Shown: positions 1-64,000, numbered from the stretch's first letter. The stretch: DNA of 64,000 nt from Candidatus Woesearchaeota archaeon (GCA_037439845.1 JBBIVF010000001.1:1842-65841), one strand, 5' to 3'. Notes: a model not told the origin generated them from the letters alone. Numbers and translations are program-made.

Positions 1-127
1 AACCATCATAAGCTATTGGAGTATATTTTTCATCACTGAGCATGGCTATTAGTTCTTCTTCTCCTATTATCTCTTCTCCTACTTGTTTAATCAGGTCTAT
101 TCTTTCTTTTAAGGATAATTTAGCCAT
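1..127 (-). CDS. tyrS: Tyrosyl-tRNA synthetase, N-terminal fragment; the gene continues off the window (TrpRS not fully excluded)
   Basis: Minus-strand translation from the ATG at 125-127 gives MAKLSLKERIDLIKQVGEEIIGEEELIAMLSDEKYTPIAYDG. This matches the archaeal TyrRS N-terminus (ERLELIKRNTEEIITEEEL...AYIGFEPSG). It is not in the ORF track because it is truncated by the window edge. Confidence 0.45.
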   Translation of the reverse strand, partial: MAKLSLKERIDLIKQVGEEIIGEEELIAMLSDEKYTPIAYDG

Positions 128-539
128 TCTATTTGCCTTTCTGTCTTAAATTTTGATAAATATTAATTATTTCAGGTATTTGTTGTAGTTATTTTTATTT
201 TGATGCTAAAAAAATATTCTTTTTTATTTTTTTAGTTGAATGTGTTAAATTAAAGCTTTAAAGGTTTTAGAAGGTCTTTCTTAAATATGTTTGCTTAAAA
301 ATCATATAAGAATCATAGTGCCTAAAAAAATATGGAATTGGATATAGTATTTATTTAAATCAAAATTGAGTTTTATTATAAAAATGTTTCATATTGTATT
401 TTTTTGTTAGCTTTTAATTTATATTTCTGATTTTTATATTATAGAATTATTATTTTTTTTATCATCTATTAAAAATTTTTTATCTGTTAATTCCATATTT
501 TACATCATAATCCTATGCACCACCATATCTGAAAATATT

Positions 540-780
540 TTATAACGGCTTCTGGTTAATAATAATAAGGTTTTTAGGGTTTTTATATTTATTTTAATAT
601 AACGTTAAATTAACGTTATAACGATATTTTTTATAATGTCTTATTAAGGCTCATAAATACGTTATAATCGTTATGAAATCGTTATAACGTTATATAACGA
701 TAACGATAACGGTTATAACGTTATAATAAGTCTTATAAACATGTTTTACAGAAAAATCGTTATAACGGTTGAATTTTTTT
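540..780. repeat. Array of the 10-bp palindrome CGTTATAACG plus variants in an AT-rich intergenic region; possible regulator-binding iterons
   Basis: Perfect copies at 614-623, 680-689 and 768-777. GTTATAACG occurs at 712-720. Variants CGTTATAATCG (660-670), CGTTATATAACG and CGATAACGATAACGG lie between them. Related copies occur inside the adjacent ORF at 1029-1038 and 1050-1077. Confidence 0.7.
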
Positions 781-786
781 CAAAAA

Positions 787-1521
787 TTACTCATAGTTGT
801 AGAACTTCTTTATTTTCTCCTTATTTGAAATGGCGTATAATTTAAGTTTTCCTGGGCCAGAAAAGGCTTCTAAGGGATAATTTTTATTTTTTAAAGCATT
901 AATATAGACCTTTACTGAATTGGGGCTCATATTGAGCTTATTTGCTATATCAAAATATGATAATGGCACTGTAGACTCAAATAACAAGCTTAATATCCTT
1001 TTTTCCGAGCTGGTAAGAACATTAGAAACGTTATAACGCGTTATATCCTTAACGATATTATCGTTAGTAACGTTAGAAGGCCTTTCCTGAAGAGCAACCT
1101 TTTCTATTGTTGTTCTTGTTATTGCGAGCTCTTCAAGAATTTCTTTCTTTAATTGGTCGCGGTCTATTTTAGGAATCTCAACATAAGAGTCGATTATACT
1201 TTTGATATACTCGTCATCTACCTGAGACATAACTTCTAAGATATCCTTAAGTTTCTGAAGCATTTCTAGGATAACTGTGACTTTTTTGTCATGCTCTTTA
1301 TGGAGCTTGTTAAAGTGATTAATCCACTGATAAATTAGGTTTAAGTTCTCTTCGTGGTGTTTTTTTAAGTACTCATGTTTAGTGTGTAGATGATCAACTT
1401 TTTGGTTGAGAACTTCATTAACATATTTAACATGTCTAAAAGAATTGGCTATATTATTTGATAATAAAGAAAGTTCGTTTTTCGAATCTATATTAGTTCT
1501 TCTTTTTCTAAACAAACCCAT
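787..1521 (-). CDS. Hypothetical protein with a C-terminal winged-HTH DNA-binding domain (MarR/ArsR-like)
   Basis: 244-aa ORF. The C-terminus SEKRILSLLFESTVPLSYFDIANKLNMSPNSVKVYINALKNK is a typical wHTH. Its coding sequence itself contains the CGTTATAACG palindrome (1024-1077). Confidence 0.5.
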   Translation of the reverse strand: MGLFRKRRTNIDSKNELSLLSNNIANSFRHVKYVNEVLNQKVDHLHTKHEYLKKHHEENLNLIYQWINHFNKLHKEHDKKVTVILEMLQKLKDILEVMSQVDDEYIKSIIDSYVEIPKIDRDQLKKEILEELAITRTTIEKVALQERPSNVTNDNIVKDITRYNVSNVLTSSEKRILSLLFESTVPLSYFDIANKLNMSPNSVKVYINALKNKNYPLEAFSGPGKLKLYAISNKEKIKKFYNYE

Positions 1522-1984
1522 GCTTAACCCCCCTTTTTTAGGATTCTTTTGGCTCCTTTAAAGTTTAACAATATAAAGTTTGTGAATTATTAAAAACCAA
1601 AAAAAATGAAATTTTTGATATATTTATATATATTATTGATAAAAGTGAGTAATAATTGGGCACTATTATGATTTGAAAAGAAGTTAATAATGAAAAAGTT
1701 TAGTAAAAATTATTAAGTTTTATTGAAATTTTATGCAAAAAAATGGCTTAAAATACTCTTAAAAAATAAAATCACTTTTTTTTAGGCACTATTAATATTA
1801 TTGAAAATTTTTCAAATTTTTTTGTTGGAAATTTTAATATAATATTTTAAGAACTAAAAAACATAAAATTCCTATTCCTAAAGGCCTTTTGTCACAAATT
1901 ATGAACACAAATGTCTAGCGAAACATTTATATATTTAGGTAGTAAGATTTTTTTAGTCTTTTCATAATAAATAAAAGGGGAGAT

Positions 1985-2248
1985 ATGATGGAAGAAGGCA
2001 AATTATTATCTAAGGCACTGATTGGCAAGACTATTGTTTCTAAAACAGGCAAAAAATTTGGTGAAATAGGAGATATAATCTTTGAAACAAGAACAGGAGA
2101 GCTCATTCACCTGGTTGTTGTTAATCCTACTGAATACATCTCTAGGCTAGAGCTTGAGAAGGATAAAGGCGGAGCTTATCTTGTGCCTTATTCTAGTGTT
2201 ATGGCAATAGGAGATTTCGTAGTGATTGCTGAAGAAGATATCATTTAA
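1985..2248 (+). CDS. PRC-barrel domain protein
   Basis: 87 aa. The GKTIVSKTGKKFGEIGDIIFETRTGELIHLVV pattern is typical of small archaeal PRC-barrel proteins. Confidence 0.45.
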   Translation: MMEEGKLLSKALIGKTIVSKTGKKFGEIGDIIFETRTGELIHLVVVNPTEYISRLELEKDKGGAYLVPYSSVMAIGDFVVIAEEDII

Positions 2249-2323
2249 TTATTTTTTTAATATTTAATCTTTTAATTTCTTAAAAGATAATCTATTTATA
2301 GTACAAATTTATTGTGAAATAAA

Positions 2324-3277
2324 ATGGAACATTCGATCTGGACAGAAAAATATAGGCCATCAGAATTCTCTGAAATCATTGGCCAAAAAGATGTTGTCTC
2401 TCGCGTAAAAGCATTTGTTGAGCACAAGAATATGCCTCATTTGCTTTTTACTGGTCCTGCTGGCGTAGGCAAGACTACTTTAGCAATTGTTGTCGCGAAA
2501 AAACTTTTTGGAGAAAATTGGAGAGGAAATTTCCTTGAACTAAATGCTTCTGATGAAAGAGGTATTGAGGTTATCAGGGTAAAAGTGAAAGATTTTGCCA
2601 GAACAAGAAGCATTGGAGATGTGCCTTTCAAAATAATTTATCTTGATGAGTGTGATGCTCTTACAAAAGAAGCCCAACAAGCTCTCAGAAGAACAATGGA
2701 AAATTTTACCCAGACCTGTAGATTCATATTATCTGCGAATTATTCCTCCAAAATCATTGAACCCATACAATCAAGATGCGCTATTTTCAGGTTCAAGCCT
2801 TTGTTGAAAGATGATGTTTTTGAAATTATCGAAAGAATCGCAAAAAATGAAAAACTTTCTATTGACAAAGACGCTAAAGATGCTTTGTATGAAGCCTGTG
2901 AAGGCGACCTCAGAAAATTAGAGAACATAATGCAAGCATGCGCTTCACTCGGAAAAAGCATATATGCTGAAAATGTTTTCTCAATGGCTGCAATGGCAAG
3001 GCCAAAAGAGGTCAAAGAGGTTCTTGAGCTTGCTGTGAAAGGAGATTTTGTAAAAGCAAGAGCAAAATTAATAGATACAATGCTCACTTATGGAATTTCA
3101 GGTCTTGACATGATTAAACAAATACAAAAACATATTCTAGACATTAATATAGACAAGCACAAGAAAATGGAGCTTATAGATTATTGTGGTGAAATAGAGT
3201 TTAGAATGACCGAGGGCTCTGACGAATACTTACAGCTAGACTGCCTGCTGGCAAGAATGGGTGTTGCGGGTAAATAA
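2324..3277 (+). CDS. rfcS: Replication factor C small subunit
   Basis: Walker A GPAGVGKTT, DEAD-like LDECDAL, SRC motif SRCAIFRF, and an N-terminal EKYRP box. 317 aa, no intein. Confidence 0.9.
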   Translation: MEHSIWTEKYRPSEFSEIIGQKDVVSRVKAFVEHKNMPHLLFTGPAGVGKTTLAIVVAKKLFGENWRGNFLELNASDERGIEVIRVKVKDFARTRSIGDVPFKIIYLDECDALTKEAQQALRRTMENFTQTCRFILSANYSSKIIEPIQSRCAIFRFKPLLKDDVFEIIERIAKNEKLSIDKDAKDALYEACEGDLRKLENIMQACASLGKSIYAENVFSMAAMARPKEVKEVLELAVKGDFVKARAKLIDTMLTYGISGLDMIKQIQKHILDINIDKHKKMELIDYCGEIEFRMTEGSDEYLQLDCLLARMGVAGK

Positions 3278-3319
3278 TAAATAAAAAGAGAAAATTAAAA
3301 AGAAAAAATAAATCAAAAT

Positions 3320-4309
3320 TTATTGAGCTGAAACATCTCTTATTTCTAAAGAGGTCTGTGCTCTGTCAAGATATTTGTAGATGAGCTCAATATCAAGTTG
3401 ATGCTCAAACTTGCCCTTGATACCTGAGACATCCAGAGTGCATGAAACTTTTCTTGGAGCTACTGCTCTTGACTCTGTTTCAAATAACTGCACATATCCT
3501 TCAGAAGAACTTGCTGATACTCCTTGCAATCCTGAACAAACTGGTTTTCTCCCATTTAGCTCAGAAGTTATTTTTAGATATACCTTGTTTCTTTCTGGAT
3601 TTGTTACAACATCATCGCAGACTGATTCTGTATATTTGAAGATGCGTCCATTACCCACATGCTCAATGTCAAATGTGAACTGCAGCTTGTCCTGTCCTAG
3701 CGGCTCTTGTCTGAAATTGGTAATGTGTATGGGAGATTTAGATGATTTTGCATCTTTGTAGCCTGAGATCTTGCAGATAGTTTCATCAGACACTATTGCA
3801 TCCAGCAAATTTTCCTTCACACACACCAATGTTGAGGTATATGTAATGTAATTATAGCAAATATCTACTGCTATTGTAGTTTGAGTGTTGCCTCTTATAT
3901 TTCTCTGGTAATTAAGGTTTGGGAATTCAATAACATCTTGGTCTCCTGGAAGTATTGTACCATCAAAATTCTTTGTTGCGCCTTTTAGAGCCGGCAGAGG
4001 TTTCTTAAGGTCTGCTGATGAAACGCCCCAGTCAGAAGGATTTATTCCTGAAAGCTCAACATATCCATCTGCTGCTCCTTTAATATCTGCTTCGCCATTA
4101 TTTGTTATCTTTAATCCTATTCCAAATGGATAGCCTTTATTATCAAAAACATATGGCGGCGGCATACCTGGCATGAATTCCAATGAAAGTCCACCAACTC
4201 CGCCAATAAATGGTTCTGTTGAACCTGTTTGTGTTTCTTGTTTTCCACAACCGAAAATTGTTATAACAACTATTAAGAGAGCCAATATCACAAAAAATTT
4301 CTTATTCAT
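3320..4309 (-). CDS. Secreted lipoprotein, paralog 1 of 3 of an unknown Cys-containing family
   Basis: Signal peptide plus lipobox (IFGCGKQ). Shares GLSLEFMPGMPPPYVF and DICYNYITYTSTLVCV motifs with the two upstream paralogs. Confidence 0.6.
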   Translation of the reverse strand: MNKKFFVILALLIVVITIFGCGKQETQTGSTEPFIGGVGGLSLEFMPGMPPPYVFDNKGYPFGIGLKITNNGEADIKGAADGYVELSGINPSDWGVSSADLKKPLPALKGATKNFDGTILPGDQDVIEFPNLNYQRNIRGNTQTTIAVDICYNYITYTSTLVCVKENLLDAIVSDETICKISGYKDAKSSKSPIHITNFRQEPLGQDKLQFTFDIEHVGNGRIFKYTESVCDDVVTNPERNKVYLKITSELNGRKPVCSGLQGVSASSSEGYVQLFETESRAVAPRKVSCTLDVSGIKGKFEHQLDIELIYKYLDRAQTSLEIRDVSAQ

Positions 4310-4334
4310 CTAAACACCTCCTTTCCTAAGTCAA

Positions 4335-5462
4335 TTAATTTTGTAATATCCTTAATGATCCTTGTATGGAATCATAATAACCATATCCTAGCACTATTCT
4401 TATTGGAGTTTCATAAGCAGATAATCCTTTTGCAGCGTCAGGAACGCAAACAATAGGACTTCCTCCATAAACGTAATTTGTAGTAAATGGGTTTGTTGGT
4501 GGTGCTAAACCCGTGCCTTTGTTTCCATGACAAAATTCACAAGTAATTACTGCTTCATTATTTATCAGCCGTATTTCACCTTCTGGAGTAAGCGGTCTGC
4601 AGGTTTGAGTTATTTCTATGTTTGAAACATAAACAGACGATAACCTGACTTTATTGATATCTTCATAATCAAAATCAGGACATATTTTCTCTCCTTTTAT
4701 AGATTCGACGAGAGAATATGGGAATCCTCTGCCAAGATTCCTTATGTATATCCTAAACTTGGTTTTTGAGGATGTTGTCTCTTGTTCTATTCTTGTTATA
4801 GCAATAGGTGCTGCCTGAGAAGTTAATGTAACATCATGAGGTGAGCATATTTCATTCTCAATACGCTGTGTAAATGGATCTGGATCTATGCATACAGAGG
4901 GATTTGCATAAGTCACATATTTATAGCAAACCTCTACTTTATACTTCTGCTCCATTGAGGTAGGTATTCCTCTTAAATCTGCTTTGGCTTTTATTGTCAT
5001 CAGCTCAGAGTTGCCTAAAGAATTGTATGGGTCTTTTCCATACAGATCAGGCGCGATTGTGCAGCCTGTACTTTCTGGTCTTGGATCGCAGAGATTGTTT
5101 GAATAATCATAACCTTGGAATATTGGGAAATATGTTGTATCTAATCCTGAAACATATAATTTTGCTTCTAATGGAAGTTCAATCATCATTCCACCAAAGA
5201 GATCTTTTGTATATTCATTTGGAAATCCTCCTCTATTATAAACTTCTATCAAAAACTCAAACTCATCTCCATTATAGACCACTGCAGGCGGAGCATTAGG
5301 CAAAAGCCTTAATGTCAGACCCTCAGTGCCTGTTAGATAGGCTGTGCTTGATCTTTTTGCACTGCTTCTATCTTTGCCACAAGAAAACCCAAACATTAGA
5401 AGAGTTAATAAGATACAAAATAACATGAGCTTTGTGGATTTTTCCATTATATATCTTTTCAT
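4335..5462 (-). CDS. Secreted lipoprotein, paralog 2 of 3
   Basis: Signal peptide with GFSCGKD lipobox. Motifs GLTLRLLPNAPPAVVY and VEVCYKYVTYANPSVCIDPD. Confidence 0.6.
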   Translation of the reverse strand: MKRYIMEKSTKLMLFCILLTLLMFGFSCGKDRSSAKRSSTAYLTGTEGLTLRLLPNAPPAVVYNGDEFEFLIEVYNRGGFPNEYTKDLFGGMMIELPLEAKLYVSGLDTTYFPIFQGYDYSNNLCDPRPESTGCTIAPDLYGKDPYNSLGNSELMTIKAKADLRGIPTSMEQKYKVEVCYKYVTYANPSVCIDPDPFTQRIENEICSPHDVTLTSQAAPIAITRIEQETTSSKTKFRIYIRNLGRGFPYSLVESIKGEKICPDFDYEDINKVRLSSVYVSNIEITQTCRPLTPEGEIRLINNEAVITCEFCHGNKGTGLAPPTNPFTTNYVYGGSPIVCVPDAAKGLSAYETPIRIVLGYGYYDSIQGSLRILQN

Positions 5463-5595
5463 TATAAGCTATCTTTAAAAAATAGTATATTTAAACTTTT
5501 CTAAAATGATATTTAAAGTTTACTGTTAAAATTTACTGCTTAGAATAAAAGAGTTTTTGACGATAAAAAATATTTAGTATTGTTGAGTGATAAAG

Positions 5596-6585
5596 TTAAC
5601 TAGGAATCTTTGTTATTCTTGTTCCTGTTGTCCAGGTTTGGGTATAACCATAATCGAATTTTACTATTAAAGGAGAAAGGAAAGACCTTCTTGAGGCAAG
5701 CTCATTTTCCTGAAAACGTTCTGTCCAGCATCTTGTCTTGCCTATATTGTCCTTTATCAAAATATCCTGAGGAGAACAAATTAGTGGCTTGCCCATAAAT
5801 GTGCCATTGAAATGCACAATGTTTATTGTAGACCTGTTGATTGGTTGATTTGAACATGCTTTTTGGATGTCATATATATTCAAAACAGTACCTTCTGCAT
5901 AATTTGTTAATTCAATATAAAATTCTGGCCTGTATGTTGTGTCCCAAGGCAATATTCTTACATCTATCAATGAAACTCCAATAGGTGCGCCTTGACCTGA
6001 AAATTTAAGGGGTTGAAATTCACACACTCCTTTTGTTACTTTAGTAGAATCTGCTGAATCCAAATTCACGCAAATATCAGCAACAAGATATGTAGAGTAA
6101 TCATAGCATGCAGTCACTCTGAACTTCACATCATGATAAAAAGAAAGATTTTCTAATTTTTTTGTCTGAAATCTGAGTATTGCTGTTTCTTCCTGGCCTT
6201 TTTTCTCATATAATGTCTTTCCTGCCAAAGAAAAAGGAACCAATTTGTCTTTTGTTATTGGGGTTTTGGCATAGGTGCCATTATTGAAGATCACATAATC
6301 TTTTTCTGTACCAATACCGAAATATCCGTTTGTTATGTTGAATGCTCCTATGTTTTCTAAATCGAATATTAACTGTATTTCCTGTTGTTCCATAACTTCT
6401 TCTGGAGGTGCATTTGGCATAAAATTCAATTCCAAACCTCCTTTTCCTGAATACAATTGTTTTATCATTCTATCAATTTCTGTAGGAGAAAGAATTGTAT
6501 CTTTTTTTTGGCATGAGCTAAGAATAAGTAAGCTAATTATCAATGCTAGGATTATTGCTTTTTTTATTATTTTCTGATTAATCAT
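5596..6585 (-). CDS. Secreted lipoprotein, paralog 3 of 3
   Basis: Signal peptide with LSSCQKK lipobox. Motifs GGLELNFMPNAPPEEV and VTACYDYSTYLVADICVNLD. Confidence 0.6.
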   Translation of the reverse strand: MINQKIIKKAIILALIISLLILSSCQKKDTILSPTEIDRMIKQLYSGKGGLELNFMPNAPPEEVMEQQEIQLIFDLENIGAFNITNGYFGIGTEKDYVIFNNGTYAKTPITKDKLVPFSLAGKTLYEKKGQEETAILRFQTKKLENLSFYHDVKFRVTACYDYSTYLVADICVNLDSADSTKVTKGVCEFQPLKFSGQGAPIGVSLIDVRILPWDTTYRPEFYIELTNYAEGTVLNIYDIQKACSNQPINRSTINIVHFNGTFMGKPLICSPQDILIKDNIGKTRCWTERFQENELASRRSFLSPLIVKFDYGYTQTWTTGTRITKIPS

Positions 6586-6601
6586 TTTAAGTCTTTTTTA
6601 G

Positions 6602-9580
6602 TTATCTTGTTAATATATCTTGTGGAGTGCCTGTGCCATCATAAATATCTTTACCTAACTCAATCGGGTCTGACTTTTCTGATGCATAGGATATTTCTCC
6701 TGGAGGTTGATTGAGATTAAAGTATGTTCTAATATAATAACAATATTGCTGCTTTTGTAATGAGATTGGAGGACTTAGTGGATACTCGTATTTATCTTTT
6801 CCTAAAGGTGTTATTGATACTGACCTTAATTTATTATTGTCATTGCACAAGAACTCAATAATTTCATATTTTTTTACAATCTCAGGATATTCTTTCTCTA
6901 TTTCATTTGGCTGGAAAGAAATTATTAACTTATTGGCTGAAGTGTTCATAAACACAGTGGGTTTAGATGTGCTTAAGCCTGTATGGGTCGTTCCTAAGGT
7001 TATATTCATTTCTTCTGAATCATTGAAATTGTTTTGTGAATCTATAGCTCTTACCTTATAAGTATATGTACCTGAAAATTTCTCTACACCTATGTATGCG
7101 TATGTCTTATCATAAGGAATATCTGCCACAAATTGGAAATCCTCCATAATATTTGATCTTTTCCTGTATATCTTATATCTAATGTCTTTCTGGTCAATAG
7201 TATGAGGATTCCATGCTAATGCGAGCACAAGTCCTGCGTCTTTTATGTCTTTGAGCATTGTGATTTCTGGCTGAGGTGGAGGTGTAATATCCCATTTTCC
7301 TGCCTCTAGTTCATTTTTACACTTTTGATAATTAGGATATATTTTATTAATATGATTTTTTGTTTCTGGTGGAAGAGAACATTTAGATATACTGCAGGTT
7401 GTTGCATCACAACAGTACTTCATCACATTCCCTATACCCCAATTATATGCTGCCAGCATTAGTTTTATTCTCTCTTCAGGATCTGTAATTCTGTTTTTGA
7501 TTTTTTCTTCTAATTGCATAATCAGCCAATTATAATAAAACATTCCTCCGCCTATGTTAGAGTATGGCAAAAATCTTGAATCTATTTCTGGTAACTGCTG
7601 AGGTGCTATTGAATTTTTAAGTTCCTTTAATTCTTTGACATAATTTGAATCAGGAGAATTGCCTTTGTAATCTTTAAAGAATTTGGTTAATCCTGGTGAA
7701 GGCTTAGCAGACTTTTCCATGTCATATGCTGTACCTGGCATAAGTTGCAAAAGACCTACTGCTCCTTTATTAGAAATAGCGCAAGGATCTCCTGCAGATT
7801 CTTGTAGAATAGAGGCTATTGCTAAACATCTTGGAATTCCTGACTGCTGTTCCCAAAAGTCAATTTCTTTTTTATAGTCGGCATAGATACATTTAAGAAG
7901 ATTCTTGCTTGGACATTCTTCTTTCTTGCCGCATTTAACGAATGCATCTCCAATAGTTGAAACAAACAAAGGCTGCTTTTCTTCACCTGCTATACCTAAT
8001 GTCTCGTCCTTAATAGTTACAACAAATGCCTTGTCTAACTCATAAACATACGATATTGAGGCCTTGATATATCTAACTGTGAGAGGATTGTCTGGCTCCA
8101 TTATATTAGGGTCTATTTTAACTTGACACCTGAATGACTTGAAGTTCTTTATTTCTCTCAAATTTGATACAGAAACATTATATTCATTCACATCAGATTC
8201 CTGGCTTGAGACGAGCAGAGGTTCGAAGAAACAATTTTCTTTTACGAATTCTATCTCTTTTGGCAAAATCAATTTTAAAGATGTGATGTTGATTATTTTG
8301 CCATCTGGCCCCCATTCATTATCTATTGTAATTCCAAATTGAGCAAATGTGACAGGCGCATCTTGAGATTGCTTGACTTCAATCAAGGAAGGTCTCATTT
8401 CCATTCCTATGCTGATTGGTCCTTGGGTATAGATTGCTATTGGCTCTCTTGGTTCTATTTGATATTCTACATATGGATCTATATTCTGAGATTTTAATGT
8501 TCTTACTCTTTCAAAATCAATGAGATTTATCTGAAAGTAAGAGAATGTATCGAAATTGAATGTTGATGTGAAGTGCACTCTGTAAGAGCCAGGGTCTGAA
8601 TTGTACTGGCTTGGGCTGAACCTGCAGTTTATTGTTTCTTCGCCATAATTATAAATTGAGACACTTTTTGGAAATACTCTGTCTGCTTCTACTTTACTTC
8701 CTGAATATTCTATATAGCAATTATTAGTGATATTTATTTCTTGGTTTGAAAGCGTCCTTGCGCTCAATGTTGCCCAGACATCTACATCTTCATCAGAGTA
8801 GAACTCATCTGTTGCTCTTGAGAGGTCTTCAAGTTTTACTCCTAAAGGTGCATCTTTGTTTTCTTCTACTTGACCTATGTAATAATCAGATGTCGCGATC
8901 TGATATTGCTTATCCCAGAAATTTTTTATCGATGTTTTTGTTTCGGAAGTAAGTAAAGCTATGTTTGCCATCCACTTTCCAATTTCTTTTGTTGCAATAG
9001 AAGGGTTCATAATGAATTTGACTACTGACCTCGAGAGTGACAATGTGGACTGCGTCAAGAAAGCAATACCAGCTATCAATACAAGCACAACTAATATTAT
9101 CAAGAAAACCTTTATTATCGAGCCCAATGATGTGCCAACTCCTGAATGAGTTTCTATCTCTATTTTTGTTTCACCTGGTTTGGGGTGAAGTTTTTTTTCT
9201 CTTCTATGTGCAATGAATACAAACAAAAGCCAGAAAGGAAAAATGTCTATCTCAAAAAAACCACCTATACCTTCTATAGCCATGGCCAACCAGCTACTAT
9301 TTCCTATCACAGGTCTTAGCAAAAACCCACCAACAATATCGAATATTGCGCTTGCTGCTGAACCAAAACCCCAAAAAAGACTTAATAATGATAAAAGATC
9401 AAGGATTAATGCATAGACATAAGCCATTGTCCAGTTCCTTTTTGGTGCTTCTCCTGCTGTTGCGGATTTTGAAAGCAAACCTGCCTTATTTGACATCTTG
9501 TTTAGAGCATCTGCTATCTTGTCCATTGCACTTGCTGATTTAGAAGCAGAATCTTTTTTGAAAAAATTCTTTAAGCCCAT
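6602..9580 (-). CDS. Large multi-pass membrane protein with a lytic transglycosylase (SLT) domain and a beta-rich extracellular region
   Basis: 992 aa. N-terminal hydrophobic helices (YVYALILDLLSLLSLFWGF, FPFWLLFVFIAH, IIKVFLIILVVLVLIAGIAFL). SLT signature CLAIASILQESAGDPCAISNKGAVGLLQLMPGTAYD followed by LAAYNWGIGNVMKY. Confidence 0.7.
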   Translation of the reverse strand: MGLKNFFKKDSASKSASAMDKIADALNKMSNKAGLLSKSATAGEAPKRNWTMAYVYALILDLLSLLSLFWGFGSAASAIFDIVGGFLLRPVIGNSSWLAMAIEGIGGFFEIDIFPFWLLFVFIAHRREKKLHPKPGETKIEIETHSGVGTSLGSIIKVFLIILVVLVLIAGIAFLTQSTLSLSRSVVKFIMNPSIATKEIGKWMANIALLTSETKTSIKNFWDKQYQIATSDYYIGQVEENKDAPLGVKLEDLSRATDEFYSDEDVDVWATLSARTLSNQEINITNNCYIEYSGSKVEADRVFPKSVSIYNYGEETINCRFSPSQYNSDPGSYRVHFTSTFNFDTFSYFQINLIDFERVRTLKSQNIDPYVEYQIEPREPIAIYTQGPISIGMEMRPSLIEVKQSQDAPVTFAQFGITIDNEWGPDGKIINITSLKLILPKEIEFVKENCFFEPLLVSSQESDVNEYNVSVSNLREIKNFKSFRCQVKIDPNIMEPDNPLTVRYIKASISYVYELDKAFVVTIKDETLGIAGEEKQPLFVSTIGDAFVKCGKKEECPSKNLLKCIYADYKKEIDFWEQQSGIPRCLAIASILQESAGDPCAISNKGAVGLLQLMPGTAYDMEKSAKPSPGLTKFFKDYKGNSPDSNYVKELKELKNSIAPQQLPEIDSRFLPYSNIGGGMFYYNWLIMQLEEKIKNRITDPEERIKLMLAAYNWGIGNVMKYCCDATTCSISKCSLPPETKNHINKIYPNYQKCKNELEAGKWDITPPPQPEITMLKDIKDAGLVLALAWNPHTIDQKDIRYKIYRKRSNIMEDFQFVADIPYDKTYAYIGVEKFSGTYTYKVRAIDSQNNFNDSEEMNITLGTTHTGLSTSKPTVFMNTSANKLIISFQPNEIEKEYPEIVKKYEIIEFLCNDNNKLRSVSITPLGKDKYEYPLSPPISLQKQQYCYYIRTYFNLNQPPGEISYASEKSDPIELGKDIYDGTGTPQDILTR

Positions 9581-9623
9581 CTAGCACCTCTGGAATCGAA
9601 TCTCTGGACATAGATACTTGATC

Positions 9624-10805
9624 TCATTCTATCAGTCGTATCTGTAATGTTAAAATATCAAGCCGTGTTCTTGGAACTATTTCAAGAGCATTGTTGCCTA
9701 ATCTTATGTATTGATTTATTATCTTAGAATATATTCTCTCGTCCTGATTAAGATTGGTTTCGATGCCGTTGATAATCAATTTAGCACTTTTTTGGGATTC
9801 TTCATCCACAAATTCTATGTATAATTCAATATCATATGTATTGTCAATAATACTGTTAAGTGTATCTAAGTCTATGTTGAAGAAATAAACTGGATTGACT
9901 ACTTGCTTCAGTTCATTCTTGATGACTACTTGGTCAAGCAAGAAAGTGCCTTTTGTTGCCTTGAATTCAATATAATTCTCGTTTTCCTTTAGTATCAATG
10001 GAGAGAACTCTATCAATACAGGAGATTTGCAGTCAGGCACTCCTGAAAATATCTCTTTGTCATTTATAGCAATACTCAGTGCACTCACTTCTGCTTCATT
10101 GCACTCTGGTATAAACCTTAATGCAGAGCTTTTTATGTTCTTGAGTTGTGATGATTGAATCAAAAACAGATTCTTTGAGGTTTGCTTAGAGATGTCAGTT
10201 ATGTCAGCCACTATCTTTAAGTCATTGACATCAAATTCATTTTTTAGCCAGAATCTCCACCCGACCTTATCTGTTTTGAATTTCAATGTATTCTGCTCTT
10301 TAAGCATTGCTTTCGGAAGCTCTATTGGATCAACATAGCCTTTTGTTATTCTTGCATTGAATATCTCTTTGCCATTAAGTTCAATTATCATTCTGCCTTT
10401 TGATGCTCCTACATTGAATGTCATCAATACATTATTTGTGTTAGGCAAGTCTTTTATCTCAAGACCTATGATTTTTTCATTTGTGTCAAAGAATGAATCT
10501 GAAATATAGAAAGGAGCAAAAGTCTTCAGCACTTGTGGCTCTGTGCTTGTGTATAACCTTATAGGATTCAATGCAATATTTTTTGAGGTCTCTCTTGTAA
10601 CATCAATTGTGCCTGGATGCTCTAGTAAAAGAACCTTGGCAGTAACATTTGTGTGGGGTGTTGGGGTTGTGCCTGTTGTCGGACCTAGAAGCTCTTCTCT
10701 TGCTTCAGGCGGAATGAACAAAAGATATAAAATAATTATCAAAGCTATAACAACAACCAAACTTGCTGCGCTGGTGCCAGAAGGCTGGGCTTTCTTGTTT
10801 TTCAT
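9624..10805 (-). CDS. N-terminally anchored extracellular protein, first gene of the surface cluster
   Basis: 393 aa. N-terminal KKAQPSGTSAASLVVVIALIIILYLLFIPP hydrophobic anchor followed by a Thr/Pro linker. Co-directional with 6602..9580, 43-bp gap. Confidence 0.5.
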   Translation of the reverse strand: MKNKKAQPSGTSAASLVVVIALIIILYLLFIPPEAREELLGPTTGTTPTPHTNVTAKVLLLEHPGTIDVTRETSKNIALNPIRLYTSTEPQVLKTFAPFYISDSFFDTNEKIIGLEIKDLPNTNNVLMTFNVGASKGRMIIELNGKEIFNARITKGYVDPIELPKAMLKEQNTLKFKTDKVGWRFWLKNEFDVNDLKIVADITDISKQTSKNLFLIQSSQLKNIKSSALRFIPECNEAEVSALSIAINDKEIFSGVPDCKSPVLIEFSPLILKENENYIEFKATKGTFLLDQVVIKNELKQVVNPVYFFNIDLDTLNSIIDNTYDIELYIEFVDEESQKSAKLIINGIETNLNQDERIYSKIINQYIRLGNNALEIVPRTRLDILTLQIRLIE

Positions 10806-10929
10806 AATATCATCCCTTTTTTGTTGACTTTTTTGTTGAAGAGTTATTAATATTTATAATTAATATTTATAACATATATTTATAACATGAAACATTACCT
10901 TTATATATTTAAGTTTTTCTAAAATAAGT

Positions 10930-11994
10930 ATGAAAATACTTGATTTGAATGAAAAAAAAGCATTTTTTAAGGTAAAAATCGAAAATGCGGATGATTTATG
11001 GTACTTGAGTCAATTAATCGAAAAAAATGACCTTGTTAGCGGAAAAACTGAAAGAAAAGTCAAGCTTGGAGAATCAGATGAAAGGAATGTTAAAATTATA
11101 AAAAAACCTTGTTTTTTGGAAATTGAGGTTGAGAAAATTGAGTTCTCCAAGTTCCAGAATTGGTTAAGGGTTTCTGGAAGGATAAGACAGGGGCCTGAAG
11201 ATGTGCAGAAAGGTTCATACCATACATTTAATCTTGAACCTGATGTTATTGTGAATGTGCAGAAAAAGGAATTGCTTAAATATCAAGTCCAGAGACTTCG
11301 TGAAAGTGCTGAAGAGAAAGAAATAAGAGTATTGATTGTTGTGCATGATAGGGAAGATGTGATTTTCGCGAAATTAAATTCGCAAGGATATGACTTGCTA
11401 AGCGAAAAAAAAGGAGAAGTTGAGAAGAAATTTGAGGGCTCGAAAGTTGTAGGGAATTTCTATGAGGATATAATCAAGATAATAAAAGAATATGATTCGC
11501 GTTATAATTTTCATAATATTGTAGTTGCATCGCCTGCATTCTTCAAAGATGATTTGATGAAATTATTGAAAGATGATGCGTTGAAAAAGAAAATTGTGTT
11601 AGCTACTTGCTCCACTGCAGATGAAAACGGCATTAAAGAAGTTGTGAAGAGAGCTGAGATAAAAAATGTGCTGAAGCAGAACAGGTATGCGATTGAGATT
11701 CAGTTTGTGGAGGAGGTGTTGAAAGAGATAATGAAACAGGGAGCAGTTGCATATGGCTTGAAAGAAGTCGAGAATGCAACAAATATGGGTGCAATTAAAA
11801 ATCTTCTTGTCAGCGACGAGCTGATAATGAAGATGAGAGAAGAAGAGAATTATGAAAAGCTTGAGGCTATAATGAAAAATGTAGAGTCTGCAGGCGGCGA
11901 AGTTCATATAATAAATTCTGAGCATGAAGGCGGCAAAAAATTGAATGGTTTGGGAGGAATTGCTGCCTTGCTAAGATATAAGGTTTATGAATAG
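10930..11994 (+). CDS. pelA: Pelota / aDom34 mRNA surveillance protein
   Basis: 354 aa. N-terminus MKILDLNEKKAFFKVKIENADDLWYLSQLIE. eRF1-like central and C-terminal domains. Confidence 0.85.
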   Translation: MKILDLNEKKAFFKVKIENADDLWYLSQLIEKNDLVSGKTERKVKLGESDERNVKIIKKPCFLEIEVEKIEFSKFQNWLRVSGRIRQGPEDVQKGSYHTFNLEPDVIVNVQKKELLKYQVQRLRESAEEKEIRVLIVVHDREDVIFAKLNSQGYDLLSEKKGEVEKKFEGSKVVGNFYEDIIKIIKEYDSRYNFHNIVVASPAFFKDDLMKLLKDDALKKKIVLATCSTADENGIKEVVKRAEIKNVLKQNRYAIEIQFVEEVLKEIMKQGAVAYGLKEVENATNMGAIKNLLVSDELIMKMREEENYEKLEAIMKNVESAGGEVHIINSEHEGGKKLNGLGGIAALLRYKVYE

Positions 11995-12008
11995 ATTATT
12001 TAGGTTCT

Positions 12009-13514
12009 TTACTTTAGGTTCTCCAGGCCTTTCTTTGCAGTCTGGTTTCTGCTGTCTATCTTTAAGGCCTCTTGGTAAAAATATGTAGCGCAGTTTTTGT
12101 CTTTCATGAGTTCGCAGTTCTTGCCTAGGAATATGATTACATCTATATTTGTTTTGTTATTATTATAGTATTTTAGCATATGAGAGTGTGCATTCTGATA
12201 GTCTCCAATATTCATCTCAAGCTTTCCCAGTTCAAACCATTCCTTCAATTTATTGGGCTCTTTCTCGAGATATTTTTTGTACATAAATATTGCCTTTTTT
12301 GTATTGTTTGTGGATTTTTTGGCAATCTCAAGTATTTTCTTGGCTTTCATATTCTTTATTTCTTCATACCATTCTTTTTCAAGCATCTGTTCTGAATAAC
12401 TAATTTTTTTTGTTGATGTCTCTACTTCTTTTTTTGTCTTTTCTTTTTCTTGCTGCTCTTTTATGAGTTTCTGCTGGTATGTTGTTGATTCTTTTTTATA
12501 CTGCTCTAGTTCCCACATTGCTTTTTGATTACTCTTTTCTAATGCCTTTGCTTTTTCTTCCTGGGATTTGAATGCCAGAAGAGCTTGCTGCTTTTCATAT
12601 TCCGCAGTGGATAATCTTGAAAGTAAGTTGCTGTTTTCTCTTTCCAAAGAATTTACTTTTCCTTCAAGTTGATATATTTTTTGTTGTTTGTTTTTTAGAT
12701 CTTGATCTCTATTTTTCACAATAGTCTCTAATGAATTTATTTTGATTAGTGCTTGTTTATATTTCGATTTTATATATGCTTTTCCAGTAAAAATATAGCC
12801 TAAGAAAATTCCTATTATTAATGCTATTACTCCAACTACTAATAGATTTTTGGAAGTAATGTCAGAAGATGAAGAGTATGAACTAGAAGAAGGTGATGCC
12901 ACATATATTGGTCTGGCCGCAGAAGCAAGTTGTGATTTCAATGAACTTATTTTTTCCTCAAGAGATGATATTTTTGAATTAGCTTGCACCAATTCAGATT
13001 TTAAATTTTGAACTTTTGAGACTTCTTGTTCCTTTTGTTTCTTAAGTAGATCTAGCTGTTTTTCTAGCACCTCAATATTTTGCTCTTTCTCATTTAAAAG
13101 GTTCGATTTCTGTTTAAGCTCATTTGTTTTATCGCGAAGCTCGGATTGTTTTTTCCCTAGTTCCTTTGTCTTTTCCTGAAGCTCTCGTTTTAACCTTGTT
13201 ATCTCTTTGTTTTTCTCGTTTAATTGCTCTTTTAGATTCAACTCAAAACCGACTTGAGTGTCTTCAAGTCTCTTTTTTTCTATCAATAGATTTTCATACT
13301 CTTGTTTCTTTAGAGAGAGCTCATTTTCAAGAGATTCAATTTTTAATTTGATATCATCAATATTGAAAAGAGCTTTTGTGACAAGATTTGGGTTATATTT
13401 CTCAAAAAGAGACAATATGCTAATTTCAATTTCCTCTTCTTCTTTGATATATTCGTCAAAATATTTTAGAATTTTTTGATATGCATCAAAATCCTTTTTT
13501 ATCCCTTTTAACAT
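12009..13514 (-). CDS. Bitopic membrane protein with long coiled coils either side of one TM helix, and a TPR-like C-terminus
   Basis: 501 aa. Heptad-rich segments. Ser-rich linker ASPSSSSYSSSSD. TM helix LLVVGVIALIIGIFLGYIF. C-terminal helical repeats (EWFELGKLEMNIGDYQNA...YFYQEALKID). Confidence 0.5.
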   Translation of the reverse strand: MLKGIKKDFDAYQKILKYFDEYIKEEEEIEISILSLFEKYNPNLVTKALFNIDDIKLKIESLENELSLKKQEYENLLIEKKRLEDTQVGFELNLKEQLNEKNKEITRLKRELQEKTKELGKKQSELRDKTNELKQKSNLLNEKEQNIEVLEKQLDLLKKQKEQEVSKVQNLKSELVQANSKISSLEEKISSLKSQLASAARPIYVASPSSSSYSSSSDITSKNLLVVGVIALIIGIFLGYIFTGKAYIKSKYKQALIKINSLETIVKNRDQDLKNKQQKIYQLEGKVNSLERENSNLLSRLSTAEYEKQQALLAFKSQEEKAKALEKSNQKAMWELEQYKKESTTYQQKLIKEQQEKEKTKKEVETSTKKISYSEQMLEKEWYEEIKNMKAKKILEIAKKSTNNTKKAIFMYKKYLEKEPNKLKEWFELGKLEMNIGDYQNAHSHMLKYYNNNKTNIDVIIFLGKNCELMKDKNCATYFYQEALKIDSRNQTAKKGLENLK

Positions 13515-13660
13515 GATTTGGGTTAATATTCTATATTTTAAAAATATGTATTATTTTCAATAATGAAGAAAAGTTATTTTTCATTGAAAAAATATAGAAA
13601 CTCAAATAAATAATACTTAGATAATATTGAAAAGAGTATAAAAAAGAGAATAAGAGGTGA

Positions 13661-13852
13661 TTGTATATGGATGAAGATATGAATGAAGAGCATGAGAATG
13701 ATATGGAAGAAGAAGATGACATTGTTGATTATGATGCACAAGTAAAGATAGAAGCGCTTGTAAATTTACTTGTAAGAAAAGGCATTATCACAGAAGAAGA
13801 GTTTGATAAGGAGTATGATAAGGTTTTTGATGAAGAGGATGAGGAAGAATAG
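13661..13852 (+). CDS. Small highly acidic protein with a SHOCT-like motif
   Basis: 63 aa, about 50% D/E. The central KIEALVNLLVRKGIITEEEFDKEY resembles the SHOCT consensus. Confidence 0.35.
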   Translation: MYMDEDMNEEHENDMEEEDDIVDYDAQVKIEALVNLLVRKGIITEEEFDKEYDKVFDEEDEEE

Positions 13853-13875
13853 AAAATATTTTTATATTTAATTTC

Positions 13876-14244
13876 TTGATTAAGAGTTTGATTAAGCATA
13901 TGAATATCAAACAAAACAAAAAGAACAAGAATCTCTTTAAAGTCGAAAGTTCAGAAAAAGGCAACTTTTATGATGTTGATCTTGAGAAGAAGACATGTAC
14001 TTGTATGCATTTCTTGCTAAGATTGAGAAATACCGGACAACTTTGTAAGCACCTTTTAGCAGTTCAGGAAAAGTTTGGAGTAATGAAAAAAGAGAAAAAA
14101 GAGAGTATTTTGAAATATCTGGAAAAGAGGAAAGAGATTGATTCTATCGAATTGATTGAGAAATTTGGTGAGAGAGTAGTAAATGAAGCATTGAAAAATG
14201 GCATTATTATTGAAGAAAAAGGCAGAATTAAGCTCCTAAAATGA
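13876..14244 (+). CDS. SWIM-type zinc-finger protein
   Basis: CTCMHFLLRLRNTGQLCKH fits the SWIM pattern CxCx(n)CxH. Confidence 0.5.
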   Translation: MIKSLIKHMNIKQNKKNKNLFKVESSEKGNFYDVDLEKKTCTCMHFLLRLRNTGQLCKHLLAVQEKFGVMKKEKKESILKYLEKRKEIDSIELIEKFGERVVNEALKNGIIIEEKGRIKLLK

Positions 14245-14311
14245 ATATATTATTGAAAATATATTTTGTAGTATAACATAATTTAAAAAGTAGTTTTTTT
14301 TAGATGAAAAT

Positions 14312-14674
14312 ATGCAGAAGAATATTGATATTGAACTCACATGCAGTCATTGCAAGAAAAGTTTTCCTGTAAAAGAATTGAAGTATGATATTTATAAAAA
14401 TCTATTATGCAAAAATTGTATTGAATTTAGATACAACAAAAAAGGGGTAGAACAAAAAATGTTAACCAATAAGCCTAAACAAACAGAAGACCCATATGAG
14501 AAGAAGGTAAAGTACAAATGCCAAAGCTGCAAAATGAGTTTCTTGCTGAAAAGAAGGCCAGACATAAGAAAAAGATGTCCTTATTGCGGAAGAGAGAATG
14601 TAATTGAACAGGATTTTGAGCTTAGCACTGATGAATTAATAGCTGAAGCCTCGAAAAAAGAGTATGACTTTTAA
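14312..14674 (+). CDS. Double zinc-ribbon protein
   Basis: Two CxxC...CxxC units (CSHCKK...CKNC and CQSCKM...CPYCGREN). Confidence 0.45.
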   Translation: MQKNIDIELTCSHCKKSFPVKELKYDIYKNLLCKNCIEFRYNKKGVEQKMLTNKPKQTEDPYEKKVKYKCQSCKMSFLLKRRPDIRKRCPYCGRENVIEQDFELSTDELIAEASKKEYDF

Positions 14675-15463
14675 TTGTATATCATAACTTTTTTATATAA
14701 TATATTTTTAGGAAAATCAATGAAACATATCTTACAAGGCTTTTCTTTTTTCAAAAATCCAAAGATACTATTGACTTTTCTCATTTTTGATACCTTAATA
14801 TTTTTCATTATAAAATTAGGAGAAAACGTTCCTAAATCTTTCTGGTATGCTCTTTTGTTTTTGTTTATGCTTCTATTGATAACTACAATCGCAAGATCTT
14901 TTGAGTATGGCCTTCTTTTTTTAGAGCATAAAAAGAAAAAAATAGAGATGATTGTTTCAAAAATATTTTTCAAAATTATGCTATCCAGCTTCATTGGCTA
15001 TATGGCTATGATAATAACATTAATTCTGATGGTTTTGGGATATTATTTTTTCAAAAATACATTGGATATGCGTTTCCTTAGTATTATTATTGTGCTTTTT
15101 GCTATGTTGATATTGTTGGCAATTTATTTCGTGACAAACATTGTTCAAATATTGCTGATAAAATACAAGAAAAAGAAAATCGGTTCATTATATTCAATTT
15201 ATTCATTTGCATTAATGCATTTAAAGAAAAAAGACATTTATTTCATAATATCAGTAGATATCTGCATAATATTGGCGTATTGCATAATAGCATTGATAAT
15301 GCTTTTTCTTACAGGAGGTCTGAAACCTAGGGTTGCTGGAAATGTTATTTTCAAATATTATTCTGTGCTGACATTCATCACTTGGCTTTTTACTTATGTA
15401 TCAAACAAATTTATGCTATTTAAGATGTTGGAACATGATAAAAGTCAAATTGATAAAGGTTAG
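14675..15463 (+). CDS. Polytopic membrane protein, unknown function
   Basis: 262 aa with about 6 hydrophobic helices. Confidence 0.45.
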   Translation: MYIITFLYNIFLGKSMKHILQGFSFFKNPKILLTFLIFDTLIFFIIKLGENVPKSFWYALLFLFMLLLITTIARSFEYGLLFLEHKKKKIEMIVSKIFFKIMLSSFIGYMAMIITLILMVLGYYFFKNTLDMRFLSIIIVLFAMLILLAIYFVTNIVQILLIKYKKKKIGSLYSIYSFALMHLKKKDIYFIISVDICIILAYCIIALIMLFLTGGLKPRVAGNVIFKYYSVLTFITWLFTYVSNKFMLFKMLEHDKSQIDKG

Positions 15464-15587
15464 ATGTCCGCATTGCAAGAACACGATGAATACAGCACCG
15501 AAATGCATTGCTGATTCTAAAAAGAGATGTGTGTATTGCGGCAGGACTTTTAAGGTCAAAGATCACATAATCCAAATATGTTCTTGA
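15435..15587 (+). CDS. Small C4 zinc-ribbon protein, possibly ribosomal protein S27e-like
   Basis: Internal Met of track ORF 15396..15587. MIKVKLIKVRCPHCKNTMNTAPKCIADSKKRCVYCGRTFKV resembles the S27e pattern VKVKCPDC...C.VCGR.L. It overlaps the 3' ends of the neighbouring genes on both strands. Confidence 0.3.
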   Translation: MIKVKLIKVRCPHCKNTMNTAPKCIADSKKRCVYCGRTFKVKDHIIQICS

Positions 15588-16302
15588 GTATTTCCAAAAG
15601 TCTTAAGAAATCAGAATTGGATATTGTCATCAGACCCTTATTCAAAAAAGAATTAAAAGAATTCTGATATTGTGAGAGGATTTCTTTTGACTGGCGTTTA
15701 GTGTGATCTTTTGCGATTAGAATCTCGATGATTGCATTTTTTATTTTCTTATCGTGCTGCTTGATGAGTTCAAACAATAATTGCTGCTTTTTTGTTCTTT
15801 TTTCTCTTAATTTCAATACTAATATGACTGACTTTGTTCTGGGTTTGGGCTCAAAGGCAAAGGGCTCTACATTTTCTTTATGTTCTATCTCATAAACTGC
15901 ATCAACAAGATGATGTATTTTAGAATCCGGGTTATTCAACAAATTATAGAAATTCTGGCCTACTGTCAGCACACAGAGTTCTGGCCTCTTTATGATAATA
16001 ATTTTGAACAATTGCTCGGAGATAGAATAAGGAATGTTAGCAACTATCTTATTGAAGTCAATGTCATAAATATTTTTGATTATATCCCCGATTATGACTT
16101 CTTTTGTTATTTTTTTTAGCTCTTTTTCGAATTTTTCATCAATTTCGACCACTATAACTTTGCACTTTAATGCGAGTTCTTTAGTTAAAGCACCTTTGCC
16201 TCCGCCTATCTCAAGAACTCTGTCTGATTCTTTTAGCTCTGCGTATATGGCCATTCTTTTTATTAATGAGGAGTCTATCATGTAATGCTGGTCATAGTTC
16301 AT
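15556..16302 (-). CDS. rsmA: 16S rRNA (adenine-N6,N6)-dimethyltransferase KsgA/Dim1
   Basis: SAM-binding motif LEIGGGKGALT and catalytic motif VANIPYSIS. 248 aa. Confidence 0.85.
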   Translation of the reverse strand: MNYDQHYMIDSSLIKRMAIYAELKESDRVLEIGGGKGALTKELALKCKVIVVEIDEKFEKELKKITKEVIIGDIIKNIYDIDFNKIVANIPYSISEQLFKIIIIKRPELCVLTVGQNFYNLLNNPDSKIHHLVDAVYEIEHKENVEPFAFEPKPRTKSVILVLKLREKRTKKQQLLFELIKQHDKKIKNAIIEILIAKDHTKRQSKEILSQYQNSFNSFLNKGLMTISNSDFLRLLEILKNIFGLCDL

Positions 16303-16344
16303 ATTATAGAATAAATAGAAAGAGTATTAAAATTTATCTCGGAT

Positions 16345-16578
16345 TTATTCAACTACCTCTTCCTCTTCGTCTTGTGATGCCCAATTTTTGAGGCATTCTA
16401 TTGAACAGAATTTCAAAGTATCAACTTTTGGCTTGATTTTCCATTTAGCTATCAGAGTAAAATTGTCATTTTCTGAATAGATGGGTTTTTGACAGTAACT
16501 GCACTTCTCTCCGCCGTTTTTTACTTTCCAGGTTTTCTGGTTGCTTGCCTTTGTTATGGTCTTGAAATATTTTGTCAT
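16345..16578 (-). CDS. Small Cys-containing protein with an acidic tail, unknown function
   Basis: 77 aa. CSYCQK...CSIEC spacing. C-terminal DEEEEVVE. Confidence 0.3.
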   Translation of the reverse strand: MTKYFKTITKASNQKTWKVKNGGEKCSYCQKPIYSENDNFTLIAKWKIKPKVDTLKFCSIECLKNWASQDEEEEVVE

Positions 16579-16624
16579 TTCATCTATATAATATGAACTA
16601 ATTCAAAAAGTTTTATGAAAAAAA

Positions 16625-17125
16625 CTAAAAAATTATGTCTTGAAGCTCTTTTATCTCTGATTCAAGTTCATTGATTATGGGCTTATTATCATAATGCTCC
16701 ATCAATGCTCCGCATTCAGGGCATTTGTAATCATAAGAAAGTGCTTGCTCGAAGTCTAGCCTAATACATCTGTTTCTGCAAAAGAAATATGAATTGTTCT
16801 GTTCTTTTTCCAAAAGGTCTTTTTTCTTCGCGAGCTTTATCTTGTTAAGGTTGTTTAAGGCATATTTCAGCTGCTTTGGTTTAAAGGTCCAATAGTAAAT
16901 ATACCAGCCTTTTTTGATATCCTTTTTTTTGCTGAAAGTCACTAAATTGATTTGATAGAGTTTATAAAGCAAATTCCTCACTTCATTGACTTCTTTACCT
17001 AAAATTTCGGCTATTTTGAATTCTGAGAGATTTTTCTTGTCTTTTATTAATCTAGCAACATCTAATACATCCTCGCTGACTAAATTCAGTATTATTTCAT
17101 CAAATAATTTATTTGAAACCTTCAT
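16625..17125 (-). CDS. tfe: Transcription factor E (TFIIE-alpha homolog)
   Basis: N-terminal winged helix followed by a Zn ribbon (FFCRNRCIRLDF...YKCPECGALM). 166 aa. Confidence 0.75.
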   Translation of the reverse strand: MKVSNKLFDEIILNLVSEDVLDVARLIKDKKNLSEFKIAEILGKEVNEVRNLLYKLYQINLVTFSKKKDIKKGWYIYYWTFKPKQLKYALNNLNKIKLAKKKDLLEKEQNNSYFFCRNRCIRLDFEQALSYDYKCPECGALMEHYDNKPIINELESEIKELQDIIF

Positions 17126-17319
17126 TTTAATCCCGTATCTAAAATGAGAGAATTTTTTTTTGAGATAATGTCATATTTAAATATTTTGGAAATAGTATAT
17201 TTTATATATGTTCTATATGCATATTATTTGTCTTTTATAGAAGTTTTATATAAAAGTTTTAAAAAGACATTATAATAAGATAAAAACCTTTATAAAGCAC
17301 TTCGAAAAACTTTTTCTTT

Positions 17320-17586
17320 ATGGTAAGAGGAATGTTTAAATCAAGGAGTTTAAGAAGGGTTTATGTAAAAACTCCAGGAGGAAAAACTGTTCTGAGATAC
17401 AGATTCAGAAAGCCGAATTTAGCCAAATGTGGAAAATGTGGCAAAACTTTAAAAGGCATTCCTAGAGAAAGACCTTATAAAATGAAAAATCTTGCAAAGA
17501 CAAAGAAAAGGCCTGAGAGGATGTTTGGCGGAGTGCTTTGTTCTGCATGTTCAAGAAATGAAATAAAAAGAAGGGCAAGACAATGA
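17320..17586 (+). CDS. rpl34e: Ribosomal protein L34e
   Basis: MVRGMFKSRSLRRVYVKTPGGKTVLRYRFRKP...KCGKCGK matches the L34e N-terminus and Zn motif. Confidence 0.8.
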   Translation: MVRGMFKSRSLRRVYVKTPGGKTVLRYRFRKPNLAKCGKCGKTLKGIPRERPYKMKNLAKTKKRPERMFGGVLCSACSRNEIKRRARQ

Positions 17587-17945
17587 TTGAAGTTGGAAGA
17601 TTATGCGTGAAATTGGCAGGAAGAGATTCTGGAAAGAAATGCGTAATAGTCGACGTGCTCGACAAGGATTATGTCCTCATAGACGGCGAGACAAGAAGAA
17701 GAAAGTGCAATATTGACCATATTGAGCCCCTAAAAGATAAAATAGATATAGCAAAAGGAGCATCGCACGAAACTGTTAAAACTGCATTTAAGAAACTAGG
17801 TATTGAAGTTATTGATACAAAAAAGAAAGAAAAAAAAGAAAAGCCTATTCGCAGTAGAGTTGCAAAAGTGAAACAACAAACTTCTTCAGAGAAAGAGCCT
17901 GCCAAAAAAGAAAATAAAAAAGAAAAAAAAGAACTCAAAAAATAG
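17583..17945 (+). CDS. rpl14e: Ribosomal protein L14e with a Lys-rich tail
   Basis: MIEVGRLCVKLAGRDSGKKCVIVDVLDKDYVLIDG is the L14e signature. Its start overlaps the L34e stop (ATGA). Confidence 0.8.
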   Translation: MIEVGRLCVKLAGRDSGKKCVIVDVLDKDYVLIDGETRRRKCNIDHIEPLKDKIDIAKGASHETVKTAFKKLGIEVIDTKKKEKKEKPIRSRVAKVKQQTSSEKEPAKKENKKEKKELKK

Positions 17946-17947
17946 AA

Positions 17948-19600
17948 CTATTTCTTTAATAATTCAAAAAATCTGTTCATATCCAATTCAAATGCTGCCA
18001 CTGGATAGAACAATGAGAAGTTCTCTAAAACTTTTGGATGTATCTCTCCTATCATGGCTATTTCTTCATTTTTGAAGAGAACTGAAGCAACTCTTCCTGG
18101 AATAAACGAATCATGCTCTTTTTCCTTAACATCAAATTTCAGTCTGAAACAATCAAAAATATAATCTAAGATTTGTCTTATTTTTGTATAATTAGCATCT
18201 GAAGAGCATAATGTCACTACTAATTTGCTTTTTTCTTCTATTCCTGTTTCGGTTTTTCCATTTTTTGCGAAAACAGTATTTATCTCGAAGATATTTTGTG
18301 GATATTCATTGCTCTTGTTTTTCTCAAGTATCTCTAAATGCGATGGTATAAGCCATGCTCTTAAGACATCATAATCCTTGTTCAATGAGTTAGACAATGG
18401 AATGACATCTATTTTTGAGCACATCCTCTCGCACTGCAGGGCTTTGCTTGTGAGATGATATGAGTTAACTTCAATTAGACCGAGGCCTAGCAATAGCTCA
18501 ACTATTTTTCTTTTGAATATTTCGAATTCAGATTCTTTTCCAACAGTAGAAATATTTGGGATTTCAGGGATGAAATTCTCGAAACCATAAGCAATTGCGA
18601 TGTCCTCTGCAAAATCTATCTGGTGCATTATGTCTGCGCGATAGCAAGGCACTAGAACTTTGTTGTCTTTCATTCCATATCCCATTTTCTCCAACAATTC
18701 TTTTGCCTGTTTCTGATTGAGTTCAAGGCCCAATAACTTATTGATGAACTTAAGGTCAAGCTCTTTTTCTTCAGGAGAAAGCTTGGGTGACAAGACCTTT
18801 TTTTCAGGATAATTCAATATCATCTCATAAACTTGGCCACCCATGTCTGCCAGGGAAGTCACGATTATATTCAATAATTTGCTTAATACTTTGATATCAA
18901 AGCCAGAGCATTCTATAAAAACATCTTTTGTACTCTCGGTAACTTTGCCTGTTTCATGGGAATTTATCAAAGGAGGCATAGATAGTATTTTGCCTGCTGC
19001 ATCTTCGAAAACTGGAAAGAGTTCTTTTCCTTCAAGAAGATGTGCAAATTCCCTGCCAGTTGGATGCTTTTGCAAAATTTCAAGAGCAGTCATCTCTTTT
19101 TCTGCCTCAAGAGGCCTAAACTTTATTTTTTCAGGGGCAAGAGCTTTATAGGTTATTGGAAATTTTATCTTTTCAAGAGGATATATTCCTATTGCTGCTT
19201 TTTTTCTGTTTCTGCAGAAAGTTACATGTAATTTTTCTTGCACTTGGATTATCTCTTTTATTAATGCATCGTCAAATTTTAAATTCTTCACAACAGCGCA
19301 CATAGTATATGGCCTTACTTTAGACACTGACCTGTCTATATTGAGAACATAATTTGATTTTTCCACTTTATATTGCCTTAAGCCAGTTTTCACTCCAATA
19401 AACGAGGAGAATGCACGGGCAAATCCTTGCATTGATAGCATATCCGGCCTGTTCGGAAAGACCTCCACTACAATATCATCTCCTTCTATTTTCTCTAAAT
19501 CTGTACCTAGCATAGATATTCTGTCTTTTAGTTGTTCAATAGGAAGTTTTTTTCCGACGAGTTTTTCAAATTCTGATTTGCTTAATGTTATTGTCGGCAT
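17948..19600 (-). CDS. pheT: Phenylalanyl-tRNA synthetase beta subunit (archaeal type)
   Basis: 550 aa. B3/B4 and B5 domain architecture. Follows pheS with a 1-nt gap. Confidence 0.9.
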   Translation of the reverse strand: MPTITLSKSEFEKLVGKKLPIEQLKDRISMLGTDLEKIEGDDIVVEVFPNRPDMLSMQGFARAFSSFIGVKTGLRQYKVEKSNYVLNIDRSVSKVRPYTMCAVVKNLKFDDALIKEIIQVQEKLHVTFCRNRKKAAIGIYPLEKIKFPITYKALAPEKIKFRPLEAEKEMTALEILQKHPTGREFAHLLEGKELFPVFEDAAGKILSMPPLINSHETGKVTESTKDVFIECSGFDIKVLSKLLNIIVTSLADMGGQVYEMILNYPEKKVLSPKLSPEEKELDLKFINKLLGLELNQKQAKELLEKMGYGMKDNKVLVPCYRADIMHQIDFAEDIAIAYGFENFIPEIPNISTVGKESEFEIFKRKIVELLLGLGLIEVNSYHLTSKALQCERMCSKIDVIPLSNSLNKDYDVLRAWLIPSHLEILEKNKSNEYPQNIFEINTVFAKNGKTETGIEEKSKLVVTLCSSDANYTKIRQILDYIFDCFRLKFDVKEKEHDSFIPGRVASVLFKNEEIAMIGEIHPKVLENFSLFYPVAAFELDMNRFFELLKK

Positions 19601-19601
19601 T

Positions 19602-21135
19602 TTATTTATCCCACTTCTTTATTTCTCTTAATTGCTTGAGGTCGTTTGAGTAGAGGTCCCTTATGTCTGTTATCTGGAAGTATTCCATTAGTTGTCTGTC
19701 AAGACCAGGGCCCCATGCCAATACAGGAACCCATTCTCCTAAAAGAGGCACAACTACTTCTGGTCTGAATATGCCTGCTCCTCCGAGTTCTATCCATTTC
19801 TTATGCACAGGATGAAATACATCTATTTCAACACTGGGTTCTGTATAGGGAAAATGTGCTGGCCTGAATCTTGCCTGAGGATATCCTATTTTTTTAAAAA
19901 ATTCTTTCAAGTAGCCCAAGAGATGCCTGAAATTGGCATTCTTATCCACTACTATGCCCTCAAATTGATTAAACTCAAAAAGATGGCTCCAATCAAGTGT
20001 TTCATTCCTAAAATTCCTGCCTACTGCAAAGAATTTCTTTGGCAGGTCTTTTAATTGCAATGATGCTAATGTTCTTGCACTTAGTACTGTTGTGTGTGTC
20101 CTCAGCACATTTTTTTTTTGCTTCTTCTGGATTCCATTTATATTGCCAGCCTGTGCTTCCTGTTGTTCCGCCATTCTCATGCGCATTCTTGACTCTTTCT
20201 ACAATTTTCTTGTCTGGCAAAATGCCTTTTTCAGGATCTTTGATAAAGAATGTATCTTGCATCTCTCTCACAGGATGGTCTTGGGCTGTAAAAAGAGCAT
20301 CAAAGTTCCAAAAACTTGTTTGAGTATATGCACCATTCATTTCCTCAAAACCAAACTCTAACCAAACTCTTTTGGCATAATCTGCCACATCAAGAACAAA
20401 ATGCCTTTTTGCTCCTGTTATTTTTGGCACATTAATTTTCACATCATATCTTCTGAACTCTTTTCCTTTCCAAGAGCCTGACTTGAGCATTTCTGGAGTA
20501 ACTGCATCAATGATTTCTTTATTTTCAATCTTTTGGCTCAATAATTGTCTGCATATTTCACTGGGAATCGCGATTATTGTCCTTAGTGATGTTTTCTTAA
20601 CTATTGACCTTCTTTTTGATAATTCTGTGAAAGCAAATGTCTGTTCTGGTGTTAAGTATTTTGGATCCACAGGAGATTTAGCAAGCAGGTCAAGAAGCTC
20701 TTCTTCAAATGACCTTTTTGTCAATATCTCTCTACCATAATCAGTTATCTTTATCTTTTTGCTTTCCAAAATTTCTATTGCCATCTTCTTTTTCAGCGTG
20801 CCAATAGAAACTGCTATCTCTTGTTCATTGAGTCCTTTTTTCAAGAGCTCCTCTTGAGTCAATGCTGCTTTTTCAATAGCCTTCAGAAAAACTTTTTCTG
20901 GCAGCCCATTTTTTTGGTATCTTTTTCCATTTTCATCAAGTTCAATAAGCTCTTTCTCCTGTTTTTCTATTTTTATTATTTCCTTGTTCGAGAGCCATTG
21001 CAATGCCCTCATTACTTCTACTTCACTCAGACCTGACTTTTGCTCTAGCTCTTTGACAGAAATCTGTTTAGTGAGATAAGGTAATATTCTTCTTTCAAGA
21101 GGATGCAATGAATTAACAAGTGTTTTGATGTCCAT
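19602..21135 (-). CDS. pheS: Phenylalanyl-tRNA synthetase alpha subunit, interrupted by an apparent 1-nt frameshift at an A10 run (20110-20119)
   Basis: Track ORFs 20008..21135 (N-terminal wHTH domains up to ...WNPEEAKK) and 19602..20186 (...KKNVLRTHTTVLSARTL...FRNE...GAGIFRPEV core) overlap in different frames. Deleting one A from the A10 run gives a continuous WNPEEAKKNVLRTHTT. Confidence 0.8.
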
Positions 21136-21243
21136 CGAGGCCGAATAAGAGAAGTTTATTTATAAAATTTATGTGTTTATAAGAAATAAAAGATGAAAAT
21201 TTTAAATTAAACTTTTAAATTATAAAATTTGAAATTAAAAAAA

Positions 21244-22053
21244 TTATTTGTTAATTGGCTTCATATCCTTCCAGGTCTGGTTGAATATTTCTTCCATTGC
21301 TGAAGCGAAATATGGAGTATTTACCCAGATCCCAACATCATAAGATGGATGCACGTCTTTGTCGTCAGCTATCATAAATATGAGCTCTTTTCCATCCACA
21401 ATAGTAAATCTGGCATCTTTTGGGCCTGCATGTCTTATTTCTGCCACTGAACTCAGTTCTTTAACTACATTTTGTGTTTCTTTTGTTATCGGAGCAGCAA
21501 TCCTTATCTTGACTCCTTTTTTTTTGAGCTTCTCGAAAACTGGCTTCAATGCTTCGGCTTTTCTTATGAGACCTTGTGCAGTTGTTTGCATTGTCACGGA
21601 TTTTTCTGCATTTCTCAAAGTAAGTTCGAGATGATTATAGAGATTGTGTCTTCCTTTCAGGGCTCCAGAGATGTCTGAAGGCTCAATTAATTCTATTCCT
21701 TGATTATGCAATGAATTCAATTCAGCTAGAACTTCTGTTTCTTTCAGATCATCCAGTCTTTTTATCATCTTTTCTGAATCTAGTTTTATATTCTTCTTAA
21801 CCCTCTCTACAACTTCTTCAGGAGGAACTGCGAGATATTTTATCGGCTTGCCTAGTTTTGTCACGCAAAAGCCTTTCTTCTCAAGCGACTCTAGAACATC
21901 ATATGACCTTGACCTTGGAACATTAGCAATGTCAGAAAGCTCTCCTGCTGTTGAAACTCCTCTTGAAAGAAGCGCTGCCCATATCTTTACTTCATATAAA
22001 TTCAAAGAAAAATATCGTCTTAATTTGCTTAAAAATTCTTCTTTAACTATCAT
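21244..22053 (-). CDS. TrmB-family transcriptional regulator
   Basis: N-terminal wHTH LSRGVSTAGELSDIANVPRSRSYDVLESLEKKGF plus a C-terminal TrmB-type effector domain. Paralog of 42437..43240. Confidence 0.75.
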   Translation of the reverse strand: MIVKEEFLSKLRRYFSLNLYEVKIWAALLSRGVSTAGELSDIANVPRSRSYDVLESLEKKGFCVTKLGKPIKYLAVPPEEVVERVKKNIKLDSEKMIKRLDDLKETEVLAELNSLHNQGIELIEPSDISGALKGRHNLYNHLELTLRNAEKSVTMQTTAQGLIRKAEALKPVFEKLKKKGVKIRIAAPITKETQNVVKELSSVAEIRHAGPKDARFTIVDGKELIFMIADDKDVHPSYDVGIWVNTPYFASAMEEIFNQTWKDMKPINK

Positions 22054-22436
22054 TTGAAAACCCTCCCCTTTTTTCTTATTGAAATTTTAAATTTTTGTTT
22101 ATTGCTTTTGCTTTTATGCTACAACTATTAAAATGTTACTGTTATTCACTATAACAAAATACTAATTTTGTATAGTCTATTAAAAAGGTTTAATCTCTCA
22201 AAATTCGCTATTTTTAACCTTAAATTCGATTGACACTACTGAGTAAAAACACTAGTTATTGAGTTTGACTTAATAAACCCCCTTTTTTTGATTTTTTTTA
22301 GAATAACATATATATAAATTTGTTGTTTTCAGATGGTAGTATTAAAAAAATAAAATCAAAAAATCTAGAAAAAAATAATAATTATTAAAAAGATTTTAAA
22401 AAATAAATAAAAAATAAATAAAAAAATAAACCCAAA

Positions 22437-23066
22437 ATGAATCCTGAGAAGATAAAGAAAATAATACAGATTCTTAAAAAAGAGTATCCTAATGCAAGAA
22501 CTTGCTTATATCATGGAAATGCACTTGACCTTCTTGTTGCAACGATATTGTCTGCACAATGCACTGATGAACGAGTAAACAGGGTCACTAAAGTGTTATT
22601 TAAGAAATTTAAAAAAGCCGAAGATTACGCTAAAGTCAAGCAAAATGTGCTTGAGAAATACATATTTAGCACTGGCTTCTACAAGAACAAGGCAAAAAAT
22701 ATCATAGCAATGGCCACGTATCTTGTTAAACAACATGGTGGAAAAGTTCCTGACAGTATGGAAGAGCTTGTCAAAATACCTGGAGTAGGAAGAAAGACTG
22801 CAAATGTGGTGCTGAGTGAATATTTTGGCAAGAATGCTGGTATTGTTGTTGATACCCATGTTGTCAGGTTAAGTCAATTACTTGGACTAACAAAAAATAA
22901 AGACGCCACAAGAATAGAGAAAGACTTAATGAAGATTGTTCCAGAAAAATATTGGGGTGAATTCTCGATGATGCTCATATTGCATGGAAGAAATGTCTGC
23001 ATTGCCAATAGGCCTAAATGCAAGGAATGTAAACTCAACAAATTATGTCCTAGCGCTAAAATTTAA
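22437..23066 (+). CDS. nth: Endonuclease III (HhH-GPD DNA glycosylase with an FeS cluster)
   Basis: LVATILSAQCTDERVN and the HhH motif VPGVGRKTANVVL. C-terminal CIANRPKCKECKLNKLC 4Fe-4S loop. Confidence 0.85.
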   Translation: MNPEKIKKIIQILKKEYPNARTCLYHGNALDLLVATILSAQCTDERVNRVTKVLFKKFKKAEDYAKVKQNVLEKYIFSTGFYKNKAKNIIAMATYLVKQHGGKVPDSMEELVKIPGVGRKTANVVLSEYFGKNAGIVVDTHVVRLSQLLGLTKNKDATRIEKDLMKIVPEKYWGEFSMMLILHGRNVCIANRPKCKECKLNKLCPSAKI

Positions 23067-23753
23067 CTACCATAACTCGTTCTTTATGCGTTCCTTATGT
23101 ATGCCCAGCTCGTTCAAGAGGTTCTTCATAGCTATAACAAAATCTTTCTGGCCGACTATGAAATAAAGAGGTTTGATGAGATGCTTTGTGCATGCTTTTA
23201 TTTTCTCTTTGTCTAATCTTCCTCTTTCTCCTTTCCAATCAGAATCTTGAGGCTCTCTTGTCAGAGTTATATAAACCTTGATATTCTTATTTTTGCTGAA
23301 TTGTTCCAGCTCTTCTCTGAAAATTATATCCTGTTGGTTCTTGCAGGAGTAAAGTACAACAATTTTGTTATTGTAATTATTTGCTAAGATATGGCGGATA
23401 ATGCATAAAAATGGGCTTATACCTGTGCCTGCTGCAATAAAAACTAAGTCATCTTTTGTGTTGTCATATATCATGTTGCCTTTTGGTTTTGTACTTAGAA
23501 CTTTATCTCCAACCTTCATTGCATTCAATCTTCTTGAAAATTCTCCTATTCCTCTTACTGTAATTTCAAGATAGGGATCAGAGGGAGCTGAACTTATGGA
23601 GTAAGCTCTTTGAGTTTCTTTGTCTGAAAATTTTAATATAAGAAATTGACCGGGTTTGAAATTGCACAAATATGGATTTTTCCTGAATCTCAATGAGTAT
23701 GTGTCTTCTGTTCTTTTTATTTTTTCTTGCAGCACTAATTCATACATTTTCAT
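23067..23753 (-). CDS. FAD/NAD(P)-binding oxidoreductase of the ferredoxin-NADP reductase fold
   Basis: RAYSIS FAD motif and GTGISP NAD(P) motif. No C-terminal FeS cysteines. Confidence 0.55.
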   Translation of the reverse strand: MKMYELVLQEKIKRTEDTYSLRFRKNPYLCNFKPGQFLILKFSDKETQRAYSISSAPSDPYLEITVRGIGEFSRRLNAMKVGDKVLSTKPKGNMIYDNTKDDLVFIAAGTGISPFLCIIRHILANNYNNKIVVLYSCKNQQDIIFREELEQFSKNKNIKVYITLTREPQDSDWKGERGRLDKEKIKACTKHLIKPLYFIVGQKDFVIAMKNLLNELGIHKERIKNELW

Positions 23754-24585
23754 ATAAATCCCTCATATAAACAGCATCTTCTTCTATATTCGGGGATTCT
23801 GATATCACTACTCCTTTAATTCTGAAATCTTTCCATACCTTTAATATTACTTGTGTTTTTAGGTCAGATTCTTTTAAAACAAGATGATGCTTTTCGCCTT
23901 TATCTGAATAAGCAATGCCAGACATATGGATATGCATTTGATTTAGAAATTCACGGCCAAGCTCACTTTCAAGGCACTGCATTATTTGCCTGTATCCTTC
24001 TTCATTATTGTTTTTGCCATTGTTTCTTGCGTGTAAATGCGCGAAATCAATGCATGGATAGAGATTTTCTATATCCTGAGAAAGTTTTATGAGTTCTTTA
24101 AGAGAGCCGAATTGGGTTGGTTTGCCTGTTGTTTCTGGCCGAAGCTGTATGCTAATATTATTATTTTTTAGTGTATTTTGAATATCTTTTATTTCTTTCT
24201 TGATATTTTCATAAACTATTTGTGATTGCATATTCAAAAAATAACCTGCATGAAATGTTAATGAAAAAGCGCCAGCCACATCTGCTATTTCTGCTGCATT
24301 AATTATGCGTTGTTTGGATTCTTTTAGGATTTTCTTGTCTGTTGCGTTTAAGTTAATATAATATGGTGCGTGACAAGTGAGAATAATATTATTCTTCTTG
24401 GCTCTCTCCTTTACTATCTCTGCTTTTTCTTTGGTTAAATTAACTGAACGTACAAACTCTAGTTCCATTGCATCCAGCTTGAGTTGCTTGAGGTAATCAA
24501 GACCATCATTTGTTCTGAAGTCGGTTTTTTTCGGTGTATTTATGGGAATTCCTGCTGTTCCGAAAAGTAGTTTGTTGAATTGCAT
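23740..24585 (-). CDS. nfo: Endonuclease IV (AP endonuclease family 2, TIM barrel)
   Basis: HAPYYINL, FHAGYF, IQLRPETTG and IDFAHLHARN match Nfo metal-binding motifs. Overlaps the downstream gene by 14 nt. Confidence 0.8.
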   Translation of the reverse strand: MQFNKLLFGTAGIPINTPKKTDFRTNDGLDYLKQLKLDAMELEFVRSVNLTKEKAEIVKERAKKNNIILTCHAPYYINLNATDKKILKESKQRIINAAEIADVAGAFSLTFHAGYFLNMQSQIVYENIKKEIKDIQNTLKNNNISIQLRPETTGKPTQFGSLKELIKLSQDIENLYPCIDFAHLHARNNGKNNNEEGYRQIMQCLESELGREFLNQMHIHMSGIAYSDKGEKHHLVLKESDLKTQVILKVWKDFRIKGVVISESPNIEEDAVYMRDLYENV

Positions 24586-24586
24586 A

Positions 24587-25765
24587 TTATCTTTTTACCT
24601 TTAAGCTTATTAGCACAAAGAAAAGCATTAATAATCCCATGCCCAAAAATAATATCTCATATGATATAAAAAGCAAAAATGCACCTATTGCTTTGACAAG
24701 GATATTTCCCAGGTCTGAAGAAGTGAGATAGGGGCCATAAAGTCTATGTTCCTCGTGAGTTTTAATGGACTTGAAAAAATATGATTCAAGATTAGGTTCA
24801 ATCATTGCTGCGCCAATGCTCGCAAGTGCAAGAATGATCAATATCAAAGCAGGATTGCCTGACACCAAAGAAATGACAAAGCAACTCAAGACAGAAAGGG
24901 CCAGAATAAAGAACCCAAGAGCGAACATTATTTTATACTTGCTTGAAGTTGTTTTCTTTCCGAAAGTGTATTCAAAGAGAATTAAAGGAAGACAAACTGC
25001 AAATAAAAAATAACCTATATTACTCATTGAATATCCTTGCTTAATCATATATAGCGGGATAAAAAGATATATCATACCCCAGCAACCTGTAATGCCCATT
25101 CTTAACAGATAAACAAGCACCAGCTCTTTTTGCTTGATGAAATTACTAAAATTCATAAATAATGTGTGTCCTTCTTTGTTATTTTTCTCTTTTTCTTTAG
25201 GAGTTACCAGAAACATCTTGAATGCGAAAATAGAAATGACTATAAACATGAACGACATAATGAACACTGAATTGAGAGAATGCTTTTCGGCGATAAATCC
25301 TGCCAAAATAGGCCCTATAAGAAATGCCAAATTAAGCACTGTGAACACAAAGCCTTCGCTTTTGGCTATCTCAGCTATATTTGTCTTATGCCGTACGAGT
25401 ATTCCAAAGGTCTCTAGCTGAAAAACATTCATCACTGTCAAGGCAAATGCCAGTATCATGAAAATATAGATATCTTTATTTATGGCAAACATTAAAGTGA
25501 GAAAAGCATAAAATATTATTGTCGTAAAATAAACATTTCTGGCAGAATATTGCTGGAATATTGGTATAAAATAGAAAAAACAAAAAATAGCGAATATGTT
25601 TGTGGCTGCAGAGAAAAAACCTACATAAGAATCTGAGTTAAGAAATGATTTTGCATAAATTCCCCAGACAGTAGCTATTGAGGCTACTGCTAAAGAAAAA
25701 AAAAACCTGGAAAAAATAAGGTCTGAGATAGGTGCGTTGTGATGAGTTCTGAATGGAGTGAACAT
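24587..25765 (-). CDS. Major facilitator superfamily transporter
   Basis: 392 aa with about 12 hydrophobic helices in a 6+6 arrangement. Confidence 0.55.
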   Translation of the reverse strand: MFTPFRTHHNAPISDLIFSRFFFSLAVASIATVWGIYAKSFLNSDSYVGFFSAATNIFAIFCFFYFIPIFQQYSARNVYFTTIIFYAFLTLMFAINKDIYIFMILAFALTVMNVFQLETFGILVRHKTNIAEIAKSEGFVFTVLNLAFLIGPILAGFIAEKHSLNSVFIMSFMFIVISIFAFKMFLVTPKEKEKNNKEGHTLFMNFSNFIKQKELVLVYLLRMGITGCWGMIYLFIPLYMIKQGYSMSNIGYFLFAVCLPLILFEYTFGKKTTSSKYKIMFALGFFILALSVLSCFVISLVSGNPALILIILALASIGAAMIEPNLESYFFKSIKTHEEHRLYGPYLTSSDLGNILVKAIGAFLLFISYEILFLGMGLLMLFFVLISLKVKR

Positions 25766-25839
25766 AGCTGCTCTTTAAACAACACCATTTATATATATTT
25801 TGGAAAAACATAAATATTGTTATTGCTTTAAACTCAGAT

Positions 25840-26427
25840 ATGAAGTTAAATTTTAAATGCGTTTTATTATTTTTTCTTCTTCTGATTGTTATTTTCAATT
25901 TTGGCTGCAAGAGAATTAAACAAGGTGAAGAAAGCTGTGACATTGACAAGTTAATCAATGATTATGATGGAATTAATATTTATACTCTTGACCTTAGGAA
26001 GATAATTGAATGTGATATTTATGTTGTTCCTAAACTGAGCACGTATGCTGATGATCCTTCAAGAAACAAGAGATATGCTGCAATAATGGGTTTAAGCGCG
26101 ATTGCCAAAGAATATGATATGAAAGAAACTGCAGTAAGTGTATTAAAACAGAAATTGAAAGATCAGGATATTTCAATAAAAATAATTGCTTCTTCTTTGC
26201 TACTCTCTTTTGGAGAGAAAGATGGATTCGATATTCTTATAGATAATATAGACTCTGAAGAAATGCTGAGGCCAAGTGAGCCGCCAATGCCTATATCTCA
26301 GAAATGCCTTGATACATTAAGAATATACACAGGAAAAGATTTTTCAGAAAAATCAGAATGGAGCCTTTGGTATAAAGATAATAAAGAAAAATTGAAATGG
26401 AATGCGCAAGATGAAAAATTCGAATAA
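25840..26427 (+). CDS. Secreted HEAT-repeat lipoprotein
   Basis: Signal peptide with FGCKR lipobox. PBS-lyase/HEAT-like helices (DPSRNKRYAAIMGLSAI, DISIKIIASSLLLSFGE). Overlaps the next gene by 26 nt. Confidence 0.5.
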   Translation: MKLNFKCVLLFFLLLIVIFNFGCKRIKQGEESCDIDKLINDYDGINIYTLDLRKIIECDIYVVPKLSTYADDPSRNKRYAAIMGLSAIAKEYDMKETAVSVLKQKLKDQDISIKIIASSLLLSFGEKDGFDILIDNIDSEEMLRPSEPPMPISQKCLDTLRIYTGKDFSEKSEWSLWYKDNKEKLKWNAQDEKFE

Positions 26428-27937
26428 ATTTTTCATTATCGGTATTTTTGCTATTTTATTCTTGTTTTTACTTCCTAATACTTTGGCAAAAAACAGTTGC
26501 TCAAGAGATGGATGCGAGATAACCATAACAATAAATATGGTCGCGTCTGGAGGAAATCAGGAGACAATTGACAATTGGATAAATGACATAGAAGATGTGT
26601 GGAATGGTCCTGTCCAAGGAGATGGAGCTTCTCCGACATATGGAGAATGCAAATGCCCTGTCAATTTTGAGGTTAATTTCTCTGGTTTTGTTACTACGTG
26701 TAATGGCACCTCAGGAAAATATCATTGCATTGAGATAACGCCAGAAGCTGCCAAGGATGAAGCAGGAGAAACATACAGAGGATATATGGACGGTGTTTCA
26801 AATAATGGCTCTTCCCTGAGAGGATGGTGGAGTTCATCAATGATGAACACTCCTGTAAGAGTTGGTGATGAAACATTTGATACTGTTCATGATGCTGCGC
26901 ATGAAGCAGGACATATGTTGGGGTTGGATGATGACTATGACAAAGAAACAGGAAGATATGGAAATAATATAATGGGAAGAACTTGGGGAGATGATGCCAG
27001 GCCAACACAAGAGCAAATAAATAAAGCTGTTGAAAACAACTGCAAAGAAGAAGAGAGAAAATGCCCTGATGAGTGCTGCTGTCCGAATGGAAATATAGAT
27101 AAGAACAAAGATGAAGAGTGTGACCCGCTTGCATCGCCTCAAGGATGCGGAAAAAATGAAGATTGCGGTTTTGATTGTAAATGCATAAAGAGGCCTTTTT
27201 GCGGAGACGGAAACATAAGTGAAGAAATAGGAGAAGAGTGTGAGCCAGATGCAAAGCCAACTGGATGCAAAGAGGATGAAGAATGCACTGAAGAGTGTTT
27301 GTGCGAGAAAAAACAGGAGAATATTACAATAAATATTACTTCTCCACCAAACAATGCCAAGATATCAGGAGAAGAAACAGTAAGGACTGCTGTGAGCTCT
27401 GTTGAAAAGATAGAAAAAGTGAAATTCTTCCTAGATGATGAGCCGCAATACACTGATTATTCTTTGCCATACAGTTGGACTTTTGATTCTAGGTCATTTG
27501 ATCCAGGAGAATATGTATTAAAAGTTATTGCGTATAGTATTTCTGGAAATACTGCTGAAGATGAGATTGAAATAACAATAGAAGAGCAAAATGAGAGTGA
27601 TGATGGCGGAGGTGGAGGTGGTGGAAGTAACAGAGACAATATTACTGTTTGCGGTAATGGAGAGTGTGCTTTTGAGAGTGGCGAGAATTGCCTGAATTGT
27701 CCTCAAGATTGTGTGTGTGAAGGAATCTGCAATCCTGAAGACGAGATGGCTGATGAAATTGGTTGCGTATATGCTGAAATTGCTTGTGGAAATGGTTTGT
27801 GCGAACCTCAAAATTTTGAAAATTGCCTAACTTGTGTATCTGATTGTATTTGTATTCCGCCGTATTTATGCGACCCTGAGAATGCGTATGCTGATTTAAT
27901 GGGATGTTATGAGCCTTTGCCTCCTACTGCAGGCTAG
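26402..27937 (+). CDS. Secreted Cys-rich multidomain protein with a zincin-like HExxH motif
   Basis: Signal peptide. HEAGHMLGLDDDYD. Repeated Cys-rich modules (KCPDECCCPNGNIDKNKDEECDP; CGDGNISEEIGEECEPDAKPTGC; VCGNGECAFESGENCLNCPQDC; ACGNGLCEPQNFENCLTCVSDC). A beta-rich middle domain and a GGGGGGGS linker. Confidence 0.55.
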   Translation: MRKMKNSNKFFIIGIFAILFLFLLPNTLAKNSCSRDGCEITITINMVASGGNQETIDNWINDIEDVWNGPVQGDGASPTYGECKCPVNFEVNFSGFVTTCNGTSGKYHCIEITPEAAKDEAGETYRGYMDGVSNNGSSLRGWWSSSMMNTPVRVGDETFDTVHDAAHEAGHMLGLDDDYDKETGRYGNNIMGRTWGDDARPTQEQINKAVENNCKEEERKCPDECCCPNGNIDKNKDEECDPLASPQGCGKNEDCGFDCKCIKRPFCGDGNISEEIGEECEPDAKPTGCKEDEECTEECLCEKKQENITINITSPPNNAKISGEETVRTAVSSVEKIEKVKFFLDDEPQYTDYSLPYSWTFDSRSFDPGEYVLKVIAYSISGNTAEDEIEITIEEQNESDDGGGGGGGSNRDNITVCGNGECAFESGENCLNCPQDCVCEGICNPEDEMADEIGCVYAEIACGNGLCEPQNFENCLTCVSDCICIPPYLCDPENAYADLMGCYEPLPPTAG

Positions 27938-29487
27938 AAAAATAAAATTTTTATCAAAAAAATTATTATTCCTGCCAATATTGCATAAAGTATGCAGGGC
28001 AGAAGATTAAACCTGATTATTTTTCCTTCTTGGCCTTTCAAATTGACAACAGATGTTGCTGCAACAACATTATGTATAGCAATCATATTTCCTGCTGCAC
28101 CGCCTACTGTCTGCAATGCAAGAATAAGGAAGATAGGCATACCTAATAAAATTGCAGTGTGTTCTTGAAAAGAGGCAAAAAGCATGTTTGAGACAGTGTT
28201 ACTGCCTGCTATAAATGCTCCGAAAACTCCGATAAGAGGACTAATTAAAATGAACAATTGTCCTGACATTGCTGCTGCTGCCTTGGCAAGCACAACAGGC
28301 ATGCTCTCTAAACCTGAAAAATTTTTGCCTGAATATATAAGTAATTGCACTAAAGCAACAGCAAAAAAAAGCACAATAAAAGTGTAGAGTCCTTTTTTCA
28401 ATGTGATTTTGACTGCTCTTTTTGTCTCCTTTTTTGTTGCGTGGAATATTAATAATGATATTATTGCTACGAGAAGGAATATTATTCCAGGAGATAATAA
28501 AGGATAGAATGAATTTGAAACGCCAGAACCGAAGATATTATTCAGATTAATTGCAAGTTTTTTTAAAACAGGATTTATTTCTCTTATTCTTGTCAGGAAT
28601 AATAAGAGTGCTGCCAGTAGATATGGAAATATAGCAAAGAATGCTTTTTTTCTCTCTATTTTTATTTTTCTTATCTTAATCTTAGGCAAGAACCATTGTT
28701 GTTTTGCTGCATAGATGGTAATGATGAGGCCTATTATCCCGCCTAAAAAAGAGGGAAATTCAGGACCGATGAAAATTGCTATCAGCAGATATGGAACTAC
28801 AAAACTTGCACCTGAAAACAGGGCGAATTTCCATAATTCAAGGCCTTTTTTGAATGAATTATGCATGAATCTTGAGATTACACAAGAAACAAGCAATGGC
28901 ATGAATAATCCGATTATTGAATGAACCAATGCAATGTATATTGATATGTGCCTGAGATTTTGAAGAGATTGATCTGTTATTGTGGTGCCAAGGCCAATCA
29001 AGATAGGTGTGCCGATTGCTCCGAAACTTACTGCGACTGCATTACTTATTAATGCCACGATTACAGATGCTATTGCCGGTATTCCTAAGCCAACCATTAA
29101 TGGAGCTGCTAATGCTGCTGGTGTGCCAAAGCCTGCTGCTCCTTCAATGAATACGCCGAATGACCATGCTATTATTATCGCATAAACTCTTTTATCTTCA
29201 GATAATTGTTTGAATAATGAATCTATTACAGGCAGCATGTGCGTGTCTTTCAAGACTTCAAGCAAAAGTATTGCTCCAAGAACAATAAGAAGTATTTCAA
29301 AAGCAACAAACAAAGCTTTTAGTGCTGTTGCTGCTATTACTAATGAAATGACTTTCCAGAAAAAATAGCTTATGACTAAGGTAATAAGAAAAGTAATTGG
29401 CATTGCTTTTATAGCAGGCATTTTTAGGATAATAATAAGAAAAAGAAGTAACACAAAAGGTAGAAGGGCTAGCAATATTTCATACAT
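27934..29487 (-). CDS. Polytopic permease, L-lactate permease (LctP)-like
   Basis: 517 aa with about 13 helices. The N-terminus and Gly-rich helices resemble the LctP family. Confidence 0.5.
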   Translation of the reverse strand: MYEILLALLPFVLLLFLIIILKMPAIKAMPITFLITLVISYFFWKVISLVIAATALKALFVAFEILLIVLGAILLLEVLKDTHMLPVIDSLFKQLSEDKRVYAIIIAWSFGVFIEGAAGFGTPAALAAPLMVGLGIPAIASVIVALISNAVAVSFGAIGTPILIGLGTTITDQSLQNLRHISIYIALVHSIIGLFMPLLVSCVISRFMHNSFKKGLELWKFALFSGASFVVPYLLIAIFIGPEFPSFLGGIIGLIITIYAAKQQWFLPKIKIRKIKIERKKAFFAIFPYLLAALLLFLTRIREINPVLKKLAINLNNIFGSGVSNSFYPLLSPGIIFLLVAIISLLIFHATKKETKRAVKITLKKGLYTFIVLFFAVALVQLLIYSGKNFSGLESMPVVLAKAAAAMSGQLFILISPLIGVFGAFIAGSNTVSNMLFASFQEHTAILLGMPIFLILALQTVGGAAGNMIAIHNVVAATSVVNLKGQEGKIIRFNLLPCILYAILAGIIIFLIKILFF

Positions 29488-29571
29488 ATTTTTGTATTAT
29501 AATATATCATATTTAAAGATGTTGTTTGGGCTTGATTTAAGAATTGTATAAATAAGGCGGTTGTTATTAAT

Positions 29572-30096
29572 CTAAAACTTATAATTTTTCTTATTTATTT
29601 TCTTGAGAATAGGACAATCATTATCGTGCGCACCTGGAAGATAGCCGAGACTCATCAAAAATTCATTTACGATTTCAGGGCCTGTGAATCTGAATGTTTT
29701 TTTGAAAATTTTTATCCACTGGGCTTTGGTTTTTGGATGATGCATGTGGAGCCATGCCTTAAATGAGCCGTATTGTTTTTGGAGTTGCTTTATTTTTTTC
29801 GCATTATGTATTATTGCCTCTGTTTTAAGACGATTTCTTATTATTCCTGGATTTTTCATTAATTGCTCTATTTTTTTATCATTGAACCTTGCTACTTTTT
29901 GTATAGAGCTGAATTGTTTGTATATTTCTTTTTTCTTCTTTAAGACAGTATCAAAAGAAAGTCCTGCCTGGCTTATCTCCAATACCAAACGCCTGAAAAT
30001 ATCATCATCATCTTTTGGAGGAAAACCATGTTCTGTGTCGTGATGCTCTTTGTGATGATTATCACAGGCTCTAGCAAAACTACAATAAGATTTCAT
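29572..30096 (-). CDS. tag: DNA-3-methyladenine glycosylase I (Tag)
   Basis: EHGFPPKDDDDIFRRLVLEISQAGLSFDTVL...IIRNRLK...NAKK matches the Tag core. N-terminal C/H zinc ligands. Confidence 0.75.
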   Translation of the reverse strand: MKSYCSFARACDNHHKEHHDTEHGFPPKDDDDIFRRLVLEISQAGLSFDTVLKKKKEIYKQFSSIQKVARFNDKKIEQLMKNPGIIRNRLKTEAIIHNAKKIKQLQKQYGSFKAWLHMHHPKTKAQWIKIFKKTFRFTGPEIVNEFLMSLGYLPGAHDNDCPILKKINKKNYKF

Positions 30097-30218
30097 AATA
30101 TGAGGAAAAAAAGCGAAGATTTAAATATTTTTTCAAGATGTTTTGAGTTTGTTAGAATTATTTTTATGAACTATTTAGAATTATAGAATTATTTTAAATC
30201 AAAAATTTTAAATCAAAA

Positions 30219-31700
30219 TCATTTTTTGTATTTGTGGTACTTATCTACTTCTTTCTTTAGCCACTCTGGCCAGAATTTTTCCTCAATAGGATAAGAAGCG
30301 TCTAATGCTTGGTAAGAACATTTGCCGATAACATCTTTTATTGCTTCTAAAGAATTGTAGCGCACTTTTAACTCGTCATAGTTTACTTTTCTTGGAAGAG
30401 GTATGTCTTTTGTATTATTAAGCGTATCAATAATCATCTTTGCCACTGCCTCGTTTATTTCCTCTCTTGATTTAGAATAAGGGTTTTTGTTTTTTGAACG
30501 CTCTTTGTACTGCAAGTTCTAAAAGACACTCTTGACCTCTGTGCCATTCTTTAAATGAAGGAAAAAGCATAGGGCCATATGATATCCAAAATTCCAAGCT
30601 TTCTATGCCTGAGTTATACAAAGACCATATAGAGCCTCCTTCACTAACACTGCCCTTGACAATGCTATCATCACCCATAAGAACTCTTTTGCCTTGAACA
30701 ATAGAATCAATTGCTCCGAATTTCAGACCCACCTCGATACTGCGCTGGCGGGAATCCTGTTCTTGAAAAGTCCGGACTGCTTGCGCTTGCTTGATAAGGC
30801 CATATTCAACTTTTTGGTTCAGGGCTTTTGCTATTCCTCTAGTAACGCCTTTTCCTGAATCAGGATTATCTACTATGATATCTATTTCTGGCGCTCCATA
30901 GTAATCCACCAATTTCTTTCCGAGACCTGCCCTTATTTCTGCTATTGACATCTCTCCGAAATTTGAATTTGGATGACCGAAATAAACTGCCTGAAAGGCG
31001 TCTTTCAAGTTTAATGAATTTTCTAAAATGAAATTCTCTATTCCATTATGGTCTGCGATGATCATTTCTGCTCCTAGAAACTCTCTTTCAGCATAACCGC
31101 CTATTCTTCTATGAGAACAAGATTCTGAACTTATTACAAAAACATTGTTTATTTTTCCGAAACAAAAACGGCTCGAATCCTGTTTTATCTTTTATACCTA
31201 TGAGTTTTGTCTCTTTTCCGTCGTATATCAAGGCGAGCAATGCAAAAGTTGCTCTTCCTTTAAGTTTTTTTATAAAGTCGCAACCGACTTCTGGGTTAAT
31301 TTCTCCGTATTTTTTCTATGTATTTATGAAGCAATGCTCCGAGAATTTCTGTCTTAATTCTTTGTTTCAAAATTATAATCTTTTTTAAGCTCTTTTACTA
31401 GGTCATCGTGTTTTACAAGATAACCATCCATTGTAACTGCGATTTCAAATTTAGAATGTTTTTTCGGGTTTATTCTTATTGGTTCTGCATTGATTGGCGC
31501 AGGGTATTTGTTCTTTGTATAGCCCACATTTCCTATTGCTGCTATGGACTCTAGCTTTTGGAATATTCTTATTTTTCTTTCATCGATAACATTACCGATG
31601 AGACCCAGCCCTTTTTCCTACTCAATACCTTTGTTGTTGCCGACTGCAATCCCTGCGCAAGTTTTGCCTCTGTGCTGACACGCGCCTATTGCCAGAAAAA
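30219..31700 (-). pseudogene. purF: Multiply disrupted amidophosphoribosyltransferase (purF) remnant
   Basis: Minus-strand pieces in different frames: MDGVAGVYGKDENLVKKIFLAIGACQHRGKTCAGIAVGNNKGIE, then an in-frame TAG, then KGLGLIGNVIDE...IAAIGNVGYT...IAVTMDGYLVKHDDLVKELKK; a PRTase domain (IDIIVDNPDSG...RVLMGDDSIVKGS) in ORF 30472..31065; the C-terminus in ORF 30219..30515. Catalytic Cys1 is replaced by Asp and the HNGN motif is lost. Confidence 0.5.
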
Positions 31701-31754
31701 TTTTTTTTACAAGATTTTCATCTTTCCCGTAAACTCCTGCTACGCCATCCATTT

Positions 31755-32501
31755 TTAATCGTTTTCTACTCTAGGCGCAAGAATAAAAGACAATTGTAGT
31801 TTGTCAAGAACCGCATATTCAAGCTTCAATGGATAATTTGAATTGAATTGCAAAGTAATATTATTTGAGAGTTTTGAGGCATTAATCATCTTTTTGAGGT
31901 ATTCTATAGAAAATTTGGCCTTTATTGTCTCTTCTGTTTCTGAGTGGATTTTTATTTCCTCATTTGGCTCAAGCTCTATTTTCACATCAGAAAGATCGCC
32001 TTCTGCTTTGATAATAAATTTATCTGTTTCACCTACCAGAGAGACTGATTCAGCAACAACATCAACATCTTCAATTGCTTCATTGAAAACCATTGACGGA
32101 GCCTTGATTGTTATTGGAAAATTGAGTTCTGGTATCTTCTGCTCTTTCTCATCCATCTCTATTATAGGTATCTTAAATGTTCTTGTTGTATTTGATTTTA
32201 GCCTTATAACAAGCTTTGATGTTCCTTCCATCTCCAAGGTCAGCATATCATTAGGTTTTGCCCTTTTCAGGATTTGCTTGAGGTTTGTCAGGTTGAGCGC
32301 AATCTCTTCCTCATGCTCCAGTTTGAAATCAACAAAACAACTTGAGAAAAGCTTGAAAATCACCATTGCAACATTTGCAGGGTCCATTGCCACTAATTCT
32401 ATGCCGTTCTTGGAAATCTTAAATCTTGCCTCATTGACAAGCTCGGAAATAATTGAAATTGGATCCCTGAGATATTTTGGTTCTGCTAGTGTGAGTTTCA
32501 T
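31755..32501 (-). CDS. pcn: DNA polymerase sliding clamp PCNA
   Basis: 248 aa. MKLTLAEPKYLRDPISIISELVNEARFKISKNGIELVAMDPANVAMVIF is a typical PCNA N-terminus. Confidence 0.85.
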   Translation of the reverse strand: MKLTLAEPKYLRDPISIISELVNEARFKISKNGIELVAMDPANVAMVIFKLFSSCFVDFKLEHEEEIALNLTNLKQILKRAKPNDMLTLEMEGTSKLVIRLKSNTTRTFKIPIIEMDEKEQKIPELNFPITIKAPSMVFNEAIEDVDVVAESVSLVGETDKFIIKAEGDLSDVKIELEPNEEIKIHSETEETIKAKFSIEYLKKMINASKLSNNITLQFNSNYPLKLEYAVLDKLQLSFILAPRVEND

Positions 32502-32572
32502 TCTAAATCGCCCTTTTTTTATAACTTTTTTATAAAATTCTAATTAGGACAGTTCTATTTAAATTTTTGGAT

Positions 32573-33925
32573 TTAATGTTTAATAGGAAGATTGAAAATT
32601 AACCCATTATTAATGATAAAAATATTCTTATTTCTTTTATAACCCATCTGCTCTGCCAATTCAATAAAGTGTTCTGCCTTGTCTATTGTTGAATGAGAGG
32701 GTATCATTATCTTGGGTTTGAGCATTGAGATTATCTCTCTTAAATCCTCTCTTGATGCATGGCCTGAGACATGCATGTCTGTAAAAATCCTTACTCCTTG
32801 AGATTTTAAAAGATTATCTAATTTTTTCCTGTTAAGTATGTTATATTCAACTGGAATTATTTTTGATGAAAAAATCACTGCATCATTAGGTTTGAACTCG
32901 AAGTTAATGTTCTTGTTGGCGAGACCTGACAAGACAGACCCTGGTTCTGCTTGGTGGCCTGTTGTTATCAAGATATATTTCTCCCTGTCCAGATGCACTT
33001 TCTTTAATATTTTTAACATTTCTTTCTTATATCTTATTATCCTTACATGCTCGGGAATATGAATTAAGTTTAATGCGTGTGCCGCGGAAAGATATTTGTG
33101 CATAGACCTTCCAAGAATGAGAATTTTTCTGTTTTTTTTGTTCGCGAGATTAAGAATTGTTTTTATTCTTGCTATGTGAGATGCGAATGTTGTAAATATA
33201 ATTATACCTGCATCTTTCAAGGAAAGATATGCGTCTTCAAGAAGCTCTTCAACAACAGATTCAGAAGGAGTTGTGGATGTGATGTCGGCATAAAGAGAAT
33301 CTGCGATAAAAAGAATGACTTTTCCAGATTTTCCCAGTGCCTTTATTCTCTTTAAGTCAATACTCTGGCCTAAAAGAGGTTTTTGGTCTATTTTGAAATC
33401 ATTTGAATAAACAATTGAACCGTATTTTGTATGAATAGTGCAGAAGATAGTGTGGGGTGTTGAATGAGTTACAGGAATAAATTCTATTGTAATTTTGTCA
33501 GAAAGTTTCATTGATTTTCCTGGCCTTAATTCAATTATTGGTTTTTTTAGCCTTTTGTCCTCATCTTTCAATATTCTTTTAAGAACCTCTTTTGTGAATG
33601 GAGTGCAAATTACAGGTCCTTTTAATTTATTTGCCAGAAATGGTATTGCGCCGATATGGTCAAGATGCGCGTGGGTAGGTATTATCGCAATTATTTTGTC
33701 TTTCCAATTTTTAAGAAGTTCAAGGTCTGGTATGACTCCTGTCTTGGCAAGTTCATAGCTCGAGATCAGTTTTACCTCTTCATCTTCTGTGAGCTCAACA
33801 TATTTCTGCATGTTCAGGCCTAAATCAATTATAATCACCTCATCATCAACTCTTATTGCAGTACAATTGCGGCCTATTTCTCCATAACCGCCAAGAGGAA
33901 GTAGTTGTATTGCCATTTGTATCAA
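32573..33925 (-). CDS. Beta-CASP family metallo-beta-lactamase ribonuclease (aCPSF2 / RNase J-like)
   Basis: MBL motif IPTHAHLDHIGAIPF and N-terminal LGGYGEIGRNCTAIRV. beta-CASP architecture in 450 aa. Confidence 0.7.
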   Translation of the reverse strand: MIQMAIQLLPLGGYGEIGRNCTAIRVDDEVIIIDLGLNMQKYVELTEDEEVKLISSYELAKTGVIPDLELLKNWKDKIIAIIPTHAHLDHIGAIPFLANKLKGPVICTPFTKEVLKRILKDEDKRLKKPIIELRPGKSMKLSDKITIEFIPVTHSTPHTIFCTIHTKYGSIVYSNDFKIDQKPLLGQSIDLKRIKALGKSGKVILFIADSLYADITSTTPSESVVEELLEDAYLSLKDAGIIIFTTFASHIARIKTILNLANKKNRKILILGRSMHKYLSAAHALNLIHIPEHVRIIRYKKEMLKILKKVHLDREKYILITTGHQAEPGSVLSGLANKNINFEFKPNDAVIFSSKIIPVEYNILNRKKLDNLLKSQGVRIFTDMHVSGHASREDLREIISMLKPKIMIPSHSTIDKAEHFIELAEQMGYKRNKNIFIINNGLIFNLPIKH

Positions 33926-33946
33926 GTCCTTTATATTAAATATTAA

Positions 33947-34030
33947 ATGCAGGGGAAGGGATTCGAACCCTCGTAAGCACTAAGCTACTGGATCTTGAGT
34001 CCAGCCCGTTTGGCCACTCCGGCACCCCTG
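33947..34030 (-). tRNA. tRNA-Leu (anticodon CAA) with a long variable arm
   Basis: The reverse complement is GCAGGGGTGCCGGAGTGGCCAAACGGGCTGGACTCAAGATCCAGTAGCTTAGTGCTTACGAGGGTTCGAATCCCTTCCCCTGCA. It has a 7-bp acceptor stem, an anticodon stem CTGGA/TCCAG, the loop CTCAAGA, a GGTTCGAATCC T-loop and a variable arm. CCA is not encoded. Confidence 0.85.
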
Positions 34031-34106
34031 CAAAAAACTCAGACAAAAACTCAAATTAGCAAAGAGGTGGTCAGAGTATTTAAAAAAGTTACTGAGAATA
34101 AATGCT

Positions 34107-34559
34107 TTAAATCTTGAAAGTACTAAGTTTTGTTTCTATTTCTTTCAGGTCATCTTCTAATTTCTTTAGTTCATCTGTATCTCTTATTGGGCCTGCTTTT
34201 ATTATCTTTTTTGGCTCGGATATTTGCTGTGCTTTAGGTTTTTGTTCTTCTGTTTTAGGCACTTGCACTAATCTCGGGGCTTTTTTTGATGGCCTGATAA
34301 CTGTTTGAGGAAATGATTTGTTAAGATTGTCCATCAATATTCTTAGCTCATCAACAATCTTCTTAATCTGCACAACATTTGAATATTTCTCCACTCTCAA
34401 TTTTTTAATTTCTTCATAAAGTTGCAATGTTGTCAGTATTTTCTTTGAGGATTCAAGGATATTTCTCCTAAAATCAATAGGTGATTCTATACCCACATAA
34501 AACAATTCTTTGTCTTGCATTTTTTGAATCTTATTCTGTTTCTGGCTCGAACATTGCAC
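34107..34559 (-). CDS. Coiled-coil protein, member 3 of a tandem paralog triad
   Basis: 150 aa. The region FYVGIESPIDFRRNILESSKKILTTLQLYEEIKKLRVEK aligns with the domain shared by the two upstream genes. Overlaps the preceding gene by 29 nt. Confidence 0.4.
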   Translation of the reverse strand: MQCSSQKQNKIQKMQDKELFYVGIESPIDFRRNILESSKKILTTLQLYEEIKKLRVEKYSNVVQIKKIVDELRILMDNLNKSFPQTVIRPSKKAPRLVQVPKTEEQKPKAQQISEPKKIIKAGPIRDTDELKKLEDDLKEIETKLSTFKI

Positions 34560-34758
34560 GGTCTATCTCTTCAATTCTCTGCTCGACTTCCACGAGGTCT
34601 TGGCGCCATTTGTCAACTAAGGAGTCTTCTTTTCTCTTAAGCTCGTTAACATTGTCAATCAAATTCTTGGCCTTTATTATCTTTGCCTTGATAATATCCA
34701 TTACTTCGACAATCTGTTTATATTCTGAAATTTTAATGAAAACAGGCATTTTGTTCAT
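34531..34758 (-). CDS. Small coiled-coil protein, member 2 of the triad
   Basis: 75 aa. VFIKISEYKQIVEVMDIIKAKIIKAKNLIDNVNELK...IEEIDRAMFEP. Start overlaps the upstream stop (ATGA). Confidence 0.4.
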   Translation of the reverse strand: MNKMPVFIKISEYKQIVEVMDIIKAKIIKAKNLIDNVNELKRKEDSLVDKWRQDLVEVEQRIEEIDRAMFEPETE

Positions 34759-35342
34759 ATTAATTCACCTTTGAATATTGTCCTATCTATCAGCAATAGC
34801 TTTCTTTCTATCTCTTCTAATAATTCATGATAACTGCTGAAAACATTGTCCTGCAACACTTTAAGTTCTGCTAGATTCTTATTGAGTGCATTGCATTCCA
34901 TCAACCTTGACTTGGCATAATCAATATTTTGCAGGACTTGCCCGAAGTGTGATGTTCGTATGAACATGGGTTTTTCTATTCTGAATTTGTTATGAAGGCT
35001 AATTTTTATTTTCTCTTCATCTGTTATCTCCTGCTCTAACATTGATTTTAGTTTAGGTAGTTTATCAGGAACTTCATTATAGGAAAATTGCTTGATAGTA
35101 TTCTGCTTAATCTCTTGTTCTGGAGTTGTCATTTGTTCAGGTAACTTTTGTGATGAAAGTTGTTGTGACTGGCGTACTGATTCAAAAGAAGGGGGCATAT
35201 CCTTATCTTCAACATAATTAGGAACCGGATTAACAGCTATGTCCGATTGTAACTGACCTAAACTCGTATCTGGACCTATATTCGGAGGTTCTAAGTTAGG
35301 TTGTGGTATTTCTGGTTGCTCTTTTTTTTGAAAAATCGGCAT
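34755..35342 (-). CDS. Pro/Gln-rich N-terminus plus coiled-coil domain, member 1 of the triad
   Basis: 195 aa. The C-terminal MFIRTSHFGQVLQNIDYAKSRLMECNALNKNLAELK...IDRTIF is homologous to the 75-aa protein. Confidence 0.4.
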   Translation of the reverse strand: MPIFQKKEQPEIPQPNLEPPNIGPDTSLGQLQSDIAVNPVPNYVEDKDMPPSFESVRQSQQLSSQKLPEQMTTPEQEIKQNTIKQFSYNEVPDKLPKLKSMLEQEITDEEKIKISLHNKFRIEKPMFIRTSHFGQVLQNIDYAKSRLMECNALNKNLAELKVLQDNVFSSYHELLEEIERKLLLIDRTIFKGELI

Positions 35343-35413
35343 TATTCACCCCTAAGGCAAAACTCTTTATTTTTATATTAAAATATTTATAATCATTAAT
35401 AAGAAGTAAAAAC

Positions 35414-37615
35414 TTATTCTTTGTATTCTTTATTGAATATCTCGTAGAGTTCTTTGGCCTTTAATGGGCCTATCTTTGAAACTTTCTCAAGGTGCTCTGG
35501 TTTCGCATTTACTATCCTTGTTATTGTTTTGAACTCTTTCAAAAGAGGTTTTGACAACGCTGTTCCAATTCCTGGAAAACTTGAGACAATGAATTCCTGC
35601 TGTTCTTTGTATGACAAAGGCTTTGCAGAGTGGAGCTGTGGCTCTTTTTTTGTGTTCTCCTGCTCTCTCCGGATTATTGTCAAAAAAAAATTTGCTGTGT
35701 CTTGCCATGTTTTTAGTTGTATGATTGGTATCTGAAAATTTATTGTTATTGCTGATATCATTCCATATATTGAATTGGGATGTACTTTTCTTTGTGTGAA
35801 AATATTCTCTTCTCCTTGAATCACAAGAATTGGTTTCTCGAAATTCTTTTTTAGGTTATATATTTGGGTAAGAAGACGACCATCAATAATAGACTCTACA
35901 AAATCAGGCACTGTCTTGAACTCTACTCCCACTTTATCAGAAAGAATATAATCTCCGATATCTAATGTAGTCAGCTCAATTTTAATGTTGTTTTCTGCCA
36001 GAAATTTTATTATAGGAGATGCTTTTTCTCTTGTATCTATTTTAATAGAATACTCTTCTGAGGGAAGAAATGAATCTAGTTTTGTCTCTTTTTTTGCATC
36101 TTTTTTGTATAGCTTGAATTTGTTTTTAAGCTCTTCGAGAGTGCGGTGCATTCTTTTTTCTTTGTGATGGGCGCTCCATCTATAACTCACATCAAGAGTG
36201 CCTTCTGTGACAAGCACTTTAAGGATGCCTTTTTTGAATCTGGCTGTCCTGCCTCTTCTCTGGATTGTCCTGATAGCAGACGGCACTGGCTCGTAAAAGA
36301 TGACCTCATCAACTTCTGGAATATCCAGGCCTTCTTCTCCAACTGATGTAGAAACAAGCACGCGAAATGCATTTTTCCTGAAATCTTCAAGAATCTGTTT
36401 CTGCTCTTTCTGGGACATTCCTGTGTCTTTCTTTTTCTGTTGGCCCAAAAATATCTTTGAGGATATGCCTGCTGAGCTGAGCTCATCCACAACCTCGACA
36501 GCAGTGTCCCTGAATTGAGTAAATATTATTGCTTTTTGGACTTTTTTAAGGTCATTTTCTATAATCTCTTTAAGTTTTAGAAGTTTGGGGTGCTTGACAT
36601 TTGAATCTATCATATTTTTGGTGAGCCTTATTGCAGAGATGAAATTAGTGTCTTTCATTAGGTTTTGCACTGCCTTGACTTTTGTTTTTGGAGCTTCATC
36701 GAGCAATTTTTCAAAATAATTGTTTAATTGAGAAAGGCCTTGAGAGGAAAGAAGCTCATATGCATGAAGAATTTTGAGAATCTCAGCCAACAAGGATATT
36801 GTTTTCATAAGATTAGGATTGTATTTTTCTTTGCTTATTTCTGTATGGAGATTATTTTGTAATTGAATGATATCTGATTTTTTCAATGAACTGAATGTGA
36901 GATTGCAATATCCTAGCTGATTTGCCTCTGACAATTTCTCTTTTATGGCTGCATCAAGATATTCAGATATTTTTTTGAATGCAGGAGAAAGCTGAACCTT
37001 GACCCATTCTATTTCCAAAGGTTTTATGTATGGTTTTACGTCAGGATCTTTTTCTGTGCGTATTTCAAGCTCTTCAATTAGCAGGTTGTTGCAGACCTCT
37101 TTTATTTTTTCTATATCTGAGCCAGGAGATGCAGTAAGAGCAAGCACTCTCGGTCTAGTGGCTTGAGCATCATATTGCTTTGCAATGAATACATATGAAT
37201 AATCACCTACTGCCTTGTGGGCTTCATCGAATGCAATTAATGAAACATCTTTTAGTGATATTTTCTTTGATATTAAGTCATTTTCTACTCCTTGGGGTGT
37301 TGAAAATATTAGTTGAGATGAATTAAACAGCTCTTTTCTTTTTTCTGAAGGAACTTGGCCGGTCAGTAAAGAAAATTTGGTTTCGTCTATTTCTAGATGC
37401 TTTTTGAATGTCTTCATATGCTGTTCTATTAACGGCCTTGTGGGTGCAAGCACTAAAATTTTTGAATCAGGATATTGCTTAAGTCTGTGGGCTGCCATCA
37501 TCATCAGTATATTTGTTTTTCCTAATCCTGTTGGAAGCACGACAAGTGTATTATTAGAGACACAGGTAGAAAAGATTGTCTGCTGGTAGAGTCTTGGCGT
37601 AAAATCTTTTATCAT
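35414..37615 (-). CDS. hef: Hef helicase-nuclease (superfamily 2 helicase plus ERCC4/XPF nuclease plus HhH2)
   Basis: Walker A PTGLGKT and DEAH-like FDEAH. Helicase C motifs (QRRGRTAR). A C-terminal ERCC4 domain (TIDTREKASP...GDYILSD...GVEFK) and HhH (FPGIGTALSKPLL). Confidence 0.8.
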   Translation of the reverse strand: MIKDFTPRLYQQTIFSTCVSNNTLVVLPTGLGKTNILMMMAAHRLKQYPDSKILVLAPTRPLIEQHMKTFKKHLEIDETKFSLLTGQVPSEKRKELFNSSQLIFSTPQGVENDLISKKISLKDVSLIAFDEAHKAVGDYSYVFIAKQYDAQATRPRVLALTASPGSDIEKIKEVCNNLLIEELEIRTEKDPDVKPYIKPLEIEWVKVQLSPAFKKISEYLDAAIKEKLSEANQLGYCNLTFSSLKKSDIIQLQNNLHTEISKEKYNPNLMKTISLLAEILKILHAYELLSSQGLSQLNNYFEKLLDEAPKTKVKAVQNLMKDTNFISAIRLTKNMIDSNVKHPKLLKLKEIIENDLKKVQKAIIFTQFRDTAVEVVDELSSAGISSKIFLGQQKKKDTGMSQKEQKQILEDFRKNAFRVLVSTSVGEEGLDIPEVDEVIFYEPVPSAIRTIQRRGRTARFKKGILKVLVTEGTLDVSYRWSAHHKEKRMHRTLEELKNKFKLYKKDAKKETKLDSFLPSEEYSIKIDTREKASPIIKFLAENNIKIELTTLDIGDYILSDKVGVEFKTVPDFVESIIDGRLLTQIYNLKKNFEKPILVIQGEENIFTQRKVHPNSIYGMISAITINFQIPIIQLKTWQDTANFFLTIIRREQENTKKEPQLHSAKPLSYKEQQEFIVSSFPGIGTALSKPLLKEFKTITRIVNAKPEHLEKVSKIGPLKAKELYEIFNKEYKE

Positions 37616-37756
37616 TGTCTAAGAAGAGGGAATTTTGTTTAAATATGTTTAGCATAGTTGTCTAGTGGCAAGTGGTTTAAAGAAAGATAATTAGAATTTC
37701 GTTACTTTGAATTATAGAAAAAGTTTATTTAATTTATTAAAAAAAGTATTAAAAAT

Positions 37757-38044
37757 CTAGTCCTCATCTTCATGAGGGGCACTTGGCTCATCAGAGAAGC
37801 TTGGCATTGCGCTTCTGCTTATTATCATAATATCTCCAACTGACTTCACAAGCTGGTGCGGCACAAGCACTCCTTTTGCAGAGCCTAATACTTTGGCTAG
37901 ATAAGAGTTTTTTGTGGCTTTTATTCTCCAGCCAAACACCTTGTTTTTGCCGAGCTGAGCCTCTTCAACATCACCAAAATATTCGCCGCTATCAGTGAAT
38001 ACTCTCATATCATATATTTCAGAAATTCTTTTCATCTTGAGCAT
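37757..38044 (-). CDS. PRC-barrel domain protein
   Basis: 95 aa. MRVFTDSGEYFGDVEEAQL...GVLVPHQLVKSVGDIMIIS. Confidence 0.45.
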   Translation of the reverse strand: MLKMKRISEIYDMRVFTDSGEYFGDVEEAQLGKNKVFGWRIKATKNSYLAKVLGSAKGVLVPHQLVKSVGDIMIISRSAMPSFSDEPSAPHEDED

Positions 38045-38162
38045 AATCTATCCCTCCGATTTATTATGATGATAAAAAACAAGAAAAACTTATATATAAA
38101 CTTATCCTTTTTAAATACAACATCATTAAACCTTTTAAAGCAAAAAAATTAATCTGTGAACA

Positions 38163-38852
38163 ATGATAAAAATCAACAATATAGCAATTATAGGCACTTC
38201 ACATGTTTCAAGGAATTCTGTGAAAGAAATAGAAGCATTTATTGAAAAGAACAAACCTGACATTATCGCGATTGAACTTGATGCTCAGAGGTTGCAGGCA
38301 CTGATAAAGAAAAAAAAGTCAAAACCTTCATTTTCTATGATAAGAGAATTCGGCTTCAAAGGTTTTGTCTTTTTAATATTAGGTTCATTAGCCCAGAAAA
38401 TAATCGGCAAGCGATTGCAGATAATGCCTGGCTCTGATATGTATGCCGCATTTAAACAGGCAAAAAAAAATTCTCTTAAAATCGCTCTTATTGATCAGGA
38501 TATTCGCATAACCTTAAGAAGATTCTCAAAGAATTTCAAGTTCAGGGATTTTTTCTCGATGATAAAGGATTTTTTAAAAGGCATATTTATTCCGAAAAAA
38601 CAGCTGAAAAATCTAGGTTTAGACAAGCTTGCTATTGGCCAAGTTCCTGAGGATGAAGTTGTTGAAGCAATAATCAAACACATGCAAAAACATTATCCTG
38701 GCATTTACAAGAGTTTGATAGATGAACGCAATAAACTAATGGCAATAAATCTTCTTACATTACACCATAATTTTCCTGAAAAATCTATCTTGGCAGTAGT
38801 GGGAAAAGGCCATGAAAAAGGTATTATGGAAATACTCAGCAAAAACCTTTAA
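38163..38852 (+). CDS. TraB/GumN/PrgY family protein
   Basis: N-terminal IIGTSHVSRNSVKEIEAFIEKNKPDIIAIELDAQR matches the TraB-family signature (GTAHVS...VELD). Confidence 0.55.
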   Translation: MIKINNIAIIGTSHVSRNSVKEIEAFIEKNKPDIIAIELDAQRLQALIKKKKSKPSFSMIREFGFKGFVFLILGSLAQKIIGKRLQIMPGSDMYAAFKQAKKNSLKIALIDQDIRITLRRFSKNFKFRDFFSMIKDFLKGIFIPKKQLKNLGLDKLAIGQVPEDEVVEAIIKHMQKHYPGIYKSLIDERNKLMAINLLTLHHNFPEKSILAVVGKGHEKGIMEILSKNL

Positions 38853-38878
38853 ATAGTTCATTCCTTAATATAATATAG

Positions 38879-39607
38879 ATGAGTGTGTTCAGCTATTCAA
38901 TCAGGAAATATTTCACATTTTCAAAAAATGAGATTTGGGGAATTCTTCTCTCTATAATTATTTTGTCCATAATTACAGGTATAGATGATGGTAAAGAGCA
39001 GTTCATCTGGATTCAATGGCTCAATAATTTCATTTCTATTCTGCTTTTAATGAGTTTGATTATGATAGTATTTGTGACGTCAAAGAAACTGCTTGCATTG
39101 AAGCGTGGTTTTTCATGTGAATACAAACCATGGCTTTTGGGTCTTTTTTTCGGTCTTATTGTGGCATTAGTGTCAAAAGGTAAAATATGGTATTTTCTTG
39201 TTCCAGGAGGATTTGCCTTACATCACATAGTCAAGCTTAGAATTGGAAAATACAAGCCACAAGGCTCGTTTCTGGAAATGGCGATGATAGGCCTTATAGG
39301 TCCTTTGTCTGTTCTGACCTTGGCAATTTTATTCAAAATGGCAGGAGCATTCTCAACAACCAACCTTTTCTTTGAGAAGGCTATGATTATCTGTTGTGTG
39401 TTTGCAGTTGCCAATGCATTGCCTATTCCTCCATTGGACGGCTCCCATATGTTCTATGTGAGCAGAAAATCTTACATATTCTTTTTCTTCTTTTTCTTAG
39501 CTACTGCTTTGCTGATGTTCTTTTTCAATATAATAATCAGCATCATTGCGGCAATGATATTAGGAGCGATAATGATGGTGCTTTTCACCATAACAATTGA
39601 AAGATGA
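38879..39607 (+). CDS. Polytopic membrane protein, site-2-protease-like (LDG motif present, HExxH not evident)
   Basis: NALPIPPLDGSHMFY resembles the S2P N..P..LDGG motif. Several TM helices. Confidence 0.3.
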   Translation: MSVFSYSIRKYFTFSKNEIWGILLSIIILSIITGIDDGKEQFIWIQWLNNFISILLLMSLIMIVFVTSKKLLALKRGFSCEYKPWLLGLFFGLIVALVSKGKIWYFLVPGGFALHHIVKLRIGKYKPQGSFLEMAMIGLIGPLSVLTLAILFKMAGAFSTTNLFFEKAMIICCVFAVANALPIPPLDGSHMFYVSRKSYIFFFFFFLATALLMFFFNIIISIIAAMILGAIMMVLFTITIER

Positions 39608-39927
39608 GCTTTGATTTTAACAGGGATTGGGTAGAGTATATTTTCTTGGTTTTGTTTGTGATAGGGTTTTTGCTTCCTTTGATGATAAACAACAAGATAG
39701 TTTCAATTATAGTTATATTCTTGTCAGGCATATTTTCAGGAGCAATCTTACATAGAGGAAAAAAGCATTCGAGGTTTGTTGTTTATTCAATAATTGCAGT
39801 AGGATTTCTCGCGGGTTATGTCATAGGCTCATTCAATCACAGCAGGATTGCAACATTATTGCTGTTTGTCATCGGAAATCTTGTTGGGTTTTATCTTTTA
39901 AAGAAAGAGTATATTAAGTTCTTCTGA
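39604..39927 (+). CDS. Small membrane protein (3 TM)
   Basis: 107 aa, hydrophobic. Start overlaps the upstream stop. Confidence 0.35.
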   Translation: MSFDFNRDWVEYIFLVLFVIGFLLPLMINNKIVSIIVIFLSGIFSGAILHRGKKHSRFVVYSIIAVGFLAGYVIGSFNHSRIATLLLFVIGNLVGFYLLKKEYIKFF

Positions 39928-39958
39928 ATTTTAAGATATATTAAGAAAAAATTTAAAA

Positions 39959-40360
39959 TCATTTACTCTCTTCTACTGTCTCAAACATTGCCAATAATCC
40001 TGGCTTTAAAGCTTCTGGGTCTGTTATTTTATCATGGATGTGAGGTTTTAGGGCCCATTTCTTGTCAAGGGAAGATTCTGGGTTAATGAAAAAAATAGAG
40101 AGATTAGGATATTCTTTTAGACTATTCCAGTTTTTTATCAAGAATTCAACATGCTCTTTTTTGTTGGGAAATAGTATAGTCAAATATTCTTTCTTGTCAT
40201 ATTTCTTTATTTCATCTAAAGTAGGTTTTATTAGAATTTTTAGAATTTTATCAGTGAAATGCACCTCTGTAACAGAATCTTTCTTTATGATATCCTTTAT
40301 CTTCTTCTCAAAGACATCTCTTGCTTTCAGGAATTGTATGTACCATTCTTCTAGTTCCAT
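39959..40360 (-). CDS. Hypothetical protein, downstream partner of 40351..40965
   Basis: 133 aa. Start is 9 nt inside the upstream gene end, so the two are co-translated as a pair. Confidence 0.4.
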   Translation of the reverse strand: MELEEWYIQFLKARDVFEKKIKDIIKKDSVTEVHFTDKILKILIKPTLDEIKKYDKKEYLTILFPNKKEHVEFLIKNWNSLKEYPNLSIFFINPESSLDKKWALKPHIHDKITDPEALKPGLLAMFETVEESK

Positions 40361-40965
40361 ATTAACTCAGCCTTGTTAGGATCAAATACATATGCTTCAT
40401 TTTCATCGAAATATCCGCACCTGAAATTCTCGAGTGGAATATTTGTCCTTTTGGAAAGCATCCTGGCATAAAAATATACCTGAAAGGGTGCATATTTTTC
40501 TTTATATGCTTTTGGTTTATAGTCCCATATCCATATTTTATTGTCTTCTATCCTGAGAACATCAATATGACCTGTGACAGGAAAACTTGAGTTGAAGATG
40601 TGCTTGTATTCCTGCATTTCATTTTCTTCAAGCCATAATGGAACTTCTGTTGCAATTGTTGCATTGTCGTGATTTAGCATGAAGAGTTGTATTGTTGTAT
40701 GTGGTGAATGTGTCTTGTTTTGCATTGCTATTTCTGCCAGTTTTGATATTTCATGGCCTTTGAGATTATAAAGCTCTGCTTTCAGATTAATTTTTTGCTT
40801 GGATATTCTCGGGCCTTTTCTAAAATAATCATCAGGACAATTTTCTAGCACATTCTCGAGAAATATTTTCAGGGTGTTAAAATCTTTTGATATTGAATCC
40901 AATTTAGATTTATGCAATCTATAATGATAGAACCAGCCGTGCTCAAAAGATTTATACAATATCAT
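40351..40965 (-). CDS. Hypothetical protein with a putative PD-(D/E)xK nuclease-like core
   Basis: 204 aa. PVTGHIDVLRIEDNKIWIWDYKPKAYK fits the hhD...(D/E)xK restriction-endonuclease fold pattern. Confidence 0.4.
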   Translation of the reverse strand: MILYKSFEHGWFYHYRLHKSKLDSISKDFNTLKIFLENVLENCPDDYFRKGPRISKQKINLKAELYNLKGHEISKLAEIAMQNKTHSPHTTIQLFMLNHDNATIATEVPLWLEENEMQEYKHIFNSSFPVTGHIDVLRIEDNKIWIWDYKPKAYKEKYAPFQVYFYARMLSKRTNIPLENFRCGYFDENEAYVFDPNKAELIWN

Positions 40966-40983
40966 AGAAAAAAATTAAAAAAT

Positions 40984-41184
40984 TTATTTTTTTCTCTCGA
41001 ATTTTTGCATTTCTTTCTCAATTCTAAACTCTTCTCTTGCTATTTTTCTTGCCATTCTCTCTATGTTCAAGTCCATTCTGGCAATTCTTCTCTCCAAAAG
41101 GACCATTATTCTCATTGAGTAAACTATTGCAGCTAATGTGGCTATAATTATGGCCAATGTTACGCCTTCAACGCTAAGTGCCAT
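40984..41184 (-). CDS. Small single-TM protein with a basic coiled tail
   Basis: 66 aa. A TM helix (LAIIIATLAAIVYSMRIMVLL) then an R/K-rich helix. Confidence 0.3.
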   Translation of the reverse strand: MALSVEGVTLAIIIATLAAIVYSMRIMVLLERRIARMDLNIERMARKIAREEFRIEKEMQKFERKK

Positions 41185-41649
41185 GCTATCAACCTCCTTT
41201 GAATATAATTATAATATAATTATTTGATTTTTATTTTGATTTTTTTATGATTATTTTCTATATTGGCTAATGTATTTATAAATGTTTTTGAAGGACTTAA
41301 CTGTGTTTATTTTTTATTTTTTTTTTATTTTTAACTACTTTTTAGGGGTTAAAATAGGAAAGATTTATATAGATGAGATATATGACAGTAAGTAATATGA
41401 TAAAGCTTTTTAAAAAAAAATAAAAGAAAATTAGGTGTTGTATGTGCTTTTTTGACAATTTCTCTTGGTGGAATATTTTATTATAAAAATATATTCATCA
41501 GCAAGAAAAATCGCACCTCAGTAAATGATTTTTTTATTTTAAAATTTCTTCCAGCAAAACTTTCTTTTCATTAGATATTTTGGTTTTATTTTCTTCCTAA
41601 TCAAAAGCATAAACACAGTTCATATCTTGATTATAACCAATATATTTTT

Positions 41650-41990
41650 CTATTTTATTTTGTTCGATATTTTTTTTATTAATGTTGGATAAATTAAACT
41701 TAAAGCATCAGGACTTTTAAAACCATAAATTCTTCCTAATTTTGCTGTTGCATATATATCACATCTAGTATCAACATCAATAAATTCTACTTTTTCTTTT
41801 AAAGAATTTCCTAGTATCTTTTCAAGATCTTTTTTTAATGCCCTGTAAGGAATAGACCCTTTTGCTCCAAATATAATAAGTTTATTTTTATCAAGAGCAT
41901 CTAAAAATATTTTTTATATCTTTCATAAGTCTCGTTAAAAGAATCTCCACAAGTTTTTTCTATATCTCTTTGTAAAAATGAAACAGTCAT
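41650..41990 (-). pseudogene. Small gene with an apparent +1 frameshift, unknown function
   Basis: Minus-strand translation gives MTVSFLQRDIEKTCGDSFNETYERYKKYF then a stop. A second frame continues DALDKNKLIIFGAKGSIPYRALKKDLEKILGNSLKEKVEFIDVDTRCDIYATAKLGRIYGFKSPDALSLIYPTLIKKISNKIK. It is absent from the ORF track because the long frame lacks an ATG. Confidence 0.3.
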
Positions 41991-41997
41991 TGCAATA

Positions 41998-42276
41998 TTA
42001 TGCAGGTACGCAACCTCCGCACCATTCATCTACAGTTCCATCACTATAAGTACACTTATAACACTGTCTTTCATAATTAGGAGGACATTCGTAAATTCTC
42101 GTTCCTGTCCTCTCACACAATTTTAGATGTGCGGGTTCTACAATGTTTGCTTCTCCTGCAATATTTTGATTTGGCAATACAATTTGACTATGATTTCCGG
42201 TTATTAATACTACCAATGCAACAATTGCAACAATCGCAACAATCGCAAGATATGCGAATGATGTTTTTTTTTCCAT
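41998..42276 (-). CDS. Small secreted Cys-rich protein
   Basis: 92 aa. N-terminal hydrophobic segment. Six Cys in the mature part (CERTGTRIYECPPNYERQCYKCTYSDGTVDEWCGGC). Confidence 0.45.
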   Translation of the reverse strand: MEKKTSFAYLAIVAIVAIVALVVLITGNHSQIVLPNQNIAGEANIVEPAHLKLCERTGTRIYECPPNYERQCYKCTYSDGTVDEWCGGCVPA

Positions 42277-42436
42277 TTTCTAACACCTCGTTTTTTTTTA
42301 TTGTTTTTTAATTTATGAATATATGCCTTTTTTTAGACTAACTTGTATATAAAGATTATCTAAAAAAATCAAAAAACAAAGAAAAAATAAAAGAAAAAAG
42401 GAAGGTAATAGTATTATGATAGTATTGTGAAAATGT

Positions 42437-43240
42437 TTATTTCATTGGTTTCATGTTTTTCCAATGAGCATCAAAAAGCTTTTCCATTGTGTTTGCGAAG
42501 AAATCTGTATTGACCCAAACACCAACATCATAAGAAGGATGCACATCCTTGTCATCAAGAAGCATGAAGGCCATCTCTTTTCCGTCAACAATGACGAATC
42601 TTGAAACAAAGTCGCTTGAATGCCTGACATCAGCAAACTTCGAAACTGCTTTGAGAGCTTCTTTTGAATCTGGTGTTATTGGTGCTGCTATTCTTATATT
42701 TACACCTCTTTCTTTGGCTTTTTCGAGAAGTCTCTTGAAATTCTCTGCTTTTCTCAAGAAACCTTGCTTAGTTGTACATATTGTAATAGATTTTTTGGCA
42801 TTTTTTAACATCAATTCAATGTGGTTATAGATGTTATTTCTGCCTTTGAAAGCGCCAGAAAGATCAGTTGAATCGACGAGCTCTATGCCTTGATTGTGCA
42901 ACATTTTTAATTCTTCGAGAACTTCAGAGCCTTTTAATGATTCCAGTGCTTTTGCTTGTCTTTCTGATTCTTCTTTAATTCTTTTTTTTACTCTTTCAAA
43001 AACTTCTTCAGGAGGCACTGCTAAATATTTTATGGGCTTGCCAAGTTTCATCATTATAAAGCCTTTCTTTTCAAGTGACTCGAGAACATCATATGACCTT
43101 GACCTTGGAACATTAGCAATGTCAGAAAGCTCTCCTGCTGTTGAAACTCCTCTTGATAAAAGAGCAGTCCAAAGTTTTGATTCATAAGAATTTAGACCAA
43201 ACTCTTTGAGTTTATTTAAAAATTCTTTTTGCACAATCAT
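42437..43240 (-). CDS. TrmB-family transcriptional regulator (paralog of 21244..22053)
   Basis: Identical wHTH segment WTALLSRGVSTAGELSDIANVPRSRSYDVLESLEKKGF. The nucleotides 43073-43145 are identical to 21889-21961. Confidence 0.75.
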   Translation of the reverse strand: MIVQKEFLNKLKEFGLNSYESKLWTALLSRGVSTAGELSDIANVPRSRSYDVLESLEKKGFIMMKLGKPIKYLAVPPEEVFERVKKRIKEESERQAKALESLKGSEVLEELKMLHNQGIELVDSTDLSGAFKGRNNIYNHIELMLKNAKKSITICTTKQGFLRKAENFKRLLEKAKERGVNIRIAAPITPDSKEALKAVSKFADVRHSSDFVSRFVIVDGKEMAFMLLDDKDVHPSYDVGVWVNTDFFANTMEKLFDAHWKNMKPMK

Positions 43241-43425
43241 TTTCTATACCTTCCATTTTTAATAATGATTATCAACACCCTCTAAACACCTCTAGATATC
43301 AAACTCTGATAATAAGAGAGGGAATAGCCAACTCGTATTTAAATGTTTCCATTCCTTTACTATTCTGCAGTAATGAAATTATTTTCCTATATTTTTATAA
43401 AATTGGGGGCTTTAAGAGTGTTAAA

Positions 43426-44616
43426 ATGAATATTACAAAAACAGAAAAGCTAAAAGTTTTGGATATAAAAGAAGAAAACTCTAAAACTTATGTGCTTCTT
43501 GAAAGCAAGCTGTTTTATGCTGGCGGAGGCGGCCAACCCCCGGACACAGGTGTCATTGAGACAGAAAACAGGGAAGAAAACAGAGAACATGCTAATATTG
43601 TTAATATAGAAAAAAATGAGAATAGGAGCTGGTTTGAGTTAGACAAAAAAATAGAGTTGAAAAAAGGGGAAGAGGTAATTTTGAAATTAAATGTTGAAAG
43701 AAGAGAGAAATTAATGAGAATGCATAGCGGAGAGCATATTTTCTTTAAAGCATTACAAAAAGTAAAAGAAAATCTTCTTCTTGACAAAATAGACCTTGAC
43801 GAGAATGAAAGCAGTATTTTTGTTTTAGCAGACAAATTAGAATGGGATGATGTGTTGAAAGCAGAGAAATTGGCTAATGAAGTAATCAAGAAAAGAATAA
43901 ATGTGCAAGAGATATTTGTGAAGAAAGATGAGGTGGAAAAGTATCCTGAACTGAGAATAAAGAAGGAGAGAATAAAAGAGAATGAAGTGAGGATAATAAA
44001 GATAAATGATTTTGACCTGAGTGCATGCAAAGGAACGCATGTGAAAAATACTTCAGAAATAGGTAATTTTCTTGTCACAAAATTTAATTGCTTGGGAAAT
44101 AAATATGAGATAAAGTTTAAAGTGAATGTTGATGAAGATCTTTTTCTTTTAGCAGCGCAATCAAGGAAGATTGCTTCATTGGTAAATGCAGATGTGAATG
44201 AAATATTTGACAGGATAAAAGTAATAATGACAGAAAAGGAAGCGCTTAAGGAGAAAGTAAGAAAATTTTCTGAATATGTTGTTGAAAAATATGAAAAAGA
44301 AAAATTGGGTGATATTGAGTTTTATAGTGCTATCTACGACGATGTTGAAAAAAGAAAAATGATAGACAAGGCGAATGAGATAATCAATAATGGAAAAGAA
44401 AAGAAAGTATTGGTATTTATCAACAAGACGAAAGAGAAAAATGAGATTCTCATTTGCTGTACGCAAGATTCAGGATATAAGGCCAATGAGTTGTTAAAAA
44501 TCATCTTTGAATTTGGAGGAAAAGGAGGAGGTAATGAAAAAATTGTTCAAGGAAGCTTTTCTGGAGAGCCTGCTTTTGTGATAAATAAAATAAAAGAGAG
44601 ATTATATGTTGAATAA
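43426..44616 (+). CDS. alaX: Alanyl-tRNA editing protein AlaX (AlaRS editing-domain homolog with a DHHA1-like C-terminus)
   Basis: Zn-binding motifs HSGEHIFF and CKGTH. C-terminal GGKGGG. Confidence 0.7.
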   Translation: MNITKTEKLKVLDIKEENSKTYVLLESKLFYAGGGGQPPDTGVIETENREENREHANIVNIEKNENRSWFELDKKIELKKGEEVILKLNVERREKLMRMHSGEHIFFKALQKVKENLLLDKIDLDENESSIFVLADKLEWDDVLKAEKLANEVIKKRINVQEIFVKKDEVEKYPELRIKKERIKENEVRIIKINDFDLSACKGTHVKNTSEIGNFLVTKFNCLGNKYEIKFKVNVDEDLFLLAAQSRKIASLVNADVNEIFDRIKVIMTEKEALKEKVRKFSEYVVEKYEKEKLGDIEFYSAIYDDVEKRKMIDKANEIINNGKEKKVLVFINKTKEKNEILICCTQDSGYKANELLKIIFEFGGKGGGNEKIVQGSFSGEPAFVINKIKERLYVE

Positions 44617-45804
44617 TTTCTTTGTTTTTTGTAAAAAGTCCTTTTCATATTCTTCTTGATTTGTTATTTTTTCTGCTGAGAGTGATGTGATCAGTTGTTT
44701 GATCAATTCTGGGCCTATTTTGACATCTGCATTCTTGAAAGTGAAATTAGAGCTGAATTCCTTTATCAATGTCTCTTCTACAAGGTCTTGTGATGTTTCT
44801 TTTGTCCTGACCTCCCTGAGTTGCTTGCTTATGAGCTTTGAGGTGTTTCTCATTACATAGAAAGCATTTCTTTTCAAAGCTTCAGAATTTATGAGATTGA
44901 AATTTATGTCAGAAACTTTCACATCAATAGCACCAAAAAGCCTTAGTGTTAATATCTTTTGCGATAGATCTTCAGGAAACTGATTGATGATTTTTTGTTC
45001 TATTTGGGCAGGAGTAAGATTAGTGCAATCAAGAGCAATGGATATTGTTGAGATATTATCTAAGTTTATTCTTTTTATTTTTCCATTATCATATATCACG
45101 AAACTGCCGTGCTTGAGTTTTTCCAATTCTGAGAAATTAACAGGAAAAATAGGGCCTGGATACACGATATTCTTGTAACCTGGAATAGTGATGTCTGTGG
45201 TTATGTGAATGTGGCCTCCTGCGTAATAGTCGAAATTTTTAGGAAGCAAAGAACATGGAATGGAGTTCATCTCTGACATTTCTTCTGGTTTCAGCTCTGA
45301 AAGAGAGGTATGAAAGATGAAAATCTTGAAACCCTCTGCAGATTCAAGAGGTTCTCGGTTGAGTTGCTCATAGTATTCCTTCTCAAGCATATTTCTTTTT
45401 CCTAGTATGCCTGTGATTTTGGCTCCTGTTTTTTTGTCAATTGTGAATTTGAGATTTAATCTTCCATTTTTGTCTTGCTCTCCTTTCAACACATTGACTA
45501 GCATTCCTGTATGCTCTAAAATATCTATGATTGTTTTGCCAGAAGAGCTATAATCATGAGAGCCTGCCACCAGATATACTGGAATATTATTCTCTTTTAA
45601 TCTTTTTAATTGAAGAACTGTCTCTTTTAGGTTGTCTATTCCAGGCATTGCGACATTGAAAAGATCACCTGCGATGATGACAAAATCTACATTTTCTTTC
45701 AAAGAAATGTCTATTGCCTGCTTAAAATTATCTAGAATGATTTTTGATAATTTCGGGTCATTATATGCTCCTATATGGATATCTGCGAGGTGGGTAAATT
45801 TCAT
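44602..45804 (-). CDS. mre11: DNA double-strand-break repair nuclease Mre11
   Basis: Phosphoesterase motifs HLADIHIG, GDLFN, GSHDYS and GGHIH. Start taken at internal Met (MKFTHLADIH); track ORF extends to 45891. Confidence 0.75.
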   Translation of the reverse strand: MKFTHLADIHIGAYNDPKLSKIILDNFKQAIDISLKENVDFVIIAGDLFNVAMPGIDNLKETVLQLKRLKENNIPVYLVAGSHDYSSSGKTIIDILEHTGMLVNVLKGEQDKNGRLNLKFTIDKKTGAKITGILGKRNMLEKEYYEQLNREPLESAEGFKIFIFHTSLSELKPEEMSEMNSIPCSLLPKNFDYYAGGHIHITTDITIPGYKNIVYPGPIFPVNFSELEKLKHGSFVIYDNGKIKRINLDNISTISIALDCTNLTPAQIEQKIINQFPEDLSQKILTLRLFGAIDVKVSDINFNLINSEALKRNAFYVMRNTSKLISKQLREVRTKETSQDLVEETLIKEFSSNFTFKNADVKIGPELIKQLITSLSAEKITNQEEYEKDFLQKTKKLFNI

Positions 45805-45933
45805 ATGCTTTGTTAAAAAAAAGGTGTTATTATTATGTTTTGTTATGGAAATTGTATAAACAAGGTATTTATAACTACTTATTAATGACAATAAAAGGAA
45901 ATATTTAAAAAGAGAAAAAAATTCACTTTTTTT

Positions 45934-46497
45934 ATGGACACTATTTCAAAGACTTTATTGAAGACTTTGAATGATTCTGAAAATGGTCTTCAGAAATTAA
46001 TGCAACATTTCTATCCCAGACAGTCTTCTATTTTTCCAAAAGAAGCAAATTTGGATGAGTTGGTAAAAGCAATGAAAGAGAACAAGATTGTTATTGTGGG
46101 TGAGATGCATTCATCAGAGTATCATGAAAATGAAAAGAAGATTTTAAGTTATCTCAACAATGGACACAAGATATATATTGGCGATGAAATCATAGAAGAT
46201 GCTCAAGACCTGTCTTCTGTTATTGAGAATAAAGAATATTTTTGTTTATGGAAAGAAAATAATGAGAATTGCAATGCAGAAGCCGCAAACAGTATTGCTG
46301 CCTTGGCCACAGAAAGTGATGCCTCTGTTTTTGCTGTTGTTGGAAATGCACATATTCTTTCTGAAAAAAGTATTCAATATTATCTCTTAAAGAAATCCAT
46401 TGTTCCTTTAGTAATAGAACAAAAAATTGAGGAGAAACCCTTAAAAATCATAAAATATTCTGATTATTTCTATGTTGTTAAAGGCAAATTATACTAA
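45934..46497 (+). CDS. Hypothetical protein, possibly ChaN/Tiki/TraB-superfamily-like
   Basis: 187 aa. IVIVGEMHSSEYHE resembles the GE.H...H motif of ChaN-like proteins. Weak. Confidence 0.3.
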   Translation: MDTISKTLLKTLNDSENGLQKLMQHFYPRQSSIFPKEANLDELVKAMKENKIVIVGEMHSSEYHENEKKILSYLNNGHKIYIGDEIIEDAQDLSSVIENKEYFCLWKENNENCNAEAANSIAALATESDASVFAVVGNAHILSEKSIQYYLLKKSIVPLVIEQKIEEKPLKIIKYSDYFYVVKGKLY

Positions 46498-46757
46498 GCA
46501 TAATTCTCATATCTTCTGTAGTGTCCATGGAAAATTTGATAATATTTCATGAGCTCATTTAGCTCATCTGAGCTCAATTCTAATCCTTTTCTTAATTGAT
46601 AGTCGCTGATAATAACCAGTGCATTCTTGAGTGTTTTCAATATCTCTTTCAGTTTTTCCTTATCATGCTCTGCATAAAATTTAAGGCTTATTTTGTTCAG
46701 CTGTGCGTTGATTTCCTTGACTTTTTCCATTATTTTCTTATATTCGCTCATTTGCAC
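46494..46757 (-). CDS. Small helical protein
   Basis: 87 aa. Overlaps the upstream gene end by 4 nt. Confidence 0.3.
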   Translation of the reverse strand: MQMSEYKKIMEKVKEINAQLNKISLKFYAEHDKEKLKEILKTLKNALVIISDYQLRKGLELSSDELNELMKYYQIFHGHYRRYENYA

Positions 46758-46803
46758 ACCTCTTTCTTAAAGCTATTATTATTACAGGTAATATTTATTC
46801 TTT

Positions 46804-47382
46804 TTGAAAATATTTAAAAAGAAATTTAGATTAACCTTGATTATGGAAAATAATATAATAAACATAGTAAAAAAACCTTATTTTATTGGAGTTGAGTGTG
46901 AGCTGGATTTTAGGATGAGGAAGTTTATTAAAAACTTGAAAAATCTTGAATGCGATAAAAGCGAGATAAGATTATGTAATTTCAGGGAATTTAGAACTAT
47001 AGATAATGTGAAAGCATTGGTTGATAATTATTATTTTTCTTATTATGGATATGGAGACAAAAATCGTTTGATTGTGGAGCCCCTAAAAAAACAACCCTAT
47101 ATTTGTGTTTTTTTAGCTGAAGAGTTTAAAGAGTTTGATAATCTTCTGGATTTGTTGTATGAAGAACCTGGTTTTGGTCAATATGAGTATCTTTGGAAGC
47201 AGTTTGCTGCGAGAGTTGCTGCAGTCAGGGAAAAAAAGATTCAGTGTAGAGGCACTTATAGTAGAGAATGGTTGTATGACAAAGATAATAAAAAAGATAT
47301 AAATATAATATGGGATTATAATGAAGAACTTAATCTAGAACATAAAGTGAAAATAGAATATCAGGCCAAATTCTTTTTATGA
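46804..47382 (+). CDS. Hypothetical protein
   Basis: 192 aa, no recognisable motif. Likely real start at MENNIINIVKKP (46843). Confidence 0.35.
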   Translation: MKIFKKKFRLTLIMENNIINIVKKPYFIGVECELDFRMRKFIKNLKNLECDKSEIRLCNFREFRTIDNVKALVDNYYFSYYGYGDKNRLIVEPLKKQPYICVFLAEEFKEFDNLLDLLYEEPGFGQYEYLWKQFAARVAAVREKKIQCRGTYSREWLYDKDNKKDINIIWDYNEELNLEHKVKIEYQAKFFL

Positions 47383-47401
47383 ACTAAAGAGTTTATTCTA
47401 T

Positions 47402-48060
47402 TTTGTATTGTTTTTTTATTTTTTTTATTAACTCCAGGGACTTGTTTATTATTTTTGTTGGTTCCATTCCTCTTATATTTTTGAAAAGAATATCTAAATT
47501 GTTTAAGAGAATTGCTATGTTTAAATTGTTTTCTTCTCCTTTATACTTGGAAGCGAACATCAATTCTAGCATTTCATTAATTTTTTGGCCTATTTCGACC
47601 TGCCTTTCTACTATTTGTTTTTTATCAACAAGATTTTGGTCTTTATACCTATATTTGATTAGAATATCTTTTTTATTTTCTTCTTTTTTTTCTATTTTTA
47701 CAAACGTGTTTATAATTGAATTTATTTCTTCACAGAGTTTGAGTGTGTTGTTCAGTTCTTCTGAAATGAGTGCTAAGGATTGATTTTCTTTTATTGTTTC
47801 TTGCAGCTCTTTTGCTTTTGCTTCTAAATTATTTATTATTTTGATAAACGCACCTAAAATATCTAAAAACTCTCTTTCAGCCTTTATTCTTTTATTCAGA
47901 GGTATGTTTTGGTCCAGAAGATTAGTTTTTATAGTTGGAAATTATCTTTAACGCGATTTAAAATTGAAAGATAAATTTTTTGTATTGCGACGAAATTGTC
48001 ACGAAGTTTTTTTAATTCTTTTTCTCTAACCCACATCATTTTCCCTTTCTCCAAATTAAG
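47402..48060 (-). pseudogene. Coiled-coil protein immediately downstream of herA, apparently frameshifted
   Basis: Minus-strand translation gives MMWVREKELKKLRDNFVAIQKIYLSILNRVKDNF... then a stop. An adjacent frame continues about 185 aa of heptad-rich sequence (KRIKAEREFLDILGAFIKIINNLEAKAKELQETIKEN...KINEMLELMFASKYK...) ending near 47402. There is no ATG at the head of the long frame. Confidence 0.3.
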
Positions 48061-48124
48061 AGTGTATTTTTTATTTATTATTTATTTTTTATTTTTTTAA
48101 AGTTTTTTCTTATTTTCTTGTTTT

Positions 48125-49663
48125 TTATCTTCTTAATTCCTCAAAAATTATATTTCTTTTTTGAATATTATAAATTTTTTCTTTTATAAATTCTGTAAAT
48201 AGAGGAATTCTTATAGGCAAGGCAAAATGGGCAAAAGTTGAAGTAATTATGGCTTCGCCTTTGTCGAGAGATGCGATGTTTCTTGAATCCTGGCTTAAAT
48301 CTTGAGCTGCTGAATCAATTATTGCCTGCCTTTCATTTGCCATCTCCACTCCTAAGATTATTTTTGTGTTAATATTTGCAAGAATATCTTTTGGGATTGC
48401 GCTTGGAAGTTGGGTTATTGCAGTAAGACCTATCTTGAATTTTCTTCCTTCTCTTGCAATTGTAGAAAATATATTTGGACCTTTCTCCAATACTTCTTTT
48501 CCAAGAACTCTTGGAGCCTCTTCAATAACAATAGAGATAACTGGTTTTGAGTCAAGCTCACCTGTTGTCTTGTAATGCTGGTATTTCCTGAGGATTTCTG
48601 AGGCTATTAATGAGCCAACAAGTATTTCCTGGCTGCTTGAGAGATTAGATGTGTCTATGATTACTATTTTTGAATTTTCCAGTTCTGCTGCTATGTCAAG
48701 ATGGGTTGTCATTCCTGATTTGATGTCAAATATTCCGTGACAGAGAAGATGATTGTTTGTGAACTCAAGATCTAGGATATTTAGTATCTTTCTTTTCACG
48801 ACGTGCAGTGTTCCTTCCTGAAAATGAATGCCCTCTATTTCTTTTTCGAGAATTATGGACTCTATCCATTTCTTTCCGAAGAATTTATAGTATATTCTGA
48901 GAAGGTCATATTGTGGAGGAGTAAGGTTTAATGCGCCGTCAAAATGCTCTGGCTTTATATTAGTGATATTGAATGTCAGTGTTCTTTGTCCTGCAGGCGC
49001 ATTTCTTGAGGTATAATACACAATTTTGTCCTTGTTTGGATGATCCTTAAGGCCTTGTCTTGTTCTGCCAAAATACTCGTCATGAGGATCCAGCACAAGA
49101 ACACCGCAATAATCTTTATCTACTGAGTCCCATAACATAACTGAGGTTAGGTTTGATTTGCCTCTTCCTGTTGTAGCTGCAATAAGTATGTGATGTGAAA
49201 ATACATCTTTACCTTTCAGAAAAATATCAACATCTATAATTTTTGAACCAGATCTTAATTTTCCAAAATATATTGAATCTTCTGGCTTTGTAATGAACGA
49301 GAGGTCTTGTTTGTTTATTTCTCTCAAGAATGAAAAAAAAGAAGGCAGTGTCTTGCACAAGGAAGTTGTGTTGTTTTTTATTGCGAGCAATGGTTTTAGA
49401 CATGCAATATTGTAATTTCTTAAATTTTTGTCGAGAAATTCATAGGAATGATTCTCTTCAAGTGTCATTCCTGATATTAATTCAAGGTTTTTGTCTGAAA
49501 TTTGTGAAGAGTAAAGAAGTTCATAAACCTGAAAAATAATCTTCTGATGTTCTGTTTCTGATACCATTAATTCTCCAAGCTCTATTTCTTTGCCTGATTT
49601 TTGTCTTGCAATGATTTTTCCATATTCGCCTGATATTATTTGGGCTTTAATTTCTTCGGACAT
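48125..49663 (-). CDS. herA: HerA-like / DUF87 FtsK-HerA superfamily ATPase
   Basis: Walker [13 protein letters not shown]. Walker B region VIIDTSNL...VIEEAPR. N-terminal HAS-barrel-like region. C-terminal [17 protein letters not shown]. 512 aa. Confidence 0.7.
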
Positions 49664-49904
49664 TATTTTTTTAATTTTTTTTAATGAATATTTATAATTA
49701 ATTTTTTTCTATATTGATGTTTATTTGTGGTTTATTTTCCATATGAAATTCAGGAGTTTTATGTTGAATATTATCTGAAAAATGTTTAATTTTCTATTAA
49801 TAGGCCTTAAAAATGTATTTTTCCACAGGAAATGAAGGAGGTATATATCTTGGAAAATATTTGTCTTTAAATAAAAGCATTTATAAACTAGTGGATTTTT
49901 AGTA

Positions 49905-49939
49905 TTTAAATAATTTAAAAATAAGAATGTCAAGGGGGT
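49905..49939 (+). promoter_or_regulatory. Putative TATA box (tttaaata) and Shine-Dalgarno-like GGGGG upstream of tbp
   Basis: AT-rich TATA-like octamer about 35 nt upstream of the ATG at 49947. GGGGGT at 49934-49939 is 8 nt upstream of the start. Confidence 0.3.
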
Positions 49940-49946
49940 AGTTAAA

Positions 49947-50495
49947 ATGGATGAGAGCATTAAAAAAAATGTTAAGGTTGTGAATATAGTTGTTTCAAGT
50001 TCACTTGAACACGATATTCCTTTGGAAAAAGTTGCTGCAACATTATCTAATACAGAATACAATCCTGAACAATTTCCTGGATTAGTAATAAGAATAAAAG
50101 AACCAAAAACTTCTGCTCTCATTTTCAGTTCTGGAAAGATTGTGTGCACTGGTGCGAAATCCCTTGACAAAGTAGAAGAATCAATCCAGACAATAATCAA
50201 AAGTTTAGAAAAGATTGGCATACATATTAAGATTAAACCGAAAATTGTTGTGCAGAACATTGTGGCTGCAGGTAACATAAATATGGACCTAAATCTGAAC
50301 ACACTTGCAGTCAAGCTTGAAAACACAGAATATGAACCAGAACAATTCCCTGGTCTTGTCTATAAGCTGGCAGAAGCTAAAGCTACATTCTTGTTATTCT
50401 CAAACGGCAAGATAGTCTGCACAGGAACAAAGAGCGAAGATGAAGTATATACTGCATTGGATATGCTCATTGAGAATCTCAAGAAAGTAAAATAA
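49947..50495 (+). CDS. tbp: TATA-box binding protein
   Basis: Two direct repeats with the NxEYNPEQFPGLV(I/Y)(R/K) signature. 182 aa. Confidence 0.9.
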   Translation: MDESIKKNVKVVNIVVSSSLEHDIPLEKVAATLSNTEYNPEQFPGLVIRIKEPKTSALIFSSGKIVCTGAKSLDKVEESIQTIIKSLEKIGIHIKIKPKIVVQNIVAAGNINMDLNLNTLAVKLENTEYEPEQFPGLVYKLAEAKATFLLFSNGKIVCTGTKSEDEVYTALDMLIENLKKVK

Positions 50496-50570
50496 ATTTT
50501 TCATCTTTATTGAAATAAATTCAAATTTTCAATAGATAAAAATATCAATAAGTTTTGGAAAAGGGGCAAG

Positions 50571-52592
50571 ATGTTAAATGTCAATGAACAAATAAGAAGG
50601 TTTAATGAATTTGTTGAAAAATATTATCTTGACACTTTATTAGAAAATGTCAGAAAGGGCAACAAGTTCCTAAAAGTGGATTTCTTGTTGTTGTCAAAAT
50701 ATGACCCTGAGCTTGCAGAAATTATATTTGAACAACCTGAAGAAGTCTTTAAGGCATTTGAGATTGCTCTTCTTCAATTTGATTATGCTCAAAAACCAGA
50801 TTATGTCAGGGTAAGATTCTATAATCTTCCTCCTTCTTCTTACATAGATATCAGAGACATAAGAGCAAAGGAAATAAACAAATATTTTTATGTAGAGGGA
50901 GTTGTAAGGCAAAAATCTGAAATAAGGCCGCAGGTCACGAGCGCGAGGTTTGAATGTCCTAGTTGCGGCAATATAATGAATGTTCTTCAACTAGATAAGA
51001 AGTTCAAAGAACCATCAAGATGTCCTTGCGGAAGAAGCGGAAAATTCAGGATGATTTCTAAAGAGCTGGTGGATGTGCAAGGACTAGACATAGAAGAAGC
51101 GCCTGAAAATCTCATTGGTGGAGAGCAGCCTAAAAGAATCAAGGTTTTCTTGAAAGAGGACCTTGTTAGTCCAATGTCAGACAAGAAAACAAACCCAGGA
51201 ACAAAGATAAGAGTATTTGGAATATTGAAAGAGGTGCCGATTGTGCTGCAGACAGGAGGCCAAAGCACAAGATTTGACTTGATTATTGAAGCAAATGAGA
51301 TAGAGCCAATCGAGGAGGATTTCGGAGAGCTGGCAATAGATGAGAAAACAAAACAAGAGATTCTTGAATTGAGCAAAGACCCTAAAATCATTCAAAAACT
51401 CATAGACAGCATTGCTCCAAGTATATATGGCCATGAAAGAGTGAAAGAGGCGCTTGTACTTCAATTGTTCGGAGGAGTTAGAAAACAGAGGTCTGATGGA
51501 GTTGTTTCCAGAGGAGATATGCACATCCTTCTCGTCGGAGACCCTGGAAGCGGTAAGAGTCAGTTGCTCAAGAGAACTGCTATTGTTGCACCTAAAGCGA
51601 GATTTGTTTCTGGAAAGGGAGCTTCTGGAGCTGGAATTACTGCAAGCGTTGTCAAGGACGAGTTTCTTAAAGGATGGACACTAGAGGCAGGAGCGCTTGT
51701 TCTTGCACACAAAGGTATGTGCATGATAGACGAGCTTGACAAGATGTCAAAAGAAGACAGGGCTGCGATGCACGAGGCACTTGAGCAGCAGACAGTAACA
51801 ATTTCAAAAGCGAATATTCAAGCCACTTTACGATGCGAGACAACTGTGCTTGCAGCAGCAAATCCAAAGTTCGGAAGATTCGATCCTTTTGAGCTTATTG
51901 CAAAACAGATCGACCTGCCTCCTTCTTTGATAAACAGGTTTGACCTTATTTTTCCGATAAAAGACCTTCCTGACAAGGACCGGGATGATACAATGGCTTC
52001 ATTCATACTCAATATTCACCAGACAAAAAAGACAGGAGATGCAGAAATCAAAACAGATCTTCTTAGAAAATATATTGCATTTGCCAGGCAAAATATTGTT
52101 CCTAGTTTGACTGACAGCGCAGTGCAGGAGATAAAATCATATTATGTCACATTGAGGAGTTCTGGCTCTGATGAAGGAGGAATAAAAAGCGTGCCTATTA
52201 ACGCAAGACAGCTTGAAGGATTGATAAGATTGGCAGAAGCTTCAGCAAGAGCAAGATTATCTGATAAGGTGACGAAAAAAGATGCGAAAAGAGCTATTGA
52301 GTTGCTTGATTTTTGTTTGAGACAGATAGGAGTTGACCCTAAAACAGGAAAACTTGATATTGACAGAATAAGTTCAGGAGTAACTGCATCTGAAAGGTCC
52401 AAAATTTCTGTTGTCAAACAGATAATAGCAGAGCTTGAAGAAAAGCTTGGAAAACAAATACCTATTAAAGAGCTTGTGATAAATGCTGATGAAAAAGGCA
52501 TAGACTCTGCAGAAGTAGAGGATATAATAGAGAAATTGAAAAGGTCAGGAGACATATTCGAACCCGAAAGAGGATTAATACAGAGGTTATAA
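50571..52592 (+). CDS. mcm: MCM replicative helicase
   Basis: C4 Zn finger CPSCGN...CPCG. Walker A GDPGSGKSQLL, Walker B IDELDKM, arginine finger SRFD and a C-terminal wH. 673 aa, no intein. Confidence 0.9.
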   Translation: MLNVNEQIRRFNEFVEKYYLDTLLENVRKGNKFLKVDFLLLSKYDPELAEIIFEQPEEVFKAFEIALLQFDYAQKPDYVRVRFYNLPPSSYIDIRDIRAKEINKYFYVEGVVRQKSEIRPQVTSARFECPSCGNIMNVLQLDKKFKEPSRCPCGRSGKFRMISKELVDVQGLDIEEAPENLIGGEQPKRIKVFLKEDLVSPMSDKKTNPGTKIRVFGILKEVPIVLQTGGQSTRFDLIIEANEIEPIEEDFGELAIDEKTKQEILELSKDPKIIQKLIDSIAPSIYGHERVKEALVLQLFGGVRKQRSDGVVSRGDMHILLVGDPGSGKSQLLKRTAIVAPKARFVSGKGASGAGITASVVKDEFLKGWTLEAGALVLAHKGMCMIDELDKMSKEDRAAMHEALEQQTVTISKANIQATLRCETTVLAAANPKFGRFDPFELIAKQIDLPPSLINRFDLIFPIKDLPDKDRDDTMASFILNIHQTKKTGDAEIKTDLLRKYIAFARQNIVPSLTDSAVQEIKSYYVTLRSSGSDEGGIKSVPINARQLEGLIRLAEASARARLSDKVTKKDAKRAIELLDFCLRQIGVDPKTGKLDIDRISSGVTASERSKISVVKQIIAELEEKLGKQIPIKELVINADEKGIDSAEVEDIIEKLKRSGDIFEPERGLIQRL

Positions 52593-53278
52593 TGATGGAA
52601 GAGGTTCAAAAAAGACAAATCGCGTACAAAACAAATATAACTAATATTGTGTCAGGAAGATTTGTCAGACAAGAGGGTTGGCTACCTAATTATATTATTG
52701 ATAATGATAATAATATGCTCTCCCGGGTGAATGTGCTAGGAGTTATAGTGTCTAAAGACAATATGCCTGAGGATAATTTTAGCGCAGTAACTATTGACGA
52801 TGGTTCTGCTAAAATACAGGTTCGTGATTTTGATAAAGAGAAAATGAATGATTTTGAAGTAGGAAATGTGGTTAATATTATCGGAAAAATAAGAGAATAT
52901 GCTGGCAATGTGTATATTTTTCCTGAAATAATGAAAAAATTGGATGATAATAGGTGGATATTAGTTAGAAAAAAAGAAATTGAGAAATTGAAAAAATTAG
53001 GGGTGTATGAAAAATATCAAGAACAAGAAACCAAAGTCATGAAAGAAGAGACATTTATCCAGGCAAAAGAAGAAGAGAATATTGAAGAGAGTGTTGATTC
53101 AGGAGAAAGCAGGAAAATATATGAACTAATTAAGACACTTGATAATGGAGATGGTGTTGATATAGATGTCGTGATAAAGGAATCTGGAATGAATAATTCA
53201 GAAAGCATCATACTTGAGCTTTTAAAAAATGGTGAAGTTTTTGAACTGAAACCAGGACGTATCAAGGCATTAGAATAA
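52592..53278 (+). CDS. OB-fold plus C-terminal winged-helix protein, translationally coupled to mcm (RPA32/Stn1-like architecture)
   Basis: Start overlaps the mcm stop (ATGATGG). OB-fold-like segment VNVLGVIVSKD...AVTIDDGSAKIQVRDFD...VGNVVNIIGKIREYAGNVYIF. C-terminal wH-like IYELIKTLDNGDGVDIDVVIKESGMNNSESIILELLKNGEVFE. Confidence 0.5.
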   Translation: MMEEVQKRQIAYKTNITNIVSGRFVRQEGWLPNYIIDNDNNMLSRVNVLGVIVSKDNMPEDNFSAVTIDDGSAKIQVRDFDKEKMNDFEVGNVVNIIGKIREYAGNVYIFPEIMKKLDDNRWILVRKKEIEKLKKLGVYEKYQEQETKVMKEETFIQAKEEENIEESVDSGESRKIYELIKTLDNGDGVDIDVVIKESGMNNSESIILELLKNGEVFELKPGRIKALE

Positions 53279-54112
53279 AATCGGTGTTATGTATACTTCT
53301 AATATTGCTGCTATAAATAAAAGTATCAAGGAAATTGCCAGCAATGTTCCTGCATCTCCCATAATATTCTTGAAATTCTTTTTTCTATAGTCGTGATTGA
53401 CAACTGCAAAAGATATTATGCCGCCTGATAATCCTGCTATGAAATAAGAGGCCATTTCAGGTATGCCATGTAGCGCATATTTCAGCAAGGCAAAAGAAAT
53501 TATGGAGAAATAACTAGATATTTTGCTGAAACCAACAAGCTCAACTATCTTGGCAAGTTCTATCCTTATGAAATTTCCTATGACTGTACCCAGCACTGTT
53601 GCGTTCCAGATCAATATGAATATGGCTCCAATTCCATAAAGCAAAGAAAATAAAACACAGAGCAGCAGGACTCTGAGATTGTTGAAGAATATCTTGAACA
53701 ACAATCCTGATTTAATTGCTGCTGCGTTTATACTTGTTAGGGTGTTTGATTGTGCTGAAAAAACACTGAATACTATATTTTCAGGCAATATCACATACCA
53801 GAAAGCTGTTGCGAGCACAAAACCTATAAACATCCAGATAAAGAAACTTATTGCTTTCATGTGCTCTTTCAGCATCTTAGGCTCTTTTGTTGTTTTCGTG
53901 TCTTTTTTTTCTTCTAATCTTATTACTCTGTACATAATCGGGAATGCAGCGAAGACTGCGAGAAAAACAGTTACCATTGATGCCTGTGACCTAAATATCC
54001 AGTAACTTAAGAAAATAGCAATAGTCATATAAAGAAAACTCAAGAACATCATACTATATGGCTTCTTCTCAGCAAGTATTGGATTTATTATTGATTCAAA
54101 AACCATAACCAT
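53270..54112 (-). CDS. Polytopic membrane protein (DUF95/SpoIIM-like?)
   Basis: 280 aa, 6-7 TM helices. Confidence 0.4.
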   Translation of the reverse strand: MVMVFESIINPILAEKKPYSMMFLSFLYMTIAIFLSYWIFRSQASMVTVFLAVFAAFPIMYRVIRLEEKKDTKTTKEPKMLKEHMKAISFFIWMFIGFVLATAFWYVILPENIVFSVFSAQSNTLTSINAAAIKSGLLFKIFFNNLRVLLLCVLFSLLYGIGAIFILIWNATVLGTVIGNFIRIELAKIVELVGFSKISSYFSIISFALLKYALHGIPEMASYFIAGLSGGIISFAVVNHDYRKKNFKNIMGDAGTLLAISLILLFIAAILEVYITPILF

Positions 54113-54192
54113 AAAATTGAGGTTGTGCTATATAAAGATTACTGAGAACTGATATTATATGTTTTATTTGATATATTAGTTGTTATATATTT

Positions 54193-55899
54193 TTACTTAT
54201 TGTATATTATTTCTATAATCTTGGCATATGCTGGTCTTGTCAAGAAAACGCCTATTGAAACTCCAACAATAGTTACAATGGCAAATCCTTTCACTAAACC
54301 TGCTCCTGCAAAAAGCAACGGCACCATTGCAATTGAGGTGGCAAAATAAGCACCCATTATTATGAAAAATGCTTTCTTTAATTTAGTTTTCCAGTCATAG
54401 ATTTCTCTTTTCTTTCCGAATAATGTCTCATCTGCGATTATAATCTGGTCATCTACTCCTGTTCCTGTTGCAACCACAATACCTGCTATTGCTGCAAGAT
54501 CAAGATTCCAGCCTGCCAGAGCCGCGAATCCCAGAAGCAGAAGAACTTCTATCAGCATTGTAAAAAACATTGGAATGCTTACCCATAATTTTCTGTATCT
54601 AATGAAAACAACTAATGCCACACAAATAATAGAAACAAATCCTACTAAAATCGCGTTCTTAAGGAATTGCTCTCCTAAAATAGGTGAGATAGAATCTGAT
54701 TTGACTATTTTTAATTTGACAGGAAGACTGCCTGTGACTAAAATTGTCTGCAATCTTTTCATCTGTGCTGCTGAATCCTGTGCTGCTAATGCCCTTGTTT
54801 GCCCTGTTCCTGAGCCTGATATTGAAATGTCAGTGACAGGTCTTCCTTTCAGGTCTGCTCCAATATTGAGTGAATCAACCAGCTGGTCATCGAGATAAAG
54901 ATCTAATTTCTCAGAAAGATACTGCTCTCCGTTTTGATCTACAATAGCCAAGTTCTTTGTCATGTCTGCCTGTTTTTGAGCTGCTTCTGGACTTAATGTG
55001 ATAGAGAAACTAAATATGCAAAAATGTTCATTTCCGCTTTGACCGCAACCTCTTCTCGGGTCTATTGCATATGCGCATTGAGGTGTCCGACAGACATATT
55101 TTATATCCTGTCCTCCTTTGAAGACAGTTGTATTTCCTATCTTTGCCTCGAACTTTCCCTGTTGTGATATTAATGTCTTTACTTCTTCTTCGTTTGCTCC
55201 TGCTATCTCGACTAAAATATAATGATTTCTTGAAAGGTCACTGACTTTCGCAACGACAATATCGCTAAGGCCATAAACATTCAATCTCTGCTTGAGATTG
55301 TCAATAATCATATCCATATCTTCGCTAGTGGTATTTTCTTCTGGCTGAAGCAAGACTCTTGTGCCTCCTTCAATATCCAATCCTTTTTTCAGATTGTTTG
55401 TAGGTGCCTCATATACAGTAATGCCTAATGGCTCTGTGCCTATTATTTTCTTTTCTTGTTTTGGGACTTCCTTTTTAATTTCTCTTATCATAGTTTGATT
55501 TTTTTGTTCATCGAAATACGACTCGTTAACAAGAATTATTTCTGTTTCATTCAAGTCAATTATTTCGTATAATGGTTTTGTTGTTATTGTATATACTTGC
55601 TTGTTTGTCTTGATTAGTATAGGCACATCTGGCTGCAGGTCTTTTGTCGCCATGAAATATTCTTCAACTGTGTTTGTTGCAATGCCATTTACAAACAATA
55701 TCCTTTCTTTTGAAACTGGTCTTGTTCCTGGTTCTGGGCTTTTTAGGCCAGCTGCTTCTGCTGCGCTGTTTTTCGCAACTGCCCTTATGGCAACTCCCTC
55801 AACACCAAATTTAGGGTGAATTGCTACTAAGGACATGATTATGAATAATATCAGAATTATTATTCTTAGACTTGTTAATAGCTGCTTAATCTTGGACAT
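54193..55899 (-). CDS. secD: Protein-export membrane protein SecD
   Basis: N-terminal TM, a large periplasmic-type domain and a C-terminal 6-TM bundle (GWNLDLAAIAGIVVATGTGVDDQIII). Overlaps secF by 14 nt. Confidence 0.8.
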   Translation of the reverse strand: MSKIKQLLTSLRIIILILFIIMSLVAIHPKFGVEGVAIRAVAKNSAAEAAGLKSPEPGTRPVSKERILFVNGIATNTVEEYFMATKDLQPDVPILIKTNKQVYTITTKPLYEIIDLNETEIILVNESYFDEQKNQTMIREIKKEVPKQEKKIIGTEPLGITVYEAPTNNLKKGLDIEGGTRVLLQPEENTTSEDMDMIIDNLKQRLNVYGLSDIVVAKVSDLSRNHYILVEIAGANEEEVKTLISQQGKFEAKIGNTTVFKGGQDIKYVCRTPQCAYAIDPRRGCGQSGNEHFCIFSFSITLSPEAAQKQADMTKNLAIVDQNGEQYLSEKLDLYLDDQLVDSLNIGADLKGRPVTDISISGSGTGQTRALAAQDSAAQMKRLQTILVTGSLPVKLKIVKSDSISPILGEQFLKNAILVGFVSIICVALVVFIRYRKLWVSIPMFFTMLIEVLLLLGFAALAGWNLDLAAIAGIVVATGTGVDDQIIIADETLFGKKREIYDWKTKLKKAFFIIMGAYFATSIAMVPLLFAGAGLVKGFAIVTIVGVSIGVFLTRPAYAKIIEIIYNK

Positions 55900-56905
55900 T
55901 TTGCTCTTTTACTTTAGGTTTTTCCAGATACCATCTCAACACAGGATAGTTCCATAACCATGTGAAAATCAGGTCTGCGATGAGACCAATAAATATTATT
56001 GTCATAATCTGCCTGAACACGTCTGATTGCGCAATTAAAAGTCCTATAAACGCAGCAGTAATTGTGGTTAGCGTCATTGTCCAGCCGGGTTTAATCGCGT
56101 TCAATACTCTTTCAATCATTGAATATTCTGTATCTTTTATCATCTTCGTGGAAAGAAGAATGTCTGTGTCAATTGAGTATCCTATTAACATTAACATTGC
56201 TGCTATGCCTGAAGTGGAAACTTTTATTCCTAAAATGTTTATTATTGCCATAGTGAAAACTATATCTGCGAAAGCACAAGAGATCACAGTTATAGAAGGT
56301 ATGAATTTCTTGAAATATAACATGACAACAATACCCATACCCAAGAATGCTAATAACACACTGAAGAGAGTTTCTTTAAAGAAGCTTTCTCCTAATGTGC
56401 TTCCACTCATGTCAATACTGAATCTATCCTTATCTAATTTTCCTAATTTTTGCTCAACCAGAGAGAGAAGTTGTTTGTCTTCAATGTCAGAGGCCTCAAT
56501 TATTATTCCAGATATTGCTCCTCCTGACTTGATGTATCTTATTAAAACATCTCCCTGAATATTGTCCTTGAGATATTTTTCTAGAGCAGGGATGTCGATG
56601 CTATTGTCTATAGATATTGTGAGAGTTATGCCTCCTGTTAAGGACACTGCTTTGGGAAATAGATCTCCTGTTTGAATATAGTGAAAAATCACTATGCTTA
56701 ATGCGATAATGAATAAAAAGATAGGTAATATCATTATTTTTTTGTAATGAACATCATAGAACTGTATTATTTTGCTATGTTTCTTTGAATGTGAATGCTC
56801 AAGATGAGTTTCATTGGTTTTCTGTTGTTGTTTTTTTGCTTCTATTTCTTTCAGTCTTTCTTCTCTTTTTCTGAGTCTTCTTTCTCTTCTTTTGCTTATT
56901 TCCAT
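55886..56905 (-). CDS. secF: Protein-export membrane protein SecF with a basic N-terminal extension
   Basis: C-terminal LIGYSIDTDILLSTKM and the TM bundle match SecF. About 50-aa Lys/Arg/Glu-rich N-terminal extension. Confidence 0.8.
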   Translation of the reverse strand: MEISKRRERRLRKREERLKEIEAKKQQQKTNETHLEHSHSKKHSKIIQFYDVHYKKIMILPIFLFIIALSIVIFHYIQTGDLFPKAVSLTGGITLTISIDNSIDIPALEKYLKDNIQGDVLIRYIKSGGAISGIIIEASDIEDKQLLSLVEQKLGKLDKDRFSIDMSGSTLGESFFKETLFSVLLAFLGMGIVVMLYFKKFIPSITVISCAFADIVFTMAIINILGIKVSTSGIAAMLMLIGYSIDTDILLSTKMIKDTEYSMIERVLNAIKPGWTMTLTTITAAFIGLLIAQSDVFRQIMTIIFIGLIADLIFTWLWNYPVLRWYLEKPKVKEQNVQD

Positions 56906-57050
56906 CTTTAATCGGGTTTTTTTTGGTTCTTTTAAAAAGTTTTCTAATACTGAAACACCATATGTCCTTTGTTTCGTGTGGAGGTGAAATTTTAGAAAAG
57001 AGTAGTTAGAACAGAGTAGTCTGGTTTTATTCAGTGAATATTTAGTGAAT

Positions 57051-57190
57051 TATAAGTAAAAGTTTATATTATTATAAGTAAAAGTTTATTATAAGTAAAA
57101 GTTTATATTATTATAAGTAAAAGTTTATATTATTATAAGTAAAAGTTTATTATAAGTAAAAGTTTATATTATTATAAGTAAAAGTTTATA
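57051..57190. repeat. Seven tandem copies of the 17-bp core TATAAGTAAAAGTTTAT, spaced 22/17/22/22/17/22; candidate origin-recognition (ORB-like) repeats
   Basis: Core ATAAGTAAAAGTTTAT starts at 57052, 57074, 57091, 57113, 57135, 57152 and 57174. It lies about 630 bp upstream of orc1/cdc6, next to a stretch that is more than 85% AT. Confidence 0.8.
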
Positions 57191-57199
57191 GAGGGTGTT

Positions 57200-57560
57200 T
57201 TGTGATTTCTATAAGGAAGGTGGTTTTTTGAAAAATAATGATTTTTTGTTTGGATTTGGTTTTTTATTGATTTTTATTTTTTTATTATTTATTTAATTTT
57301 TATTTTTAGTTTTTATTATATTTTTTTAGTTGATTTAACAATATGTTAGTTTTTATTCTTTTAATATTAATTTTATTTTTCAATGTTAGTTTTATTTTTA
57401 ATATTAAACATATTTTTATTTCATTTCATAATTTTCCATATAGAAACCAAATTTTTCGAACATGACAAAAATAAAAAAATTTCTTAGAATTTTGTTTAAT
57501 TTTACTTGAAAAAATGATTATTTTCTATATTTTTTCGTTAAAAAATTAATTTATTGAATA
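57200..57560. other. Extremely AT-rich stretch; candidate DNA unwinding element of oriC
   Basis: Almost pure A/T runs (tttttattgatttttatttttttattatttatttaattttt...) between the tandem repeats and orc1/cdc6. Confidence 0.4.
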
Positions 57561-57786
57561 ATTATTTAAAATACACTTTATTAAAAACAAAAGAGATGAT
57601 AAAAATCAAAAGACTCTGATATCACTTCAACACCAAAAAATTCAAATATTTCCAAATGAAATAGAGGTGTGTTGGTGTCTAAATCTGAAATCTAATGGCT
57701 AAATTAAAAAGGCGCTATAAACTATATATTCTATTATAATAAGGATTATTTCACAATGACAACAATTTAATCCCTCAAAACAAACA

Positions 57787-57794
57787 TTTATATA
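57787..57794 (+). promoter_or_regulatory. Putative TATA box (tttatata) for orc1/cdc6, consistent with a leaderless transcript
   Basis: The octamer ends 25 nt upstream of the ATG at 57820. Typical archaeal TATA-to-TSS spacing would put the TSS at or near the start codon. Confidence 0.3.
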
Positions 57795-57819
57795 CCTCTG
57801 TTTCGAATGGAAAAATCTC

Positions 57820-59058
57820 ATGAATAACGAAAAACCCAAAATCTCTGATTATTTTGAATCATTCATCAAAAAAACACCTATTTTCTTGGATAAAAAGGTA
57901 CTTCAAGCACCCTATATGCCAGAAAATATTCCTCACAGAGATAATGAAGTGCAAAAAATCGCAAACATACTTGCGCCTGTCTTAAGAATGGAAAAACCTT
58001 CAAATCTTTTCATATATGGAAAAACAGGGACCGGAAAGACACTATCTGTAAAGCACGTCTCCAATGAAATCCTCAAAATTGCTCAAAGAGAAAATATCAA
58101 TGTGAAAATATTCTATATTAATTGCAAATTGAAAAAAGTAACAGACACAGAATATAGATTACTGGCTCATCTTGTCAGTGGTTTCGGAAAAGAAATACCT
58201 CCAACAGGATTGCCTACTGATGAAGTATATAACATTTTTTTCAAGCTGCTTGATTCTGAAAAACAACTTGTAATATTGGTGCTGGATGAGATAGATCAAT
58301 TATATAAGACCGGAAATGAAATACTATATAATCTAACCAGGATAAATTCAGAGTTAAAAAATTCACAATTATCCATTGTAGGAATATCAAATGACCTGAC
58401 ATTCACCGACTCATTAGATCCAAGAGTAAAATCATCATTATCGGAAGAGGAGATAATATTTCCGCCATACAATGCAATCCAGCTTCAAGACATACTTTTC
58501 CAGAGAGCGAAATATGCATTCAGAGAAAACTCAATAACAGAAGGAGTAATTCACAAATGCGCGGCATACGCTGCAAGAGAACACGGAGATGCGAGAAGAG
58601 CACTTGAGCTTCTGAGAGTAGCAGGAGAATTGGCAGAAAGAGAAGGCTCTGATATTGTTCAATTAAAACACATAGATGAGGCAGAAGAAAAAATAGAGAA
58701 AGACAGGGTAATCGATATAACAAAGACACAACCAAAACAATTCCAGGCAACACTTTTCGCAATTCTCAGCATTGAAAACAAACAAAAAAACGACAAGCTA
58801 TCAAAACACAACAAACCAGCAATATATACAGGAGATGTCTATGACCTCTATAAAAGCATATGCGACAAGATAGGATTGAGACCCCTGACACAAAGAAGAG
58901 TGTCTGACATCCTCGCCGAGTTAGATATGATGGGAATAATCAATGCAAAAGTAATATCATATGGAAGATACGGCAGGACAAGAGAAATAACCGTATCATT
59001 GTCTCAGCAAGTGAGAGAAAATATAGAAAAAAACCTAAAGCAAGAACTCCATCTTTAG
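57820..59058 (+). CDS. cdc6: Orc1/Cdc6 replication initiator
   Basis: Walker A GKTGTGKT, Walker B LDEID and sensor motifs. C-terminal winged helix. 412 aa. Confidence 0.9.
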   Translation: MNNEKPKISDYFESFIKKTPIFLDKKVLQAPYMPENIPHRDNEVQKIANILAPVLRMEKPSNLFIYGKTGTGKTLSVKHVSNEILKIAQRENINVKIFYINCKLKKVTDTEYRLLAHLVSGFGKEIPPTGLPTDEVYNIFFKLLDSEKQLVILVLDEIDQLYKTGNEILYNLTRINSELKNSQLSIVGISNDLTFTDSLDPRVKSSLSEEEIIFPPYNAIQLQDILFQRAKYAFRENSITEGVIHKCAAYAAREHGDARRALELLRVAGELAEREGSDIVQLKHIDEAEEKIEKDRVIDITKTQPKQFQATLFAILSIENKQKNDKLSKHNKPAIYTGDVYDLYKSICDKIGLRPLTQRRVSDILAELDMMGIINAKVISYGRYGRTREITVSLSQQVRENIEKNLKQELHL

Positions 59059-59081
59059 TCTGGAGAAAATATTTTGCCAAC

Positions 59082-60521
59082 ATGAAAAAGAAAGAGATAA
59101 TTCAAGAGCTATTGAAAAAAGGCATTCTGATTTCAAAAGACCTTGAGGAAGAGGATTTCAATTTCATAGACCAAGAAAAATTAAACATCATTATCGCAAA
59201 CAATCCATTCATTCTGGACAAAAAATTACTTTTTTCCTTGTTTCCGGAAAAACAAGCACAGGGCAATTTCGAGATAGTAATGAATTATACCAAAACACCT
59301 GTCAAAAGAGAGATATCTCACTTTATTCAACATTTCGAGAAAAGATTTGAGGCAATAAAGAAAATATTAATGCAAAGAGACGAGCTCCAGAACATATTAT
59401 CAATAAATAGAATCTTCACAAAAGGTCAAAAAGAGCAGGTGGCGCTGATAGGGATGGTATATAACAAGCAGACAACAAAAAACGAGAACATAATACTCGA
59501 AATCGAGGACAAAACAGGCGTGGCAAAAGTGCTGGTCAATAAAAGCAAACCCGAATTACATAAAGAGGCAAAGGATATTGTGCTTGATGAAACCATAGGT
59601 GTTGTCGGCAGTATCGGAAACGGAATACTATTCGCGAATGAAATATATTTTCCAGATATTCCCACAACAAAAGAGCTTAAAAAAGCGCCTGAAGAAGTAT
59701 ATGCTCTTTTCCTGTCTGATACTCATGTAGGCAACAAAAAATTCCTGAAAGAGGAGTTCTCAAGGTTTTTGGACTGGCTTAATCAAAGAATAGGAGATGA
59801 AAATCAGAAGAACGTGGCATCAAAAGTCAGATACATATTCATCACAGGAGACCTTGTTGAGGGCGTCGGATATTATCCCAACCAAGAGAGTGAATTAGAC
59901 CCTGAAACGCCGGATATCAAGGCCCAGTATTCAAAACTTGCCTTTTATCTCAGCCAAATTCCGGAAAATATCACGATTTTCATATGCGCAGGAGACCACG
60001 ATGCCATGAGAATAGCACAACCCCAAGCACCTCTGTATGATGATTTCGCAGAAGACCTGTATAAAATAAATAATGTAAAAATACTCTCAAACCCATCTAT
60101 TGTCACAATACATAAAACACAAAAATTTCCAGGAATAGATGTGCTTCTTTATCACGGATACTCATTTATTTATTATTCAGACACAGTAGAAAGCATAAGG
60201 TCGCAAGGAGGTATGGAGAGAGCAGACCAAATAATGAAATTCCTGTTGAGAAGGAGGCATCTTTCACCCACTCATTCTGCCTCACTTTACATACCTGACC
60301 CGGAAAAAGATTATCTTATGATTGAAAAGGTTCCTGACATTATAACTTCTGGCCACATACACAAAGTTACCATCTCCAACTACAGAAACGTGTCTTTACT
60401 AAACAGCTCCTGCTGGTTGCCTTTGACAGATTATCAGGAAAAAAGAGGAATAAACCCTCATCCTGCGAGAGTGCTGTGCATGAATCTCCAGACAAGAGAA
60501 ACAAAGGTGCTCAGGTTTTAA
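59082..60521 (+). CDS. polD1: DNA polymerase II (PolD) small subunit DP1
   Basis: 479 aa. OB domain then a calcineurin-like phosphoesterase domain (LFLSDTHVG, ITGDLVEG, GDHD, GHIH). Confidence 0.85.
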   Translation: MKKKEIIQELLKKGILISKDLEEEDFNFIDQEKLNIIIANNPFILDKKLLFSLFPEKQAQGNFEIVMNYTKTPVKREISHFIQHFEKRFEAIKKILMQRDELQNILSINRIFTKGQKEQVALIGMVYNKQTTKNENIILEIEDKTGVAKVLVNKSKPELHKEAKDIVLDETIGVVGSIGNGILFANEIYFPDIPTTKELKKAPEEVYALFLSDTHVGNKKFLKEEFSRFLDWLNQRIGDENQKNVASKVRYIFITGDLVEGVGYYPNQESELDPETPDIKAQYSKLAFYLSQIPENITIFICAGDHDAMRIAQPQAPLYDDFAEDLYKINNVKILSNPSIVTIHKTQKFPGIDVLLYHGYSFIYYSDTVESIRSQGGMERADQIMKFLLRRRHLSPTHSASLYIPDPEKDYLMIEKVPDIITSGHIHKVTISNYRNVSLLNSSCWLPLTDYQEKRGINPHPARVLCMNLQTRETKVLRF

Positions 60522-60522
60522 A

Positions 60523-63500
60523 ATGAAAGAATACTTTGATGCAATAAATTCAGGAGTAATAGAGCAATTTAAGATAGCACAGAAAGCCAGAGAAAAAAAA
60601 CTCGACCCAGAAGACTATGTGGAAATACAATTAACAAAGAACATGGCTGAAAGGGTTGTAGGATTGATATCTGTGATTGCTCCTCAAATAAAGGATTCCG
60701 GTGTTGTGGAAAGGATAATAGAACTGGAAAAAGAATTCGGAATATTGGACTGGAGAGTGTGCCTGCAAATAGCTTTGGAGATAGCGCAGCAGAAATACTG
60801 CAAGTTCAATGACCAGAAAGAAGCAATTGAAGTAGGAATCAGAACAGGATTCGCATACTCAACAGTCGGAGTGGTATCTTCTCCTATAGAAGGATTCACC
60901 CATATTGATATCAAAGACAGATACGATAGAAAAGGAAAATATTTTTGCATAAATTTCGCAGGGCCGATAAGAAATGCAGGAGGAACAAATGCAGCCCTGT
61001 GTGTGCTTATCGCAGATTATGTCAGGAAAAAACTCGGATTTAGCAAATACGACCCTAATGAGCAAGAGATAAAGAGATGTTATACTGAATTATGCGATTA
61101 TCATGAGCGCGTTACTAATTTACAATATTTTCCGTCTGAAGAGGAGACAATTTTCTTGATGAAAAACATACCGATTGAAATAGGAGGCGAGCCTTCAGAA
61201 AAGGTTGAAGTATCCAACTATAAAGACATACCCAGAATACCAACAAATTACCTGCGTTCAGGATATTGCCTGCTACATTCTTCCTGTATTCCGCTAAAAG
61301 CACCCAAACTTTGGAAACAAATTTCTAAATGGGGAAAAGAATTTGATATGGATGACTGGAATTTTTTAGGCGAATTCTGCGAATTACAGAAAAAGATGAA
61401 GACAATGAAAAAACTCAATTCAGAAGAATCAAAATCAGAATCAATTTTGACACCTTCTTACACATATATTGCGGACATTGTAGCAGGAAGGCCTGTGCTT
61501 TCACATCCTCTTGCCTCAGGAGGACTAAGGCTGAGATATGGCAGGGCAAGAACAACAGGATACTCTGCTTGCGGACTACATCCTGCAACAATGCTTGTAT
61601 TGAATTCATTTATAGGAAACGCAACTCACATAAAACTTGAAAGACCGTCGAAAGGAGCTGCTATTACCTCTTGCTCAACGATTGAAGGACCGATAGTTAA
61701 ACTAGAAAACGGCAATGTAATATTTCTAGAAACAGAAGCACTGGCAAAACAACATAAAAAAGAGATAAAAGAAATACTTTATCTAGGAGACATATTAATT
61801 TCATACGGAGATTTCTTTAACAGGGCACATCCTCTTGTTCCTGCTGGATATTGCGAAGAATGGTGGATAAAAGAATTTGAAAAGGCCTGTGTGACACTTT
61901 TTGGCACATTAGATTTCAGCAAATTAGCTGAATTTTTGTCTATTGATGAAAGTACAATAAATAAAATATACAAAAAATACATGATAATAAAACCATCAGC
62001 AGAAGAAGCATTGACAATCTCAAAAAAAATGAACATTCCATTACATCCTTATTATACATATCATTTTTCACAAATATCTATTGAGAAAGCTGTTGAATTA
62101 CTTGAAGCGCTAAGAAACTCCACTATACAAGATGAAAAACTAATAATGAAAAATGAACCTCAAGTAAAAAGGGCACTAGAAATAATCGGAGTTCCTCATA
62201 TAAATGCCTCAAATGAATTCATTGTCATAGAAAAGCCTCATTCAAAAATAATCTTCTCTAATCTTATTTTATCAACCCAAAAAATTGATAATATCAAAAA
62301 AACTATCCCTCAATTCAACAACACAATAGATTTTCTTAATAGTTTTCTCGAGTATAAGATAAGAGACAAATCAGGAACATTTATAGGAGCGAGAATGGGG
62401 CGGCCAGAAAAAGCAAAAATCAGGAAGCTAAAAGGCAACCCTCATGGATTGTTTCCAGTAGGTGCTGAAGGAGGAAGAATGAGGTCGTTTCAGGCAGCAA
62501 TGCAAGCAGGAAAAGTAAGGTCTGATTTTCCTATCTTTTTTTGCAATAAATGTGAAAAGGAGACTATTTTTAAAATATGTGAAGAGTGCAGAACAGAGAC
62601 AACGCAAAAATATTATTGTGACCTGTGCGGAATTATTGACACAAAAACATGTGCTCATGGAAATGCAAAACCATTCCGAAAAAAAGATATCGATATAAAC
62701 AATTACATAAATAATTGCCTAGATAAATTGCAGATGAAAACTGCACCTGACTTGATAAAAGGAGTGAAAGGCACTTTCTCAGATGAGCATGTTCCAGAAC
62801 ATCCAATAAAAGCAATATTAAGAGCAAAACACGAGTTATATGTGAATAAAGACGGAACAGTAAGGTATGATTCCAGTGAAGTGCCAATAACACATTTCAA
62901 ACCAAAAGAGATAGGAGTAAGTATAGAGAGATTAAAATCATTGGGTTATGAAAAAGACATCAAAGGAGCGCCTTTGGAAGAAGAGGACCAAATACTTCAA
63001 CTTCTGCCTCAAGACATAATATTACCTTGCTCTCCTGAATCTCCTGATGAACCTGCTGACGAAATTTTATTCAGAACAGGATTGTTCATAGACGAGCTTT
63101 TAGAGAAATTCTACGGACTGCCAGCATTCTATAATTTCAAAAGCAAGGAAGATCTTGTTGGAGTGCTTGTTCTTGGCTTGGCGCCGCATACCTCTGCGGC
63201 TGCTGTCGGAAGAATAATTGGTTTTTCTAAGACACAAGGATTTTTAGCACATCCTGTTTTTCATGCTGCAATGAGAAGAGACTGCGATGGAGATGAAAGC
63301 TGTATTCTGTTGGTTATGGACGCTTTCCTGAATTTCTCAAGAAAATATCTGCCTGGAAAAAGAGGCTCTACAATGGATGCACCTCTTGTGGTGACACCCG
63401 TGATAAACATACAGGAAGTAGATGATATGGTTTTTGACCTTGATATTGCTTATTCTTATCCTCTTGAGTTATATACTGCTGCTTTAGAATTCAAAAAACC

Positions 63501-64000
63501 CTGGGATGTGAAAGTCAAGCAGATATCCTCTGTGTTATTGAACGAGAACCCATATTTAGACCTGGGTTTCACGCACGATACTGAAAATCTCAATATGGGC
63601 GTGCTTTGTTCCGCGTATAAAAAAATACCTTCCATGGAAGACAAGATGAAATCGCAGATGGAATTGGCAGAAAAAATAAGAGCAGTTGATGAAAATGATG
63701 TTGCCAGGCTGGTCATAGAAAAACATTTTTTAAAAGATATCAGAGGAAATCTTAGAAAATTCTCACAGCAAAAATTCAGATGCTCAAAATGCAATGAGTC
63801 ATACAGAAGGCCTCCTTTACTTGGAGCGTGCCTGAAATGTAACGGCAATATTATCTTCACGATTTCTGAAGGATTCATAACAAAGTACCTTGAACCCTCG
63901 TTATCTCTTGCCAAGAAGTATGCAATTCCAGAGTACCTGAAACAGACATTAGAACTCACAAAAAGGCTGGTTGAAGGAAATTTCGGAAGAGAAAAAGAAA
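60523..64000 (+). CDS. polD2: DNA polymerase II (PolD) large subunit DP2, 5' portion; continues beyond the window
   Basis: ATG at 60523, 1 nt after the DP1 stop. The open frame runs to the window end. FCINFAGPIRNAGGTNAA and the Zn finger CSKCNESYRRPPLLGACLKCNG are DP2 hallmarks. It is missing from the ORF track only because no stop codon falls within the window. Confidence 0.85.
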   Translation, partial: MKEYFDAINSGVIEQFKIAQKAREKKLDPEDYVEIQLTKNMAERVVGLISVIAPQIKDSGVVERIIELEKEFGILDWRVCLQIALEIAQQKYCKFNDQKEAIEVGIRTGFAYSTVGVVSSPIEGFTHIDIKDRYDRKGKYFCINFAGPIRNAGGTNAALCVLIADYVRKKLGFSKYDPNEQEIKRCYTELCDYHERVTNLQYFPSEEETIFLMKNIPIEIGGEPSEKVEVSNYKDIPRIPTNYLRSGYCLLHSSCIPLKAPKLWKQISKWGKEFDMDDWNFLGEFCELQKKMKTMKKLNSEESKSESILTPSYTYIADIVAGRPVLSHPLASGGLRLRYGRARTTGYSACGLHPATMLVLNSFIGNATHIKLERPSKGAAITSCSTIEGPIVKLENGNVIFLETEALAKQHKKEIKEILYLGDILISYGDFFNRAHPLVPAGYCEEWWIKEFEKACVTLFGTLDFSKLAEFLSIDESTINKIYKKYMIIKPSAEEALTISKKMNIPLHPYYTYHFSQISIEKAVELLEALRNSTIQDEKLIMKNEPQVKRALEIIGVPHINASNEFIVIEKPHSKIIFSNLILSTQKIDNIKKTIPQFNNTIDFLNSFLEYKIRDKSGTFIGARMGRPEKAKIRKLKGNPHGLFPVGAEGGRMRSFQAAMQAGKVRSDFPIFFCNKCEKETIFKICEECRTETTQKYYCDLCGIIDTKTCAHGNAKPFRKKDIDINNYINNCLDKLQMKTAPDLIKGVKGTFSDEHVPEHPIKAILRAKHELYVNKDGTVRYDSSEVPITHFKPKEIGVSIERLKSLGYEKDIKGAPLEEEDQILQLLPQDIILPCSPESPDEPADEILFRTGLFIDELLEKFYGLPAFYNFKSKEDLVGVLVLGLAPHTSAAAVGRIIGFSKTQGFLAHPVFHAAMRRDCDGDESCILLVMDAFLNFSRKYLPGKRGSTMDAPLVVTPVINIQEVDDMVFDLDIAYSYPLELYTAALEFKKPWDVKVKQISSVLLNENPYLDLGFTHDTENLNMGVLCSAYKKIPSMEDKMKSQMELAEKIRAVDENDVARLVIEKHFLKDIRGNLRKFSQQKFRCSKCNESYRRPPLLGACLKCNGNIIFTISEGFITKYLEPSLSLAKKYAIPEYLKQTLELTKRLVEGNFGREKE

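What the first reader, a model, noticed from the sequence alone, without database searches (positions are those of the whole stretch)
56950..60525. Candidate oriC: seven 17-bp tandem repeats plus an AT-rich stretch (candidate DUE) directly upstream of orc1/cdc6-DP1-DP2
The gene order origin-orc1/cdc6-PolD small-PolD large is the arrangement established for Pyrococcus and other Euryarchaeota. Here an 870-bp intergenic region upstream of orc1/cdc6 holds seven copies of TATAAGTAAAAGTTTAT with a regular 22/17-bp spacing pattern (ABAABA). A tract of more than 85% AT follows. The repeat is unlike the canonical ORB consensus, so it may be a lineage-specific origin recognition element. MCM and TBP lie within 7 kb, making this a replication island.
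Basis: partly seen in the sequence, partly recalled or inferred. Interest (0 to 1): 0.6.

Follow-up and report, generated by a model that had tools for sequence, protein, structure and literature searches.

The report
Ordinary archaeal origin, young repeat inside
The seven eye-catching 17-bp repeats are most likely a recent, species-specific tandem duplication inside its AT-rich zone, not a new recognition element.

Summary
Seven exact copies of TATAAGTAAAAGTTTAT (57051-57189, spacing 22/17/22/22/17/22) lie in the 914-bp gap between a SecF-like gene and orc1-DP1-DP2, followed by about 86-90% AT DNA.

The origin reading is supported for a different reason. The gap holds three canonical ORBs (TTCCAnnnGAAAYnnAGG+G-string) at 56963-56984(-), 57649-57670(+) and 57792-57813(-). 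These are the three best ORB matches in the 64-kb window. The same ORB(-)/AT-rich/ORB(+) layout recurs upstream of orc1 in 80 Woesearchaeota relatives. ORB density there is 85-fold higher than elsewhere, and about 20-fold higher counting noncoding DNA only.

The 17-mer has no ORB resemblance (-19 bits). It is absent from relatives and from two public collections, and has no substitutions between copies. It also sits in the least stable 100 bp of the window. Tandem repeats are common in all AT-rich intergenic DNA of these genomes. I read the array as a young slippage product within the unwinding zone.

One unexpected result: a conserved central dyad, TTTTC(T/A/C)ATATAGAAAA (57432-57447), is found only between the ORBs. 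It resembles the Sulfolobus ucm in position.

No replication data exist, and skew is uninformative here.

The parts
56963..56984 (-). Distal ORB (minus strand: CCTCCACACGAAACAAAGGACA). Its TCCA end faces the AT-rich zone.
   Evidence: The core TCCACACGAAAC is one of only 3 matches to TCCAnnnGAAAC in the window. PWM score is 18.9 bits, third best in the window. Relatives carry a minus-strand ORB 150-1200 bp upstream of orc1 in 40 of 60 loci.
56992..57050 (+). Older short tandem duplications left of the array: a 14-mer x2 (TTAGAAAAGAGTAG / TTAGAACAGAGTAG) and an 11-mer x2 (TATTCAGTGAA / TATTTAGTGAA).
   Evidence: TRF rows. The 11-mers resemble the first half of the 22-bp unit, and AGTRAA recurs from 57033 through the array.
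57049..57190 (+). The flagged array: 7 exact copies of TATAAGTAAAAGTTTAT, with or without an ATTAT spacer. It is a 61-bp (22+17+22) super-unit duplicated exactly, plus one more copy. 90% AT.
   Evidence: Positions 57090-57189 are the least stable 100 bp of the window by nearest-neighbour energy. ORB PWM best score is -19 bits. The array is not found in relatives or public collections.
57205..57218 (-). Degenerate TTCC-N5-GAAA dyad (minus strand TTCCTTATAGAAAT), directly right of the array.
   Evidence: Seen. Not a canonical ORB (-3 bits). Status uncertain.
57219..57431 (.). Core AT-rich tract and candidate duplex unwinding element. It includes 57277-57376 at 93% AT.
   Evidence: No real ORFs and no Rfam match in the whole intergenic region.
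57432..57447 (+). Central dyad TTTTCCATATAGAAAC. This is the window's copy of the conserved Woesearchaeal element TATTTATTTTC(T/A/C)ATATAGAAAATAA.
   Evidence: It is the only match in the window. In relatives there are 19 sites within 1200 bp upstream of orc1 and 0 in 553.7 kb elsewhere. Reverse test: 13 of 120 metagenome contigs carrying the exact 18-mer have it 115-742 bp upstream of an orc1 homologue.
57649..57670 (+). Proximal ORB with G/T-string (TTTCCAAATGAAATAGAGGTGT, followed by GTTGGTGTC), 169 bp upstream of the orc1 ATG.
   Evidence: PWM 20.5 bits, second best in the window. Relatives carry a plus-strand ORB at -50 to -260 in 42 of 60 loci.
57787..57794 (+). orc1 promoter TATA box, TTTATATA.
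   Evidence: Read. The same TTTATA(T/A)A-then-ORB arrangement occurs in relatives. Window genes typically have TTTAWATA 25-40 nt upstream of the ATG.
57792..57813 (-). Promoter-overlapping ORB (minus strand TTTCCATTCGAAACAGAGGTAT), between the TATA box and the orc1 start codon.
   Evidence: Best PWM hit of the window, 23.9 bits. A minus-strand ORB lies within 60 bp upstream of orc1 in relatives, fused to the TATA box.
57820..59058 (+). orc1/cdc6 initiator gene, Orc1-1 type.
   Evidence: Pfam Cdc6_lid, Cdc6_C and AAA. Best solved relatives are S. solfataricus Cdc6-1 (2qby_A, E 9e-103) and A. pernix ORC1 (2v1u_A, E 4e-92).
59082..60521 (+). PolD small subunit DP1.
   Evidence: Pfam DNA_pol_E_B, Metallophos and OB fold. 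Follows orc1 in 79 of 80 relatives.
60523..64000 (+). PolD large subunit DP2. It runs off the window end.
   Evidence: Pfam PolC_DP2_N, central and catalytic domains, E 1e-77 to 1e-112.

Best explanation
The 914-bp SecF-orc1 intergenic region is a standard Orc1/Cdc6-type chromosomal replication origin of a Woesearchaeota (DPANN) archaeon.

Orc1 is predicted to bind two inverted canonical ORBs, 56963-56984(-) and 57649-57670(+). Their dyad ends face a 668-bp, 84% AT zone, where MCM would be loaded and the DNA opened. This mechanism is inferred from Sulfolobus and Pyrococcus. A third ORB (57792-57813) lies between the orc1 TATA box and the start codon and probably lets Orc1 repress its own gene (inferred). 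A conserved central dyad (57432-57447) sits between the ORBs.

The seven 17-bp repeats are not the recognition element. They are a recent tandem duplication confined to this species. The likely history is a 22-mer repeat, then loss of the 5-bp ATTAT spacer in one unit, then exact duplication of the resulting 61-bp block. The array lies in the distal part of the AT-rich zone. Its most likely effect is to add very easily melted DNA. It may have no sequence-specific role.

The confidence of 0.6 is for this whole statement. Taken separately, I put about 0.85 on the region being an origin and about 0.85 on the repeats not being the Orc1 sites.
For: Shown:
- ORBs: the three ORB matches are the top three PWM hits in 128 kb of searched strand.
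- ORB enrichment: the ORB pattern occurs 134 times in 78.9 kb upstream of orc1 in 80 relatives against 11 times in 553.7 kb elsewhere. Counting noncoding DNA only, the density is 2.69/kb against 0.13/kb.
- Architecture: 31 relatives have an inverted ORB pair 94-919 bp apart with median 82% AT. The window has 668 bp at 84% AT.
- Helix stability: the inter-ORB zone is the most AT-rich DNA of the window, and the array is its least stable 100 bp.
- Initiator type: the Orc1 protein is closest to the two archaeal initiators listed in the PDB search. From my own knowledge, both were solved bound to ORB DNA.
- Synteny: orc1-DP1-DP2 is kept in 79 of 80 relatives.
- Array is not ORB-like: best ORB score is -19 bits, against a median of -5.4 for random windows.
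- Array is young: there are no substitutions among the 7 copies, while the three ORBs share only 13-17 of 22 positions.
- Array is not conserved: its specific k-mers occur in 0-2 of 31 relatives' inter-ORB zones, as expected by chance. There are no hits in metagenome or viral collections.
- Tandem repeats are generic: they cover 10.0% of origin IGRs and 8.2% of other IGRs in relatives.

Literature: the ORB core TTCC..GAA (PMC1904270). The ORB(-)/DUE/ORB(+) pattern, with a dyad plus a G-rich element (bioRxiv 10.64898/2026.08.15.744077). Inverted ORBs flanking the DUE in Sulfolobus (PMC12141716).
Against: - There is no direct evidence of initiation. No marker-frequency data are available, and GC/AT skew in the window follows the coding strand.
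- The distal ORB has a weak G-string (AAAGGACATATGG).
- The array is more regular and more complex than the TA-rich, imperfect repeats in relatives. The best relative array scores 184 against 284 here. It is preceded by older related 11-bp units. A sequence-specific role therefore cannot be excluded.
- No close relative (more than 68% Orc1 identity) was available, so conservation at the species or genus level is untested.
- Copy number may be collapsed in the assembly.
Confidence: 0.6

Rival explanations
1. One reading: the 17-bp repeats are a lineage-specific origin recognition element bound by Orc1 in place of canonical ORBs.
For: Seven regularly spaced direct repeats lie next to orc1 inside the candidate origin. 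Multiple tandem mini-ORBs are known in Methanothermobacter and Pyrococcus origins (PMC1904270).
Against: Canonical ORBs are present and are the conserved feature of the lineage. The repeat lacks the TTCC..GAA core and scores -19 bits. It is not conserved in 80 relatives whose Orc1 is 56-68% identical. The initiator is a standard Orc1-1 type.
Confidence: 0.05
2. The array is a binding platform for an accessory origin factor. Candidates are a lineage-specific nucleoid-associated protein analogous to Sulfolobus UBP at the ucm, or an iteron- or centromere-like array for a segregation or regulatory protein.
For: It lies between the inverted ORBs, where Sulfolobus has the essential ucm (PMC12141716). 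The unit contains G and is not simple TA repeat. Related AGTRAA units with 11-bp spacing precede the array, which suggests some persistence. The 17-22 bp unit size is iteron-like (my own knowledge).
Against: There is no conservation in relatives. There are no further copies in 64 kb beyond chance, whereas UBP-type sites are dispersed. Zero divergence between copies argues for a very recent origin. The mixed 22/17 spacing puts neighbouring sites on different helix faces. The Sulfolobus ucm TTATACAAAC is absent. A different element, the central dyad, is the conserved non-ORB motif.
Confidence: 0.15
3. The array is a stack of promoter-like BRE/TATA sites (AAAAGTTTATAT) that binds TBP/TFB. It would either drive transcription into the AT-rich zone, helping it open, or produce a small RNA.
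For: Each 22-bp unit contains AAAAGTTTATATTA. This is close to the orc1 promoter AAACATTTATATA and to the TTTAWATA boxes 25-40 nt upstream of other window genes.
Against: TATA-like strings are trivial in 90% AT DNA. No ORF or Rfam family lies downstream. The first T-run follows about 40 nt after the last copy. Neither flanking gene needs the array, since both have their own TATA boxes.
Confidence: 0.1
4. The region is an Orc1-binding regulatory site for orc1 expression only, and replication starts elsewhere or is origin-independent.
For: The strongest ORB overlaps the orc1 promoter. A second ORB-like pair lies upstream of TBP at 49736-49841. Skew gives no support for an origin.
Against: An inverted ORB pair bracketing hundreds of bp of extreme AT DNA plus a conserved central dyad is more than autoregulation requires. 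This layout is conserved across the lineage.
Confidence: 0.08

Closest known systems
Pyrococcus/Thermococcales oriC (oriC-cdc6/orc1-dp1-dp2)
   Same: The origin lies directly upstream of orc1/cdc6, followed by the PolD small and large subunit genes. ORBs and mini-ORBs share the TTCC...GAA core, form an inverted pair and flank AT-rich tracts (PMC1904270).
   Different: No ORB cluster was detected inside dp1 here. The organism is a DPANN archaeon with about 33% GC. It has a conserved central TTTTCTATATAGAAAA dyad, for which I found no description in the papers I searched.
Sulfolobus oriC1 (ORB3-DUE-ORB2 with the ucm bound by UBP)
   Same: An Orc1-1-type initiator. Inverted ORBs flank an AT-rich DUE. 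A single short conserved motif lies between them (PMC12141716).
   Different: The ucm sequence TTATACAAAC is absent. UBP is reported to be restricted to Sulfolobales and Desulfurococcales (PMC12141716). The inter-ORB distance here is 668 bp, against about 130 bp in Sulfolobus.
Plasmid iterons / tandem mini-ORB arrays
   Same: Direct repeats of 17-22 bp, clustered next to an initiator gene inside an origin.
   Different: The repeat has no ORB core. The spacing is mixed, 22 and 17 bp. There is no divergence between copies and no conservation in relatives. The cognate initiator already has canonical sites.
Variable-number tandem repeats in AT-rich noncoding DNA
   Same: The units are perfect. Variants arose by indel and block duplication rather than substitution. 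The array lies in the least stable DNA. Unrelated tandem repeats are common in other IGRs of relatives.
   Different: Copy-number variation itself could not be observed, because no second assembly of this species was found.

Membership tests
Orc1/Cdc6-type archaeal oriC (ORB(-)/DUE/ORB(+)) | Intergenic region adjacent to a gene for the initiator Orc1/Cdc6 | tested here: met
   The orc1 gene at 57820-59058 has Cdc6_lid, Cdc6_C and AAA domains. Its best PDB relatives are archaeal Cdc6-1/ORC1.
Orc1/Cdc6-type archaeal oriC (ORB(-)/DUE/ORB(+)) | ORB elements: a TTCC...GAA dyad core followed by a G-rich string | tested here: met
   Three ORBs score 18.9-23.9 bits and are the top three hits of the window. 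The G-string is clear at 57649-57678, weak at the distal ORB, and replaced by the TATA box at the promoter ORB.
Orc1/Cdc6-type archaeal oriC (ORB(-)/DUE/ORB(+)) | An inverted pair of ORBs flanking an AT-rich unwinding element | tested here: met
   ORB(-) at 56963-56984 and ORB(+) at 57649-57670 bracket 668 bp at 84% AT, the most AT-rich and least stable DNA of the window.
Orc1/Cdc6-type archaeal oriC (ORB(-)/DUE/ORB(+)) | Motifs and layout conserved at the orthologous locus in relatives | tested here: met
   ORBs are 85-fold enriched upstream of orc1 in 80 relatives. Of 60 loci with enough upstream sequence, 42 have a proximal ORB(+), 40 a distal ORB(-) and 28 both. The noncoding-only control gives 2.69/kb against 0.13/kb.
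Orc1/Cdc6-type archaeal oriC (ORB(-)/DUE/ORB(+)) | Compositional skew switch at the site | tested here: inconclusive
   Cumulative GC skew rises through the whole window with no turn at 57 kb. AT skew follows the coding strand. Only 6 kb lies to the right of the site.
Orc1/Cdc6-type archaeal oriC (ORB(-)/DUE/ORB(+)) | Replication actually initiates there (marker frequency, initiation-point mapping, ARS activity) | not testable with these tools
   The organism is an uncultured MAG. No read-depth or experimental data are available.
ORB / mini-ORB (applied to the 17-bp repeat) | TTCC...GAA core matching the lineage's ORB matrix | tested here: not met
   The best PWM score in 57040-57200 is -19 bits. 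Random 161-bp windows have a median of -5.4.
ORB / mini-ORB (applied to the 17-bp repeat) | Recurrence upstream of orc1 in relatives | tested here: not met
   Repeat-specific 8- and 9-mers occur in 0-2 of 31 inter-ORB zones, as expected by chance. blastn-short finds only 12-14 nt matches with E of 0.2 or more.
Sulfolobus-type ucm (UBP site) | Motif TTATACAAAC within the DUE | tested here: not met
   There is no match with up to 1 mismatch in 56906-57819. The window has 7 matches against 7.6 expected. The motif sequence is taken from bioRxiv 10.64898/2026.08.15.744077.
Plasmid-type iterons | Direct repeats with uniform helical phasing, serving as the sites of the adjacent initiator | tested here: not met
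   The spacing alternates between 22 and 17 bp. The adjacent initiator is Orc1, which has its own canonical sites.
Archaeal BRE/TATA promoter (applied to the repeat unit) | A-rich BRE plus TTTAWATA box, with a transcribed gene about 25 nt downstream | tested here: inconclusive
   The sequence AAAAGTTTATAT resembles the window's promoters. No ORF or known RNA lies downstream. Transcription cannot be tested.

The most novel reading that the evidence does not exclude
Woesearchaeal origins carry a conserved non-ORB cis element, the central dyad TATTTATTTTC(T/A/C)ATATAGAAAATAA, at 57432-57447 in the window. It sits between the inverted ORBs and would be the binding site of a still unknown, lineage-specific origin factor. 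In function it would parallel the Sulfolobus ucm/UBP pair, or it could mark the initiation point. On this reading, the 17-mer array of this species could be a second, amplified accessory site.
Probability: 0.3. Interest if true: 0.55.

Novelty: new member of a known kind. Interest (0 to 1): 0.3.

Why it matters
The result gives a well-anchored origin annotation for a DPANN (Woesearchaeota) genome. It shows that these reduced, uncultured archaea keep the standard Orc1/ORB origin design, including an ORB on the orc1 promoter. It also warns that the most conspicuous repeats in an origin need not be the initiator sites.

The conserved central dyad is a concrete target for asking whether lineages outside the Sulfolobales have their own ucm/UBP-like origin accessory factor. 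PMC12141716 raises this question explicitly.

A practical point: contigs of these genomes break just upstream of orc1 about five times more often than expected. Origins are therefore under-represented in MAGs.

Tried and rejected
- GC/AT skew over the window follows the coding strand and is not informative.
- Rfam scans of the window at gathering threshold and of the IGR at E up to 1 found no RNA family in the region.
- A small-ORF scan of the IGR found only low-complexity ORFs of 25-57 aa.
- Searches for two adjacent 17-mers in metagenome contigs and viral contigs found 0 hits.
- Look-up of the window's own Orc1, to fetch the full contig or other assemblies, found nothing on record. Copy-number variation and assembler details therefore could not be checked.
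- I first thought tandem repeats were origin-specific in relatives. A noncoding-only control rejected this: 10.0% against 8.2% TRF coverage.
- My first noncoding control for ORB density was confounded, because split origin zones were counted as 'other'. I redid it.
- The Sulfolobus ucm motif is absent.
- Literature searches for DPANN/Woesearchaeota origin descriptions and for the dyad sequence found nothing relevant.
- I considered mini-CRISPR, mobile-element end and missed-gene readings of the array and dropped them. The spacers are 0 or 5 nt, there are no flanking inverted repeats, and there is no ORF.

Full report
**Observation**

The window carries seven exact copies of TATAAGTAAAAGTTTAT on the + strand, at 57051, 57073, 57090, 57112, 57134, 57151 and 57173. 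Start-to-start spacing is 22/17/22/22/17/22. With up to 3 mismatches there are 9 matches against 1.36 expected, and no shuffle reaches 9.

TRF describes 57049-57190 as a 61-bp unit, 2.3 copies, 100% identical, score 284. This is the strongest tandem repeat of the window. The array is therefore a 22-mer (the 17-mer plus ATTAT) in which one unit lost the spacer. The resulting 22+17+22 block was then duplicated exactly.

The array lies in the 914-bp gap (56906-57819) between a SecF-like gene on the minus strand and orc1/cdc6 (57820-59058). DP1 (59082-60521) and DP2 (from 60523) follow. MCM (50571-52592) and TBP (49947-50495) lie upstream. DNA to the right of the array is 86% AT over 57225-57640 and 93% over 57277-57376.

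**Organism**

The Orc1 protein's nearest relatives are Woesearchaeota/Nanoarchaeota (DPANN) MAG proteins at only 62-68% identity. No close relative is available.

The two ends of the gap carry a direct repeat, CCTTTGTTTCGTGTGGA and CCTCTGTTTCGAATGGA (family D10). Read on the minus strand these are TCCACACGAAACAAAGG and TCCATTCGAAACAGAGG, which is the canonical archaeal ORB core. TCCAnnnGAAAC occurs only three times in the window, and two of those are here.

I fetched 80 orc1 loci of relatives. With this window-derived pattern, 50 of 54 matches fall within 1.2 kb upstream of orc1. A matrix built from those sites, scanned over the window, puts its three best hits in this one gap:
- 57792-57813(-), 23.9 bits
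- 57649-57670(+), 20.5 bits: TTTCCAAATGAAATAGAGGTGT, followed by GTTGGTGTC
- 56963-56984(-), 18.9 bits

The slightly generalised pattern TCCAnnnGAAAYn(2-4)GG occurs 134 times in 78.9 kb upstream of orc1 and 11 times in 553.7 kb elsewhere, an 85-fold difference. Restricted to noncoding segments, the density is 2.69/kb against 0.13/kb.

This matches published descriptions of ORBs. They have conserved TTCC and GAA cores (PMC1904270) and consist of a dyad plus a G-rich element (bioRxiv 10.64898/2026.08.15.744077).

**Architecture**

In relatives the recurring layout has three parts:
- a minus-strand ORB 150-1200 bp upstream of orc1 (40 of 60 loci);
- a plus-strand ORB at -50 to -260 (42 of 60 loci);
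- often a minus-strand ORB fused to the orc1 TATA box, within 60 bp upstream.

Thirty-one loci have a clean inverted pair 94-919 bp apart with median 82% AT. The window has 668 bp at 84% AT. This is the ORB(-)/DUE/ORB(+) pattern used to define Cdc6-type origins (bioRxiv 10.64898/2026.08.15.744077) and shown to be required in Sulfolobus (PMC12141716).

The inter-ORB zone is the most AT-rich DNA of the window at 100, 200 and 400 bp scales. The initiator is closest to S. solfataricus Cdc6-1 (2qby_A, E 9e-103) and A. pernix ORC1 (2v1u_A, E 4e-92). orc1-DP1-DP2 synteny holds in 79 of 80 loci. I conclude, with about 0.85 confidence, that this is a chromosomal origin of the standard kind.

The promoter ORB lies between the TATA box (57787-57794) and the ATG. 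This suggests autorepression of orc1, which is an inference.

**What the 17-mer array is**

- It has no ORB resemblance. The best score is -19 bits, against a median of -5.4 for random windows.
- Its specific k-mers occur in 0-2 of 31 relatives' inter-ORB zones, as chance predicts. Only generic TA-rich k-mers are enriched.
- Two adjacent copies are found nowhere in metagenome contigs or viral contigs.
- blastn-short against 200 fetched loci gives only chance matches.
- There are no extra copies elsewhere in the window beyond chance.
- The seven copies have no substitutions, whereas the three ORBs in the same gap share only 13-17 of 22 positions. The array has been changing by indel and block duplication faster than by point mutation.
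- It is 90% AT, and 57090-57189 is the least stable 100 bp of the whole window by nearest-neighbour energy.

Relatives also have tandem repeats between their ORBs, but these are unrelated, mostly TA-rich and imperfect. A control showed that such repeats are about as common in other intergenic DNA of the same loci: 10.0% against 8.2% coverage, and 21 of 38 against 20 of 56 regions. They are therefore a property of AT-rich noncoding DNA in these genomes, not of origins.

My best reading is a young, species-specific slippage product that forms part of the easily melted zone. It may have no sequence-specific role.

**Points that keep other readings alive**

- The array is more perfect and more complex than any array in the relatives.
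- It is preceded by older related 11-bp units. AGTRAA recurs at 57033 and 57044 and then in every copy.
- Each 22-bp unit contains AAAAGTTTATAT, which resembles the promoters of this genome.

An accessory-factor array (0.15) and a TBP/TFB-binding, promoter-like array (0.10) therefore remain possible. No ORF or Rfam family lies in the gap. The Sulfolobus ucm TTATACAAAC is absent.

**Unexpected result: a conserved central dyad**

K-mer enrichment in the relatives' inter-ORB zones pointed to TATAGAAAA, found in 13 of 31 zones against 1.4 expected. In context this is a dyad, TATTTATTTTC(T/A/C)ATATAGAAAATAA, often the perfect palindrome TTTTCTATATAGAAAA.

TTCNATATAGAAA occurs at 19 sites within 1.2 kb upstream of orc1 and nowhere in the other 553.7 kb. 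It is single-copy, and it lies between the ORBs wherever both are detected. The window has exactly one copy, TTTTCCATATAGAAAC at 57432-57447.

As a reverse test, I took the first 120 metagenome contigs holding the exact 18-mer ATTTTCWATATAGAAAAT. Fifteen encode an Orc1 homologue, and in 13 of them the dyad lies 115-742 bp upstream of the orc1 start.

In position it parallels the Sulfolobus ucm, a single essential motif midway between ORB2 and ORB3 that is bound by the lineage-restricted protein UBP (PMC12141716). I found no description of this dyad in the searchable literature. Whether Orc1 binds it (it resembles an ORB dyad with one extra spacer base), another protein binds it, or nothing does is unknown.

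**Limits**

- There are no replication data.
- Skew is uninformative in this window.
- No congeneric genome is available.
- The assembly may have collapsed the array. The own contig could not be retrieved.
- Seventeen of 80 relatives' contigs end within 600 bp upstream of orc1, against 3.5 expected. This shows that the region is hard to assemble.

**Verdict**

The candidate-origin call is right and ordinary. The proposed role of the repeats is not supported. The central dyad is the part worth following up.

Noticed in passing
window 57432-57447 (also L004, L005, L007, L008, L009, L012, L024, L028, L033, L034, L041, L048, L049, L052, L056, L058, L060, L067, L080): A conserved central dyad, TATTTATTTTC(T/A/C)ATATAGAAAATAA, occurs as a single copy between the inverted ORBs. 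There are 19 sites upstream of orc1 and 0 elsewhere in the relatives. Of 120 metagenome contigs with the exact 18-mer, 13 have it 115-742 bp upstream of an orc1 homologue.
   Followed up: partly
window 49703-49841 (HerA-TBP intergenic region): A second ORB-like cluster: TTTCCATATGAAATTCAGGAG (49736-49757, 12.6 bits) and TTTCCACAGGAAATGAAGGAGG (49820-49841, 17.6 bits), both on the + strand. A dyad-like CATCAATATAGAAAAAA lies on the minus strand at 49703-49719. This could be a secondary Orc1-binding site upstream of TBP/MCM, like the dp1 cluster of Pyrococcus.
   Followed up: no
L001, L003, L008, L010, L013, L014, L019, L021, L022, L025, L026, L035, L036, L043, L055, L061, L073 (5' ends): Seventeen of 80 relatives' contigs end within 600 bp upstream of orc1, against 3.5 expected from contig lengths. 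Several of these ends lie in TA-rich repeats. The origin zone is therefore an assembly breakpoint in Woesearchaeota MAGs.
   Followed up: partly
window 57205-57218 and 57190-57204: Directly after the last 17-mer come a G/T-rich string, AGAGGGTGTTTTGTG, and a minus-strand TTCCTTATAGAAAT dyad. This dyad has the same N5 spacing as the central dyad. The two dyads are inverted around the 93% AT core. Neither scores as a canonical ORB.
   Followed up: partly
L032, L034, L046, L052, L079 (upstream flanks) versus window 50571-56905: In five relatives, MCM, an OB-fold protein and SpoIIM-like(-) lie directly upstream of the origin. The window has the same block, but with SecD/SecF-like genes (54193-56905) inserted between it and the origin.
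   Followed up: no
window 594-1076: An AT-rich start of the window (about 25% GC) contains many copies of palindromic ACGTTATAACGTTAT / TAACGTTA units (TRF rows). Their function is unknown.
   Followed up: no
window 56992-57050: Two further short tandem duplications lie between the distal ORB and the array: a 14-mer x2 and an 11-mer x2. The whole stretch 56992-57190 is therefore made of tandem repeats. The 11-mers resemble the first half of the 22-bp unit.
   Followed up: partly
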